Positions 1 to 43,283 of a DNA stretch of 43,283 nucleotides are shown one piece after another. A program made the translations under genes and the position numbers. Location of the stretch: NCBI GenBank assembly GCA_030745695.1, contig JASLOB010000014.1:1-43283 (forward strand). Direction: 5' to 3'. The DNA comes from Candidatus Nanoarchaeia archaeon. Lineage in GTDB: Archaea; Nanobdellota; Nanobdellia; SCGC-AAA011-G17; JACPNG01. Below the pieces are notes generated by a model that searched no databases, had not been told where the DNA came from, and saw nothing but the letters and a program-made list of their open reading frames with translations. Numbering within the stretch: the first letter of the stretch is position 1; each line of letters opens with the position of its first letter.

Positions 1-327
1 ATGTCAAGATTATCATTCTTAAACCTATTTAGTAAACTAAATAAATATAATAGGTTACATGAATTAAAAACTGAACTTGGAGTGATAGAATTCGTTCGTT
101 CATTAAAACCAGGAATTTATTGTCCTTCTGTTATAAATGACCCAAATAGATTTCCTCCTGAAGAGATAGGTAAATGTGAATATCCAAACATAGAATGTCC
201 TTATATGAAAGACGATAGAAAATGTGGATATAAAAAACATCCCATAGATGTCACAGATTGGTATGAAAAAGCATCAAAACCAAGATATAGTGAGAAAAAT
301 AGTCTTGAAAAAGAGCTCAATGAATAA
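1..327 (+). CDS. hypothetical Cys-rich protein (may extend upstream of the window)
   Basis: 108-aa track ORF with five Cys (CPS..C..C..C). No family motif recognised. The ATG sits on the window edge, so the true start is unknown. Confidence 0.4.
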   Translation: MSRLSFLNLFSKLNKYNRLHELKTELGVIEFVRSLKPGIYCPSVINDPNRFPPEEIGKCEYPNIECPYMKDDRKCGYKKHPIDVTDWYEKASKPRYSEKNSLEKELNE

Positions 328-367
328 GTTTAGTAAACCTTTTAAACCAAAATAAAAATAAAATAAA

Positions 368-862
368 ATGATACAAAGAACATTAGTCTTAATCAAACCA
401 GATGGTGTAAAAAGATCTTTAACAGGAGAGATTATTTCTAGATTTGAAAAAATTGGATTAAAGATTATTGGAATGAAGATGCAGTATATTGATAAAGAAT
501 TTGCTCAAAAACATTATACTGAAGATATTTCTAAAAGAAGAGGAGAAAAAGTTAGAAATAATTTATTATATTATATTGCTTCCGGACCAGTTATAGCAAT
601 TTGTTTAGAGGGGGTAGATGTTATTGAAATTATAAGAAAAATTGTAGGAGATACAGAACCAAAATCTGCTATTCCTGGAACTATAAGAGGAGACTATTCT
701 CATGTAAGCTATGGATATGCAGATGATAAAAATCTTCCAGTTAAAAATTTAATCCATGCTTCTGCAAATAAAGAAGATGCTAAAAATGAATTAAAATTAT
801 GGTTTGGAAAAAAAGAAATTCATGACTATAAAGTCGATCATGAAGAACATACTCTAAATTAA
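368..862 (+). CDS. ndk: nucleoside diphosphate kinase
   Basis: 164 aa. N-terminal TLVLIKPDG, catalytic His context NLIHAS, and typical NDK length. Confidence 0.9.
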   Translation: MIQRTLVLIKPDGVKRSLTGEIISRFEKIGLKIIGMKMQYIDKEFAQKHYTEDISKRRGEKVRNNLLYYIASGPVIAICLEGVDVIEIIRKIVGDTEPKSAIPGTIRGDYSHVSYGYADDKNLPVKNLIHASANKEDAKNELKLWFGKKEIHDYKVDHEEHTLN

Positions 863-1506
863 ATAAACCCATAATCAGGAAAATAAGTATATTTATATTC
901 TTCATATGCAATTAATGATTCATAATTGATAATACTTTCTGGAAAATGTCTTCTCAACCCAGTTAAAGTATCATGAATCTTTTCAGCATTATCAACACAT
1001 AAATAAATTAACACATTATATATTCCAACACACTTAACAGACCATAAAACATTCTTATTCATTGATAAAAATTGTTTTAATGTATTTTCTTTATCGTTAT
1101 TTAATCCATTCATTCTTAATAAAATACAATAGACATTATAATTTATAGAAGCATAGTTTATTACAGGAACAAATTTTAAAATTATGCCTCCTTCTATCAT
1201 TTTTTTAATCCTATAAGAAGTAGCATCATGAGAAAGTTTAATTTTTTTAGCTGTACTATAATAAGGAAGAATAGCCTCATCCGATAGTATACTTAAAACC
1301 TTTTTATCTTTATCATCTATCTTAACTTTTTCATTTTTAATTTTTAATTTCTTTTCTTTAAAATCTAAAAAACTTTTTGGAAAAATTCTTGCATTATAAG
1401 TTTTTGTTATAGCTAAAACTTCATAATCTTGTAAATATTCAGAACAATCTCCCAAAATTTTATCTAAGAATGTATCAGACAGTTCTATAACCTTGTATAA
1501 CTCCAC
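859..1506 (-). CDS. Lrp/AsnC-family transcriptional regulator (downstream module of a probably frameshifted longer gene)
   Basis: 215 aa from a GTG start. Internal AsnC-type HTH (DKKVLSILSDEAILPYYSTAKKIKLSHDATSYRIKKMIEGGII) followed by a RAM-like C-terminal domain. Confidence 0.6.
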   Translation of the reverse strand: MELYKVIELSDTFLDKILGDCSEYLQDYEVLAITKTYNARIFPKSFLDFKEKKLKIKNEKVKIDDKDKKVLSILSDEAILPYYSTAKKIKLSHDATSYRIKKMIEGGIILKFVPVINYASINYNVYCILLRMNGLNNDKENTLKQFLSMNKNVLWSVKCVGIYNVLIYLCVDNAEKIHDTLTGLRRHFPESIINYESLIAYEEYKYTYFPDYGFI

Positions 1507-1679
1507 TTTTAGTTAGATTATTAACTCTATAACTAATTGCATCTCTTGATAACCCAACTTCTTTAGAAATTTGAGTACTAGACATTCTAGAATTTTGAGA
1601 CAATAAATGTAAAAAATTTTTTATCTTTTAGATCTAACTTTACTTTCTTATCTACTTTAGTCTGTTGTAAATATCTCAT
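1475..1679 (-). pseudogene. out-of-frame N-terminal Lrp/AsnC HTH fragments belonging to the gene at 859-1506
   Basis: Hand translation gives MRYLQQTKVDKKVKLDLKDKK in one frame (ATG at 1679). The next frame gives ..LHLLSQNSRMSSTQISKEVGLSRDAISYRVNNLTKSGVIQGYRTV, ending at TGA 1475-1477. Joined, these spell a canonical LDxxDxxIL...GVIxGY HTH. The frames switch at the A6T6 run 1611-1622 and near 1478. Confidence 0.55.
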
Positions 1680-1761
1680 GATTAGTTTAATTCTTAACTT
1701 GTATATAATATTTACGAAAAAAGTGAGATATTTAGTAGAATCCTTCTTATATTTAAAATTA

Positions 1762-2202
1762 TTATAAATGATATTCTTTATTTAATCTTTCTTTTGCTAA
1801 ATTTATATTCTTAGCAGATTCTCTTAAATTTTCTATAGTTATATTTACTTCATCTTTTAATTGATCTAATAATGTATCAAAATTATCAGCTTTTAATAGA
1901 TAACCTTCTTTTCTTGATACAACTAATCCTGAATCTATTAATTTGTCCATATGATGTATTACTGTAGCCCTACTTAAATTAGATCTATCAGCGATATTAT
2001 CACTTGATAATAAATGATCATGATTTGAGGCTTTTATTAATTCTAAAAATATTCTAAAACAAGATTTTTCTTTATCCCTATCATTAAACAACCCTAAACT
2101 ATCAGAAAAAAATTGAAATTCTTCATTAACATCCATATTTCTTGGCTTTCTATATCTTGTTACTTTAATACTAAATTCTTTTATCATCTTATTAATAATC
2201 AT
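1762..2202 (-). CDS. winged-helix (ArsR/TrmB-like) transcriptional regulator, divergent from grpE-dnaK
   Basis: 146 aa. HTH segment SNLSRATVIHHMDKLIDSGLVV with a coiled C-terminus. Divergent position suggests a chaperone-operon regulator; that part is inference. Confidence 0.55.
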   Translation of the reverse strand: MIINKMIKEFSIKVTRYRKPRNMDVNEEFQFFSDSLGLFNDRDKEKSCFRIFLELIKASNHDHLLSSDNIADRSNLSRATVIHHMDKLIDSGLVVSRKEGYLLKADNFDTLLDQLKDEVNITIENLRESAKNINLAKERLNKEYHL

Positions 2203-2313
2203 AAGTTATTTAAATAAATTTTGGTTATTCTTATACTAAATTATACAAATCTTTATAAATGAGTAGTTTTTAACCTAAACTTGTTGATTTAAAGTCAACT
2301 AAAAAGAAAAGGC

Positions 2314-2342
2314 TAGGCTCTTTAGACACCTCAAAGAGCTTA
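2314..2342 (+). promoter_or_regulatory. GC-rich hairpin in the grpE-dnaK upstream region
   Basis: TAGGCTCTTT / AAAGAGCTTA stem of about 10 bp (one G-U) around a 9-nt loop, about 65 nt upstream of the grpE ATG. A TATA-like TTTATAAAT lies at 2252-2260. Confidence 0.3.
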
Positions 2343-2405
2343 CAAGAATGAGTAATAGGTTCGCCTCTTTTTCCTATTATTCCTTGTGATACAAACCTTA
2401 AGAAA

Positions 2406-2870
2406 ATGGCAAAAAAAACAAAGAAAGATACAGAAACAAAAGAATTAATTGAAAAGATGCAAAGATTGCAAGCTGAATTTGATAATTATAAGAAATATTT
2501 AGATAAGGAAAAGCAAGAATTTGTTAGATATGCTAATCATGAATTACTATTAAAATTATTAAATATTGCAGATAGTTTTGAGTTAGCTCTTAAAAGTAAA
2601 GAAGAAAATAAAGATTTTATTAAAGGAATAGAATTAATTTATGCTCAACTTTTTTCATTATTAGAGAAAGAAGGATTAATAAAAATAAAAACTAAAGGAG
2701 AAAAATTAAATCCTGAACTTCATGAAGTTATGTTAACAGAAAATGGTAATGAAGATAATATAATTCTAGAAGAGATACAAAGTGGATATATGATTAATGA
2801 TAAAGTATTGAGATGTGCAAAAGTAAAAGTAAGTAAACAACTGGACGGAAAAGATGAACATAGAAGATAG
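2406..2870 (+). CDS. grpE: nucleotide exchange factor GrpE
   Basis: 154 aa. Coiled N-terminus followed by HELLLKLLNIADSFELAL and a GrpE-like C-terminal beta domain. Lies just upstream of dnaK. Confidence 0.85.
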   Translation: MAKKTKKDTETKELIEKMQRLQAEFDNYKKYLDKEKQEFVRYANHELLLKLLNIADSFELALKSKEENKDFIKGIELIYAQLFSLLEKEGLIKIKTKGEKLNPELHEVMLTENGNEDNIILEEIQSGYMINDKVLRCAKVKVSKQLDGKDEHRR

Positions 2871-3117
2871 GTTATATGGTATAAAACTTGAAGCTCAAGC
2901 AGACGCTATATTTGAAAAAGCAAACTATAGTTATAATAGAGTGGAAGAAACTGAAGATGTCTCACAAAAACTAGAATATCTTGAATATGCAGAAAAATTA
3001 TATATTGCAATATTAAGAAAATGGAGAGATAATCATAGAAATAATCAAAGAGAAATAGGTAAAAAAATTAGATCAATTAAATCAATTAGAAAAGAGTTAG
3101 GAGGACAAAATGAGTAA
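2854..3117 (+). CDS. hypothetical small helical protein between grpE and dnaK
   Basis: 87-aa ORF that overlaps the grpE 3' end by 17 nt and the dnaK start by 8 nt. No motif recognised. Confidence 0.4.
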
Positions 3118-4969
3118 AATATTAGGAATAGATTTAGGAACATCAAATTCAGCAGCTGCTATAATCCAAGCTGGAAGACCAACAATAGTACCAAGTGCAG
3201 AAGGTGCATCATTATATGGAAAAGCATTTCCAAGTGTTGTAGCATTTAATAATGGATCAGTATTAGTAGGAGAACCAGCTAAAAGACAAGCAGTTTCAAA
3301 CCCAAAAAATACAATAATGGCTGCAAAAAGAAAAATGGGTTCAGGTTTTAAATATGAAATAGATAATAAAGAATACACTCCTCAACAAATTTCTGCTTTT
3401 ATTCTACAAAAAATAAAGAAAGATGCAGAAGAATTTTTAGGGGAAAAAATAGAAAAAGCAGTTGTTACAGTTCCTGCTTATTTTGATGATGATCAAAGAC
3501 AAGCAACAAAAGATGCAGGAAAAATAGCTGGGTTGGATGTTGTAAGAATAATTAATGAACCAACAGCTGCATCTTTAGCTTATGGATTAGATAAAAAAGA
3601 AAAAGAACAAAAGATTTTAGTATTTGATTTTGGTGGTGGAACATTAGATGTAACAATAATGGAGTTTGGGGATGGAGTTTTTGAAGTTAAATCTACTTCT
3701 GGAGATACGCAATTAGGTGGAACAGATATGGATGAAACAATAATGAAACATATTCTTGAAAATTTCCAAAAAGAAACAGGAATAGATGTAAATGATGATC
3801 CAACTGCTCTTCAAAGAGTAAGAGAAGCTGCAGAAAAAGCTAAAATTGAATTGTCTACTACATTAGAAACTGATGTTAATCTACCATTTATCTCTGCAAC
3901 AGATAAAGGTCCTAAACATTTAAACATGAAGTTAACAAGAGCAGAACTAGAAAGATTAGTTGATTCAACTGTTAATAAATGTAAGAAAGCTTTAGAACAA
4001 TCATTAAAAGATTCTAAATTAACTAGTAAAGATATTGATAAAGTAATTTTAGTTGGTGGACCTACAAGAATGCCAATTGTAAGAAAATTTGTAGAAGATT
4101 TTATTGGAAAAGAATCTGAAAGAGGGGTAGATCCAATGGAATGTGTTGCAAATGGTGCAGCAGTACAAGGAGGAGTGTTAGCTGGAGATGTTAAAGATGT
4201 ATTATTATTAGATGTTACACCATTAACATTAGGAATAGAAACATTAGGTGGAATAAAAACTCAATTAATTGAGAGAAATACTACAATTCCAACTAAAAAA
4301 TCTCAAGTTTTCTCAACAGCAACAGATAATCAGCCAGCTGTAACTATTAATGTATTACAAGGAGAAAGAGAGATGGCTTCCGATAACAAAAGTTTAGGAA
4401 GATTTGAATTAACAGGATTGCCTCCAGCTCCTAGAGGGGTTCCTCAAATTGAGGTTGCATTTGACATAGATGCTAATGGAATTATTAATGTTAATGCAAA
4501 AGATATGGGAACTGGAAAAGAACAAACAATTAAGATTACTGCATCTCAAAAATTAGATGAGAAAGAAGTAGAAAAAATGAAGAAAGATGCTGAAAAATAT
4601 GCTGAAGAAGATAAAAAAAGAAAAGAAGACATTGAAGTAAGAAATAACGCAGACACTACTATATACACTACTGAAAAAATGATCAAAGATCAAGGTGACA
4701 AAATAGATAGAGAAACTAAAGATAAGATAGAAAAAGAAATTAATGAATTAAAAGAAACAGTAAAAGAAAATAATACAGAAAAAATAAAAGCTAAATTAGA
4801 AGAGGTTAACAAAGTAGCTCAAGAAATTGGTACAAAAATGTATCAAGAAGCTATGAAAGAACAACAAGAAAAGGCTAAAACAGAAGATAAAAAAGAAACT
4901 AAAGATAAAGAAAAAGTAGTTGACGCTGAAGTTGTTGATGAAAAAGAAGGAAAGAAAGAAAAAAAATAA
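3110..4969 (+). CDS. dnaK: molecular chaperone DnaK (Hsp70)
   Basis: 619 aa with Hsp70 signatures [18 protein letters not shown] and [11 protein letters not shown], plus a K/E-rich C-terminal tail. Confidence 0.97.
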
Positions 4970-5006
4970 TTTAATGTAGTAATAAAAAATCATAGTAACG
5001 AAGAAA

Positions 5007-5696
5007 ATGAATTTGGAGAGAAAAGCATTAAAAAATGGAAATAAAAAACAAGCTTTTATTATAAGAACTATAAACAAAGTAGGTAATTCTTTTTTAGGTA
5101 CTCCAACTGAATTAAGGATTATTGGAGGATATAAAGAAGGAAAAACCCAACTTGAACTTACAGAAGAATTTCTTCAAGAAGTAATTAAAAAATATGGCCT
5201 TGATGTAGCTAAACCAGTTGCATTTTATATCATTAAACATTCGGATAATCTAACAAATGAACAAAGAAATGAATTAAGATATGATCATTGTAGGAATGGT
5301 GGGAAAAAAGCCCATAGACTAAGAATGGGAGTGCACGGAATGAGTGCAAATAAAAGAAGAAGTATAGGAAAAGATGTTTATGAATTAGGATTAGGAATAC
5401 ATGGATTGACAAAAGAAGAAAAAAGTAAGAATGCTAGAGAAGGTGCTAGAAATTCTGCAAAATCTAGAGGACAACATCCTTGGAATGATATACCTTGTAG
5501 AGAAGATTTTGTTGAAGGTGAGAATAAAATAGATATGCCTGAAATAGCTTATGCTTATAATCAAAGACTAGATAAGATCCCTTTATCCCAAGTGATAGAT
5601 GATATAAATGAAAAATGGAATTATAATAGAAACAATAGATCATTGATAAATGCACTATATAGATTTAGAGAATCACTTGATGGTCAACAAAAATAA
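5007..5696 (+). CDS. hypothetical basic protein occupying the position where dnaJ is often found
   Basis: 229 aa with no HPD J-domain motif. Internal repeated motif GVHGMSANKRR / GIHGLTKEEKS followed by Gly/Arg-rich segments. Confidence 0.5.
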   Translation: MNLERKALKNGNKKQAFIIRTINKVGNSFLGTPTELRIIGGYKEGKTQLELTEEFLQEVIKKYGLDVAKPVAFYIIKHSDNLTNEQRNELRYDHCRNGGKKAHRLRMGVHGMSANKRRSIGKDVYELGLGIHGLTKEEKSKNAREGARNSAKSRGQHPWNDIPCREDFVEGENKIDMPEIAYAYNQRLDKIPLSQVIDDINEKWNYNRNNRSLINALYRFRESLDGQQK

Positions 5697-5850
5697 ATGA
5701 AAAATATAATAAATTATATCATAATGGGGCTGAAGTTAGGTATGGTGTCTCAGTATCAGGTGCTTTGCATAGATTCAGAAATAGAGGCTAAGTTTCAAAA
5801 TAATAATTACAAATGGATACCATTTTATATCTAAATAATTTCTAGATTAA

Positions 5851-6483
5851 GTGAAAAAAGAGATATTAAAATTAATATTGATAGTATCGTTAATTTTTAT
5901 AATAGGTTGTACACAAAATATAGATAACATAATCATATGTAACTCACCCTATATTAAATCTTCTTTTGGTTGTTGTTTAGATAAAAATAATAATCTTATT
6001 TGTGATAGAGAAGAAGATCAAGAAGAAATTAAAAAATCTTTAGAAGAAGTTATAGTTAATGTTATACAAAAACCTAGAGAAGAGATTATTGAAAGACAAA
6101 AAAACTTAGAAAAATTAAGATCGGCACATAAATTTTGTAATCAAGATTTAGATTATAATTTCATGGAAATTTGTAGAGTTAGTGGTGATAAATTTAGATT
6201 ACTTGTTGCTAATGAAGGAAAAATAAATATAAGGAGATTCAAAGGAGAATTTATTATGATAGATAATTTCATTGTGGATAGATTATTATATTTTGATTCG
6301 GGAGTGGGGGAAGGGATAAGATTTAGAGATAGAGAATCAGATACTATATTTTTAGGAGAGGAGCCTATAGCAATAAGGATAACTCCAATCATAGTAGAAA
6401 ATGGAACAATAATAACTTGTTCAAAAAAATCACAAAAAATAGGAAATGTTTACTCTCCACTTAAAATGGAATTTTGTAGATGA
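5851..6483 (+). CDS. putative lipoprotein
   Basis: 210 aa from a GTG start. N-terminal signal peptide ends in the lipobox-like FIIGC. Confidence 0.55.
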   Translation: MKKEILKLILIVSLIFIIGCTQNIDNIIICNSPYIKSSFGCCLDKNNNLICDREEDQEEIKKSLEEVIVNVIQKPREEIIERQKNLEKLRSAHKFCNQDLDYNFMEICRVSGDKFRLLVANEGKINIRRFKGEFIMIDNFIVDRLLYFDSGVGEGIRFRDRESDTIFLGEEPIAIRITPIIVENGTIITCSKKSQKIGNVYSPLKMEFCR

Positions 6484-6484
6484 A

Positions 6485-6504
6485 TTCTTCCCCACGGCCG
6501 GATT
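6485..6504. repeat. 20-bp direct repeat identical to the tRNA-Tyr 3' end (att-like, distal copy)
   Basis: TTCTTCCCCACGGCCGGATT is identical to 12535-12554. It is a GC-rich 20-mer in AT-rich DNA. Confidence 0.8.
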
Positions 6505-6567
6505 GATACTTGGAGTTCAATCCCTATGGGTTGTTTAGATTAAATTTTAATAGTAAGTATTAAATAT

Positions 6568-7089
6568 TTATATTTTAAAATCCTTATGAACTTGTGAAGG
6601 TTTTGGGCCAATACTATTTTGATATTTTCCATGATATAAAACTATTTTTCCTTTTGGAACCCAGAAGCTTATTTGTCCAATCAACATTCCAGGATATAAT
6701 TTTATATTTTTAGTTGCATACAACTGAAAAGTTACGTTTCCTATAGAACCTAGGTCAATTAAATCAGCAGTAATATGTACAAATAAACCTAATCTTGCTA
6801 TTCCTGATTTGGCATGTATTAATGGTACTAATTTTTTACTTCCTACTATTTCTTTACTATGTCCTAAAATAAAATCTCCTTTTTTTAATAATAATCCTTT
6901 TTTTGGTATTTTTTTAATTTTATATTTATTTTCTATTGCAGGATCTAAAATTTTATTAATATAAGTTAAATATTCACTTCCTAATGTTAAATCATAAGAA
7001 TTTGTAGTAATATTTTTATGATTAAATGGTTTAATAATAATATTTCCTTTTCTGACTTGTTTTTTTATTTCTTCTCCAGTTAGTATCAT
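6568..7089 (-). CDS. dCTP deaminase/dUTPase-superfamily protein with catalytic Glu replaced by Gln
   Basis: 173 aa. MILTGEEI N-terminus, AKSGIARLGL (compare GRSSLARLGL), IDLGSIGNVTFQL (compare IDPGWSGCIVLEF) and GMLIGQISFW. Confidence 0.7.
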   Translation of the reverse strand: MILTGEEIKKQVRKGNIIIKPFNHKNITTNSYDLTLGSEYLTYINKILDPAIENKYKIKKIPKKGLLLKKGDFILGHSKEIVGSKKLVPLIHAKSGIARLGLFVHITADLIDLGSIGNVTFQLYATKNIKLYPGMLIGQISFWVPKGKIVLYHGKYQNSIGPKPSQVHKDFKI

Positions 7090-7595
7090 TTTAATCCTCT
7101 TAACTTAGATTGTTTAGGTTTATTATATTTTGAATAACTTTTTCTGTAAGGGATTATGTTGCCATAGTTATCCCAAAAAGAAATTTGTCCTATGATCATA
7201 TTTGGATAAATCCTAAGTGATTTTGCAGAGACCAATTCTAAGGTCCAAGAATGTTTAGAACCAGTATGCCCTAGATTTGCTGATACTTGTAAAAACAATC
7301 CCAACCTCCCTAATGAACTTCTACCAATTAGACTCATAGCATACTTTTTGCTACCAAGGATTTCATATGTGCTTGCTAGATATATTTGATGAGGTTTAAG
7401 AACAAAACCTTTCTTAGGAATTTTTTCCTTTTTCATTCTACTTTTAGAAAAAACAACTATTTCTTCTCCTATTCTATAATTATAACTATTAGGATTTATT
7501 TGATTTTTATTGAAAGGAGTGATAGTTATATTTGATTTTTTAATCTCTTTTATTATTTCATCTCCTGTCAATATCACTTTAGAACAACTCCACAT
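7086..7595 (-). CDS. dcd: dCTP deaminase-like protein
   Basis: 169 aa with GRSSLGRLGL, WTLEL (catalytic Glu kept) and NMIIGQISFW. An alternative GTG start at 7577 would give VILTGDEI and remove the overlap with the upstream gene. Confidence 0.75.
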   Translation of the reverse strand: MWSCSKVILTGDEIIKEIKKSNITITPFNKNQINPNSYNYRIGEEIVVFSKSRMKKEKIPKKGFVLKPHQIYLASTYEILGSKKYAMSLIGRSSLGRLGLFLQVSANLGHTGSKHSWTLELVSAKSLRIYPNMIIGQISFWDNYGNIIPYRKSYSKYNKPKQSKLRGLK

Positions 7596-8394
7596 ACCTC
7601 TTAGGATAGATACTTTTCCTATATCTCAACACTAAAACAGTATAACCTTGGTATGGTCTTAGGCTATTAGACATCTTCTTAATTTCTAATAGCCGATTAT
7701 ACATAGAATCGTATAATTCTTTACTATCAATTTTTTTCTCTTTACAAACTCTTTGAATTGTGCTATGACAATAATGTTCTAATTCCTCATCAGTTTCTTG
7801 TAATAGGTCATTTCTTTCTTCGTATAATATCTCAAGACCTTTATACATTTTGGTTATATTCTTATATGAATCTATAGTCGGAAGAATATCAAAAACTTTT
7901 TCAAATTTAGAAATCAAACTTTCAGGGATTGGTGATTTAATATAAAATGGTGAAGCTAAAATAAATCCTCCCTCTTCTAAATATCCAATACATTTTTTTA
8001 ACATTTCTTCAGGTCTAGGAAAAAACTTTAATGATGCCCCAAGAATAATATGTGTGAATTTTTCCTTTGTTTCGAACTTATAACCATCTTCTACAGAATA
8101 ATCAATTTTAATTTTAGAGGCATATTCCTTTTTATTTTCAATTGCTGCTTCCACAGATTTTTTGGAGATATCAAATGCTTTTCCTTTACAATCACTTATT
8201 AATGCCAACTCTCTTGAAGAAAAACCAGTAGAACATGCTACTTCTAAGATATTAGAATCTTTATTCAAATTAGAAAAGACTTTCCATTTAGACAGAGTAT
8301 TAAATGAGCCAGGAAGAACATTCCATTGATTGATAAAACCAACAAAATCAGTATAAGACATTTTCTCAATATCTTCAATTGTTGTCTCTTCCAT
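7579..8394 (-). CDS. class I SAM-dependent methyltransferase
   Basis: 271 aa. Motif I-like ILEVACSTGFSS followed by an acidic residue (AFD), with a Rossmann-type layout. Confidence 0.7.
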   Translation of the reverse strand: MEETTIEDIEKMSYTDFVGFINQWNVLPGSFNTLSKWKVFSNLNKDSNILEVACSTGFSSRELALISDCKGKAFDISKKSVEAAIENKKEYASKIKIDYSVEDGYKFETKEKFTHIILGASLKFFPRPEEMLKKCIGYLEEGGFILASPFYIKSPIPESLISKFEKVFDILPTIDSYKNITKMYKGLEILYEERNDLLQETDEELEHYCHSTIQRVCKEKKIDSKELYDSMYNRLLEIKKMSNSLRPYQGYTVLVLRYRKSIYPKRYVELF

Positions 8395-8395
8395 T

Positions 8396-9484
8396 TTATA
8401 TTACTCCTGCTTCAATTATCTTTATTTCTTTATTTTTTGCATCTAACTTGATTTTGATTCCATAAGGAATTGTCATCATAGGCATTATATGGCCAAATTG
8501 TAAATTTGTTGCGATAACTAAATCTTCTCTCCCATATTCTTTTGCTACTTCAAGTAAAGCACGTTCATATTTTTCAAAATTCTGTAAATGTTTTTTTAAT
8601 TTAATTTCATATTCACTATCATCAAATTCAATATCTCCTCCAGGGATTCCGAAAATAATTCCATTTATCTTATTTAAAATTCCTTGTGCACCATAGTTTC
8701 TTAGCCAATATTTAAATTGGTTTGGAGAGGGGATATCTTCAGAAGTCTCTAAGAATAAGATTGTGTTATTCCATGCAGATTCATTTGGCCATAATTTCGT
8801 TCCTTTAATAATCTCTAAAACATCTGCACAACCACCTATCAAATTTCCTTCTACCTCTCCTTTGCCTTGGATAAATTTAATTTGTACAGGCTCTTGCATT
8901 TTTCTTTTAATATCTTGATATTCTTTTTTCCAAGGAACTCTATCTAATGTCCAGCCTTCTTCATTATTTTTTATACCGCCTATAGGTTTTTCTGAAAAAA
9001 GGGCTTTCTCAAAATATTTTTTTGTAAAATCATCTATTCCACCATTTTCTGCAAATCCAAATAATACTGAAGGTCCATAAAAAGATAAAAGGCCTGCCTT
9101 TAAACATAAGAGATGGGTAACTGTACTATCAGAAAAACCAATAAATATTTTTGGATTATTTTTTATGATAGCTAAATGTTCTTCTTTTAAGAAATCTAAT
9201 AGTCTTATGGAATCATCCCCTCCAATTATTGAGATAATTGCTTTAACTTCAGGATTTTTAAATGCCCAAATTAAATCATTTAATCTTTCTTCAGGATGTG
9301 AATATATCCAATCAGGAGATTTTAATGCATTAGGTGTTTCTATAACTTTTAATTTAAAAGTTTCTTCTAACTGTCTTTTTCCAGTTTCATACTTATCCTT
9401 ATACTCAAAAGCGCCACCCCAAGATAAAGTAATAAATGCTACAGTATCTCCTTCTTTGAGTTTTTTTGGTTTAATGTAATCCAT
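8396..9484 (-). CDS. S66-family serine peptidase (LD-carboxypeptidase / MccF-like)
   Basis: 362 aa. GDTVAFITLS, IIGGDDS, GFSDST (nucleophile Ser), LFLETSE and FGH, matching the Ser-Glu-His triad layout. Length is nearer MccF than LdcA. Confidence 0.75.
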   Translation of the reverse strand: MDYIKPKKLKEGDTVAFITLSWGGAFEYKDKYETGKRQLEETFKLKVIETPNALKSPDWIYSHPEERLNDLIWAFKNPEVKAIISIIGGDDSIRLLDFLKEEHLAIIKNNPKIFIGFSDSTVTHLLCLKAGLLSFYGPSVLFGFAENGGIDDFTKKYFEKALFSEKPIGGIKNNEEGWTLDRVPWKKEYQDIKRKMQEPVQIKFIQGKGEVEGNLIGGCADVLEIIKGTKLWPNESAWNNTILFLETSEDIPSPNQFKYWLRNYGAQGILNKINGIIFGIPGGDIEFDDSEYEIKLKKHLQNFEKYERALLEVAKEYGREDLVIATNLQFGHIMPMMTIPYGIKIKLDAKNKEIKIIEAGVI

Positions 9485-9500
9485 TTTTATATTTTCCTAA

Positions 9501-10451
9501 TTATTGGTGTTGAAAATCTAGATCTCTACTAATCTCCACACCTAATCTTTTATCAAATTCTAATTGGAGAAAGTTCCTTAAAACACTTTCGCTCCATCTT
9601 GTAGATAAACTAAATGTATGTTGTAATAAAGAAATATTTCTCAAAATTTTATCTTTTTCAGTTTTATGCCTCTCCCCCATTAGATTAGATGGAATGCTTA
9701 ATATTGCCCCTAAACTTGAATAATTATCTAGTAATGTTTTAAAACAAAGATGTTTTTCTTCAATAGCATCATAAATAGACCAGGCACTATACACTTTATT
9801 ATTATTTTTTCTAGATAAAAAAGTTTCTGCTCCAAACCCAAATTCATAACCAATTAACTCCCCACTTGAATCTTGAATTTGAATTAATTGGCCAATTTCT
9901 TGAGGGTCATTTTCTCTTTGTAAAAGAGTAAAAGTTGCACCCCTACCAATTATACCTTCTAATCCATATCCCCATTGATAATAGATTTTTGGATTCGAAT
10001 CATTGGTTACTTCAATAGTTTTTCCAATTTCATCTAGGAATTCCATATCTTTTTGAGCATAAACTCTAACATCTCTAGGAGATATTGAATAACTCCCTAA
10101 TAAAAGTTCGAGTATTTCTAATTGAATTTCTCTTTTTGGCTTTCCTGTTAGAATACCTAGGGCATTAAAATAACCTAAAAATCTTTCAGGTACTAATTCT
10201 AATTTATTTTCCTCACATATTGTATCTCTTAATCCTTGAAGCCTTAAAGATGGCTGTCTCATACAAAGACCTTGTTCAGGAATATTTCTCTCTACTAAAA
10301 ATGATTTCCAAGGAGTTATAGTATCATTAGTAAATAGAATAGTTTCATCATCTGTTATCAATTCAGAAGAGGGAGAAATAGTGTATTCTCTTGATTCAAA
10401 ATATCTTAAAAATTGTCCAATTATTTTGTCTAGATCAGATTTTATTTTCAA
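9501..10451 (-). CDS. stand-alone, degenerate alanyl-tRNA synthetase catalytic-core paralogue
   Basis: 316 aa, colinear with the AlaRS N-terminus. FLRYFESREYTISPSSELITDDETILFTN compares with FLxFFxxKGHxxxxSxxLvPxxDPtLLFTN. MRQPSLRLQG compares with QRCVRAGG, EIGQLIQIQD with EIWNiVFMQF, and YEFGFGAETF with VDTGMGLERI. Most substrate-contacting motifs are substituted, and the editing and C-Ala domains are absent. Confidence 0.6.
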   Translation of the reverse strand: MKIKSDLDKIIGQFLRYFESREYTISPSSELITDDETILFTNDTITPWKSFLVERNIPEQGLCMRQPSLRLQGLRDTICEENKLELVPERFLGYFNALGILTGKPKREIQLEILELLLGSYSISPRDVRVYAQKDMEFLDEIGKTIEVTNDSNPKIYYQWGYGLEGIIGRGATFTLLQRENDPQEIGQLIQIQDSSGELIGYEFGFGAETFLSRKNNNKVYSAWSIYDAIEEKHLCFKTLLDNYSSLGAILSIPSNLMGERHKTEKDKILRNISLLQHTFSLSTRWSESVLRNFLQLEFDKRLGVEISRDLDFQHQ

Positions 10452-11998
10452 CCCAATAATCTCCTTATTCTATCTTTATCTTTTGATGACCAAAAATAAG
10501 TAGGGAGTCTAGGACCGTTATTTTTCCCAAATAATAATTGATAAACATCTTTAAAGAAACTCCTTTGAGCTATTTTCTTTTCTTGATCAGACATACCTTC
10601 TCTTTTTGGTATGCTATATATCTCTAATTCAATTTCATCTAAAGTTAGACCATCTTGAGATAGGACTTTCTTTTCAAGAGATCTAATTTTTTCTCTTGCA
10701 TCTGCTGACATTAAAGATAAATGAGAAGTATTAGGAGAATCTCTTAGCTCACTTCTCCCTTCTGAAAAGTGAGTTCTTGACCAATAATCACTTTTTTTAA
10801 GCCTATCTTCAATTGAAAAATCACTAAATTCTCCACCTTCAGATCTAAGAAGATCTTTAATAATTTCTAAGTTATAACCTGTAGCTTCCCCCAATCCAAA
10901 TATTTTTCTAAAAGGTATACTTCTAGACAATTCACTTTTTGTTTTTTCAGTAATTAATTTTCTGAATCCTTCTTCCCATCCTTCAACATCTGAATCAAAT
11001 TCTGCAAATGCTCTAATTACATCTTTATCTAAAGCGATATCTAAAGGAGCAGTTGGAGAACATCTAGCATATAAAAATTTTATCAACTCAGGAGGATATA
11101 CATTTAATAATTCTCCAGGTGTAATAACATTTCCAGAAGAACTTGACATTTTCCCTGCTTGTCCTTTTATTCTTACAAATTGATATTCTTGAAAATGTGG
11201 AGGTGAATTTTCAAATATTTCTTTGACTATTTGACTTGAAACATCATAACTACTTCCAGGACTCGCATGATCTGCCCCACCTGGTTCAAAATTTACAGAT
11301 TCAAAAACCCACCTCATAGGCCAATCAATCTTCCATGGTAATTTGATTACTCTATCTTTTGTAAAATCTATAGTATCTTTTTTACCAGAGTCGTGACATA
11401 AATATGTTAACTTACTATCACCATCATATGATAGAACTTTTGTGTTGTCTTTACCTGTAAATCTTGAATAAAGAACAATAGGAAAATAATTCTTTTTTTG
11501 TTCTTCAGTCATTCCCTGAGTCATATTCCTTGCTAAAATCTCTGCAATTTGACTTCTTTTATTTAATATTTCTTTAATTTGGAGATCATATTCTCCACTT
11601 TTATACATCTCTGTTTGTCTTATAAATCTTGGATTAATACCTAATTGAGATAAAGACTCCTCAAATTTTACTTCAAATCTTTCAGCATATGATTCATATT
11701 CTCCAAACGGATCATCTATTGAAGAATATGGTTTTCCAATTGAATTTTCAAGAGATTTAGGACTTCCAATAGGTATCTTTCTAAATTTATCAAAATCGTC
11801 CCAAGAAAATATAAATTCAGAATCAATTCCTTTTTGTTGTAATGCCCTATAAACTAACTCTGTGGTCATAACCTCCCTTAGGTTTCCAATATGTATTGGT
11901 CCAGATGGACTAATTCCTGAAGCACAAACTATCTTGCTCCCTCTGTGTTTCATTGCTAATCTATCTGCTATTTTGTAGGCCCAATGGCTATTTCCCAT
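10448..11998 (-). CDS. lysS: lysine--tRNA ligase, class I (archaeal type)
   Basis: 516 aa. HWAYKIADRL start, SPSGPIHIGNLREV (HIGH region) and GKMSSSSGN (KMSKS). Its stop overlaps the downstream start by 4 nt. Confidence 0.9.
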   Translation of the reverse strand: MGNSHWAYKIADRLAMKHRGSKIVCASGISPSGPIHIGNLREVMTTELVYRALQQKGIDSEFIFSWDDFDKFRKIPIGSPKSLENSIGKPYSSIDDPFGEYESYAERFEVKFEESLSQLGINPRFIRQTEMYKSGEYDLQIKEILNKRSQIAEILARNMTQGMTEEQKKNYFPIVLYSRFTGKDNTKVLSYDGDSKLTYLCHDSGKKDTIDFTKDRVIKLPWKIDWPMRWVFESVNFEPGGADHASPGSSYDVSSQIVKEIFENSPPHFQEYQFVRIKGQAGKMSSSSGNVITPGELLNVYPPELIKFLYARCSPTAPLDIALDKDVIRAFAEFDSDVEGWEEGFRKLITEKTKSELSRSIPFRKIFGLGEATGYNLEIIKDLLRSEGGEFSDFSIEDRLKKSDYWSRTHFSEGRSELRDSPNTSHLSLMSADAREKIRSLEKKVLSQDGLTLDEIELEIYSIPKREGMSDQEKKIAQRSFFKDVYQLLFGKNNGPRLPTYFWSSKDKDRIRRLLG

Positions 11999-12127
11999 AA
12001 TAATATATCTAAAGGTTGGTTTATAAGTGATACTATCTAGTAGTTAGTAACTATATTAGAATAAATTCAATAGAATTATTAAATATTTTATTAATAATAG
12101 TATATATCCATAAACACAAAAAATAAA

Positions 12128-12532
12128 ATGTTCAACCAATATGAACATGGGCGTTTTTTAGGCAGAAAAGATGCTCATGAAAGACAAGGTACTTCTGAAA
12201 AAAAACCGAAAGGGAGATTTTGGATAGATGGAAATCCAAATGCTTTAGAAAGAACTTTAAAAAAAATAGGAGAGATAATAACACCTATACTCTATGATGT
12301 TGAAGAATTAGAGATTATTGTAAAAACTATAAGAACTGATGGAGGGTATGAACATGAAGTTAGGCACACTGGGAGTTTTACTCTTGAAGATTATGCTTAT
12401 CTTGTAAAAACAATGAAAGAATCAAATACAATTCTACTTGATGAAAGACAAGATAAAAATAGTTGTGAATTTTCTCAAACAACTACCCACTCTATGTTTA
12501 ATCCTTTTGGATTGAGCTATAGAAAAAAATAA
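12128..12532 (+). CDS. hypothetical protein
   Basis: 134-aa ORF with no recognisable motif. It ends 2 nt before the att-like repeat and tRNA 3' end. Confidence 0.4.
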   Translation: MFNQYEHGRFLGRKDAHERQGTSEKKPKGRFWIDGNPNALERTLKKIGEIITPILYDVEELEIIVKTIRTDGGYEHEVRHTGSFTLEDYAYLVKTMKESNTILLDERQDKNSCEFSQTTTHSMFNPFGLSYRKK

Positions 12533-12534
12533 AT

Positions 12535-12554
12535 TTCTTCCCCACGGCCGGATT
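12535..12554. repeat. 20-bp direct repeat (proximal copy) covering the tRNA-Tyr 3' end plus 4 nt downstream
   Basis: Identical to 6485-6504. Positions 12539-12554 are the discriminator, acceptor 3' strand, T-stem 3' strand and part of the T-loop. Confidence 0.8.
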
Positions 12555-12666
12555 CGAACCAGCAACCTTCCGGGACCGGCTGACTTATTTTCATCCAAAG
12601 CCGAATGCTTAGTCAATAAGTGAATTCATCTACAGCCGAACGCTCTACCAGTTGAGCTACGTGGGG
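12539..12666 (-). tRNA. tRNA-Tyr (anticodon GUA) with a ~55-nt intron in the anticodon loop; CCA not encoded
   Basis: Hand fold of the reverse complement: acceptor CCCCACG/CGTGGGG with A73; D arm GCTC-AACTGGTA-GAGC; anticodon stem TTCGG/CCGGA; loop CTGTAGA; variable AGGTT; T arm GCTGG-TTCGAAT-CCGGC. Mature length is 73 nt. C1-G72 is the archaeal/eukaryal Tyr identity pair. Confidence 0.85.
12574..12628 (-). other. tRNA-Tyr intron (boundaries ambiguous by 1 nt: 37/38 or 38/39)
   Basis: 55 nt lie between the anticodon loop and the CCGGA 3' strand. Internal helices ACTTATT/AATAAGT and TCGGCT/AGCCGG are possible. I could not fit a clean bulge-helix-bulge by eye. Confidence 0.6.
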
Positions 12667-12683
12667 CATTAGCTTAGAAGAAT

Positions 12684-12696
12684 TTTATATTAAAAA
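12684..12696 (-). promoter_or_regulatory. TATA-box-like element upstream of tRNA-Tyr
   Basis: The minus strand reads TTTTTAATATAAA at about -18 to -30 relative to the tRNA 5' end. Confidence 0.4.
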
Positions 12697-12706
12697 CCTT
12701 TTGATT

Positions 12707-13807
12707 TTAAAGAGATAACTCTTCAACTACTTTTTGAAGACCAGTTACTACTCTCTCATCCCTTTGTCTTATATCTAATTGAAATTTTTTATCTAATAAA
12801 TGTTGGATTCCTATAATGTACCTCATTGAAATTTTCATTCTTTCTTCATTAGTATATCCTTTTTCTCCTTTAGAAAATTCCCTAGCAAATTCTTTTGAAT
12901 AAGACATAGGATCCGTATTGTAACTAATTCTTTTTGGGTCCATATAATCACCAAGTAACCAAAATCTTGACGAGTCCATTGTATAAAGCTCATCTTGACT
13001 TACAATTTCTCCTTCTCTATTAATACCATGCTCTGTCTTAGTATCTACTAAAATAATACCTCTTCCTCTTAAAAATCCAGAAACAATACCAAACGCCATA
13101 AGAGAATTATTTCTAATATTCATATATTGTTCTGGAGTACATATTCCTCTTGAGAACAATTCTTTAGGTGATAAAGTTTCATCATGATCATCAGATTTAG
13201 TTGAAGGAGTATCCATAACATAAGGTAGCTTACAATTAGGAAACCATTCTTTATTTATTTTATGACTTGCAAATTCTTTTTCTCCTTTTGACCAAGCCTG
13301 AAATAAAGATGTTGGAGTTGAACTTTTAGCCATATATGCTCTAAGAACATTTTCAAATGGTATTTGAGTAAGATTCTCTGCTGCAATAACAACAGAATTA
13401 TCTTCTAATCCTGGAACATTTATTTGAGAAGTGCCAATTGCATGAGATACTAATCTTCTCATATGATGATGATTAGAAGCTAATATCTGATCTTTGAAAG
13501 GGATTTCTCCCCTATTTAGATCATGAGTTGAAATTCTTTGTGTTCTAACCATAATTCTTATTGGAGTACCATCTATTGTATTTAATGGAGGATTTTCACA
13601 TTCATATGTCTCTCCATTTTTAGTATAAGAAAATCTTCCCCCAAAAATAGAATCAGAAACTTTTCCAGGATAAACTTTAAATCCTGTTAATTTTGTTACT
13701 AATCCTGAATCTAATATTGCTTGTGTAGAATTAACTATCCCTTCACTATCTATATATTTATTGACTAAACTTCTAACTTCTGTCCCTGTTAAATGATTTT
13801 CATTCAT
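12707..13807 (-). CDS. purC: SAICAR synthetase (PurC)-family protein, divergent long form
   Basis: 366 aa with QRISTHDL, IPFKDQIL, PFENVLRAYMAKS, DTPSTKSDDHDETLS, GIILVDTKTEHG and DELYTMDSSRFW. All are colinear with eukaryote-type SAICAR synthase motifs. Confidence 0.65.
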   Translation of the reverse strand: MNENHLTGTEVRSLVNKYIDSEGIVNSTQAILDSGLVTKLTGFKVYPGKVSDSIFGGRFSYTKNGETYECENPPLNTIDGTPIRIMVRTQRISTHDLNRGEIPFKDQILASNHHHMRRLVSHAIGTSQINVPGLEDNSVVIAAENLTQIPFENVLRAYMAKSSTPTSLFQAWSKGEKEFASHKINKEWFPNCKLPYVMDTPSTKSDDHDETLSPKELFSRGICTPEQYMNIRNNSLMAFGIVSGFLRGRGIILVDTKTEHGINREGEIVSQDELYTMDSSRFWLLGDYMDPKRISYNTDPMSYSKEFAREFSKGEKGYTNEERMKISMRYIIGIQHLLDKKFQLDIRQRDERVVTGLQKVVEELSL

Positions 13808-13817
13808 TCTTTATATC

Positions 13818-15230
13818 TCATCTTTCTTTTGTACTAAAATAAGTTAATTTATTTGAGTAAACTTCTACAATCTTTCCTTTTCTTTTATATCTTACTTTAG
13901 CTCTAGGCAGAACTAATTTTCCTACAATATGTAATTGAGATTCAATTTCATATGAAATAACTCTTTCCTCTCCATCTAACAATTCTTTTAGAGTCCATAA
14001 CATCCTAATCCCTCTTCCACCCCTTTGCATTTTAGCTGGTTTTAATGTACCAAATTCATGTTTAGGTTTTACAAGATTAGGAGCTATATCAATGATCTCA
14101 ACATCCTTTAGATTAGTTAATCTATTTTTTATGTGTAATAAAACTTTAATTTCAGATATTCCACCTTTATCATCTTTTACTTTAAATACTGCTTTTTTTA
14201 CTGAAACTTTTTTTCCATATAAATAATAAACAACAATTGAAAATACTAATAAAACTATGATGAAAATAAATATTGATCTATAATCTGTTTCAGCTGTGAT
14301 GTTAAAAGATTCTCCAGGTTGTAACTCAAAATTCCATTCTACATTTCCATTATCAATTTTATCTGGGTCAATGTTATAAGTTGTAAACATTCTTTTAAAT
14401 CCATTTAATTCAACAACAAAAGCTTCTTTTACTTTTAAATTCCCATTATTTGATTTAACTAAATTAATTGTAGAAGTCAAAAATCCTGAATCTTTCTCAG
14501 ATTTTTCATTAATATTTGGATTTCTTATAATTTTAAAATCCTTAACAAAAGATCCTCTCAATTTATTTTCTTGTGTAGCAGTTATGATTAATGTATAATC
14601 CCCAGGACTTGTTATGGGTGGAATCTCAAATTCTATTGTTTTTATTGTTTCTTGATAAGGAAATAATTTTAATTTTAATTCTTCTTTAAATAGTTCACTT
14701 TCTATCAAAATTATTACATCTTCTAAAATCACATTTATTTTATTTTTAAGTTCTATGTTAATAGATGATTTTCTTCCAGGTACAATTTCATCTAAAATAT
14801 TTGAGGTTATCTCAACTAATTGTTCAGGAGGTATAACACTTACTATTAAATCATGATCTGTTTTATGATTGGGGTTTGATGATGATCTTATCCTCACAAA
14901 TGTTCTATAACTTTTATCTGGCTTTATATCTTCTCTTAATCTTACTCTTACTAAAGTTTTCTCTACAGAATTTGCTTTAATCTGTAAAGTTCCTTCTTCT
15001 ATATCAATATTTTCAAATATATCTGAGAAAGGGGCAACTGAAAATTCATCTGGAGTAACAAAAAAAGTATCTGCTACATTTTGATTGTTTCTAACACTTA
15101 ATTCAAATACTCCAGTTCCACCAGGATAAACTTTATCTATTAAAGATTGGTCTGTAACGTATAATCTTTGTGAATATACATTTGGTGTTAATAAAAGAAT
15201 TACTATCAATAGAATTACTATCTTTCTCAT
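13818..15230 (-). CDS. secreted/membrane-anchored protein with beta-sandwich-like repeats
   Basis: 470 aa. N-terminal signal peptide, one TM helix (IFIFIIVLLVFSIVVYYLY) near residue 330, and a ~120-aa C-terminal domain. Confidence 0.5.
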   Translation of the reverse strand: MRKIVILLIVILLLTPNVYSQRLYVTDQSLIDKVYPGGTGVFELSVRNNQNVADTFFVTPDEFSVAPFSDIFENIDIEEGTLQIKANSVEKTLVRVRLREDIKPDKSYRTFVRIRSSSNPNHKTDHDLIVSVIPPEQLVEITSNILDEIVPGRKSSINIELKNKINVILEDVIILIESELFKEELKLKLFPYQETIKTIEFEIPPITSPGDYTLIITATQENKLRGSFVKDFKIIRNPNINEKSEKDSGFLTSTINLVKSNNGNLKVKEAFVVELNGFKRMFTTYNIDPDKIDNGNVEWNFELQPGESFNITAETDYRSIFIFIIVLLVFSIVVYYLYGKKVSVKKAVFKVKDDKGGISEIKVLLHIKNRLTNLKDVEIIDIAPNLVKPKHEFGTLKPAKMQRGGRGIRMLWTLKELLDGEERVISYEIESQLHIVGKLVLPRAKVRYKRKGKIVEVYSNKLTYFSTKER

Positions 15231-15329
15231 ACACTTAAAGTTAGGATAGTCTATTTAAACCTTTTGATGATTTCATATATTTATTGAAAAATAGGTGTTA
15301 ATTTACGTAATATGCTAGCTGTAAGATAG

Positions 15330-15362
15330 AAATATTTATATGGAAAATTTAAATATTTATAT
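15330..15362 (+). promoter_or_regulatory. two copies of the TATA/BRE-like 12-mer AAATATTTATAT, 21 nt apart
   Basis: Copies at 15330-15341 and 15351-15362, upstream of GGAGGA (15371-15376) and the ATG at 15382. Confidence 0.35.
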
Positions 15363-15381
15363 TTAAGAATGGAGGATCAAA

Positions 15382-15558
15382 ATGAGTGGAAAAGGAAATC
15401 TTATTTTTAATATTGCTATGGGAACTTTAGCAGCAGCAGTAATAGGTGGATTCATAGGTTATAAAATATTTTTTCATAAACCTGAACCGAAAAAAAATTT
15501 ATACTCCAAGAAAATCATTATCAGAGATAGATATTGGAAAAAGAGTAAGTTCATATAG
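15382..15558 (+). CDS. small membrane protein (58 aa), below the ORF-track cutoff
   Basis: Hand translation MSGKGNLIFNIAMGTLAAAVIGGFIGYKIFF... with one TM helix. A strong GGAGGA lies 6 nt upstream. Confidence 0.4.
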   Translation: MSGKGNLIFNIAMGTLAAAVIGGFIGYKIFFHKPEPKKNLYSKKIIIRDRYWKKSKFI

Positions 15559-15621
15559 AGAATTTGGGAATTTGAAAAGGTCACTTGGAGTAGAACCAAT
15601 TTATAGATCTTCTACTAATAT

Positions 15622-16173
15622 TTAAATTCTAATTATTTTTGCTATTTTATTTGTTAGATCTATTATTATAGATGGATTGTTTTCTAAAATTCCATCATCT
15701 ATTCCAATATCTACTATTTTTTGGATTGATCTAGGAACTTTCTTTATATTAACTATAGGGTCTTTTCCTGTTTTATTTACAGATGTAGTAATGAATGGAA
15801 CTCTTGCTTTTTGAATTAATTTTGTGAAAGGATGATTTGGAATTCTCATTCCTAAAGTATTAACCCCTAAATTAACTTCATAAGGAACTACTGTTCTTTT
15901 TTGTTTTAGTATAAATGTAAATGGTCCTGGAAGTCTTTGAATATAATGTTTTTTAACATCAAAATTTCTATAAATCCAATTTTTATCGTAAGCTATGACA
16001 GAAAAAGGTTTGTCGCTTTTTTTTAATTTTCTAATTTTTTTAACAGAACTCTCATCCAAAGCATTACAACCCAATCCATAGATTGTATCAGTCGGATAAA
16101 CAAATATAGATCCTTTTCTTATATGATTTATAATTTCTCTTTCTCTTATTTTTGAAAATTCAATTATTTTCAT
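15622..16173 (-). CDS. tsaC: L-threonylcarbamoyladenylate synthase (YrdC/TsaC short form)
   Basis: 183 aa with YPTDTIYGLGCNA, KIRKLKKSDKPF and SVNKTGK. It is a YrdC domain only. Confidence 0.85.
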   Translation of the reverse strand: MKIIEFSKIREREIINHIRKGSIFVYPTDTIYGLGCNALDESSVKKIRKLKKSDKPFSVIAYDKNWIYRNFDVKKHYIQRLPGPFTFILKQKRTVVPYEVNLGVNTLGMRIPNHPFTKLIQKARVPFITTSVNKTGKDPIVNIKKVPRSIQKIVDIGIDDGILENNPSIIIDLTNKIAKIIRI

Positions 16174-18224
16174 ACTATAGAAGTAATGTGGTTTTCTTTT
16201 TTAAAACTTATTACATTATCAACAAATGTTTCTATTTTTGGTTCATGACTAACAATGATGATTTGTTTTAGATTCAACTCTTTTAATACAATTCTTATTC
16301 TATCTAATTGTTCATCTGAAAACCCATCTGTGGGTTCATCTAATATTATTAAATCATTAGTTTTTATACTAGTAATTAAATTATTAATAACTTGATTCAA
16401 AGATAGTCTATATGCTAATGCAGCTGCTGTTTTCTCTCCTCCACTTAAATAATTATAATCAATATCATGATTATTTTGTTCTATTAGAGGACTTAAATCT
16501 TGATTTAACCTAATCTTGATATCTTCAGTGTTAACTAATGTATAAAACCATTTTTGAAATAAAGAATTAAAATCATTATAAACTTTTAACATAATATTAT
16601 TCTCTATTGTATCTAAAGAAATAATAAAATATTCCTCTAACCATTCTTGTATTTTTGTTAATTGTTCCATATCTTTTCTTTTAAGTTCTTTTCTTTCTAT
16701 TTCATTAGTCAAATTCTCTATATTCAAATCTATATTCTTTTTTTCAATTTCTAAAATATTTTTGTTAATCTCCAAACTCTTTAATTCTTGTTGTAAATTT
16801 TCAATTTCTTTATTTTTTTCTTGAGTTTTTTCTTCTATATCCCCAAACTCTTTCAACTCTTTGTATAAAACTCCATTTCTAACATTTATTTCTGTAATTT
16901 CATTATTCAATCTTTTTTGTAATGATTTTAAAGATTCTACATCTGTTAACTTACTAGAAATAGAATCTAATTTGACTTTATTAATTTCATATTCTTTTTC
17001 TAAATTATTTAATTTCTCTATCTCTTGTTTATTTTCGTTTAGATTAGAATTCAATTCTAATTCTTTTTTTTCTAAATTATCAATTTTTTGTTTTTGATTA
17101 GAAACCAAATCTTGCTCTTTATTAAGAACATTATCTTTATAGTCTTTAGGAACCTCTTGTTTACAAACTGGACAAACATTTAAATCTTGGATTTCATCAA
17201 TTATTTTAGAAGAATTAATTGTTATTATTCTTGCTCCACTCACTTCATTTTTAGTAGAACTTAATTCTAATTCTTGTTCTTCAATATTTTTTTTTATTTT
17301 ATTTAAATCTCTTTCTACTTGTTCAATATTAATATTTATATTAACATTTTTGTTGATATCCTCAACCTCTCCTTCTATAACTTTAATTTTTTCATTGTCT
17401 TCTTTTATTCTTTCTAAGTTATTATTTAATTTTTGTTCATTTAATTCTAATTGAGTTCTAATACCACCTAATTTTTTGAAATCAGATTCAATTTTAGATA
17501 ATTCTTGTTTTTTTGATCTAATATCCTTATTTAAAGAATTTAATTGTGGGGTTAATTTGATTATCCCTTCACTTAACTTTGTATTTTTTTCTTTTAAAGA
17601 TTCCAACTCTTGTTGTTTTGAATTCAAGTCTAATAAATAACCTTGTAATTCTCTATTTTTTTCTTTTATTAAACTTATAAAAACTTTAGTGTTGTCTTTA
17701 ATTGTTTTATATTTATCAATCCCAAATACTTTTCTTAAAGTTTCTAATCTTGTATCATTAGAAGCTAATAAAATTTGTTTCATCTCATCTTGTGGAGTAT
17801 AAACTGTGTATCTATAAACTAAATCTTTATTTCTAGTTAACATATCTTTAGGATAATTTAATAAATCAAGAATAGCTTGTTTCAATTCAACTGGAGAAAG
17901 CTCTTTTTTCTCTCCATTAAATATAACATGCCCTGAATCTTGTGTAACAGTAGTTCCTCTCTTTAATGTTCTTTTAATAACTATTTTATCATTATTTATC
18001 TCAAAATAGAGTTCTACATATCCTTTATTAGTTCCATTTCTCAATAATGAAGCTCCATTCAAATTACCTCTTCTTAATCCAAATAAAGCAAAATCCATCG
18101 CTAACAATATAGAAGTCTTTCCAGAACCAATATTTCCAGTTAATAATGTAGATCCTTCTACAAAATCTATTTCTTGTTTAGTATAACTCCTAATATTTTC
18201 TAAAATAATTTTTTTAAGTAACAT
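16170..18224 (-). CDS. rad50: DNA double-strand break repair ATPase Rad50 (compact)
   Basis: 684 aa. Walker A GNIGSGKTS, a central CPVC zinc hook inside a long coiled coil, signature LSGGEK and Walker B LIILDEPT. Confidence 0.9.
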   Translation of the reverse strand: MLLKKIILENIRSYTKQEIDFVEGSTLLTGNIGSGKTSILLAMDFALFGLRRGNLNGASLLRNGTNKGYVELYFEINNDKIVIKRTLKRGTTVTQDSGHVIFNGEKKELSPVELKQAILDLLNYPKDMLTRNKDLVYRYTVYTPQDEMKQILLASNDTRLETLRKVFGIDKYKTIKDNTKVFISLIKEKNRELQGYLLDLNSKQQELESLKEKNTKLSEGIIKLTPQLNSLNKDIRSKKQELSKIESDFKKLGGIRTQLELNEQKLNNNLERIKEDNEKIKVIEGEVEDINKNVNININIEQVERDLNKIKKNIEEQELELSSTKNEVSGARIITINSSKIIDEIQDLNVCPVCKQEVPKDYKDNVLNKEQDLVSNQKQKIDNLEKKELELNSNLNENKQEIEKLNNLEKEYEINKVKLDSISSKLTDVESLKSLQKRLNNEITEINVRNGVLYKELKEFGDIEEKTQEKNKEIENLQQELKSLEINKNILEIEKKNIDLNIENLTNEIERKELKRKDMEQLTKIQEWLEEYFIISLDTIENNIMLKVYNDFNSLFQKWFYTLVNTEDIKIRLNQDLSPLIEQNNHDIDYNYLSGGEKTAAALAYRLSLNQVINNLITSIKTNDLIILDEPTDGFSDEQLDRIRIVLKELNLKQIIIVSHEPKIETFVDNVISFKKENHITSIV

Positions 18225-19404
18225 CTTTCCAAATATTATCTAATCTTAAAATTTTTATAACATCACTAATAATTCTAGATTCAAAATCTATTTTAGTTTC
18301 TCCATCTTCTCTTTCTCTTGATAATAGATTCATTAATTCATTACTAAATTTGATATCATTTAGATTAGAATTCTTTAAATTTTCTATTAATATTTTAGTT
18401 TCAATTTCTTCTACAGTCCCCCCTATTTTAGGAGCTTCAAATTCTTTACTTTCTAATTTATTTGTATTTCTTAATATTGAATAAGCATTAGCTTTTTGTG
18501 TTATCTCTCTAAAATTTATATCTGAAGGTTTGCCTGAACTTAAAGTACCTTCAATTCTTATTGTTATAATTTTATCTTCAACATCTTTTAAATTATCAAT
18601 TAATTCTTTTTCAATTTGAGAAGGAATTTGATTATTAGCATCAATTAACAAAGAACTAACTTCTTTTATTTTAATAGAGATGTGTTTAGTTATATTATTT
18701 GTTACATCTACTATAAAGAAACCTCCTTGTTTCAACTCTTCCAATTCTTTAAAATTATTAGGAAATAATGGTCCAGGATAAGCAATAGTTCCATAACCTT
18801 CATGTTGTTTAGCATAAACAAAATGTGGGTGTCCTCCAGCATAATAATTAAAGTTTTTAGGAAGTAAAAACATAGAATAAGCTTCTACATTCTCTAAATC
18901 TCTTGGTTTCAACTCTTCTAATAAAGCATGAAACATAAAAATTTTATATCCAGATTCTTTTTCTAATGATTCTTTATTCAACATTAAATAATCTTGTTTT
19001 TCTAACCCCCTTCTTCTCCCATACAATCCAGTTATTTTTACATTTGTTTTGTCTATAGTAAATTCTAAATTATTATCTTTTAATTTCATTACATTTTCTA
19101 ATAATCCAGCTTTTTCTAGAACATCTAACATTGTTTTTCCAGAAACAGAATAATCATGACTTCCAGGAATTACATAAACTGAAATGTTTAAATCATGGGC
19201 TTTTCTTAATGTATCTGCTACTTCTTTTATCAACTCAATATCTGGCAGAGATGTATTGAATAAATCTCCAGCTATTAGTATAAATCCTACATTTTCTTTT
19301 ATAGATTGAAAGATTGCTTCTTTAAAATGTAAAATACTTAATTTTTTTAATTCTGGTTCCCTCCAACCTCCAACATGACAATCAGCTATATGTGAAAATT
19401 TCAT
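18214..19404 (-). CDS. mre11: DNA repair nuclease Mre11
   Basis: 396 aa with phosphoesterase motifs HIADCHVG, AGDLFN, GSHD and GHPH. It overlaps rad50 by 11 nt. Confidence 0.9.
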   Translation of the reverse strand: MKFSHIADCHVGGWREPELKKLSILHFKEAIFQSIKENVGFILIAGDLFNTSLPDIELIKEVADTLRKAHDLNISVYVIPGSHDYSVSGKTMLDVLEKAGLLENVMKLKDNNLEFTIDKTNVKITGLYGRRRGLEKQDYLMLNKESLEKESGYKIFMFHALLEELKPRDLENVEAYSMFLLPKNFNYYAGGHPHFVYAKQHEGYGTIAYPGPLFPNNFKELEELKQGGFFIVDVTNNITKHISIKIKEVSSLLIDANNQIPSQIEKELIDNLKDVEDKIITIRIEGTLSSGKPSDINFREITQKANAYSILRNTNKLESKEFEAPKIGGTVEEIETKILIENLKNSNLNDIKFSNELMNLLSREREDGETKIDFESRIISDVIKILRLDNIWKDVT

Positions 19405-19501
19405 AACTTTAAACTAAGCTAAGAATTTATAAAAATTGATATGATTTAATATGATAGTTTAAATTAAAGAATAAAAAATTCATAATTCTATTATAAATAA
19501 T

Positions 19502-19747
19502 TTATCTTACAAATTTAACAGAATTTTTTTCTAAACTACAATCATTAATATCTAAAAGTTCATCTTCTTTATGGGTAAAGGAGACTATTTTGGAAATACT
19601 TGGATTTAAAGTTGCTAAATTTTTACTTTCATTATAACGTGATTTAGAATCACTCTTAAAAATTACTTTCATGAATAAATCAACTTTTTTATCTCCAATA
19701 TTTTCTACACTTAATTTATCTTTGCATGTGCTTATTAGTAATATCAT
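19502..19747 (-). CDS. hypothetical protein
   Basis: 81-aa ORF whose start overlaps the upstream stop by 4 nt. No motif recognised. Confidence 0.35.
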   Translation of the reverse strand: MILLISTCKDKLSVENIGDKKVDLFMKVIFKSDSKSRYNESKNLATLNPSISKIVSFTHKEDELLDINDCSLEKNSVKFVR

Positions 19748-19971
19748 TTTATTTTTACCACCTTTTTCAATAATATTTCAACTACCTCAGAAGGAGATTT
19801 ATTTTTAAGTTCTGATGTAGTTGCATAATCTGGAACAGGGATTTTTAGAGGATCTTCTTTTTTCTCAACATCAACTTTATCTTGTTTCTTAGTAAAACTA
19901 GATTTATATCCACATTCTGGACAAAACTTAAACTCTTTTTTTAAACTTGCTTCACAATTATAACACTTCAT
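19744..19971 (-). CDS. zinc-ribbon domain protein
   Basis: 75 aa with CYNC...CPEC at the N-terminus. Confidence 0.5.
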   Translation of the reverse strand: MKCYNCEASLKKEFKFCPECGYKSSFTKKQDKVDVEKKEDPLKIPVPDYATTSELKNKSPSEVVEILLKKVVKIK

Positions 19972-20310
19972 TTTCCTATATTTTTTTAAATAAAAAGAGA
20001 TATATAACTCTTTTCAATCCATAAGAAACTTTAATTTATGAATAATTCTATATGTCACTACTACTAAATAAGTAAAATAGTAATATTTATAAATAGGTAA
20101 ATTAGACTATATGATAGTAAGATAATCATATTTTAAGATTTATGGAAGAATAAAATGGTAGAATATTGTTGTATTGAAGGATGTGAAAGAAATCCAGAAT
20201 ACTCTATTAGATGGGAAGAATTAAGAATAGTTATGGATTCTCCAGTATATCAAGAATTAGTAAAAACAGGAGAGTTAAGAGTAAGAGAAGAGTAGTTCTA
20301 TATCATTAAG

Positions 20311-20505
20311 ATGTCAAGAGTTATGCAATCAATTGAAGAATTGAAATTAGAAGGAATAGAAGAACATCTTAGATACTCAAGAGAAGTAGAAGATGCAAAT
20401 GAGGGGTGGGATAACTTATTTTTGAACATTCTAGCTTTACCAAATGAACAACTTAGATCAAGCTATTTTCATAGATTAAATAAAGAAAGAGGTTATAGAA
20501 ATTAA
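20311..20505 (+). CDS. hypothetical protein
   Basis: 64-aa ORF, in frame with a 46-codon ORF (20155-20295) across a single TAG. Confidence 0.35.
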   Translation: MSRVMQSIEELKLEGIEEHLRYSREVEDANEGWDNLFLNILALPNEQLRSSYFHRLNKERGYRN

Positions 20506-20509
20506 AAAA

Positions 20510-21046
20510 ATGAAAAATAAGATTATAATTTTGTTGTTATTAAGCTTAGTATTTGTTAGTAGTTGTAGCTTAGGATTAGAGGGCATTACAGGAAGAGTTG
20601 TATTAGAAAATACTTTAAATGAAGAAGAAGAAAATGAAAGATTAGAACTTATTGAAGAATTAGATAGATTACTTGAAGAAATAAATTCTCCATTTATAGA
20701 CCTAGAAACTAGAGAAAATAAACATATTTTTAATTTTTTGCTACCTAAAAGATCTGGAACTTATGCTCCTTATTATGAAGTATATGATCAACCAATAAAA
20801 ATTGATTATGAAATAGAAAGTGATTGGATTGTTTCAATTTATTTTTTAAAATCTGAAGAAGATTGGAGAAAAAGTACTAAATTAGATGGTGTTGAAGAAA
20901 ACTTTGAATTTTTTTGTGAAAGTAGAGGAAAAAAATTAAAAGGAAGTTGTGAAATTGATTCAGGAGGTTTTGGAATAATTAATTCAGGAAGTAATATAAT
21001 TAATGTTAGTATGAACTTAACTATAGCCCCAATCAATAAAGAATAA
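20510..21046 (+). CDS. putative lipoprotein
   Basis: 178 aa. The signal peptide ends in the lipobox-like FVSSC. Confidence 0.55.
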   Translation: MKNKIIILLLLSLVFVSSCSLGLEGITGRVVLENTLNEEEENERLELIEELDRLLEEINSPFIDLETRENKHIFNFLLPKRSGTYAPYYEVYDQPIKIDYEIESDWIVSIYFLKSEEDWRKSTKLDGVEENFEFFCESRGKKLKGSCEIDSGGFGIINSGSNIINVSMNLTIAPINKE

Positions 21047-21371
21047 AAAATGAAACTTAAAGACTCTAAATTAGAAAAAGCCATGGAAACTCTTATTATA
21101 AGGAATATTCAAAGAGAGATTGAAGGTTTAGTTTACAACCCTGGTTGAAAAAATGAAGGTGGTCTGTTAGGTATTAGGATAGCTAATTTGAAAGAAAATG
21201 GAAATAAAGCTAAATATTTTGATATGTTAAGATATAGATATGACTCTTTAGAAGCAAACAAAGGTTTATAAACAGTAAATACAAAATAGTAAGATAAGGT
21301 ACAGTGAGAGAGCACTTGTAAACAACATTTCGCTTTTTCTTTAAGGTGCTTAAAATATAAGAGATAGAAAA

Positions 21372-22688
21372 ATGAAATTTGAAGATTTTAAATTAGATAA
21401 AGATTTGTTAAAAAACATTAACGATCTAAAATTTGTAGAACCAACACAAATACAAGAAAAATCCATCCCCCATATACTTGAAGGGAAAGATGTAGTTGGA
21501 GAATCAGCAACTGGATCTGGAAAAACATTAGCTTTTGGTTGTGGAGTTCTAAAAAAAGTTTCTCCAAAAAAAGGATTACAAGGATTAATATTAACTCCAA
21601 CAAGAGAATTAGCAGAACAAGTAAAAGAATCTATAAAAAATTTAGCAAGACACACTCATCTGAATATTATTTCTATATATGGTGGGGTAGACATAAAAAA
21701 ACAAATTTATAATCTTCCAAAAGCAGAAATTGTTATTGCGACTCCTGGAAGATTACTTGATCATTTAAAAAGAAAAACTGTTGATCTATCTAAAGTTAAC
21801 ATATTAGTTTTAGATGAATGTGATAGGATGTTTGATATGGGATTTAAAGAGGATATAGAACAGATTATTAGAAAATGTCCAAAAGAAAGACAATCTTTAT
21901 TCTTCTCAGCAACTATATCTTCAGAAATAAAAAAATTAGCTAATAATTATTCAAATAATCCAATTAGAGTATCAGCTAAAATAATGGTAGATCCTGAAAA
22001 ACTTAAACAAGTTTATTACAATACTCCTAGAAACATGAAGTTATCTTTACTTGTCCAATTATTGGAGATGGAGAAATCTGGGTTGGTAATGGTATTTTGT
22101 AATACTAGAAGAAATGTTGATTTTGTGGTTAAAAATCTCAAAGTAAATAATATTAAAGCAATAGCAATTCATGGTGGGATGGCTCAAAATAAGAGAAACA
22201 ACACTATTGAGATGTTTAATGGAAATAAATTTGGAGTACTAGTTTGCACGGATGTTGCAGCAAGAGGATTACATATTGATAATGTTTCTCATATCTATAA
22301 TTATGATATTCCAAGAGATCCAAAAGATTATGTTCATAGAATTGGAAGAACAGCAAGAGCTGGTGAGGAAGGAAAAGTAGTTAATTTACTAGCAGAAGAT
22401 CATTTTGGTAATTTTTCTTTGATAAAAAGAAATTATCCTAATTTTGATATTAAAAAAATGGGAAACATTCATGTTAAAAAAATTAAGTCATTAAGAACAG
22501 ATAACTTTCAAAAATTTGGTTCTAGAGGAAGAAGTAATTTTAGAAGATCAAATTCTAGGGGAAATTTTAGAAGAAATAATGATAGAAAAGATGATTCTAG
22601 GAGAAATTTTAGAAAAGGTAATGATGAAAGAAATGATTCTAGAAGATTTCAAAGAAGAACTACAACCCAAAGTCATAGAAGAAGATAA
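21372..22688 (+). CDS. DEAD-box ATP-dependent RNA helicase with Arg/Asn-rich C-terminal tail
   Basis: 438 aa. Q motif PTQIQ, ATGSGKT, PTRELA, TPGRL, DECD (DEAD variant), SAT and HRIGRTARAG. The tail repeats SRGNFRR/SRRNFRK. Confidence 0.92.
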   Translation: MKFEDFKLDKDLLKNINDLKFVEPTQIQEKSIPHILEGKDVVGESATGSGKTLAFGCGVLKKVSPKKGLQGLILTPTRELAEQVKESIKNLARHTHLNIISIYGGVDIKKQIYNLPKAEIVIATPGRLLDHLKRKTVDLSKVNILVLDECDRMFDMGFKEDIEQIIRKCPKERQSLFFSATISSEIKKLANNYSNNPIRVSAKIMVDPEKLKQVYYNTPRNMKLSLLVQLLEMEKSGLVMVFCNTRRNVDFVVKNLKVNNIKAIAIHGGMAQNKRNNTIEMFNGNKFGVLVCTDVAARGLHIDNVSHIYNYDIPRDPKDYVHRIGRTARAGEEGKVVNLLAEDHFGNFSLIKRNYPNFDIKKMGNIHVKKIKSLRTDNFQKFGSRGRSNFRRSNSRGNFRRNNDRKDDSRRNFRKGNDERNDSRRFQRRTTTQSHRRR

Positions 22689-22937
22689 TAAATAATCTTA
22701 TTAATTCTTAAATCATTTTTAGGTGTTTCAGTTATATCATGGTCTATGTTTATAGTAATGTCATCATTATGGTTGGTTTAGGAGATATTACATAAAGCAA
22801 AGCCAATAATACTTGCCACCTCACTTTCTATTGTACTTCAAGGATTAATTGTTCTAGGTGTTTTACTTAACTAAAGAAAAGTTTATAAAATTTGTATAAT
22901 GTTAAATATTGAGTAAGATAAAACAAGGAGGAATAAA

Positions 22938-23120
22938 ATGCAACAACAAAATCCAACATCTAATGTAAACCAACAAGTTAACCCTACAACTATGAATTCT
23001 ACTCAAAGTAAAACACAAGTAGTAGACTCTCCAAAAAAAGAAAATTGGATTGTTTATGGATTAATAGTTTTAGGTGTAATTATAATTACATTTGGGGTAT
23101 ATTGGTTTTTTTTAAGATAA
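22938..23120 (+). CDS. small membrane protein with Gln/Asn-rich N-terminus
   Basis: 60 aa with AGGAGG upstream and a single C-terminal TM helix. Confidence 0.45.
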   Translation: MQQQNPTSNVNQQVNPTTMNSTQSKTQVVDSPKKENWIVYGLIVLGVIIITFGVYWFFLR

Positions 23121-23124
23121 TAAG

Positions 23125-23331
23125 ATGGAAAAAGAGATTACATTAGAAGCGGAGAAAAAATATAGTATTTGTACTTGTGGTAAAAGTAAAGTTATTCCTT
23201 TTTGTGATAATACTCATAGAGAATTAAATGAAAAAACTGGTTGTAGTTATAAATCATTAAAGATAACACCTAAAAAAAAGATTATTATTACTCTATCTTC
23301 AAGTAATTGGGAGGATAAAGAAGAAAACTAA
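23125..23331 (+). CDS. CDGSH-type iron-sulfur domain protein (variant CDNTH)
   Basis: 68 aa. CTCGKSKVIPFCDNTH fits C-x-C-x2-S-x3-P-x-C-D-x-[ST]-H. Confidence 0.65.
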   Translation: MEKEITLEAEKKYSICTCGKSKVIPFCDNTHRELNEKTGCSYKSLKITPKKKIIITLSSSNWEDKEEN

Positions 23332-23335
23332 AATC

Positions 23336-23563
23336 TTAATTATTAATTGAATATATAAATAATATTAATGAAATGATTAAAAAGATAACACCTAAATAGG
23401 GATAATGCTTCTTATCTCTTTCTAAATTATATTTGATATAAGATGTAATGTGTAATTTTTTAGCTAAATAAAATGATAATTTCCAAGCTTTTTCTGGAAT
23501 GATTAAAAAAGATAAACCTGCTACAAGAAAAATGCCTGATCTAATTAAATTAATATTATCCAT
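23336..23563 (-). CDS. small membrane protein
   Basis: 75 aa with two predicted TM helices. Confidence 0.4.
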   Translation of the reverse strand: MDNINLIRSGIFLVAGLSFLIIPEKAWKLSFYLAKKLHITSYIKYNLERDKKHYPYLGVIFLIISLILFIYSINN

Positions 23564-23615
23564 ACTATATTAAATAGTTAGATATATTTATAATCTCTCC
23601 TCTTCTAAAAATAAT

Positions 23616-24356
23616 ATGAAAACAAAATTTACTATATTCATAATATTCTTATTATTAATTTCAACAGTAGAAGCAGTTGATTATCCAAAATTAAATGAGT
23701 TTGTAACAGATAATGCAAATTTAATTTCTCCAGAAGATGAACAAAAGATTATTGAGATAGCTAAAAAAATAGAAAAAGAAACTAGTGTAGAGATAGCAAT
23801 AGTAACTATAAAATCATTAGAAGGGTTAGATAAAGAACAATATGCTTTGGAATTATTTGAACAAGCTGGAATTGGAAAAGAAGACAAAGATAATGGATTA
23901 TTAATATTAGTAGCAATAGAAGAAAGAGAATATAGAGTAGAAGTAGGTTATGGATTGGAAGGATTGATTCCAGATAGCTCTAAAGTAACTATAGGAACAA
24001 GAATTTTAGAACCAAATTTCAAAGAAGATGAATTTGGAAAAGGAATTTATGAATCCTTAATAATTATTCAAGATATATTAGGAGGTGAAGGAGAGATATT
24101 ATCAAGATATCAATCAACTTATACAACTAATAGAAGAGGAATTAGTCCAATAACTTATATTTATTTGATATTTTTCATTATTTCGATTACAGGTAGTCTA
24201 TTTGGAAAAAAAGGAAGAAGACATGGATTTTTATTCTTTCCTTTAATCATTCCAGGTGGTGGATGGAATGGAGGAACCGGGGGCTTTGGATCAAGTGGAT
24301 TTGGAGGTTTTGGTGGGGGAATTTCAGGTGGAGGAGGTTTCGGAGGGAACTTTTAA
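23616..24356 (+). CDS. TPM-domain (YgcG/TLP18.3-like) protein with TM helix and Gly-rich tail
   Basis: 246 aa. Signal peptide, FVTDNANLISPEDEQKI...EIAIVTI (TPM signature), one TM helix, and a C-terminal GGFGGxxSGGGGFGG tail. Confidence 0.7.
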   Translation: MKTKFTIFIIFLLLISTVEAVDYPKLNEFVTDNANLISPEDEQKIIEIAKKIEKETSVEIAIVTIKSLEGLDKEQYALELFEQAGIGKEDKDNGLLILVAIEEREYRVEVGYGLEGLIPDSSKVTIGTRILEPNFKEDEFGKGIYESLIIIQDILGGEGEILSRYQSTYTTNRRGISPITYIYLIFFIISITGSLFGKKGRRHGFLFFPLIIPGGGWNGGTGGFGSSGFGGFGGGISGGGGFGGNF

Positions 24357-24386
24357 AAATTTTAATATATACATAAAGGAGTAAAA

Positions 24387-25025
24387 ATGGAAGATACAAT
24401 ACAAAATTTAAAAAAAATATTAAAAGAAAATCTGATTACTGTAGCTGAATATGGTAAAAAAGATAAAACTCACTTAATAATTCTAGAAAAATTAGATGCT
24501 AGTATATTAAATGAAGTTAAACAAGAAATAAAAACCTATCATAAAAAAACAAAGAAATATCCATTATTATTAACAAAAGAAGAATTAACTGATGGATTAG
24601 ATGTATTTCCATTAGAATTTCTAAATATTAAGTTAAATCATAAGATATTATATGGTGGGGGAATACTAAAAAATCTAAAATTTGAGAAAAAATTTGTACG
24701 AAGAGAGTTAGAATTTGAATTTAGATCAAAATTAATAAATTTAAGACAAGGTTATTTAGAAGTTGAAAATAAAAAACAATATAAAATAATAATAGAAAAA
24801 GCCATTCCAACATTACTACCAATACTAAATGGATTGTTATTTTTAAAAGATGTAGACATTCCAGAATCACAAGATGAAATATTCAATTTAGTATCTGAAA
24901 AGTATAAAGTAGACATAAGTATATTGAAAAATTTAGAAACTTTAACTAATGAAGAAGAGTCAATTAAAGATCTAATAAATTTACTCTCAGAATTAGGAGA
25001 GACATTAGATGAAATGAACATATGA
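24387..25025 (+). CDS. hypothetical protein (possibly a degenerate nucleotidyltransferase fold)
   Basis: 212 aa. Weak resemblance to minimal NTase-like proteins, but no GS/DxD catalytic motif is seen. Confidence 0.35.
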   Translation: MEDTIQNLKKILKENLITVAEYGKKDKTHLIILEKLDASILNEVKQEIKTYHKKTKKYPLLLTKEELTDGLDVFPLEFLNIKLNHKILYGGGILKNLKFEKKFVRRELEFEFRSKLINLRQGYLEVENKKQYKIIIEKAIPTLLPILNGLLFLKDVDIPESQDEIFNLVSEKYKVDISILKNLETLTNEEESIKDLINLLSELGETLDEMNI

Positions 25026-25059
25026 GTATATTTAAAAACTAAGAAATAACAAAAATAAG

Positions 25060-25653
25060 ATGAGAAGAATGAAGAAAAACACTAAGATTATAATTGGTGT
25101 AGTATCATTTGTATTAATCTTAACTTTTTGGTATGTTGGAATTTATAATAGTTTGATTACTTTAGATGAAACAGTAAATGAAAAATGGGCTCAAGTAGAG
25201 AACCAATACCAAAGAAGAGCAGATTTAATTCCTAATTTAATAAACACAGTTACTGGAGCAAGAGATTTTGAAGCAGAAACTCAAGCTGAAATAGCAAGAT
25301 TAAGAACTCAAGCAACTCAAATTAAAAATGATGTAGCTAAAGGTTTAGCTCCTAGTCAATTAAATCAAATGGATAGTAGAATGGGTTCTGTTTTAAGTGG
25401 ATTAAATATAGTTGTAGAAGCATATCCAAATTTAAAAGCAACTGAGAACTTCTTAGCTTTACAATCTCAATTAGAAGGAACAGAAAATAGAATATCAACA
25501 GAAAGAATGAGATATAATGAAGCTGTAAAATTATTCAATATTAAGATAAAAAGAATTCCAAGTAAATGGGTAGCATCCCAATTAGGCTATGTAGATAAAG
25601 AATTCTATGAAATTGAAGAAGGAACTGAAGAAGTCCCATTAGTTGAATTTTAG
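25060..25653 (+). CDS. lemA: LemA family membrane protein
   Basis: 197 aa. N-terminal TM helix followed by YNSLITLDETVNEKWAQVENQYQRRADLIPNL. Confidence 0.85.
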   Translation: MRRMKKNTKIIIGVVSFVLILTFWYVGIYNSLITLDETVNEKWAQVENQYQRRADLIPNLINTVTGARDFEAETQAEIARLRTQATQIKNDVAKGLAPSQLNQMDSRMGSVLSGLNIVVEAYPNLKATENFLALQSQLEGTENRISTERMRYNEAVKLFNIKIKRIPSKWVASQLGYVDKEFYEIEEGTEEVPLVEF

Positions 25654-25704
25654 TTTTTATTCTTTATAGTAAAGTTATTAAGTTTTTCATTTTTAGAGAT
25701 TATT

Positions 25705-26916
25705 ATGCAAGAAAGAGTAACAAAAGCAGTAATAACAGCAAGCTACAATGATGATGGCAAAGAAAGTCCTATTAGAGATAAAGTTATGTATCAAGCACAA
25801 AAAGAAAGAGAAAAAGGCTATAAATTTCTTAATCATCTTATTTTAAGGGACACTAAAGACCATAGAGTTACTAAATTTAATCTTTTATTAGCTGAAATCC
25901 CTATAATCTCTCATGTTTTGTATAACGCATCTAGAACCTCTTTAGAAGAAATAACAGTTGTAGGAGATGAAGTAACAAAAACTAATGTAGGGGCTTTCTC
26001 AGAATATTTTAAAGATTCAAGATTTAGATATGTTGATGAAGGTCCTCCAGAAGAATGGAAACTTTCAGAAACATTAAGAAAAGGAGATTCTGGAGGTCAA
26101 GTAGTATTAACTTTAATGGGTGATTTGCCTTTAGCATGGAACCTAGAACATATTTTACATGACCCAGACATCCCTAACTATGATGCAATTTTTGATCTTA
26201 ATACTAAAAGAAAAGTTGGAAAACATTTTCCAAGATACTACCATTTTAGGATAAGACATAAAGGAGTTAACTGGCTTGCAAAAGAACCCAATCTTTATTT
26301 AATGGACATAGGAAAGATAGAATATGTAGCAGATTTAATGTATAGTGGTAGAAAAACTAATATGGGTGAAGGGAGATGGAAACTATTTGAAAAATTATTT
26401 ATTGAAAATGGTAAGTGGAAAATTACATTAGATGGATTGGGTAAAGTATATTCAGCTCAAATAGCTTTTAATTTAATAGCAGGAAGAGAACTACTTTTAA
26501 AACCAGAAAAAATTCAAAAAGTAATAAATGATTTAGCTGGTATAAAAACAAGATTTAAAGCAGACAATAATCAACCAGGAACATTAGAAGATATAGATTC
26601 TTTAGAAGACTGGGCTTATATTTATGATATGTTGTCAGAAGCAAAAGATAAATATTATCCTTATTTTTCAAAATTAAGAAAATTTTCAGAAGATGTTATG
26701 CCTGAACTTAAAAGAAAACATGAATTTTATTATGGTTTTAAGGATTATATGAATTCTTTATTTAAAGAATATGATCTTCTAGAGCCTTTTGTTAGGAAGG
26801 GTGTATTTGAAAATCCATTTACCTCCAATAAAATAGACTCTTCTACAAGGAATAGAGTAAAAAGAATGATGAAACTTAATATTTTAGCCCATGGAAGATA
26901 TAATAGAAGATTTTAG
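25705..26916 (+). CDS. MobA-like NTP-transferase-fold protein with a long C-terminal extension
   Basis: 403 aa. KAVITAS start, VVLTLMGDLPL and LEDIDSLEDW resemble the GT-A nucleotidyltransferase layout. Weak call. Confidence 0.4.
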   Translation: MQERVTKAVITASYNDDGKESPIRDKVMYQAQKEREKGYKFLNHLILRDTKDHRVTKFNLLLAEIPIISHVLYNASRTSLEEITVVGDEVTKTNVGAFSEYFKDSRFRYVDEGPPEEWKLSETLRKGDSGGQVVLTLMGDLPLAWNLEHILHDPDIPNYDAIFDLNTKRKVGKHFPRYYHFRIRHKGVNWLAKEPNLYLMDIGKIEYVADLMYSGRKTNMGEGRWKLFEKLFIENGKWKITLDGLGKVYSAQIAFNLIAGRELLLKPEKIQKVINDLAGIKTRFKADNNQPGTLEDIDSLEDWAYIYDMLSEAKDKYYPYFSKLRKFSEDVMPELKRKHEFYYGFKDYMNSLFKEYDLLEPFVRKGVFENPFTSNKIDSSTRNRVKRMMKLNILAHGRYNRRF

Positions 26917-27031
26917 AAGAAGATAAATATTTATATTAAGAAAATTAATGGAAATTGTGAGGGAATTTAGAAAATGAATGGAAAAAACTAAAATTAAAAA
27001 GAAAACATTATTCTTAAAAATTTAATTTATT

Positions 27032-28357
27032 CTAAACAACAACACTCTTTCCATTACTCATGATCTTAACTTCTTTTTTAGAATATCCAATATCAAAAGC
27101 TAAAGAAGCTAAATTATTTAATTTTTCGCTGGGACCATGAGCAGGAATAATATTTTGAGGCTTGATCATATTAATTAAATCTCTTAAATCTTCTCTATAA
27201 GCATGACCACTTGAATGAACGTCTTTAAACACTCTAACATGTTGATTTTTTAAATTTCTTTCTAACTCTCCTCTATTCTTTAGATTAATTTCAGCTGGAA
27301 TAGTTCTATTTGAAAAAATAACATGATCATCTTTCATAAAATTAAAAGGGAGTTGTTTAGTGGCTAATCTTGTTAATATTGAATTAGGCTCCCCTTGTCC
27401 TCCAGTACATACTATCAAATAATTATCTCTTCCTTGTTTTTCTATTTCAGCTAATTTTCTTTTAACTTGGGCTCCATATCCAACAACATCGCAACTCTTA
27501 GAAAAATTAATAAGTTTAACAGCTTCTGCTGCTTTAATATATTTATTCATAGATCTTCCAAGAAAAACAACTTTTCTATTTAATTTTTGTCCAAATTCAG
27601 CCATAGATTTTAGTCTAGCAATATGAGAAGCAAAACTTGTTGTTATGATAGCATTTCCAGTATTCTCCACCCCTAACATAACATCTTTTAACATCTCTCT
27701 AGCTACTTTCTCACTTGGTGTCTTACCATCTTGATGAGCATATAGAGATTCGACAATTAAAGCTTTTACATTTCCTTTTCCAATTTGTTTTAATCTTTGG
27801 AAATTTGGTTTTTTTTCAATAACTGGGTTGTTATCAAATTTAAAATCATTAGCATATAATATTGTTCCTTCTTTAGTATGTAATGCAACTAATGAAGTTT
27901 GTAAAGTAGAATGAGTAACATGAATAAACTCTAATTCTATATTATTAACTTTGTAAGTAGAATTAGGATTCATCTTTATTAATTTATTTTTTAGATTAAC
28001 TCTTTCATTTTGCAATTCTGATTTTAGAACTTCTAGAGTATATTGGGATCCTATAATTGGAGCATCATAATGAGGAGCTAGATAAGGAACAGCACCTATA
28101 TGATCTAAGTGACAATGTCCAAGAACTATAGCTTTAACTTTATCTTTGTGTTTATTTAGGATATTATCATTAGGAATCGCTCCTAGCTTAATCAAACCCT
28201 CAGTTGTAAGATTTTTTCTCTCTCCACCTTGTTCTTCAAAATCAATTATTGCTGGTAGAAATACACCCATATCTAGAATTATTATGTCATTTCCTATTTT
28301 TACTGCAGACATATTTTTGCCAACTTCACTATAACCTCCAACACTGAAAAATTCCAT
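27032..28357 (-). CDS. rnj: ribonuclease J (archaeal beta-CASP metallo-beta-lactamase)
   Basis: 441 aa with HCHLDH, a beta-CASP segment and terminal HSSGH..PAHG. It has the compact archaeal length. Confidence 0.85.
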   Translation of the reverse strand: MEFFSVGGYSEVGKNMSAVKIGNDIIILDMGVFLPAIIDFEEQGGERKNLTTEGLIKLGAIPNDNILNKHKDKVKAIVLGHCHLDHIGAVPYLAPHYDAPIIGSQYTLEVLKSELQNERVNLKNKLIKMNPNSTYKVNNIELEFIHVTHSTLQTSLVALHTKEGTILYANDFKFDNNPVIEKKPNFQRLKQIGKGNVKALIVESLYAHQDGKTPSEKVAREMLKDVMLGVENTGNAIITTSFASHIARLKSMAEFGQKLNRKVVFLGRSMNKYIKAAEAVKLINFSKSCDVVGYGAQVKRKLAEIEKQGRDNYLIVCTGGQGEPNSILTRLATKQLPFNFMKDDHVIFSNRTIPAEINLKNRGELERNLKNQHVRVFKDVHSSGHAYREDLRDLINMIKPQNIIPAHGPSEKLNNLASLAFDIGYSKKEVKIMSNGKSVVV

Positions 28358-28578
28358 TTATATGAAAAAAGAAAAAGGGTTTTTATAGCTATCTATTTAG
28401 ATATAAAAGTTTCACTGAACTCTTCATGTAATAGGCTACCATCTGAACTTAGGAGACTATGTCTATATATTACCCCTTCTCTTTCATCTTCTTCGATGAT
28501 ACGATATAAATTACCTTCTTTATTAGAATAAACAAGTCTTTCAAATCTAGCTTCCTCACAGTACTCTTTCTAAATTCA

Positions 28579-28923
28579 TCATACTCTCTTAAATTTTTTT
28601 GTAAGAAAGATTAACTTTGCAAATTGCAAGGGATACATAAGAATACTTAGTAAACTATATTCTATTTTTTTGTGCCCATTAAAATCAAGCTCTAACGGTT
28701 CCAATTTTTTAGTTTTTTTAACAAACTTTAATATATTCTGATAATACTCTGTTACATAATAAGCTCCATAGTTTATTTTTCCATTCTTAGAAGTACAAAT
28801 TCTACCTCCAATATTTTCAGTTATTACTAGAAAATTATTTTTGCCATATTTTTTCAAGTGATGGGCACACCCAATTCCAGACACCCCTCTCCCAATTATA
28901 ATTATATCATACTCTTTTTTCAT
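28579..28923 (-). pseudogene. N-terminal fragment of an FAD/NAD(P)-binding oxidoreductase
   Basis: Only 114 aa. It has the Rossmann motif DIIIIGRGVSGIGCA, but no substrate or C-terminal domains. Only about 190 nt follow before the next gene. Confidence 0.55.
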
Positions 28924-28955
28924 AAAACAACAAAAGAAAGAACTAATTATAAATC

Positions 28956-29363
28956 TTACCTAATCAAAATAGAAACAATAAAAATCAAAACTGTTAACGC
29001 GGCTGAAATCAAACAATAAAAACAATAATTCTTGAGAATTTTTGCCTGTATATAAGTCAAAAAGCCTGAGAATAAAACTCCAAGTCCTGATCCAATTAGT
29101 AATATATTCTTAATCAATAAACTCCCATCATACAATAGATAGATTCCAATTACGAAAGCAGAAAGGTAAAATATCAAGCCTAAGATTTCATTCTTAATTC
29201 CAAACGTTTTTCCATAATCACTTTCAACAACATCACTACAATTATCTCCTATAGGGCAGACAAGCTTCTTTTCTCTCTTAAAGTGTTTATATGTTAGATA
29301 TCCAGAATCAATAATTCCTAGTAATGCTAAAACAATCAAGGAAACAATAAACTGAATTTCCAT
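28956..29363 (-). CDS. vitamin K epoxide reductase (VKOR) family protein
   Basis: 135 aa with four TM segments, a loop Cys pair CPIGDNC and an in-membrane CFYC redox motif. Confidence 0.75.
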   Translation of the reverse strand: MEIQFIVSLIVLALLGIIDSGYLTYKHFKREKKLVCPIGDNCSDVVESDYGKTFGIKNEILGLIFYLSAFVIGIYLLYDGSLLIKNILLIGSGLGVLFSGFLTYIQAKILKNYCFYCLISAALTVLIFIVSILIR

Positions 29364-29728
29364 TATTTTCCTCCTTCACATGTTAAAACAGAAAGAGCAA
29401 TTGCCATAAACAAAATAGCAACATCTCTAAAAACAATATCTAAAACAAAAATATTTCCAACCACTATTAACAACATTGTAACAGCTGCAACAACAGAGGC
29501 CCAAAATATCTTCTTATTAGATAAAAGCCAGAGAGCTAATAAAATCTCATAAACTGAGAAAGCCATAAGAAAAGTTTCTCTGCCCGATTCTATAAATCCA
29601 GGAATAAATCCTATCCAATTATTTGGCGTTATAAAAGCAGTGATTGCAGCATATAAGAAAACAATAGCTAAACCGACTCTTAATAGAAAACATCCAAATG
29701 TCTTATCACAATACTCTCTTTTTGCCAT
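29363..29728 (-). CDS. DoxX-family membrane protein
   Basis: 121 aa. LLRVGLAIVFLYAAITAF with 3-4 TM helices. Its stop and the next start share one nucleotide. Confidence 0.55.
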   Translation of the reverse strand: MAKREYCDKTFGCFLLRVGLAIVFLYAAITAFITPNNWIGFIPGFIESGRETFLMAFSVYEILLALWLLSNKKIFWASVVAAVTMLLIVVGNIFVLDIVFRDVAILFMAIALSVLTCEGGK

Positions 29729-29736
29729 CTTAAATC

Positions 29737-30225
29737 TTAACTAACAATTATCTTTCCGCCCAAAGCAGCTCTTAAGTGATCATGATATTGCCAAACTCCC
29801 TCTTCATTAAATGTGAAGCTCCAACTCTCTTCTTTTTCTAATCCCCGACAAGCATCAAATATTTCTCCTTCTTCAGCTGTTCCACATTTTTCTACTCCAG
29901 ATCCAGGATAAACAGTATGTGTTGGATGAATATCACTAGCGGGCCAGCTCTTTCTATTAGCTTTATTAACAAAAGTCACAGTATCTCCTTTATTTATAGT
30001 CAGAACAGGTGGATTAAATCCAGAATCCATGATCCTTACTGTCTTTGTCTGAGAAACAACTCCTTCTGGCCCCCCTATAACTTCATCACTTCCAGGAGCA
30101 GAAACTCCAGCAACATCCCCTAACGAGTCTCCTAAATCAATATCATCTCCGTTTCCAGAAAAAACAAATATCCTTATTAGAACAATCAAAATAACAATAA
30201 TCGTAATCCATAATCCCTTTCCCAT
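29737..30225 (-). CDS. membrane-anchored cupredoxin-like domain protein
   Basis: 162 aa. N-terminal TM helix, then FNPPVLTINKGDTVTFVNKAN, HPTH, YHDH and GGKIIVS. There is no canonical type-1 Cu Cys-His-Met triad. Confidence 0.55.
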   Translation of the reverse strand: MGKGLWITIIVILIVLIRIFVFSGNGDDIDLGDSLGDVAGVSAPGSDEVIGGPEGVVSQTKTVRIMDSGFNPPVLTINKGDTVTFVNKANRKSWPASDIHPTHTVYPGSGVEKCGTAEEGEIFDACRGLEKEESWSFTFNEEGVWQYHDHLRAALGGKIIVS

Positions 30226-30288
30226 TTCACAATTAACAAGAGTTAACTTATAATGGTTTCGTTAACTCTCTAGACTCTATTTACAAAA

Positions 30289-30573
30289 TCAAATTACCCA
30301 GCTTAAGAAGAACAATCCTAAAGCAACAACCATTGTAACTGTGTACCATTGCTTGCTCCAAGCAAGAACTTTAGCCCCATCAAAAGGCATAACTGGAATC
30401 ATATTGAAGGCAGCAAGTAAAGCATTAATTGTAAATCCAAAGCCACTTATGATTCCCAAAATTCCTGTTGAGTAAAACAATCCAAGTATCATAAACAGAA
30501 CAGCAAGAACAATATTTGTTACAGGCCCAACAAGGCTAATCTTTCCATTTCTCTCAAAACACCTATTAATCAT
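30289..30573 (-). pseudogene. C-terminal fragment of an M50 (site-2 protease) family peptidase
   Basis: 94 aa with GPVTNIVLA and NMIPVMPFDG (NxxPxxPxDG). The HExxH-bearing N-terminal half is absent, and only 68 nt lie upstream. Confidence 0.55.
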
Positions 30574-30641
30574 TTATTTACAGATTCCATTTAACACTAT
30601 TTTTCATTAAATTTATAAAACTATCTTTCATTAATTTTATT

Positions 30642-32087
30642 TTAAGATTTTAAAATATATCTCATAACATCTTCTACACCATAATCTATCCCATGTTCTT
30701 TAACAAGAGCTTTTACAACAGAAAAATCAGAACCAGAAGTAACTAAGGGAACTTCTCCTGGAGACCCTAAACCAACAGTAGAAGTTAATGCATTACATAA
30801 ACATACTTTATCTATTGTATCTTCAACATTCCCTCCATCCTTTTCATATCTCTCAAGATCATCTGCAGGACAACGTGTATCTACTTCTCCATCTCTTTCA
30901 TAAAGCTCAACAAGATAACCAAGATTGCATATACGTTCTCTTTCATCATATATCTCCTTTTGAGATAATGTATCTTTTACTTGAACTACTTTAAGTGGAA
31001 AACCAGTAGGAGAAGCAATTGGGCTTGTATGTGCTTCTGTACCACCCATAATCTCTTGTATAACTTTTCTTTTTAATTTTGGTTCTATTCCAGATTCTCT
31101 AGAAAAAGCAAAAGGTGTACCAACTTGAATACCATCAGCTCCCATTTCTAATGCTTCATTTAATTTATTTGCATAACCTCCCGCTAACCAATAGGGTTGT
31201 ATTGTATTATTTTTTCTTTGAGAATTTTGTCCTAACAACATATTTAGTTTACCCTCATCTATCTCATCTTTTTTCCCATAATTCGGTTCACCTTTTTCAT
31301 TTAATTCTTTAGATCTCGCAGGAGCATTATGACCTCCAGCTATCTCTCCTTCGAAAACATAACCATCTGATTGAGGTACTGCTTTTACACCTAAATGGTT
31401 TGAAACAATTCCTAGAAAGAAAGGAATGTCTAATTTTGGTTGTTCAGATAATACTTTTGGATCAAATTCTAATAAATAATCTTTACCATCAATAACTGGA
31501 ATTGATATTTTTGAATTTTTTCCTTCTGAAATATTTTCCATTACTTCAGGAATCTCTTTTGGAAGACCAGCACCAATTAAAACAACATCAACATCAGCAA
31601 TCATAGCTCCATAAATTGAAGGCATTAATGGCCATTGAATCTTATGTAAATAATTAATACCAACGGGATTACTATGTCCTTGTTTAGCAAGAAATACTTC
31701 GACAAAATTAGAAACAATAAGCAATTCTTCAAGATTTGGACCTCTTGAACTATCTTTCAAACTTAATATACCTTTACTATCTTGTTTAAATCTAGGATAA
31801 GGCGCAGGATGATACTTTGCAGTTTTTGATTTTCTTCCTTTTTTAAAATATTTATCAATAATCTTTTGAGTTAATTTTTTATCTGGGAAATTTTCTAATG
31901 CAAATATAAGTTCTACATCAAGCTTATGGTCTTGAAGTCTACGTACCATTATTGTATCAAGTGCAGTTCCAGAAACAACGCCTAATCCTCCTCTAGAAGA
32001 AACTTTTCTTGCTAAACGAAAATTAGAAACCCCTGCACCCATTCCACCTTGTATTACTTCCTTTTCAAGTTTTAACATCTCAAACAA
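30642..32087 (-). CDS. nitronate monooxygenase / NPD-family flavin oxidoreductase (long form)
   Basis: 481 aa with IQGGMGAGVS, GGLGVVSG, GEIAGGHN and GADGIQVGT. Confidence 0.7.
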   Translation of the reverse strand: MFEMLKLEKEVIQGGMGAGVSNFRLARKVSSRGGLGVVSGTALDTIMVRRLQDHKLDVELIFALENFPDKKLTQKIIDKYFKKGRKSKTAKYHPAPYPRFKQDSKGILSLKDSSRGPNLEELLIVSNFVEVFLAKQGHSNPVGINYLHKIQWPLMPSIYGAMIADVDVVLIGAGLPKEIPEVMENISEGKNSKISIPVIDGKDYLLEFDPKVLSEQPKLDIPFFLGIVSNHLGVKAVPQSDGYVFEGEIAGGHNAPARSKELNEKGEPNYGKKDEIDEGKLNMLLGQNSQRKNNTIQPYWLAGGYANKLNEALEMGADGIQVGTPFAFSRESGIEPKLKRKVIQEIMGGTEAHTSPIASPTGFPLKVVQVKDTLSQKEIYDERERICNLGYLVELYERDGEVDTRCPADDLERYEKDGGNVEDTIDKVCLCNALTSTVGLGSPGEVPLVTSGSDFSVVKALVKEHGIDYGVEDVMRYILKS

Positions 32088-32139
32088 TATAGAAAGTATC
32101 TCGAAGTTTTAATAGTTTTTTAAAAAAGTAGATAATATC

Positions 32140-32457
32140 TCAAAATTTTATAGTATCTCCAATTTTCATAGATATTGGATTTGTAAATTCCAAAATATAT
32201 TTAGCTTTTTTTCTTGGAATTATTAAAGGAGTAAAAGGTTTTAAATTTTTTTTAATATCAACTATTTTTTTATTTTTGTCTAACCAAACAACATTTATTG
32301 GATAAAAAACAAATAACATATCAATAGAAGCACCCATTCTAGATTCTTTATTTAATTCAAAAATTAATACATTATTAGATCTCTTAGAAAACCTTAATCC
32401 AATAAACTGAGATATTGGATCTTTATAAATTTGATAATTTTTAATGACTCTCTTCAT
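32140..32457 (-). CDS. DUF192-family protein
   Basis: 105 aa. GLRF..., SIDMLFV and VVWLDKNKKIVDI match the DUF192 pattern. Confidence 0.6.
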   Translation of the reverse strand: MKRVIKNYQIYKDPISQFIGLRFSKRSNNVLIFELNKESRMGASIDMLFVFYPINVVWLDKNKKIVDIKKNLKPFTPLIIPRKKAKYILEFTNPISMKIGDTIKF

Positions 32458-32621
32458 TTATGTTTTAATAGATGCAATCTTTCTCTAGTAGCTGATATTA
32501 TCATTAAAATTAACCCTAAAACTAAAACCATTGGAAACAATTTTTGTATAAAGAATGGAACTATGATTAAAATCAACCCAAGAAAGAACATAATTTCAAA
32601 TGTTGAATGAGGTGTTTTCAT
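32454..32621 (-). CDS. small two-TM membrane protein (55 aa), below the ORF-track cutoff
   Basis: Hand translation MKTPHSTFEIMFFLGLILIIVPFFIQKLFPMVLVLGLILMIISATRERLHLLKHK. Its stop overlaps the DUF192 start as ATGA. Confidence 0.4.
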   Translation of the reverse strand: MKTPHSTFEIMFFLGLILIIVPFFIQKLFPMVLVLGLILMIISATRERLHLLKHK

Positions 32622-32722
32622 AATATTATTGTTTATTTATTATTTATTAATCATTGTTTTACTTTTATAATAGTAAATCAAAGAAAGAAATTGTTATATA
32701 TTGATAGAAAATATATAAAATA

Positions 32723-33301
32723 GTGAAAAAAAGAGCTAAAAACAAAAATAAAGAATTAGGATTCAAAAAAGAGTTGTTTATAATACTATTAATTTTCTTA
32801 TCTATCTTATTATTCTTCTTAATAGAGCCAAAATATACTGGATTTGTTGTATTTCAACCATCTACACATAATTGGACATTCGATGATTCTAATGATTATA
32901 CATTTAATTCTAATTTAATTAATTTAACAAATGGAGAAGTTAATTTAACTCATTTTAGTACATATAGAATATTTGGTAGTGAATTTGAAGAAACTCCTCC
33001 AGTAAGTCGTTCAAGCAAAAAAACAGAAGATAGTGTGAAAAGTGAGGAAGTAGGAAAACAAGAGAAGATAGTTGAGGTTGAAGAAACACAGAAACAAGAA
33101 GAAACAACAGAAGAATCTAAACAAAAAGAAGAAAAAATAGAATTAAAAGAAGATATAAGTTCAGAAATAACAGGTAATACAACTAAAAATGTTAATATGC
33201 AGAATATGAGAACAATCACATCAATAGTTATAATATTAATTGTAGCTATCTCTTTTATATTAAGAAAAAAATTAAAGCCATTTTCTAATCTTAAAAAATA
33301 A
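32723..33301 (+). CDS. membrane protein with Glu/Lys-rich linker
   Basis: 192 aa from a GTG start, with N- and C-terminal TM helices and an acidic low-complexity middle. Confidence 0.4.
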   Translation: MKKRAKNKNKELGFKKELFIILLIFLSILLFFLIEPKYTGFVVFQPSTHNWTFDDSNDYTFNSNLINLTNGEVNLTHFSTYRIFGSEFEETPPVSRSSKKTEDSVKSEEVGKQEKIVEVEETQKQEETTEESKQKEEKIELKEDISSEITGNTTKNVNMQNMRTITSIVIILIVAISFILRKKLKPFSNLKK

Positions 33302-34174
33302 TAACATTAAAACAACAGTTATTAACATAAAACCTAAAGAAAACCAAAATCCATAATCATGTTGAGATAATGGTAAAACTCTAAAATTCATACCATAAAT
33401 TCCAGAAATTAACATTGGTATCAAAAGTAAAGACGCTATAACTGTAAAACTTTTCATAACCTCATTAAGTTTATTAGAAATAGAACTTAAATGTACTTCT
33501 AACACTCCAGTTAATCTATCTTTTATCAATTCTTCAGTATCTATAAGCTGAGAAAGTTCAATAAACAACATATTAAACAAAGTTTTATTCTTTAAGATTG
33601 GTATTGCACCACTGATTATATGTTCTACAACTTCTCTATCACCTGATAAAGCCTTTCTTAGATAAATTATATTTTTTTTCAAAGCAAATATTTGCCCCAT
33701 ATTACTCTCAGCTCTTATTGCTTTCTCTTCTATTTTATCTAGTCTATCTTCAATATCTTCTAAATTCTGTGAAAATTCTTTAATCAATCCTGAAAAAATT
33801 TCATATACTATCTTATTTACATCATTTGGTGTTTCCTCTTCCATTAAAGTTTGTAATGAAAGTATTTCTTCTCTATGAATAGTCATCACAAAATTTTTAG
33901 AAATAATTATTCCTATAGGTGTTATTGAAGTTTTACTAACAGATCTAAAGATTATTAAGCTATATTTATCTTTTTTATCTATTCTAGGCTTTTCTCTTCT
34001 ATCTAAAGCACATTTTAAATCATGTTGGATTAATTTTGTTTTTTCAATTATTTTATTCAATTCTTCACTAGTAGGATTTGAGACATCTATCCAATAAAAA
34101 TTCTTAGAAATATTAATTTTATCAATATCATGAAGTATCACACTCTTTTTTTTGATGCTTAATACATGAAGCAT
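33272..34174 (-). CDS. corA: CorA-family magnesium/cobalt transporter
   Basis: 300 aa with YGMNF between two C-terminal TM helices. Confidence 0.85.
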   Translation of the reverse strand: MLHVLSIKKKSVILHDIDKINISKNFYWIDVSNPTSEELNKIIEKTKLIQHDLKCALDRREKPRIDKKDKYSLIIFRSVSKTSITPIGIIISKNFVMTIHREEILSLQTLMEEETPNDVNKIVYEIFSGLIKEFSQNLEDIEDRLDKIEEKAIRAESNMGQIFALKKNIIYLRKALSGDREVVEHIISGAIPILKNKTLFNMLFIELSQLIDTEELIKDRLTGVLEVHLSSISNKLNEVMKSFTVIASLLLIPMLISGIYGMNFRVLPLSQHDYGFWFSLGFMLITVVLMLLFFKIRKWL

Positions 34175-34204
34175 ATAGAAATGAAATTTTACTCATATAA
34201 ATAT

Positions 34205-34531
34205 TTATTGATTAGATTCCCTTAAATGCATTAATCCAACTAAAAAAGATAAAGCAGCAATTGGGATAATCATTAGTTCTATTCCTAAATAAAACAGATC
34301 AAATGGTATTATCTCTAATTTACTTGAGATAGACTCAAAAATATTTAAAGAAGAAGATAAATCAAAAGCTATTACAATAGTTATAAAAAACAATCCTATC
34401 AAAACTAAGTTTAATACCTCTTTAATATTCTCTTTTTTCTCAAATTTTTTTGATTTAATCATTAAAAAAATAGCAATTATTATTAAAATAAAAGACATTA
34501 TATCTATTCCAAAAAGAATTTCATTTATCAT
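34205..34531 (-). CDS. small integral membrane protein
   Basis: 108 aa with three TM helices. It overlaps the upstream gene by 4 nt. Confidence 0.45.
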   Translation of the reverse strand: MINEILFGIDIMSFILIIIAIFLMIKSKKFEKKENIKEVLNLVLIGLFFITIVIAFDLSSSLNIFESISSKLEIIPFDLFYLGIELMIIPIAALSFLVGLMHLRESNQ

Positions 34532-36321
34532 ATTCTTGACTTTCTCCTTTGAAGTTTTAACTCTTCCCTTTCATCTTCAAATTTTTCTTCACGATCTTCT
34601 AATCTATCTAATCTATCATAATATTGTTTTCTTTTTAATTTTAGTTTTTTCCATTCATTTTCTAATGTTTTTTTATCTTTATTTATTGTAGATCTATAAG
34701 AATCTAATCTACTCGTATCTCTATTTAATTTATTCTGTTTAATATCAATATCTTTGTATCTTTTTCTATCATTATCAAGTTTTTTCCTCATATCTTGTAT
34801 TTTTTTTGATTCTTTTTCTAATCTACTTTCTTCTTTTTTTAATTTTTTATTGAATTTCTCTAAATTATCTCTCTCTTCTTCTAACTCATCTTCTCTACCA
34901 TAAAATTCATTTTCTTTTTTTGATAAGTTATCCTCTCTTTGTTTTGATTTTAACTTTAAGTTATTCAAATCTTCTTTATCTTCTAACAAATCTTCTCTAT
35001 CTTCATGTAGTCTATCTTGATCTTTTAAAAGTCTATTTTTAGATTTATTCAATGATTTTTCTTCTTGCTTAATCAATGATCTTCCATAAACTAAACTTTC
35101 TTTTAATTCATCTAATTTTTTAAATTCTAATTCTAATTTTTTCTTTACTTCTTCTATCTTTTTATTTTCTGACTCTAAATTTTGTTTAGATTTATGTATT
35201 TTTTTATTTTCTGAAGTTATTTGTGAATTTAGATCTTCAACCTCTTCCTTCTTGTCTTCTAATTCATCTTCTAAACTAATAACTTTGTCTTCTCTTTGTC
35301 TTAACTTTAATTTTAGATTGTTAAAAGATTCTTTATCACTTAATAGAACTTCTTTGTCTTCATACAACCTATCTTGATCTGTCCATAACTTATCTTTAGT
35401 CTTATTTAACCTTTTTTCCTCTTGTTTAATAAATAATTTGTCATTAGACAAACTCTCTTTTAATGTTTTTAATTTTTTATTTTCTGACTCTAAACTTTGT
35501 TTTGATTTCTCTACTTTTCTCTTTTCTGATTCTATTTGTAGATTTAAATCTTCAACTTCATCTTTTTTATCTTCTAAATCACCCTCTAAATTTACAACTT
35601 TTTTTGTTCTTTGCTTTAAATCATCTAAAACATTCTTTTCTTTTTCTTTTAAACTGTCTAATCTAGGTCTAATATTTTTTTCTTCTCTTTCTAGTTTCCT
35701 TCTCTCAGATTTTATTGTTGATTCTTGTTTGTTTGAATCTTCTTTCTTTTGGTCTAATGATAATCTTTCTTTATTCAATTCTCTTTCTCTATCTCTAAAT
35801 GATTTTCTTTCTTCTTTTATCTTTTCTAATCTTACTTCTAATTTTTTACTACTTTCTTCTATAACTTTTTTTTCAACCCTAATCTTAGTTCTTTCTTTCT
35901 CTAATGATTTTTTCTCTCTTTCTAATCTTCTTATTTCAGGCATTATTATTTGTCTATCTATCTCATCTTTCATTGGATTATCTACATTTGGATCTAATAA
36001 TCCTTCTACTTGTAATTTTCTTTGATCACTATTTATCTTAAACTCTCTACTTGTAAAAGCAACCAATCCCAATAATATTATGAATTGCAAGCTAGATTGT
36101 AATGGCAATCTTACTAAATCTAGACTAGGGAAAAAAGAAAAAGCTCTCACAATAAAAACTAATCCTAATAACATAGAAAAAGTTACAATATTTTTAAGTT
36201 TAAACAAGTCTTCCTTACCTTGATTCTTTAGATTAAACCAGAGTAATACAGCTATTAAGAACAGTATAGAATAGATAAAACCTTGATAACTAGCTAATTG
36301 ATTTAATACTTCTAACACCAT
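34528..36321 (-). CDS. membrane-anchored long coiled-coil protein
   Basis: 597 aa. Three N-terminal TM helices followed by about 490 aa of K/E/R-rich heptad-like sequence. Confidence 0.6.
   Translation of the reverse strand: MVLEVLNQLASYQGFIYSILFLIAVLLWFNLKNQGKEDLFKLKNIVTFSMLLGLVFIVRAFSFFPSLDLVRLPLQSSLQFIILLGLVAFTSREFKINSDQRKLQVEGLLDPNVDNPMKDEIDRQIIMPEIRRLEREKKSLEKERTKIRVEKKVIEESSKKLEVRLEKIKEERKSFRDRERELNKERLSLDQKKEDSNKQESTIKSERRKLEREEKNIRPRLDSLKEKEKNVLDDLKQRTKKVVNLEGDLEDKKDEVEDLNLQIESEKRKVEKSKQSLESENKKLKTLKESLSNDKLFIKQEEKRLNKTKDKLWTDQDRLYEDKEVLLSDKESFNNLKLKLRQREDKVISLEDELEDKKEEVEDLNSQITSENKKIHKSKQNLESENKKIEEVKKKLELEFKKLDELKESLVYGRSLIKQEEKSLNKSKNRLLKDQDRLHEDREDLLEDKEDLNNLKLKSKQREDNLSKKENEFYGREDELEEERDNLEKFNKKLKKEESRLEKESKKIQDMRKKLDNDRKRYKDIDIKQNKLNRDTSRLDSYRSTINKDKKTLENEWKKLKLKRKQYYDRLDRLEDREEKFEDEREELKLQRRKSRI
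34927..35598 (-). repeat. intragenic tandem duplication (units of about 105 and 119 aa) in the coiled-coil gene
   Basis: Residues 242-346 (VVNLEGDLEDKKDEVEDLNLQIESEKRKVEKSKQSLESENKKLK...) align with residues 347-465 (VISLEDELEDKKEEVEDLNSQITSENKKIHKSKQNLESENKKIE...). Confidence 0.8.
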
Positions 36322-36413
36322 TTTATCACTTTAGTATAGTATACTATTGTTACTATTTAAATTAAATGATATATAAAGTTTTTGCTAATTTATCACTTAT
36401 TATTTTCTTTAAC

Positions 36414-38036
36414 TTATCCATGACTATACCAAAATACTAATTTATCTTTTTCCTTAGAATCTAATCTTACAAAACCAAATCTAACAAATTGTACAACTTC
36501 ATTAACTTTTAATTTTTTAATATCTTTTTCAGCCAATCCACTTATTATTTGTTTATCTGGCATCAAAACTTCTACTTTAACCAAATCTTTAGAACAAGGC
36601 AACCAATGAATTAATTTAGCATTTAATTTTTGGTCTAATTCTTTAGATAAAAATTCATTATTCTTAAAGTTAAATAAATGCATTAATCTATATGGTTTAT
36701 TTTTTTCAATCTTATCTTTAATATAAAATTCATTATCAACTTTAAATTTTCTAAATCCTAATTTTTTATTATCTGGATGAAAAGGAACTTTTACTTCTGA
36801 TTTAAGAGAGTTGATTATCTTAATTTTTATTGGATCTTCAACAAAGAAGTATCTTTTAGCTTCTTTTTCTAATAATCTTTTGTTATGCATTATTAGATCA
36901 TTCCACTCCAACTCTGATTCAGATTTGGAAATTCCTGTAGATAAAACGAAATTCTTCAAAGCTTCTGGTTTAAAACCTCTCCTCCTTAAAGCTACAATTG
37001 TTATTAAACTTGGATCATCCCATCCAATCAATTCTTTATTATCTATTTTTTCTCTAATTACTCTTCCAGAACTAGACACCCCTCTTAAATTAAATCTAGC
37101 TAACTCATACATCTGAGTTTCTTTAAATCCTAAACTCTTTTGTATAAATCTGTGTAGTTCATTTCTTAATTCAAATTCTTTAGTTCTAAATCTATGAGTA
37201 ATTTTATCTAGAGCATCCATAACAGAATTTTCAAAATCATAAGTTGGCCAAACAATGTGTTTTTTACTAAGTTTAGGATGTTTTTCTTTTATTAATCTGA
37301 AAATTGTTGGATCCCTCATAGTAGAATTTTTATGTTTTAGATCTATTTTTAACCTTAAGACATATTTTTTCCCTTTAAACATCTCTTTCCATAATTTCAA
37401 ATTTTCTTTAACATCATTATTTCTATCCTCACATTCTTTACCTTTAGATCTAGATTCTCTAATGTCTTCTAATGAGTGTTTACATACATAAGCTTTCTCT
37501 TCTTTAATTAATTGTTCAGCTAATTTGTAGAATTTATTCATATTAGAAGAAGCATATGTAATCTTATTTGGTTTGATTCCTAACCAATCTAGATTATCTA
37601 AATAATTTTTATAGAATTCTTTTTTTACTAAAATTGGATTAGTATCTTCAAATCTAAAAATAAATTTTCCTTTTTTTATTTTAGCTAATTCATAATTTAA
37701 CATTAAAGCTTTTACTTGACCTAAATGCATATATTTACTTGGTTCGGGAGGAAATGCAGTTATAACTTTTCCTTTAATGTTATAAGAATTAAATAATCCT
37801 CTCTTTTCTACTTTCTTTTCTAATAATTTAGGATCTATTTTTTTTAATTTTTCTTTTTGTTCTTCTAAACTTAATTTATTAACCTCATCTACAATTTTTT
37901 TAGTTTCTAAAGCTACTTTTTTCTTATCTAAATCTTTAATCTCAGAAAAAACTTTTCCTATAACTGATCCTACACTTGCTTCCCCATTATATCTTATAGC
38001 ATTTTGTAGAGCATATTTTAATATAATATTGTTCAT
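36414..38036 (-). CDS. gltX: glutamate--tRNA ligase (archaeal type)
   Basis: 540 aa. Archaeal N-terminal helical extension, FPPEPSKYMHLGQVKALMLN (HIGH region), FRFEDTNP and WPTYDF. Confidence 0.85.
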   Translation of the reverse strand: MNNIILKYALQNAIRYNGEASVGSVIGKVFSEIKDLDKKKVALETKKIVDEVNKLSLEEQKEKLKKIDPKLLEKKVEKRGLFNSYNIKGKVITAFPPEPSKYMHLGQVKALMLNYELAKIKKGKFIFRFEDTNPILVKKEFYKNYLDNLDWLGIKPNKITYASSNMNKFYKLAEQLIKEEKAYVCKHSLEDIRESRSKGKECEDRNNDVKENLKLWKEMFKGKKYVLRLKIDLKHKNSTMRDPTIFRLIKEKHPKLSKKHIVWPTYDFENSVMDALDKITHRFRTKEFELRNELHRFIQKSLGFKETQMYELARFNLRGVSSSGRVIREKIDNKELIGWDDPSLITIVALRRRGFKPEALKNFVLSTGISKSESELEWNDLIMHNKRLLEKEAKRYFFVEDPIKIKIINSLKSEVKVPFHPDNKKLGFRKFKVDNEFYIKDKIEKNKPYRLMHLFNFKNNEFLSKELDQKLNAKLIHWLPCSKDLVKVEVLMPDKQIISGLAEKDIKKLKVNEVVQFVRFGFVRLDSKEKDKLVFWYSHG

Positions 38037-38112
38037 AATTTAATTATACAAATTATATATTTAAACGTGTTGGTAATGATTATGTTTATAAATAATTAGA
38101 ATTAAAAAAAAT

Positions 38113-38487
38113 GTGATGGAAGAAATTGAAAAATTAGAAAATGAAGAGAGTAGATGGCACCCAGTGTATGGTAATACTTACACTCTTGATATTCCTAGTC
38201 ATAATAAGAAGAAAAAAGTTAATTTTTTTGGGATAATACAAAATAGAAAAAATAAAGAAATAAAATTTATATTCTATGGAGAAGAAAAAGGTGAGGTATA
38301 TAGATATATAAGCTATGCTAATTCAACAGTCATATGGTTTGGTGATTTAGATGAAGGGCCATATGAAGCACTAATTAAAGCATCCCCTGGAAGAAGATTA
38401 AATGATGGACTTGAAAAAGACCACATTCTCAAAGTGTTAGAAAAAATGAATCTTGAAGAAAAAGTAAGTGATCTCCCAAAGACTTAA
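38113..38487 (+). CDS. hypothetical protein
   Basis: 124-aa ORF with no motif recognised. Confidence 0.4.
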   Translation: MMEEIEKLENEESRWHPVYGNTYTLDIPSHNKKKKVNFFGIIQNRKNKEIKFIFYGEEKGEVYRYISYANSTVIWFGDLDEGPYEALIKASPGRRLNDGLEKDHILKVLEKMNLEEKVSDLPKT

Positions 38488-38529
38488 ATACTACAATCTT
38501 ATTTTTTTCAATAATTAGGAGTTAATAAA

Positions 38530-38967
38530 ATGCCTGTTAAGAAAGGAGATAAAATAAAAGTAGATTATGAAGGAACATTAGAAGATGGAACTGTATTTGA
38601 TAGTTCAACACATGGAGATCATTCCCATCCTTTAGAATTCGAAGTAGGTTCTGGACAATTGATAAAAGGATTTGATGAAGGTGTAATTGGAATGGAAAAA
38701 GGAGAAGAAAAAACCATTAAATTAGAATCTTCAGAAGCTTATGGTGATCCTAAGCCAGAATTAGTTAAAAAATTTCCTAGAGAACAACTTCCTAAAGATC
38801 AAGAACCTAAAGAAGGTATGACTTTATTGATAAAATCACAAGATGGAAACCAACTTCCAGCAAAAATAACAAAAGTTGATGATAAAGAGGTTACAATAGA
38901 CTTAAACCACCCTTTAGCTAGCAAAACACTAAATTTTAAGATTAAAGTAATTGAAATATCTTCTTAA
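38530..38967 (+). CDS. FKBP-type peptidyl-prolyl cis-trans isomerase
   Basis: 145 aa with KVDYEGTLEDGTVFDSS, PLEFEVGSGQLIKGFDEGVIGM and DLNHPLA. Confidence 0.88.
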   Translation: MPVKKGDKIKVDYEGTLEDGTVFDSSTHGDHSHPLEFEVGSGQLIKGFDEGVIGMEKGEEKTIKLESSEAYGDPKPELVKKFPREQLPKDQEPKEGMTLLIKSQDGNQLPAKITKVDDKEVTIDLNHPLASKTLNFKIKVIEISS

Positions 38968-39074
38968 CCAAAATCTTAATCTGTATATAAACTAAAGCTT
39001 TAAAAAGGATTATTTCTATGTTTTTTAAGTAATAAACTCTAAAATGAAGGTTATTTTATTTTAGTGGAGGAAAC

Positions 39075-39374
39075 ATGGAAGGAGTAGTTAAGTGGTTTAA
39101 CACCAAAAAAGGATATGGTTTCGTCAAAGGAGACGATGGAGAAGACTATTTTGTACATTATAGTGCTTTGCCAAGAGATACAAACGTAAACGAGAACGAT
39201 AGAGTATCTTTTGATCCTGCACAAAGTGACAGAGGAAAACAAGCACAAAACGTACAAATAATAGGAAAAGAAGAACCAAAACCTGAAGGCGAAGAACAAG
39301 AATCTGAGGAATCTCAAGAAGGATCTGAAGAAGCTCAAGAAGATTTTGGCGAAGAAACTGAAGAACAAAATTAA
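39075..39374 (+). CDS. cold-shock domain protein with acidic C-terminal tail
   Basis: 99 aa. GVVKWFNTKKGYGFV and DYFVHYSAL (RNP1/RNP2-like), then a ~35-aa Glu-rich tail. GGAGGA lies upstream. Confidence 0.85.
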   Translation: MEGVVKWFNTKKGYGFVKGDDGEDYFVHYSALPRDTNVNENDRVSFDPAQSDRGKQAQNVQIIGKEEPKPEGEEQESEESQEGSEEAQEDFGEETEEQN

Positions 39375-39456
39375 TCAATTCTTTAATAATTTTTATTAAT
39401 TTTAAAATATTAAAGTTATAGTTCTAATAAAGGACTTCATTCAGGTATTTAGTAAT

Positions 39457-39906
39457 ATGGCTTTAAAAATATTAAATAATAAAGAGAAGAAAAAGGTAAT
39501 TGATGTAATAAAAGAACAGTATAATATTAATAAATTAGATTTAGATTATATATTCTTAAAAAATAATGACAATAAAGTGTTTATTTTAAGTAAAGATTTT
39601 TCTAAAATTAATATTGATAACATAAGAGTTAATTCTTTTGGGTTATATTTTGCTAAAATACATCCAAATGGAGTAAGATTAAGTATAGAAGGCTCTCAAT
39701 TGATAGGAGAGTATGCTAATAAAAATATTTTAGATATTAATAAAAAAGAAGTTAATTTATGGGTTAGAGGTAATGATATTTTAACTAATGAAAAATTGGA
39801 TGGATTTGTTATTATAAAATCAAAAAATGATTATTTTGGATCTGGATATTATAAAGAAGGAAAAATACAAAATATGATATCTAAAGATAGAAGGATTAAG
39901 AAATAA
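39457..39906 (+). CDS. NIP7-like pre-PUA/PUA RNA-binding protein
   Basis: 149 aa. The size and the C-terminal GFVIIKSKNDYFGSGYYKEGKIQN pattern resemble archaeal Nip7. Confidence 0.45.
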   Translation: MALKILNNKEKKKVIDVIKEQYNINKLDLDYIFLKNNDNKVFILSKDFSKINIDNIRVNSFGLYFAKIHPNGVRLSIEGSQLIGEYANKNILDINKKEVNLWVRGNDILTNEKLDGFVIIKSKNDYFGSGYYKEGKIQNMISKDRRIKK

Positions 39907-40305
39907 TTAATAACGCATATCTAACTCTTCTGAATTAAAAGGAGTTTCTCTATACTCTAAAATAATACAAAGAGATAGATATTCTAAATCATGTCTAACA
40001 CCTTTCTCAAACACTAGTTCTATAACATTGTCTTTTCCAGCTTCAATTACCATATCTAATGTTTCACCCTTATTATTTTCTGCATATAATCTAGCTTTTC
40101 CCACTATAAGACCTATTCTTTCAGGATCTTTTGACGGATCTTTACCAGTATGATAATGAAGTTTATGGGGTGTACCTTTCTCTCTAATGTTTAAGGTTAC
40201 TTGTCTTCCTAGAACCCCCTTCCATAATTCAAATGTTGGTTTAGATAAATCTCCAGGATTTACTGGAGGTAATTCTTTAACTTCTACACCTTTAATAGTC
40301 TTCAT
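39907..40305 (-). CDS. cupin-fold protein
   Basis: 132 aa. GTPHKLHYHTGKDPSKDPERIGLIVG fits the G-x5-HxH-x-E-x-G cupin motif. Confidence 0.4.
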   Translation of the reverse strand: MKTIKGVEVKELPPVNPGDLSKPTFELWKGVLGRQVTLNIREKGTPHKLHYHTGKDPSKDPERIGLIVGKARLYAENNKGETLDMVIEAGKDNVIELVFEKGVRHDLEYLSLCIILEYRETPFNSEELDMRY

Positions 40306-40335
40306 AATCAGATGTAAAATAGTTTATTTATAAAA

Positions 40336-40746
40336 TTAGTTATATTTTTTAGTCATTAACAAATATACAAGAATTAAAGCTCCGATTGTAATAAATGAAT
40401 CTGCAACATTAAAAGTAGGCCAAAATTGAAAATCAATAAAATCTCTAACATATCCTAAAAATATTCTATCAATCAAATTTCCTATTGTTCCACCCAAAAT
40501 AAAACTAAATGCACGAATAGCAGATTTATTCTTTATAGTAATTAGATAATAAATTAATATGATCATAACGACTAAAGAAATTAAAATTAAAAAATATCTA
40601 TACCCTTGTAAGATTCCAAACGCTGCTCCTGTATTCTCTACATATCTTAATAAAAATAATTTCAAATCCAAGTTTATATTTTTAGAATAAAATTTAGTTA
40701 ATTGATCTAAGATAACTATAAAAAAAACTAAAATATAAGATTTCAT
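40336..40746 (-). CDS. lspA: lipoprotein signal peptidase (signal peptidase II)
   Basis: 136 aa with DQLTK, NTGAAFGIL, GGTIGNLIDR and FNVADSFI. Both catalytic-Asp motifs are present across four TM helices. Confidence 0.85.
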   Translation of the reverse strand: MKSYILVFFIVILDQLTKFYSKNINLDLKLFLLRYVENTGAAFGILQGYRYFLILISLVVMIILIYYLITIKNKSAIRAFSFILGGTIGNLIDRIFLGYVRDFIDFQFWPTFNVADSFITIGALILVYLLMTKKYN

Positions 40747-40945
40747 TTAATTGTTCTAATAAATTCTTCAATTCTTTCTAATCTACCATTAATATTTTCT
40801 AATCTTGAGTTAACCAAATCTAACTTACCAATAACTATCTCCATATCTCTCTCATAATAACCTTCTCCACCATAATAAGGTTGTTCTGTTGGTTGTTCTA
40901 ATTCTTGTTCTTCTTCTTTCTTTTTTAATAAACTAAAAGGCCAGA

Positions 40946-41440
40946 TTATCTTTCACCTCTTAAATTCAAAAATGATTTAGCTTGATTAAAAACTTCATAA
41001 GTTTCTTTTTTTAACTCATCTGCATATCTATCATATTTAGCTTTCATAATAAAATGGTCATATAAAGCTCTAGAAAATTTTAAGAAAAAATTTCTTTCCC
41101 ATAGATCTTCATAATCTTTTTGGATAAAAGATTCAAATTTTAAGCTACAAACACCCTTACAAGCCATAGCTTCTTTAGTTTGTACATTCACAACATCACT
41201 TAATTTAAGTCTAATCTCTATATGAAATTTAATGTAATCATCAATCTTTTTTTCTGCTTCCCATTTAATAGAATCACTTTTTTCTCCACCTTCTTTCAAT
41301 ACATCAATATACTCTTTTTCAAAGAAATCATAACTATGAAGATCAAACCATGACTTCAATAATCTATATAAATCTGCAAAATTAAAAGTTGCTTTTTGTT
41401 CTATTTTTATAGCTGGAATAACATAATCTATCTCTGCCAT
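40946..41440 (-). CDS. uncharacterised ~165-aa family, tandem paralogue 3
   Basis: 164 aa. Shares FNFADLY..W, IDDYIKFHIEI, WERNFF and a C-terminal FLN with the two upstream ORFs. Confidence 0.6.
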   Translation of the reverse strand: MAEIDYVIPAIKIEQKATFNFADLYRLLKSWFDLHSYDFFEKEYIDVLKEGGEKSDSIKWEAEKKIDDYIKFHIEIRLKLSDVVNVQTKEAMACKGVCSLKFESFIQKDYEDLWERNFFLKFSRALYDHFIMKAKYDRYADELKKETYEVFNQAKSFLNLRGER

Positions 41441-41476
41441 AATATTAAGAAGAATATTTTATTTTTAATGTTTTCG

Positions 41477-41959
41477 TTATACATACACATTTAAAAATTC
41501 TCTAGTTTCTTCAATTAAACTATAAAACTTACCATAAAGATCTAATTTGTACTCTTCAATCCTCTTTCTTATTATAAATCTTTCATAAAGTTCCATAAAA
41601 AAGTTATCTGGAAGACTTTTTTCTAATTTAGCTGAAAAAATCATATCAAAATCCCCTCTTTGAATTTTTATTTTTTTTTCTTCTTTTTGTATTTCAACAT
41701 CCTTAATTCCAACATAAATAGCATCTAAAGTTATCAAATAAGTAAAATCAGGGCTTCTTTTTTTTCTGCATTCCCAATTAAATTCTATTTTTTTACTTCC
41801 ACCAGGAAGCATAGTTTCTATATACTGAACTTCATTTGTGTTAGCCCAATAACCATTAAATTCAAGCCACATTTGTATCCATCTATAAAATTCAGCCACA
41901 TCTAACATTCCTACATGTCTTACTCTAGTTGAAGGAGCTACTTCTATCTTCTTTATCAT
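41477..41959 (-). CDS. uncharacterised ~165-aa family, tandem paralogue 2
   Basis: 160 aa with LDVAEFYRWIQMW, DNFFMELYERFII and FLN, colinear with its neighbours. Confidence 0.6.
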   Translation of the reverse strand: MIKKIEVAPSTRVRHVGMLDVAEFYRWIQMWLEFNGYWANTNEVQYIETMLPGGSKKIEFNWECRKKRSPDFTYLITLDAIYVGIKDVEIQKEEKKIKIQRGDFDMIFSAKLEKSLPDNFFMELYERFIIRKRIEEYKLDLYGKFYSLIEETREFLNVYV

Positions 41960-41971
41960 AATACCTCTTTT

Positions 41972-42484
41972 TTAAGTTCCATAAACATGAAGATACAATC
42001 CAAGTTTTTCTTTAACTAAATTATGTAAATTAACTAAATCAAGATATACTTTTCTTTCATAATCTCCCTTAATCTTATCTTTTATAATATAATTATTATA
42101 AATTAAATTTAAAAATCTTGAAATAAAATTTTTGTTCCATCTATTTTTATAATCCAAAAAAATATTAGCTTTAAAATTTATGTTCATATCTCCTTTATCT
42201 AAATTTTTATTTTTTATTTTTACTTTTTCCATCTCTATGATTAATATAGAAACATTAATATGAAATCTTGAATAATCATCCATATCTCTTTCAGATTTTA
42301 AGCCAACAAGAACTTCATATCCCACATCTCTATTTTTGCTTTGAGTTGATATTTGAACAGTATACTTTCTTTCTTCAAGATAATTTTGGATTGATTTTAC
42401 TAAATCTTTTATATCATAAACTCCTTTTTGATGTATCTTGATGCCATCTTTAGACATCATTTGGTGCTCCCCTCTAGTTATCAT
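41972..42484 (-). CDS. uncharacterised ~165-aa family, tandem paralogue 1
   Basis: 170 aa with YDIKDLV, MDDYSRFHINV and WNKNFISRFLNLIY, colinear with its neighbours. Confidence 0.6.
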   Translation of the reverse strand: MITRGEHQMMSKDGIKIHQKGVYDIKDLVKSIQNYLEERKYTVQISTQSKNRDVGYEVLVGLKSERDMDDYSRFHINVSILIIEMEKVKIKNKNLDKGDMNINFKANIFLDYKNRWNKNFISRFLNLIYNNYIIKDKIKGDYERKVYLDLVNLHNLVKEKLGLYLHVYGT

Positions 42485-42563
42485 ACTTATAAATTACTAA
42501 ATTAATTAATAAATTCTTCGGTAACAAAAAAACCTTTATAAGAGAGGATAACATCAAAATTAT

Positions 42564-43283
42564 ATGGCTGATAATCATCTTTTTTCACAATTATTTGCAA
42601 CAGAAAAACAAATAGAAAATATAGAAGAAAAACCAATAGATGATATTAAAAAAGATCTAGAAAAAATAACAGATAAAATATCTTTCTTAAAAAGATTATT
42701 AGATAAAATAAAGGAAGTAAATAAAAAAAGACAAGTAAGAGAATTATTAATTAATGAAATAAAAAGTAAAAATAAAGGTGCCCAATACTTCATGGGTTAT
42801 GACTCAGTTGCAGAAGGATTAGAACCTGTTTATTTTTGGCTTTTAGATTTTCTAAGAAATAAACCTTTAGCAGGAATTGGTTATGAAGTAGATAAAACTA
42901 AAGAAGATTTTGAAGCATCTGTGGGATCAGCTTTTTTTGGAGAGATAGGTGGAAGAGGAACAAGAATGCAAGAACAAGCAATGAAGATGATGGGTACAAT
43001 AAATACTGTAGTAAGAAGTATAATCAATTTGATCTATGACTTAAAAGAATTTAAGATGAGATTAGAAAATTATAATAATTTAAAATCTGAAGATGAGGAA
43101 GTTAGAAAAACAGCTGATCTTGGGTTAAAACAAACTTGGTTAGATAATGTAGATATTAAAAGAGGAAGAGGAGCAATCCACTCAATGGCTCAACAATTAA
43201 ATTTTGTTACAGTAAGAGATGCATTTCTTTATGCAAAAGATTCTAAACAAGTTGACACAATGGATTTGAATGATAGAGTAAAA
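42564..43283 (+). CDS. hypothetical protein, 5' part only (open to the window end; not in the ORF track)
   Basis: Hand translation from ATG 42564 gives MADNHLFSQLFATEKQIENIEEKPIDDIKKDLEKITDKISFLKRLLDKIKEVNKK...GYDSVAEGLEPVYFWLLDFL...MQEQAMKMMGTINTVVRSIINLIYDLKEF... There are 240 codons with no stop. Confidence 0.6.
   Translation, partial: MADNHLFSQLFATEKQIENIEEKPIDDIKKDLEKITDKISFLKRLLDKIKEVNKKRQVRELLINEIKSKNKGAQYFMGYDSVAEGLEPVYFWLLDFLRNKPLAGIGYEVDKTKEDFEASVGSAFFGEIGGRGTRMQEQAMKMMGTINTVVRSIINLIYDLKEFKMRLENYNNLKSEDEEVRKTADLGLKQTWLDNVDIKRGRGAIHSMAQQLNFVTVRDAFLYAKDSKQVDTMDLNDRVK

What the first reader, a model, noticed from the sequence alone, without database searches (positions are those of the whole stretch)
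6568..11998. Tightly coupled six-gene operon: class I LysRS, degenerate AlaRS core, MccF-like S66 peptidase, SAM methyltransferase, two Dcd-like proteins
All six genes are on the minus strand and are almost fused. There are overlaps at 10448-10451, 7579-7595 and 7086-7089, a 1-nt gap at 8395 and a 16-nt gap at 9485-9500, which argues for co-translation as one unit. I know of no described pathway with this combination. Truncated aaRS paralogues often do non-translational chemistry; established examples are HisZ, AsnA, EpmA/PoxA, GluQRS and the SerRS-like amino acid:carrier-protein ligases. MccF-type S66 enzymes hydrolyse aminoacyl-nucleotide antibiotics (microcin C, aminoacyl-sulfamoyl adenylates). 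A methyltransferase and nucleotide-binding Dcd-fold proteins complete the set. My working hypothesis, which is inference only, is a module that makes, modifies or detoxifies an aminoacyl-nucleotide or modified pyrimidine nucleotide. LysRS would then be either the housekeeping enzyme that shares the promoter or a dedicated or resistant copy.
Basis: partly seen in the sequence, partly recalled or inferred. Interest (0 to 1): 0.8.

Follow-up and report, generated by a model that had tools for sequence, protein, structure and literature searches.

The report
Mobile aminoacyl-nucleotide gene cassette in DPANN
A six-gene operon in a tiny symbiotic archaeon is a conserved, horizontally mobile cassette that combines enzymes resembling those of three antibiotic pathways (microcin C, ascamycin, albomycin) with an unusual pair of dCTP-deaminase-like proteins, and it most likely makes and handles a lysine-linked nucleotide compound that has not been described.

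Summary
Six tightly packed minus-strand genes (6568-11998) encode class I LysRS, a truncated AlaRS-like protein, an MccF-clade S66 hydrolase, an MccD-like SAM enzyme and two Dcd-fold proteins. One reported overlap (7579-7595) is probably a 1-nt gap.

The same order recurs in DPANN relatives with unrelated flanks. The core MccD-like->DCD1->DCD2, with S66 and an aaRS or aaRS-like gene, is widespread in DPANN and CPR bacteria.

The AlaRS-like protein carries the hallmark N->Q and D->E changes of AcmF, the aa-tRNA-dependent aminoacyl transferase of ascamycin biosynthesis. It has also lost the motif 3 arginine. Its subtypes co-vary with the neighbouring synthetase (LysRS, LeuRS, AlaRS fragment).

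The two Dcd paralogues are degenerate in complementary ways. DCD1 keeps the deaminase Glu and loses the motif III Asp. DCD2 does the reverse.

The block is bracketed by a 20-nt direct repeat of a tRNA-Tyr 3' end. Similar brackets, always enclosing the synthetase, occur in about ten other loci.

Best reading: a mobile cassette that makes, tailors and hydrolyses a lysyl-pyrimidine-nucleotide conjugate, with LysRS as the cassette-borne donor or immunity enzyme. No publication describing it was found. The chemistry is inferred, not shown.

The parts
6485..6504 (.). Distal att-like direct repeat, a perfect 20-nt copy of the tRNA-Tyr 3' end (AATCCGGCCGTGGGGAAGAA on the minus strand)
   Evidence: (2 matches, 0 expected in 100 shuffles)
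6568..7089 (-). DCD2: Dcd-fold protein that keeps the Ser/Arg phosphate motif and the motif III Asp (LIDLG) but has Gln at the deaminase catalytic Glu position (TFQLY)
   Evidence: TIGR02274 102 bits; n=55: Asp 100%; Glu->Gln 51, Met 4
7086..7577 (-). DCD1: Dcd-fold protein that keeps GRSSLGR and the catalytic Glu (WTLEL) but has His at the motif III Asp position (LGHTG). The probable GTG start is at 7577; the listed ORF runs to 7595
   Evidence: 78.7 bits, below the 92.8 cutoff; n=62: Glu 100%; Asp->His 60, Gln 2
7579..8394 (-). MccD-like class I SAM-dependent transferase, probably a 3-amino-3-carboxypropyl transferase
   Evidence: only significant PDB hit is MccD 5fcd, E 3.7e-23, full length, shared ACSTGFSSRE motif; over 436 close homologues in DPANN and CPR; adjacent PLP decarboxylase in bacterial versions
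8396..9484 (-). MccF-clade S66 serine hydrolase with Ser-Glu-His triad motifs GFSDST (116), LFLET (243) and FGH (330)
   Evidence: (E 2.6e-97 to B. anthracis BA3275; about 1e-27 to MccF; 5e-15 to LdcA)
9501..10451 (-). Truncated AlaRS-like protein (AcmF-like) consisting of the aminoacylation core and part of the tRNA-recognition helices. R70 (motif 2), E185, Q188 and E203 are invariant; the motif 3 Arg is replaced by Thr210
   Evidence: (TM 0.64-0.70 for nearly all AlaRS catalytic-fragment hits)
10448..11998 (-). Class I lysyl-tRNA synthetase with intact HIGN (36-39) and KMSSS (283-287) motifs. It is the first gene of the operon and lies inside the repeat-bracketed block
   Evidence: (TIGR00467 380 bits against a 147 cutoff)
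11999..12127 (.). AT-rich divergent intergenic region with TTATAA at 12021-12026, 23-28 nt upstream of the LysRS ATG. This is a possible archaeal TATA box for a leaderless transcript
   Evidence: read from the sequence; weak evidence in a 27% GC genome
12128..12532 (+). 134-aa ORF of unknown function inside the bracketed block, with no family match and no homologue in other cassettes
12535..12554 (.). Proximal att-like direct repeat, made of the last 16 nt of tRNA-Tyr plus 4 nt downstream
12539..12666 (-). tRNA-Tyr (anticodon GUA) with an intron of about 58 nt; the probable integration target
   Evidence: ARAGORN missed it

Best explanation
The operon is a horizontally mobile biosynthetic cassette for an aminoacylated, probably lysylated, pyrimidine-nucleotide conjugate. 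It follows the logic of known aminoacyl-nucleoside and aminoacyl-nucleotide antibiotics. The proposed steps are inferred unless stated otherwise. (1) The Dcd-fold pair, translationally coupled and probably a hetero-oligomer, binds a cytosine or uracil (deoxy)nucleoside triphosphate and converts it into the nucleotide scaffold. DCD1 supplies deaminase chemistry and DCD2 supplies alpha-phosphate chemistry. (2) The MccD-like enzyme transfers the 3-amino-3-carboxypropyl group of SAM to this scaffold. In the bacterial versions a PLP decarboxylase trims that group to aminopropyl, as MccD and MccE do in microcin C. (3) The cassette's class I LysRS charges tRNA-Lys. The AlaRS-derived protein no longer activates amino acids and, like AcmF in ascamycin biosynthesis, transfers the aminoacyl group from aa-tRNA to an amine on the nucleotide acceptor held in the former adenylate site. 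(4) The MccF-clade S66 hydrolase cleaves the resulting aminoacyl-nucleotide amide, for self-protection or recycling. LysRS may also act as the insensitive target copy, as AbmK and AgnB2 do. Shown here: the domain identities, the residue patterns, conservation of the module, co-variation of the transferase with its synthetase, and the repeat brackets. Inferred: substrates, order of steps, product and biological role.
For: Conservation: the same six-gene order occurs in L001-L003, L005, L017, L084 and L172, with AlaRS-like identity of 37-73% and unrelated flanks. The order MccD->DCD1->DCD2 is almost invariant across 67 non-redundant groups from DPANN and bacteria. Among loci with at least 2.5 kb on both sides, all 19 true modules have an AlaRS-like gene and/or an aaRS within 3.5 kb. 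Microcin C parts: MccD is the only significant PDB match of the methyltransferase. The S66 protein is in the MccF clade. A PLP decarboxylase sits next to MccD-like in the commonest bacterial form. The published roles of MccD, MccE1 and MccF are in PMC8323819. AcmF parallel: AlaRS catalytic fold; truncated; N->Q and D->E in 13/13 DPANN-type and 16/16 family members; motif 3 Arg->Thr in 13/13; motif 2 Arg kept in 46/46. Counterparts of AcmF Arg93, Trp100/Phe104, Glu216, Gln219 and Glu232 are present, and most are invariant in the family. AcmF uses aa-tRNA made by the cluster synthetase AcmD, and the hydrolase AcmE reverses the reaction. Co-variation: AlaRS-like clades track LysRS, archaeal LeuRS, bacterial LeuRS or a near-canonical AlaRS fragment. 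L012-L014 have MccD 76-77% identical to the window but an AlaRS-like protein only 36% identical, next to LeuRS. Dcd pair: complementary degeneracy is conserved in 62 and 55 sequences, with 4-nt overlaps between the two genes in several loci. Mobility: a 20-nt tRNA-Tyr repeat brackets the window block. Brackets of 17 to over 70 nt enclose the synthetase in about ten other loci, against shuffled maxima of 10-16 nt. A serine recombinase lies next to the module in L062. Precedents for aaRS genes inside such clusters (abmK, agnB2, MetRS, AspRS) are.
Against: There is no biochemical evidence, and no product, acceptor or donor is known. The cassette contains no exporter and no MccB-type nucleotidyl transferase, so the way the amino acid-nucleotide linkage forms is unexplained. 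AcmF works with an AlaRS and tRNA-Ala, so use of Lys-tRNA-Lys by an AlaRS-derived fold is an extrapolation supported only by co-variation. I could not obtain the AcmF sequence for direct comparison, so the match rests on residue identities reported in a review. The window version lacks the decarboxylase. DPANN and CPR genomes rarely carry secondary-metabolite clusters, and the very high conservation of MccD-like (56-79% identity across domains) is unusual for an antibiotic pathway and could indicate a primary-metabolic or symbiosis function. LysRS copy number in the source genome is unknown. No integrase is recognisable inside the window block.
Confidence: 0.55

Rival explanations
1. The same kind of product is made, but the AlaRS-like protein is still an ATP-dependent amino acid-activating ligase, like AsnA, EpmA or the amino acid:carrier-protein ligases. 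It forms the aminoacyl-adenylate itself and couples it to the nucleotide. LysRS is then only an immunity or housekeeping gene.
For: The class II catalytic fold is retained, the motif 2 Arg is invariant and an acidic residue remains at the alpha-amino-binding position. Some bacterial clades keep the motif 3 Arg and Asn. Bacterial modules without an AlaRS-like gene have a class II LysRS-like paralogue with EpmA similarity, which could act as a direct ligase.
Against: In the window's clade the motif 3 Arg, invariant in class II enzymes, is Thr in 13/13. The N->Q and D->E changes are the ones reported to abolish aminoacyl-AMP formation in AcmF. Strict co-variation with a genuine synthetase is not needed if the ligase activates its own substrate.
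Confidence: 0.15
2. This is a nucleotide-pool or DNA-precursor pathway, not an aminoacyl conjugate. DCD1 and DCD2 convert dCTP to dUMP, and the MccD-like enzyme alkylates or methylates the pyrimidine. The result would be a SAM-dependent route to a modified (deoxy)nucleotide for DNA or RNA in genomes with reduced folate and nucleotide metabolism.
For: MccD-like->DCD1->DCD2 is the most invariant part of the module. It is enriched in DPANN and CPR, which have reduced metabolism, and MccD-like is unusually conserved. DCD2 passes the dCTP deaminase HMM cutoff.
Against: This reading does not explain the constant company of an MccF-clade hydrolase and an aaRS or aaRS-like gene, or the PLP decarboxylase paired with MccD-like as in microcin C. 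Neither DCD paralogue keeps the full catalytic set. No polymerase, glycosylase, kinase or thymidylate-synthase-like partner was seen in the flanks. Mobile cassette behaviour is unusual for core nucleotide metabolism.
Confidence: 0.1
3. This is purely a resistance or detoxification island against exogenous aminoacyl-nucleotide toxins. S66 hydrolyses them, the MccD-like enzyme modifies them, the Dcd-fold and AlaRS-like proteins sequester them, and LysRS is a resistant target copy.
For: Stand-alone MccF homologues confer microcin C resistance. LysRS-S66 adjacency recurs without the rest of the module (L147 and L171). Resistant aaRS copies are a known strategy.
Against: MccD and MccE are biosynthetic tailoring enzymes, not resistance factors. 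Five or six co-evolving enzymes, including a transferase with a conserved active site, is excessive for detoxification. Co-variation of the AlaRS-like protein with the synthetase points to a substrate relationship.
Confidence: 0.07
4. This is a translation-linked modification system. The cassette modifies tRNA-Lys, a translation factor or LysRS itself, for example through acp or aminopropyl or lysyl modification analogous to EpmA/EF-P or acp3U. The Dcd-fold proteins would act as nucleotide-binding accessory subunits.
For: There is persistent linkage to aaRS genes, especially lysine-specific ones of both classes. The class II LysRS-like partner has EpmA similarity of 105-113 bits. The AlaRS-like protein keeps tRNA-recognition helices.
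Against: Dcd-fold trimers bind mononucleotides, and a role on macromolecules has no precedent that I know of. An MccF-type hydrolase and an MccE-type decarboxylase fit small-molecule chemistry. Partners also include LeuRS and AlaRS fragments. No tRNA-Lys or EF-P/aIF5A gene is linked, and the adjacent tRNA is Tyr.
Confidence: 0.05
5. The adjacency of housekeeping LysRS, housekeeping Dcd genes and unrelated genes is fortuitous, or the 316-aa protein is one half of a split AlaRS.
For: DPANN genomes are compact, and unrelated genes are often packed and co-transcribed. Split AlaRS exists in Nanoarchaeum (my own knowledge).
Against: The order is conserved with different flanks across archaea and bacteria. 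The AlaRS-like protein scores 22.6 bits against a 457-bit cutoff for alaS and lacks essential residues. The DCD pair has a conserved non-canonical residue pattern. The block is bracketed by repeats.
Confidence: 0.03

Closest known systems
Ascamycin acmD/acmE/acmF sub-cluster (Streptomyces sp. 80H647; PMC12945691, primary report ACS Catal 2024 14:3533)
   Same: It has a truncated AlaRS-like protein (aminoacylation and tRNA-recognition domains only) with N->Q and D->E active-site changes and a retained motif 2 Arg. A genuine aaRS encoded beside it supplies aa-tRNA. A co-encoded hydrolase removes the aminoacyl group from the aminoacyl-nucleoside product (searches compared).
   Different: Here the partner synthetase is class I LysRS (elsewhere LeuRS or an AlaRS fragment), not AlaRS. 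The hydrolase is S66/MccF-type, not an alpha/beta hydrolase. There are no sulfamate or halogenation genes. The host is a DPANN archaeon. The acceptor is unknown and probably pyrimidine-based.
Microcin C maturation and immunity genes mccD, mccE (N-terminal decarboxylase) and mccF
   Same: The MccD-like SAM enzyme gives a full-length match to MccD, and MccD is its only significant PDB hit. The S66 hydrolase is in the MccF clade. A PLP decarboxylase sits next to MccD-like in bacterial versions.
   Different: There is no MccB (ThiF-like adenylyltransferase) and no MccC exporter, and no MccA precursor peptide was identified. The window version has no decarboxylase. An AlaRS-like protein and a Dcd-fold pair take the place of the nucleotidylation machinery.
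Albomycin abmF/abmK and agrocin 84 agnB2 (aaRS genes inside clusters for aaRS inhibitors)
   Same: A real synthetase is embedded in the cluster. In albomycin it supplies the activated amino acid to a dedicated transferase and also confers immunity. One bacterial version (L006) also carries a methyltransferase and a carbamoyltransferase, as albomycin does for cytosine tailoring.
   Different: The enzyme families used for scaffold assembly are different. There is no siderophore or opine-like uptake moiety. The cassette is small (about 6 kb) and mobile.
dCTP deaminase / bifunctional DCD-DUT (dUTPase superfamily)
   Same: Both paralogues match PF22769 and solved Dcd structures and keep the Ser...Arg phosphate-binding motif.
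   Different: The catalytic set is split. DCD1 keeps the deaminase Glu but has His at the motif III Asp position. DCD2 keeps the Asp but has Gln (rarely Met) at the Glu position. The two are always paired and always follow MccD-like. I found no described Dcd with this arrangement.
tRNA-targeted integrative genomic islands
   Same: The block lies directly 3' of a tRNA gene and ends with a perfect repeat of the tRNA 3' end. Another cassette sits between two tRNA-Leu copies.
   Different: There is no recognisable integrase within the roughly 6-kb window block. Other cassettes use non-tRNA targets, such as the 3' end of gyrA in L021.

Membership tests
Class I lysyl-tRNA synthetase (TIGR00467 / PF01921) | Full-length HMM match above the curated cutoff | tested here: met
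   380.4 bits against a 147.55 cutoff, covering residues 5-513; PF01921 at 357.8 bits
Class I lysyl-tRNA synthetase (TIGR00467 / PF01921) | HIGH-type and KMSKS-type signature motifs | tested here: met
   HIGN at 36-39 and KMSSS at 283-287, read from the translation; H36, G38, N39, K283 and S285-287 are invariant among cassette LysRS
Canonical alanyl-tRNA synthetase (including one half of a split AlaRS) | HMM match above the curated cutoff | tested here: not met
   PF01411 30.0 bits against 30.3, N-terminal 60 aa only; TIGR00344 22.6 bits against 457
Canonical alanyl-tRNA synthetase (including one half of a split AlaRS) | Class II motif 3 arginine, and the Asn and Asp of the alanine/adenylate site | tested here: not met
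   R->T210, N->Q188 and D->E203, invariant in the family
AcmF-type AlaRS-like aa-tRNA-dependent aminoacyl transferase | Truncated AlaRS consisting of the aminoacylation domain and tRNA-recognition helices, without editing or C-Ala domains | tested here: met
   316 aa; AF2 model with pLDDT 83; Foldseek TM 0.64-0.70 to nearly all AlaRS catalytic fragments
AcmF-type AlaRS-like aa-tRNA-dependent aminoacyl transferase | N->Q and D->E substitutions, with the motif 2 Arg and the E-x-x-Q element retained | tested here: met
   Q188, E203, R70 and E185 are invariant; these features are described for AcmF
AcmF-type AlaRS-like aa-tRNA-dependent aminoacyl transferase | A co-encoded genuine aaRS that supplies the aa-tRNA donor | tested here: met
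   LysRS lies immediately upstream, and AlaRS-like clades co-vary with LysRS, LeuRS or an AlaRS fragment. The partner here is not AlaRS
AcmF-type AlaRS-like aa-tRNA-dependent aminoacyl transferase | Direct sequence relatedness to AcmF, and aa-tRNA-dependent activity | not testable with these tools
MccF-type S66 peptidase | Both S66 domains and the Ser-His-Glu triad | tested here: met
   PF02016 at 89.7 bits and PF17676 at 82 bits; GFSDST, LFLET and FGH motifs
MccF-type S66 peptidase | Closer to MccF-clade proteins than to the murein LD-carboxypeptidase LdcA | tested here: met
   E 2.6e-97 to BA3275 and about 1e-27 to E. coli and B. anthracis MccF, against 5e-15 to LdcA; the LdcA equivalog scores 53 bits against a 378 cutoff
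MccF-type S66 peptidase | Hydrolysis of aminoacyl-nucleotides | not testable with these tools
   Needs an enzyme assay
MccD (SAM:3-amino-3-carboxypropyl transferase of microcin C) | Specific full-length similarity to MccD beyond the generic methyltransferase fold | tested here: met
   5fcd at E 3.7e-23 over residues 2-257; the next PDB hit is at E 0.0099; shared ACSTGFSSRE and C-terminal YQG motifs
MccD (SAM:3-amino-3-carboxypropyl transferase of microcin C) | Partner PLP decarboxylase (MccE N-terminal domain type) | tested here: not met
   Absent from the window cassette but present next to MccD-like in most bacterial versions
Microcin C-type biosynthetic gene cluster | MccB ThiF-like nucleotidyl transferase and MccC exporter | tested here: not met
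   All ORFs of at least 60 aa in the bracketed block are accounted for, and none is ThiF-like or a transporter. None was seen in related loci
Microcin C-type biosynthetic gene cluster | A short MccA-like precursor peptide gene | not tested
   Seven-codon ORFs cannot be assessed meaningfully in 27% GC DNA with these tools
dCTP deaminase / DCD-DUT | The complete catalytic set (Ser, Arg, motif III Asp, catalytic Glu) in one polypeptide | tested here: not met
   DCD1 has Asp->His and DCD2 has Glu->Gln, conserved in 62 and 55 sequences
tRNA-integrating genomic island | Direct repeats of the tRNA 3' end at both borders | tested here: met
   A perfect 20-nt repeat with 0 expected by chance
tRNA-integrating genomic island | An integrase or recombinase gene inside the island | tested here: not met
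   The only extra ORF (134 aa) has no family match. A serine recombinase lies next to a bacterial cassette (L062)
Known anti-phage defence systems (PADLOC) | Match of the components to defence-system models | tested here: not met
   No hits for the DCDs, S66 or the AlaRS-like protein; only a generic methyltransferase match

The most novel reading that the evidence does not exclude
The cassette encodes a route to N-acyl phosphoramidate nucleotides (the warhead chemistry of microcin C, agrocin 84 and phosmidosine) that does not use MccB. DCD1 deaminates (d)CTP and releases ammonia inside a DCD1/DCD2 hetero-oligomer. DCD2, which cannot deaminate but keeps the alpha-phosphate catalytic Asp, uses that ammonia in place of water to cleave the alpha-beta bond and produce a (deoxy)uridine 5'-phosphoramidate. 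The AcmF-like protein acylates the P-NH2 group with lysine from Lys-tRNA-Lys. The MccD-like enzyme alkylates the phosphate. The product would be a non-hydrolysable lysyl-nucleotide that inhibits LysRS. Ultra-small DPANN and CPR symbionts would use it against hosts or competitors, with the cassette-borne LysRS and the MccF-like hydrolase providing immunity. Swapping the transferase and synthetase pair (LysRS, LeuRS, AlaRS) would retarget the warhead.
Probability: 0.12. Interest if true: 0.93.

Novelty: new variant of a known kind. Interest (0 to 1): 0.8.

Why it matters
If the reading is right, DPANN archaea and CPR bacteria share a small mobile cassette for an aminoacyl-nucleotide compound. 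These organisms have minimal genomes and are thought to lack secondary metabolism. The cassette would be a candidate molecular tool for their interactions with hosts, which are largely unexplained.

It would extend the newly discovered AcmF type of aa-tRNA-dependent transferase from a single Streptomyces enzyme to a large family. The profile search found 1,118 representative clusters, and nearly all of the best 150 are truncated. Partner synthetases appear to be interchangeable, which suggests a natural system for retargeting aaRS inhibitors and a possible chemoenzymatic platform.

It would also assign a first non-housekeeping role to the dCTP deaminase fold, through an obligate pair with divided catalytic residues.

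All of these points can be tested directly with six small soluble proteins.

Tried and rejected
1. Defence-system reading: PADLOC gave no hits for the DCDs, S66 or the AlaRS-like protein.

2. Promoter and terminator scan: counts were at or below the shuffle expectation, and the tool does not cover archaeal promoters. It is used only to note that there is no terminator-like site on the minus strand inside the operon.

3. The upstream tRNA as tRNA-Lys: it is tRNA-Tyr(GUA) with an intron.

4. Counting LysRS copies through the GTDB genome scan: the two back-translated patterns returned mostly bacterial class I LysRS at 44% identity or less, none linked to the module, and the window's lineage is not among the species representatives. 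Copy number stays unresolved.

5. Literature searches for the gene combination, for Dcd in nucleotide natural products, and for 'SrmL' found no description. The searchable library leaves out most subscription journals.

6. Sequence search of the AlaRS-like protein against the PDB gave only a marginal N-terminal hit, so the fold search was needed.

7. A large automatic alignment misplaced the Asn/Gln column of the AlaRS-like proteins. I recounted it by motif.

8. The 134-aa ORF as an integrase remnant: no family match and no homologue in other cassettes.

9. NCBIfam has no dedicated models for the core proteins.

10. Split canonical AlaRS, housekeeping Dcd and chance adjacency were all considered and rejected (see the rival explanations).

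Full report
**1. Observation**

- 10448-11998 is a class I LysRS (TIGR00467, 380 bits against a cutoff of 147).
- 9501-10451 matches the AlaRS family only over its first 60 residues (PF01411, 30.0 bits against a 30.3 cutoff).
- 8396-9484 has both S66 peptidase domains.
- 7579-8394 is a class I SAM-dependent methyltransferase fold.
- 7086-7595 and 6568-7089 are both dCTP-deaminase-like (PF22769).

The junctions are as reported, with one correction. Every homologue of the upstream Dcd-like protein begins MILTG. In the window this corresponds to a GTG at 7577, so the 17-nt overlap at 7579-7595 is more likely a 1-nt gap.

The window is a cellular, low-GC (about 27%) archaeal genome. It encodes Rad50/Mre11, Sua5, DnaK, GluRS, RNase J and an intron-containing tRNA. 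Named relatives of the cassette proteins come from Woesearchaeota, Nanobdellota and Nanoarchaeota MAGs, so a DPANN origin is likely.

**2. The arrangement is conserved**

The AlaRS-like protein belongs to a small clade of 17 proteins in the word-indexed search. Contigs encoding members that are only 37-73% identical carry the same order, LysRS, AlaRS-like, S66, methyltransferase, DCD, DCD, with entirely different flanking genes. In the nearest relative the upstream 505-aa gene is a LysRS 63% identical to the window's.

**3. What the individual proteins are**

S66 protein:
- It is 55% identical (E = 2.6e-97) to Bacillus anthracis BA3275.
- It matches E. coli and B. anthracis MccF at about 1e-27 and the murein enzyme LdcA only at 5e-15.
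- Its Ser, Glu and His motifs are intact.

Methyltransferase:
- Its only significant match among solved structures is MccD (5fcd, E = 3.7e-23, full length). The two share the unusual ACSTGFSSRE SAM-motif region.
- MccD transfers the 3-amino-3-carboxypropyl group of SAM to the microcin C nucleotide. The N-terminal domain of MccE then decarboxylates that group. MccF hydrolyses aminoacyl- and peptidyl-nucleotides (PMC8323819).

AlaRS-like protein:
- The AlphaFold model has pLDDT 83. It superposes on AlaRS catalytic fragments with TM 0.64-0.70 for all but one chain, Foldseek probability 1.00.
- The family keeps the class II motif 2 arginine (R70).
- The motif 3 arginine is replaced by threonine (T210).
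- It has Gln at the Asn of the canonical EIWN element (Q188) and Glu at the alpha-amino-binding Asp (E203).
- These hold in 13/13 DPANN-type sequences and in all 16 family members.

**4. The AcmF precedent**

A 2026 review (PMC12945691) describes AcmF of the ascamycin pathway.
- AcmF is a truncated AlaRS-like protein with only the aminoacylation and tRNA-recognition domains.
- It lacks most ATP and alanine activation residues.
- It carries two critical substitutions, N219Q and D232E.
- It does not charge tRNA. It transfers the aminoacyl group from Ala-tRNA-Ala, made by the cluster-encoded AlaRS AcmD, onto the sulfamate NH2 of a nucleoside. The hydrolase AcmE reverses the reaction.

The residues proposed to hold the nucleoside acceptor in AcmF are Arg93, Trp100/Phe104, Glu216 and Gln219, and Glu232 is essential. 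The window's protein has counterparts for all of them (R70, F92/Y94/F95, E185, Q188, E203), and most are invariant in its family.

The window operon therefore reproduces the AcmD/AcmF/AcmE logic: a genuine synthetase, an AlaRS-derived transferase and a hydrolase. The differences are that the synthetase is LysRS and the hydrolase is MccF-type.

**5. The module is much wider than this lineage**

The MccD-like protein has over 436 close homologues. The 120 listed are 56-79% identical and come from DPANN archaea and also from Moranbacteria and other Patescibacteria. I examined 80 metagenome loci recovered with an MccD-like alignment, together with the loci fetched earlier.
- They fall into 67 non-redundant groups.
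- The order MccD-like, DCD1, DCD2 is almost invariant.
- S66 is usually present.
- The commonest bacterial form is S66, PLP decarboxylase (lysA/nspC-like), MccD-like, DCD1, DCD2. This is the MccF, MccE N-domain and MccD trio.
- Of the 23 groups with at least 2.5 kb of flank on both sides, 4 are lone distant MccD homologues.
- All 19 true modules have an AlaRS-like gene and/or a synthetase within 3.5 kb.

**6. Co-variation of the transferase with a synthetase**

The AlaRS-like proteins fall into clades that track the neighbouring aaRS.

| AlaRS-like clade | Loci | Neighbouring synthetase |
|---|---|---|
| Window's clade | window, L172, L017, L072, L005, L001 | class I LysRS |
| Distinct archaeal clade | L012-L015 | archaeal-type LeuRS |
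| Bacterial clade | L008, L025, L026, L071 | bacterial LeuRS |
| Common Patescibacteria clade | e.g. L006, L028, L051, L062 | near-canonical AlaRS catalytic fragment (436 bits to alaS) |

L012-L014 have S66, MccD-like and DCD proteins that are the window's closest relatives (MccD 76-77% identical). Their AlaRS-like protein is nevertheless only 36% identical and sits beside LeuRS.

Bacterial modules without an AlaRS-like gene have other partners directly after DCD2. One is a divergent class II LysRS-like protein with similarity to EpmA. The other is a protein matching the NCBIfam model 'PheS-related mystery ligase SrmL'. A further bacterial form has a full class I LysRS 1.4 kb downstream (L063, L065, L067).

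The transferase and its synthetase therefore behave as an exchangeable pair, and lysine-specific enzymes are the commonest partners. This pattern is expected if the synthetase supplies the donor, as AcmD and AbmK do. It also fits a synthetase that is the protected target, as AbmK, AgnB2 and cluster-borne MetRS or AspRS are.

**7. The Dcd pair is not housekeeping Dcd**

I aligned the paralogues to M. tuberculosis Dcd. The two types are degenerate in complementary ways, and the pattern is essentially invariant in archaeal and bacterial cassettes.

| Type | n | Ser-Ser...Arg motif | Motif III Asp | Deaminase Glu |
|---|---|---|---|---|
| DCD1 | 62 | kept, 100% | His 60, Gln 2 | Glu 100% |
| DCD2 | 55 | first Ser and Arg 100% | Asp 100% | Gln 51, Met 4 |

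In several loci the two genes overlap by 4 nt, which is consistent with a stoichiometric complex. In dUTPase-fold trimers the active sites lie between subunits (established knowledge), so a hetero-oligomer with divided chemistry is plausible. No tool available here could test it. I found no report of such a pair, or of a Dcd-fold protein in a nucleotide natural-product pathway.

**8. The block is a mobile cassette, and the synthetase is inside it**

The tRNA just upstream on the same strand is tRNA-Tyr(GUA) with an intron of about 58 nt. Its last 16 nt plus the next 4 nt (12535-12554) are repeated perfectly at 6485-6504, just beyond the DCD2 stop codon. A 17-mer from the repeat occurs exactly twice in the window, and none is expected in 100 shuffles. 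The repeats bracket about 6.03 kb containing the six genes and one 134-aa ORF of unknown function.

A systematic search for direct repeats bracketing the module found the following, against longest shuffled matches of 10-16 nt.

| Locus | Exact repeat length (nt) | Note |
|---|---|---|
| L040 | 70 | similarity extends further |
| L049 | 66 | |
| L072 | 65 | two tRNA-Leu(UAG) genes flank the block |
| L015 | 32 | |
| L021, L022 | 28 | within a 167-nt repeat at 88%, a copy of the gyrA 3' end |
| L086 | 22 | |
| L078 | 21 | |
| Window | 20 | tRNA-Tyr 3' end |
| L058, L061 | 19 | |
| L012 | 17 | |

In every case the partner synthetase lies inside the bracket. One bacterial cassette has a large serine recombinase directly beside it (L062). 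No integrase is recognisable in the window block.

This fits the near-identity of MccD-like proteins across the two domains and the different genomic positions of the cassette in close relatives.

LysRS copy number in the source genome could not be determined.
- There is no second LysRS in the 43-kb window.
- The GTDB scan did not reach the window's lineage.
- The closest LysRS relatives, about 20 proteins at 51-63% identity, include several on contigs whose lengths match contigs known to carry the cassette.
- One 382-kb DPANN contig has two class I LysRS genes 6.6 kb apart, together with S66, class II aaRS-like and methyltransferase genes. Duplication therefore does occur in this context.

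**9. Mechanism proposed (inference)**

- The Dcd pair converts a cytosine or uracil nucleoside triphosphate into the nucleotide scaffold.
- The MccD-like enzyme adds a 3-amino-3-carboxypropyl group. Where the decarboxylase is present, this group is trimmed to aminopropyl.
- LysRS charges tRNA-Lys.
- The AcmF-like protein transfers lysine to an amine of the scaffold, which is bound in the former adenylate pocket.
- The MccF-like hydrolase cleaves the conjugate, for self-protection or recycling.

The most novel reading the evidence allows is that the Dcd pair itself creates the amine. DCD1 would release ammonia from (d)CTP. DCD2 would use it in place of water at the alpha-phosphate. The result is a nucleoside 5'-phosphoramidate, whose P-NH2 group is the analogue of the sulfamate NH2 that AcmF acylates. 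The product would then carry the N-acyl phosphoramidate linkage that MccD decorates and MccF cleaves in microcin C. Each family would keep a role close to its known chemistry. This is untested, and I give it about 12%.

**10. Rivals and limits**

Four alternatives remain possible and are scored separately:
- an ATP-dependent ligase role for the AlaRS-like protein;
- a nucleotide-pool or nucleic-acid modification pathway centred on MccD-like, DCD1 and DCD2;
- a pure resistance island;
- a translation-linked modification system.

Points against the antibiotic-type reading:
- there is no exporter and no MccB-type enzyme;
- MccD-like is unusually highly conserved;
- secondary metabolism is rare in DPANN and CPR;
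- the AcmF comparison rests on published residue identities, not on an alignment.

Chance adjacency, split canonical AlaRS, housekeeping Dcd and a known defence system are contradicted by the data.

**11. Novelty**

Searches of the accessible literature found no description of this gene combination, of the Dcd pair, or of AlaRS-like transferases outside ascamycin. NCBIfam has no models for the core proteins and calls one accessory ligase a 'mystery ligase'.

A profile of the window's clade finds 1,118 representative clusters at E <= 0.001. All but one of the best 150 are shorter than 470 aa, so truncated AlaRS-like proteins are a large family that has hardly been studied.

I classify the cassette as a new variant of a known kind, the aminoacyl-nucleoside and aminoacyl-nucleotide pathways that use an aaRS-derived transferase with an embedded synthetase and hydrolase. 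It has one component with no precedent, the split Dcd pair, and an unexpected host range and mobility.

Noticed in passing
window 6485-6504 and 12535-12554: A perfect 20-nt direct repeat of the tRNA-Tyr 3' end brackets the operon and one unknown 134-aa ORF (about 6.03 kb). This is the signature of an integrated element, but no integrase is present inside.
   Followed up: yes
window 12539-12666 (-): tRNA-Tyr (anticodon GUA) with an intron of about 58 nt after position 37. Rfam found it, but ARAGORN missed it.
   Followed up: yes
JGI 3300072015, 382-kb contig (no DNA returned): Two class I LysRS genes (497 and 529 aa) lie 6.6 kb apart. Between them are an S66 peptidase, a 330-aa protein with no domain, a class II aaRS-like protein lacking an anticodon domain, a methyltransferase and an AspRS/AsnRS-like gene. 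This is a different aaRS-rich island, possibly a related system without MccD or DCD.
   Followed up: no
L173:986-7877 (Pacearchaeota contig): A class II aaRS-like gene overlaps a class I LysRS by 1 nt, and both are convergent with an S66 peptidase followed by a double-ABC ATPase and a CbiQ-type transporter. LysRS-S66 adjacency also occurs in two Bacillota loci (L147, L171).
   Followed up: partly
L048:11986-14667, and likewise in L027, L032, L040, L046, L049, L050 and L060: Bacterial modules lacking an AlaRS-like gene carry a divergent class II LysRS-like protein (264 bits, below the 468 cutoff, with similarity to EpmA). Convergent with it is a protein matching the NCBIfam model 'PheS-related mystery ligase SrmL' (408 bits). 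No literature on SrmL was found.
   Followed up: partly
L062:7114-8409 (-): A large serine recombinase (Resolvase, Recombinase and Zn-ribbon domains) lies directly next to a bacterial cassette.
   Followed up: no
L072:431-515 and 6266-6352: Two tRNA-Leu(UAG) genes flank the cassette AlaRS-like, S66, MccD-like, DCD1, DCD2, LysRS. The LysRS here is divergent (TIGR00467 137.5 bits, below the 147.55 cutoff) and sits at the 3' end of the cassette.
   Followed up: partly
L006:12623-15128; L014:9350-11047: A second methyltransferase and a carbamoyltransferase (Carbam_trans_N/C) follow some cassettes. This recalls the cytosine N-methylation and N-carbamoylation seen in albomycin.
   Followed up: no
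L008:9858-10976, L068:11924-13156, L083:11910-13091: Radical-SAM-like or unannotated proteins of about 370-410 aa recur beside some bacterial cassettes. The protein called 'u372' in my census has a CxxxCxxC-type N-terminus.
   Followed up: no
L048:3978-6263: Two proteins containing only the PEP-utilising (swivel phosphohistidine) domain lie upstream of a Patescibacteria cassette on a 608-kb contig.
   Followed up: no
Genome-contig scan: Among GTDB species representatives, the nearest relatives of this archaeal-type class I LysRS (44% identity or less) are mostly bacterial: Saccharibacteria, Paceibacterota, Peregrinibacteria, Clostridia and Bacillus-related genera. The scan used only two peptide patterns, so it is biased.
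   Followed up: partly
window 12707-13807 (-): A SAICAR-synthetase-like protein (366 aa) in which the Pfam domain starts only at residue 84, so it has an unexplained N-terminal extension.
   Followed up: no
L005:2645-2890: An extra 81-aa ORF with no family match lies between the AlaRS-like and S66 genes in one DPANN cassette. A weak match to a 527-aa ORF occurs in L024.
   Followed up: no

Follow-up and report, generated by a model that had tools for sequence, protein, structure and literature searches.

A highly diverged alanyl-tRNA synthetase core in a gene cassette shared by DPANN archaea and bacteria, and its possible role in aminoacyl-nucleotide synthesis

Introduction

AcmF from Streptomyces sp. 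80H647 is an alanyl-tRNA synthetase (AlaRS)-like protein that N-acylates a nucleoside sulfamate in the ascamycin pathway in an Ala-tRNA-dependent reaction (Zheng et al., 2024, ACS Catal 14:3533; PMC12945691). The aminoacyl group is moved from aminoacyl-tRNA to the nucleoside amine, and the reaction is reported to proceed without formation of an adenylate (Zheng et al., 2024; PMC12945691). Microcin C, a non-hydrolysable aminoacyl-nucleotide whose peptide part is supplied by the ribosome from the precursor gene of MccA, depends on a set of Mcc proteins that includes the ThiF/E1-like MccB and the self-immunity peptidase MccF. MccD serves as its 3-amino-3-carboxypropyl transferase (PMC10491745).

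Naturally shortened forms of AlaRS are also known. The AlaRS alpha subunit of Nanoarchaeum equitans (NEQ547) is an ordinary archaeal AlaRS fragment, close in size to E. coli AlaRS368N and alignable with it over the whole length, and it can act on the acceptor end without G3:U70; a 368N-like fragment can bind and charge an RNA helix at its acceptor end with no recognition of G3:U70 (PMC11392972). A short helical domain is thus compatible with the use of tRNA. Both the N. equitans alpha subunit and the mini-AlaRS of Tupanvirus are genuine alanine-activating, tRNA-charging enzymes. The protein described here, encoded by a DPANN archaeon, is a further naturally shortened form. "The window" below denotes the whole stretch of DNA analysed, 43,283 nucleotides (43 kb).

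A diverged AlaRS catalytic core

The AlaRS-like gene is the second of six in a tight operon, in which adjacent genes overlap or lie no more than 16 nt apart (Table 1). Its reading frame is as a preliminary description of the window had drawn it, on the minus strand and 316 codons long. The overlap with the lysS stop is likewise present (10451-10448), but the shared letters are TTGA and the start codon is TTG, not ATG.

Table 1. Genes of the operon, in order of transcription, and the Shine-Dalgarno-like motif ahead of the AlaRS-like gene (positions within the window)
Feature	Position	Strand	Remarks
Class I lysyl-tRNA synthetase (516 aa)	10448..11998	minus	first operon gene; TGA stop overlaps next TTG start
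Shine-Dalgarno-like AAGGAG	10461..10466	minus	9 nt upstream of the AlaRS-like TTG start, within the lysS end; read from the sequence
AlaRS-like protein (316 aa)	9501..10451	minus	TTG start; class II AlaRS-type catalytic core followed by a helical domain of ~90 aa
S66 serine peptidase, MccF (microcin C self-immunity) type (362 aa)	8396..9484	minus	Pfam Peptidase_S66 and S66C
SAM-dependent transferase, MccD type (271 aa)	7579..8394	minus	class I methyltransferase Pfam families
dCTP-deaminase-like protein 1 (169 aa)	7086..7595	minus	catalytic Glu kept, motif WTLEL; Pfam DCD 5.7e-29
dCTP-deaminase-like protein 2 (173 aa)	6568..7089	minus	Gln replaces catalytic Glu, motif T[F/L]QL; Pfam DCD 3.3e-34

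Homology to the AlaRS catalytic core, as first proposed from the sequence, is real but weak when a single sequence is used. The match to Pfam tRNA-synt_2c (PF01411) is confined to residues 12-73 and, with 30.0 bits, falls short of the cutoff of 30.3; the alaS model TIGR00344 gives 22.6 where 457 is required; phmmer against the PDB gives E = 0.13, and full-length E. coli AlaRS finds no match in the 43-kb window by tblastn. The gene is too diverged for such searches, and profile and structure methods alone succeed. A profile of 16 family members matches Aquifex aeolicus AlaRS at E = 1.8e-9, whereas the archaeal AlaRS of Archaeoglobus fulgidus reaches only 0.16-0.2. With hhalign, residues 6-215 pair with residues 4-248 of E. 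coli AlaRS (residues 1-461 used; 95.4% probability, E = 1.6e-8). An AlphaFold2 model (pLDDT 88, pTM 0.86) was compared with the PDB by Foldseek, a check that the preliminary description had proposed, and the top 16 matches are all AlaRS catalytic fragments (E ~2e-12, TM 0.66-0.72). The 316-residue protein represents an AlaRS catalytic core that is both conserved and highly diverged. It shares the class II AlaRS-type fold of the canonical bacterial enzymes (E. coli, A. aeolicus) and is colinear with them over AlaRS 4-248, at an identity of ~17% and with a shorter hairpin between the EIWN strand and motif 3 (15 residues versus 23).

Sixteen aligned sequences, 36-70% identical to the window protein, share 45 invariant columns, and purifying selection on the family is strong. 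Close homologues number only 17 among 5.8 billion proteins, and a search of plasmid and phage collections gave no homologue. The wider family is large: a profile search at E ≤ 1e-3 recovers at least 1,114 clusters at 50% identity, and nearly all of the best 150 of these 1,114 clusters have lengths of 300-430 aa. The bacterial relatives are longer (360-430 aa) than the archaeal protein, which is acidic (pI 5.1).

The preliminary description had also considered a divergent alpha subunit of a split AlaRS of the N. equitans type, which would need a beta subunit from elsewhere in the genome to charge tRNA-Ala. The host is a DPANN archaeon, as an intron-containing tRNA and a homologue named Nanobdellota indicate, split forms of AlaRS are known from that group, and the length is near that of the E. 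coli 368N-like alpha fragment. The profile, however, matches bacterial AlaRS (1.8e-9) and not the archaeal enzyme (0.16); the alaS score is 22.6 of the 457 required, and other residues stand at the positions of the motif-3 Arg, N212 and D235. No beta-like AlaRS ORF occurs in the window, where all ORFs of at least 400 aa were scanned and E. coli AlaRS was used for tblastn. With so few close homologues, the protein cannot be the general AlaRS of DPANN archaea, and the same family and cassette are present in Pseudomonas, Burkholderia, Streptomyces and others. For the family, a split AlaRS is effectively excluded.

The active site and the extent of the protein

Alignment by hhalign reproduces the motif pairings first read by eye, namely NAGM/NDTI, RCVRAGG/PSLRLQG, FFEMLG/GYFNALG, EIWN/EIGQ and VDTGMGLER/YEFGFGAET, as well as the pairing of the alanine-binding Asp (E. 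coli D235) with a Glu, here Glu203. The accompanying claim that nearly every substrate-contacting motif is changed was overstated. N212 to Gln, D235 to Glu and R242 to Thr are clear losses, but seven positions, the equivalents of AlaRS R69, F90, W170, E209, G237, G239 and E241, are conserved across the family. The key residues of the window protein are R70, F95, W160, E185, Q188, E203, G205, G207, E209 and T210. T210, Q188 and E203, which stand in place of E. coli R242 (motif 3), N212 and D235, vary little or not at all within the DPANN clade. Among 157 family representatives, the motif-3 Arg position is Thr in 110, while position 188 is still Asn in 109, that is, in most of the wider superfamily.

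The ATP site has thus lost its motif-3 Arg and kept other nucleotide-binding residues: the motif-2 Arg R70 (155 of the 157 representatives), the adenine-stacking F95 (156) and E185, with R214 nearby, one helical turn past the lost Arg and present in 97. W160, I190 and G205, residues of the AlaRS pocket that restrict it to small amino acids, are conserved too. Ala, Gly or Ser would therefore fit better than Lys, which is awkward beside the linkage to LysRS described below.

The earlier statement that no tRNA-recognition, editing or C-Ala domains follow the core holds in that the protein ends at residue 316, but in the model some 90 residues of helical domain stand behind the core, so that the AlaRS helical domain is partly kept. 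AlaRS Asp400, which recognizes G3:U70 together with Asn303, falls past the end of the protein. The resemblance that had been drawn between its PSN and the PSNENRGY of AlaRS does not hold, as neither the motif nor its Asn is conserved among homologues.

That the protein is not a normal AlaRS, as had been surmised, is borne out by a score far below the alaS model, by the absence of the motif-3 Arg, by the two changes at N212 and D235 and by its length. Moreover, the family occurs in Pseudomonas batumici, Burkholderia lata and Streptomyces venezuelae, which must own an AlaRS. Unlike the N. equitans alpha subunit and the Tupanvirus enzyme, it has lost the motif-3 Arg, is altered at both amino-acid-binding residues and belongs to a cassette found in organisms with a normal AlaRS. 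It is not a tRNA synthetase, and the conclusion that it is no normal AlaRS is well supported.

The likeness to AcmF was drawn from published residue numbers and architecture rather than from a sequence alignment. Editing and C-Ala domains are missing from both of these truncated AlaRS-like proteins, and both carry Gln for Asn and Glu for Asp at the two amino-acid-binding positions. The motif-2 Arg and the E-x-x-Q element are retained in each (R93/E216/Q219/E232 in AcmF, R70/E185/Q188/E203 here). A complete aaRS is encoded next to each, AcmD (an AlaRS) for AcmF and a class I LysRS in the window. The product of AcmF is an aminoacyl-nucleoside aaRS inhibitor, and one may be expected here by analogy. 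The two also differ. AcmF keeps the whole tRNA-recognition domain, in which E374 matters for activity, against ~90 aa after the core in the window protein; W100 and F104 of AcmF have no obvious counterpart at equal spacing, and the sulfamate-forming genes are absent, with MccD-like, MccF-like and two dCTP-deaminase-like genes in their place. A scan of 172 fetched proteins with the AcmF residue numbering gave no match. The S. venezuelae protein P0052, tried as a candidate for AcmF, is a member of the family but not AcmF.

AcmF, the one characterised enzyme that shares the truncated architecture and the pair of substitutions, does not activate an amino acid with ATP, so the preliminary proposal that the window protein may ligate a different acyl or amino acid substrate is half right at most. 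Class II paralogues that acylate non-tRNA acceptors include EpmA/PoxA, AsnA and the amino acid:carrier-protein ligases. An ATP-dependent amino-acid ligase of this kind would form an aminoacyl-adenylate (or other aminoacyl-NMP) from which an acceptor other than tRNA, for instance the amine of a nucleotide, receives the amino acid; the cassette and the product class would be unchanged and the donor alone would differ. The near-universal R70 and F95, the retention of Glu or Asp at position 185, the proximity of R214 and the mere stub of a tRNA-recognition domain in the DPANN proteins speak for such an enzyme. Its likelihood is lowered by the Thr that most representatives have where class II enzymes use the motif-3 Arg for ATP, and by the Ala-tRNA dependence of AcmF, and on balance it seems unlikely.

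A cassette shared by Archaea and Bacteria

The operon encodes, in order, a class I LysRS, the AlaRS-like protein, an MccF-like S66 peptidase, an MccD-like SAM transferase and two dCTP-deaminase (DCD)-like proteins. The LysRS is assigned by Pfam tRNA-synt_1f (7.6e-107) and TIGR00467 lysS_arch (380 bits against a cutoff of 148). In the PDB the S66 protein is closest to Bacillus anthracis Ba3275, an "MccC family protein" (E = 2.6e-97), and matches MccF at ~1e-27, while the match to LdcA is only 5e-15 and partial. The sole PDB sequence match of the MccD-like protein is MccD itself (5FCD; E = 3.7e-23, residues 2-257). Both DCD-like proteins match Dcd structures in the PDB. The first scores 78.7 bits with TIGR02274, under the 92.8 cutoff, and the second 102 bits. 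The catalytic Glu is kept in all 15 orthologues of the first, and Gln is present in all 16 of the second.

The decisive evidence, missed by the preliminary description, is that this gene set forms a conserved cassette in both domains. The last four or five genes of the operon keep company across Archaea and Bacteria, and 15 distinct loci have the AlaRS-like, the MccD-like and both DCD genes as a group whose internal order varies. These loci come from DPANN archaea, Pseudomonas, Burkholderia, Streptomyces, Patescibacteria, Flavobacteriales and proteobacterial MAGs. Between the two domains the partner genes share 40-70% identity, and the MccD-like protein 40-69% between archaeal and bacterial cassettes. 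Additional genes accompany the set in some of the loci. ATP-grasp ligases adjoin the AlaRS-like gene in five bacterial loci, an MFS exporter is present in L012, L015 and L020, a PLP decarboxylase like the N-terminal domain of MccE in L016 and L024, and a GNAT acetyltransferase in L021 and L004; the Streptomyces locus adjoins NRPS/PKS genes. The DPANN operons have no exporter. In two bacterial loci, L006 and L014, the flank available around the AlaRS-like gene shows neither an MccD-like nor a DCD gene, and in L014 the AlaRS-like gene is paired with an ATP-grasp ligase. Literature searches found no paper that describes the cassette.

In its accessory genes the cassette resembles microcin C operons. 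The MccD-like SAM transferase and the MccF-like S66 peptidase are common to the window and the mcc system, and the full set of microcin C accessory functions (MccD-, MccF- and MccE-like PLP enzymes, GNAT and MFS proteins) occurs somewhere among the related cassettes. A product of the same class, a non-hydrolysable aminoacyl-nucleotide, may be expected by this analogy, in bacteria probably extended by a peptide. The means of making it would differ. The cassettes have no MccB. None of the six operon proteins matches the ThiF family of MccB, and with intergenic gaps of at most 16 nt there is no room in the operon for an MccA precursor peptide gene. Unlike in mcc operons, the putative bond-forming enzyme derives from AlaRS, the two DCD-like proteins have no mcc counterpart, and the peptide part in bacterial cassettes, if any, would come from ATP-grasp ligases instead of the ribosome.

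The same genes can be read in other ways. A cassette whose substrate is not a free nucleotide but a tRNA, charged or not (tRNA-Lys, say), and which serves as a modification, repair or quality-control module, would have the AlaRS-like protein bind the acceptor end, the MccD-like enzyme add an aminocarboxypropyl or methyl group and the DCD-like proteins deaminate cytosine. The tight coupling of the cassette to LysRS is in keeping with this, as is the binding of the CCA end by the AlaRS core, and methyltransferase-fold aminocarboxypropyl transferases that act on tRNA exist (Tyw2/Taw2). ATP-grasp ligases, MFS exporters and NRPS/PKS neighbours are, however, hallmarks of small-molecule biosynthesis, and the S66 protein groups with MccF-type cleavers of aminoacyl-nucleotides. 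RNA binding by the very basic DCD proteins (pI ~10 in the window) was entertained and rejected, as the charge is not conserved in orthologues. The tRNA module as a whole appears improbable.

A resistance island, in which an inert AlaRS-shaped decoy sequesters a toxic aminoacyl-adenylate analogue and nothing is synthesized, would account for a protein that keeps its ligand-binding residues without the motif-3 Arg, for the co-occurrence of the immunity-type S66 and GNAT genes and for the extra aaRS copies that cluster nearby. Yet the AlaRS-like protein is the sole candidate for bond formation in the minimal five-gene cassette, and a catalyst is more typically what shows such a pocket, preserved in full with E203 and the G205/G207 loop over more than 1,000 clusters. 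In microcin C, MccD serves biosynthesis and not immunity (PMC10491745), and the ATP-grasp and PLP-decarboxylase enzymes of related loci are most plausibly biosynthetic as well. An immunity protein of this kind is accordingly given very little weight. Nor is there support from PADLOC for a known anti-phage system: its defence models match none of the AlaRS-like, S66 and DCD proteins, and the single match in the operon is a generic methyltransferase one (mad2).

Linkage to class I LysRS

A class I LysRS is linked to the cassette in all DPANN-type loci but one. It lies upstream in the window and in L001, L004, L013, L022, L024 and L026; in L023 it lies downstream and belongs to a different LysRS lineage (33% identity). 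The linkage thus survives both rearrangement and lineage replacement, and lysS is functionally linked to the cassette, not merely adjacent. In L024 the class I LysRS sits beside a class II LysRS, and in one case a second class I LysRS adjoins that of the cassette. The partner is not always Lys-specific, as a CPR variant has an AsnRS-like core. An unannotated 400-aa protein next to LysRS in L025, considered as a cryptic AlaRS-like protein, was rejected for want of any HMM match.

Bacterial cassettes carry no aaRS gene, which is a further point in favour of an ATP-dependent ligase. A need for aminoacyl-tRNA accounts better for the recurrent linkage to a complete LysRS, although resistance alone could also explain it.

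Proposed function

The reading preferred here is that the AlaRS-derived enzyme does not charge tRNA-Ala but acts as the bond-former of a horizontally mobile cassette that makes a microcin-C- or ascamycin-like aminoacyl-nucleotide, an aaRS inhibitor; the probability of this is put at roughly 55%. The fold, the residue pattern, the operon and the cross-domain linkage are observations; the dependence on tRNA, the amino acid, the acceptor and the role as inhibitor are inferred. By analogy with AcmF, an amine-bearing, nucleotide-derived acceptor would occupy the former AMP site, held by R70, by stacking on F95 and by E185/Q188, while the aminoacyl-tRNA end would enter the former amino-acid site, where E203 could grip the alpha-amino group. 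Attack of the acceptor amine on the ester would then yield an N-aminoacyl nucleotide and free tRNA, with no ATP consumed. Against this reading stand the short helical domain and the acidity of the protein, which weigh on the binding of tRNA, the retained nucleotide-binding residues, which are compatible with a use of ATP, the pocket for small amino acids, the lack of an exporter in the DPANN operons, and loci L006 and L014.

The remaining genes may be placed around this reaction. The two DCD-like proteins would prepare the acceptor, a (deoxy)pyrimidine nucleotide; decoration of the product would fall to the MccD-like enzyme, and self-protection to the MccF-like peptidase, which would cut the aminoacyl-nucleotide bond. 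Like AcmD for AcmF, the class I LysRS that is co-transcribed here may supply the donor, serve as an insensitive target, or both. A fuller version of this proposal, in which the mobile cassette constitutes a new route to aminoacyl-(deoxy)pyrimidine-nucleotide "warheads", the AlaRS-derived enzyme uses aminoacyl-tRNA to acylate a nucleotide amine made by an active/inactive DCD pair and a portable class I LysRS is both donor supplier and resistant replacement target, is possible and is offered only tentatively.

Implications

The characterisation of AcmF in 2024 gave one example of an AlaRS-derived transferase. Such enzymes may form a large family and not a one-off, for the 1,114 or more clusters (at 50% identity) of the profile search reach from Streptomyces and Pseudomonas as far as DPANN archaea and Patescibacteria, and a residue signature combined with a gene-context rule is now available for finding them. 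The combination of microcin-C accessory enzymes with an unrelated bond-former and a Glu/Gln pair of DCD proteins points to nucleotide chemistry of a new kind and to natural aaRS inhibitors that form a new family. If the fuller version of the proposal is true, DPANN archaea and CPR bacteria would gain their first assigned antibiotic-type biosynthetic pathway, and microcin-C-like compounds would be made without the ribosome or MccB. The presence of the cassette, with a travelling class I LysRS, in episymbionts with tiny genomes suggests that these organisms invest in self-protection or chemical warfare. Here, too, is a concrete instance of an aaRS gene that spreads as a resistance or donor module, and it bears on the long-standing question of why class I and class II LysRS are so patchily distributed.

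Other features of the window

The tRNA gene just upstream of the operon was considered as a tRNA-Lys, but it reads as tRNA-Tyr(GTA).

A diverged alanyl-tRNA synthetase core

The 316-aa open reading frame (ORF) set out in the preliminary description is present on the minus strand (see table). Its overlap with the lysS stop had been read as ATGA, but the start codon is TTG and the overlap TTGA (10451-10448): in the sequence, lysS ends ...GGT TGA and the alanyl-tRNA synthetase (AlaRS)-like gene begins TTG AAA ATA, with AAGGAG 9 nt upstream of the start.

As a single sequence, the product barely reveals its relation to AlaRS. The Pfam tRNA-synt_2c model covers residues 12-73 only (30.0 bits, cutoff 30.3), the alaS equivalog model scores 22.6 against a cutoff of 457, phmmer against the PDB reaches E = 0.13, and tblastn with Escherichia coli AlaRS finds no match in the window. 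Homology is established by the family profile, with a match to the A. aeolicus AlaRS catalytic fragment (E = 1.8e-9). The catalytic-core homology proposed earlier is likewise borne out by hhalign against E. coli AlaRS 1-461 (probability 95.4%, query residues 6-215) and by an AlphaFold2 model (pLDDT 88, pTM 0.86), whose 16 best PDB structure matches are AlaRS catalytic fragments (E ~2e-12, TM ~0.7), the bacterial GlyRS alpha subunit coming next. Sixteen close homologues (319-333 aa), one of them named 'alanine--tRNA ligase-related protein [Nanobdellota archaeon]', are 36-70% identical to the window protein and share 45 invariant alignment columns, which indicates a gene under selection rather than a decaying fragment.

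One alternative is that the protein is the alpha subunit of a split AlaRS. The AlaRS-alpha of Nanoarchaeum equitans is a regular fragment of an archaeal AlaRS and corresponds to E. coli 368N (PMC11392972); the family profile of the window protein, in contrast, lies nearer bacterial (1.8e-9) than archaeal AlaRS (0.16). A profile search of 1.84 billion representatives returned 1,114 clusters at E <= 1e-3; nearly all of the best 150 listed are stand-alone proteins 300-430 aa long. Genome matches include Pseudomonas batumici, Pseudomonas sp. FEN, Burkholderia lata, Photorhabdus viridis, Micavibrio, Bdellovibrionaceae, Flavobacteriales and Patescibacteria, and the family also occurs in Streptomyces venezuelae and many Patescibacteria. 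Its presence in free-living bacteria, which must have a normal AlaRS, disfavours the split-enzyme reading, and no beta-like ORF was found within the 43-kb window. Bacterial distribution and profile preference together effectively exclude a split alpha subunit for the family.

Active site and likeness to AcmF

In hhalign pairings (E. coli numbering without the initiator Met; add one to count from Met1), R69 of motif 2, the adenine-stacking F90, W170, E209, G237, G239 and E241 of E. coli AlaRS are kept as R70, F95, W160, E185, G205, G207 and E209. The amino-acid-binding N212 and D235 are changed to Q188 and E203, the latter agreeing with the Glu previously aligned with the alanine-binding Asp, and the motif-3 Arg, R242, is replaced by T210. 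Among 157 representatives of the wider superfamily, 155 have R70, 156 have F95 and 138 have E203; at position 188, 109 carry N and 43 carry Q, and at position 210, 110 carry T. These pairings and counts show that 'nearly every motif is changed' was too strong a statement, as the nucleotide pocket (R70, F95, E185) is largely kept. Both residues that hold the amino acid are one methylene longer, and the triphosphate-binding Arg is missing. The earlier view that the protein is unlikely to be a normal AlaRS is borne out by the alaS score and these three substitutions. Its 'PSN' resemblance to AlaRS is not conserved among family members.

A closely similar pattern is reported for AcmF of ascamycin biosynthesis, a truncated AlaRS-like protein that has lost most of the residues needed to bind ATP and activate alanine, and which carries 'N219Q and D232E' and N-acylates the NH2 of a nucleoside sulfamate using Ala-tRNA-Ala (PMC12945691). 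AcmF holds its acceptor with R93, E216 and Q219 and the alanyl amino group with E232 (PMC12945691). Compared by reported features rather than by alignment, this pattern corresponds to R70, E185-x-x-Q188 and E203 of the window protein; the hairpin from Gln to Glu is also shortened to a similar degree, spanning 15 residues here, 13 in AcmF and 23 in AlaRS. AcmF receives its Ala-tRNA-Ala from AcmD, a further AlaRS of the cluster that resists the product better (PMC12945691), and the AcmD-AcmF pair is mirrored by recurrent linkage of the AlaRS-like gene to aminoacyl-tRNA synthetase (aaRS) genes. The window protein may use ATP after all, since it retains R70, F95 and E185 and has R214 one turn beyond the position of the missing motif-3 Arg.

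A cassette shared across domains

The AlaRS-like gene is the second of six minus-strand genes that overlap or are spaced by <=16 nt; the last two encode dCTP-deaminase-like proteins (DCD1 and DCD2). All six recur in the same order in one homologous locus (L001), where the AlaRS-like protein is only 37% identical, and the downstream genes are the same in another (L004); the flanks of both differ from those of the window. By tblastn of the six proteins against the loci compared, the AlaRS-like, transferase, DCD1 and DCD2 genes co-occur in varied order in 15 distinct loci from DPANN, Pseudomonas, Burkholderia, Streptomyces, Patescibacteria, Flavobacteriales and proteobacterial metagenome-assembled genomes. 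Cross-domain identity is 40-69% for the transferase, 50-71% for the DCDs and only 26-51% for the AlaRS-like protein. The cassette forms a horizontally mobile functional unit. In the archaeal locus L021, which adds a GNAT acetyltransferase and lacks LysRS, it directly follows a full-length gyrA and is succeeded by a 75-aa ORF that resembles the C-terminal domain of gyrA, and so looks like an insertion into the 3' end of gyrA.

Features discussed, with coordinates on the window unless another locus is named
Feature	Location	Strand	Remarks
Operon	6568-11998	-	class I LysRS, AlaRS-like, S66 peptidase, SAM-dependent transferase, DCD1, DCD2
lysS	10448..11998	-	
AlaRS-like ORF	9501..10451	-	316 aa, TTG start
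DCD1	7086..7595	-	
DCD2	6568..7089	-	
Antisense ORF	9165..9479	+	104 aa, within S66 peptidase gene
tRNA-Tyr(GTA)	12539..12666	-	contains intron; Rfam 54 bits; missed by ARAGORN
GrpE and Hsp70 (DnaK) genes	2406..4969	+	bacterial type
ORF	13818..15230	-	470 aa, no Pfam family at E <= 0.001
ORF	25705..26916	+	403 aa, no Pfam family at E <= 0.001
ORF	34528..36321	-	597 aa, no Pfam family at E <= 0.001
L021 cassette	L021 8001..12764		archaeal
PheRS-alpha-like gene and ATP-grasp maturase	L019 3761..5923		Zambryskibacteria
RNase J homologue	L026 1019..3730		related archaeal contig

Two partner genes resemble those of microcin C. Against the PDB, the S66 peptidase matches MccF-family structures, with B. 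anthracis Ba3275 at E = 2.6e-97, the E. coli and B. anthracis MccF structures at ~1e-27, and cell-wall LD-carboxypeptidase only partially (5e-15). The antisense ORF within its gene most likely arose by chance, the DNA being AT-rich. The sole PDB sequence match of the transferase, over nearly its full length, is MccD (5FCD, E = 3.7e-23), a SAM-dependent 3-amino-3-carboxypropyl transferase that decorates the microcin C phosphoramidate (PMC10491745). Related cassettes carry a PLP decarboxylase of the kind that forms the MccE N-terminal domain (L016, L024), GNAT acetyltransferases (L021, L004), MFS exporters (L012, L015, L020), ATP-grasp ligases adjoining the AlaRS-like gene (L007, L011, L014, L015, L016; three in L020), and radical SAM, DUF1826 and M20 peptidase genes. 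Taken together, the cassettes therefore cover all accessory functions of the microcin C system; MccB and the MccA peptide are missing. Literature searches found no published account of this gene combination.

DCD1 keeps the catalytic Glu (WTLEL) in 15/15 orthologues, and in DCD2 Gln takes its place (T[F/L]QL) in 16/16, both within the L001-L024 set. The corresponding Glu of E. coli Dcd, E138, is essential, so that the two look like one active and one deaminase-dead subunit. The conserved tandem suggests an active/inactive hetero-oligomer or a new activity.

Linkage to LysRS and other aaRSs

In the window, L001, L004/L005, L013, L022, L024 and L026, the gene directly upstream of the AlaRS-like gene encodes a class I LysRS. 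In L023 it is downstream of the cassette and belongs to another lineage, sharing 31-34% identity with the others, even though the AlaRS-like protein there is 47% identical to that of the window. L024 also encodes a genuine class II LysRS at the opposite end of the cassette (E = 3e-117 against LysRS structures). A 382-kb contig (the JGI 3300072015 contig of P0237) is an aaRS-rich island with two class I LysRS genes less than 8 kb apart; these surround S66, methyltransferase, AsnRS-like core and Asp/AsnRS genes, and an HD hydrolase gene is also present. In Patescibacteria the order is HD or HAD hydrolase, methyltransferase, AlaRS-like protein, S66 peptidase and an AsnRS-like core without anticodon domain. 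From these varied positions and lineages, linkage to an aaRS or aaRS-like gene is recurrent and survives rearrangement.

The proteins closest to the window LysRS, at 49-63% identity, amount essentially to the cassette-linked set; five come from contigs equal in length to contigs of AlaRS-like matches. Among the further LysRS contexts looked up, L025 alone has no recognisable AlaRS-like gene in view; it forms a second aaRS-rich island, where a full Asp/AsnRS and an AsnRS-like core accompany an S66 peptidase and a methyltransferase. In L019, a PheRS-alpha-like gene and an MvdD-type ATP-grasp peptide maturase lie just upstream of a CPR-type cassette; the former scores below cutoff with both pheS_mito (218 bits, cutoff 258) and the NCBIfam 'PheS-related mystery ligase SrmL' (210 bits, cutoff 300).

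Proposed function

The protein has an AlaRS-type fold with a kept nucleotide pocket, altered amino-acid-binding residues and a lost motif-3 Arg, and is encoded in a conserved cassette with MccD-, MccF- and DCD-like partners and recurrent aaRS linkage. The best current description, by analogy, would be an AcmF-like, AlaRS-derived aminoacyl transferase in a microcin-C-like cross-domain cassette. A nucleotide-derived amine would bind in the former AMP site and receive the aminoacyl group of an aminoacyl-tRNA, giving a stable N-aminoacyl nucleotide. This product would be decorated by the MccD-like enzyme and could be cleaved by the MccF-like peptidase for self-protection, with LysRS as donor supplier and/or insensitive target. 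The 368N-like core of N. equitans AlaRS-alpha can act on the acceptor end (PMC11392972), so by analogy the short helical domain may suffice for tRNA binding. LysRS linkage points to Lys as the transferred amino acid; the conserved W160/I190/G205 pocket suggests a small one.

Catalysis by bifunctional dCTP deaminase/dUTPases frees ammonia and involves attack on the alpha-phosphate. On this basis, the Glu/Gln DCD pair could, speculatively, yield a (deoxy)uridine 5'-phosphoramidate, with which the sulfamate acceptor of AcmF is isosteric; acylation would then give exactly an N-acyl phosphoramidate of the microcin C type. AlaRS-derived transferases are a recently established kind; the cassette chemistry and the occurrence in DPANN/CPR are the new parts.

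Host and remainder of the window

The host is a marine DPANN archaeon. The window has a GC content of ~27% and an archaeal-type class I LysRS, and the same sequence is found again in marine and seawater metagenomes dated 2014 to 2023. A tRNA on the lysS strand, some 540 nt upstream of that gene, was identified by eye as tRNA-Tyr(GTA); it shows the archaeal C1-G72 pair, and an intron of ~57 nt interrupts it at position 37/38. Other genes in the window encode bacterial-type GrpE and Hsp70, NDK, Sua5/YrdC, a SAICAR-synthase-like protein, Mre11/Rad50, RNase J, GluRS and CorA. In L026, the RNase J homologue contains an intein with a LAGLIDADG endonuclease domain, as detected by Pfam.
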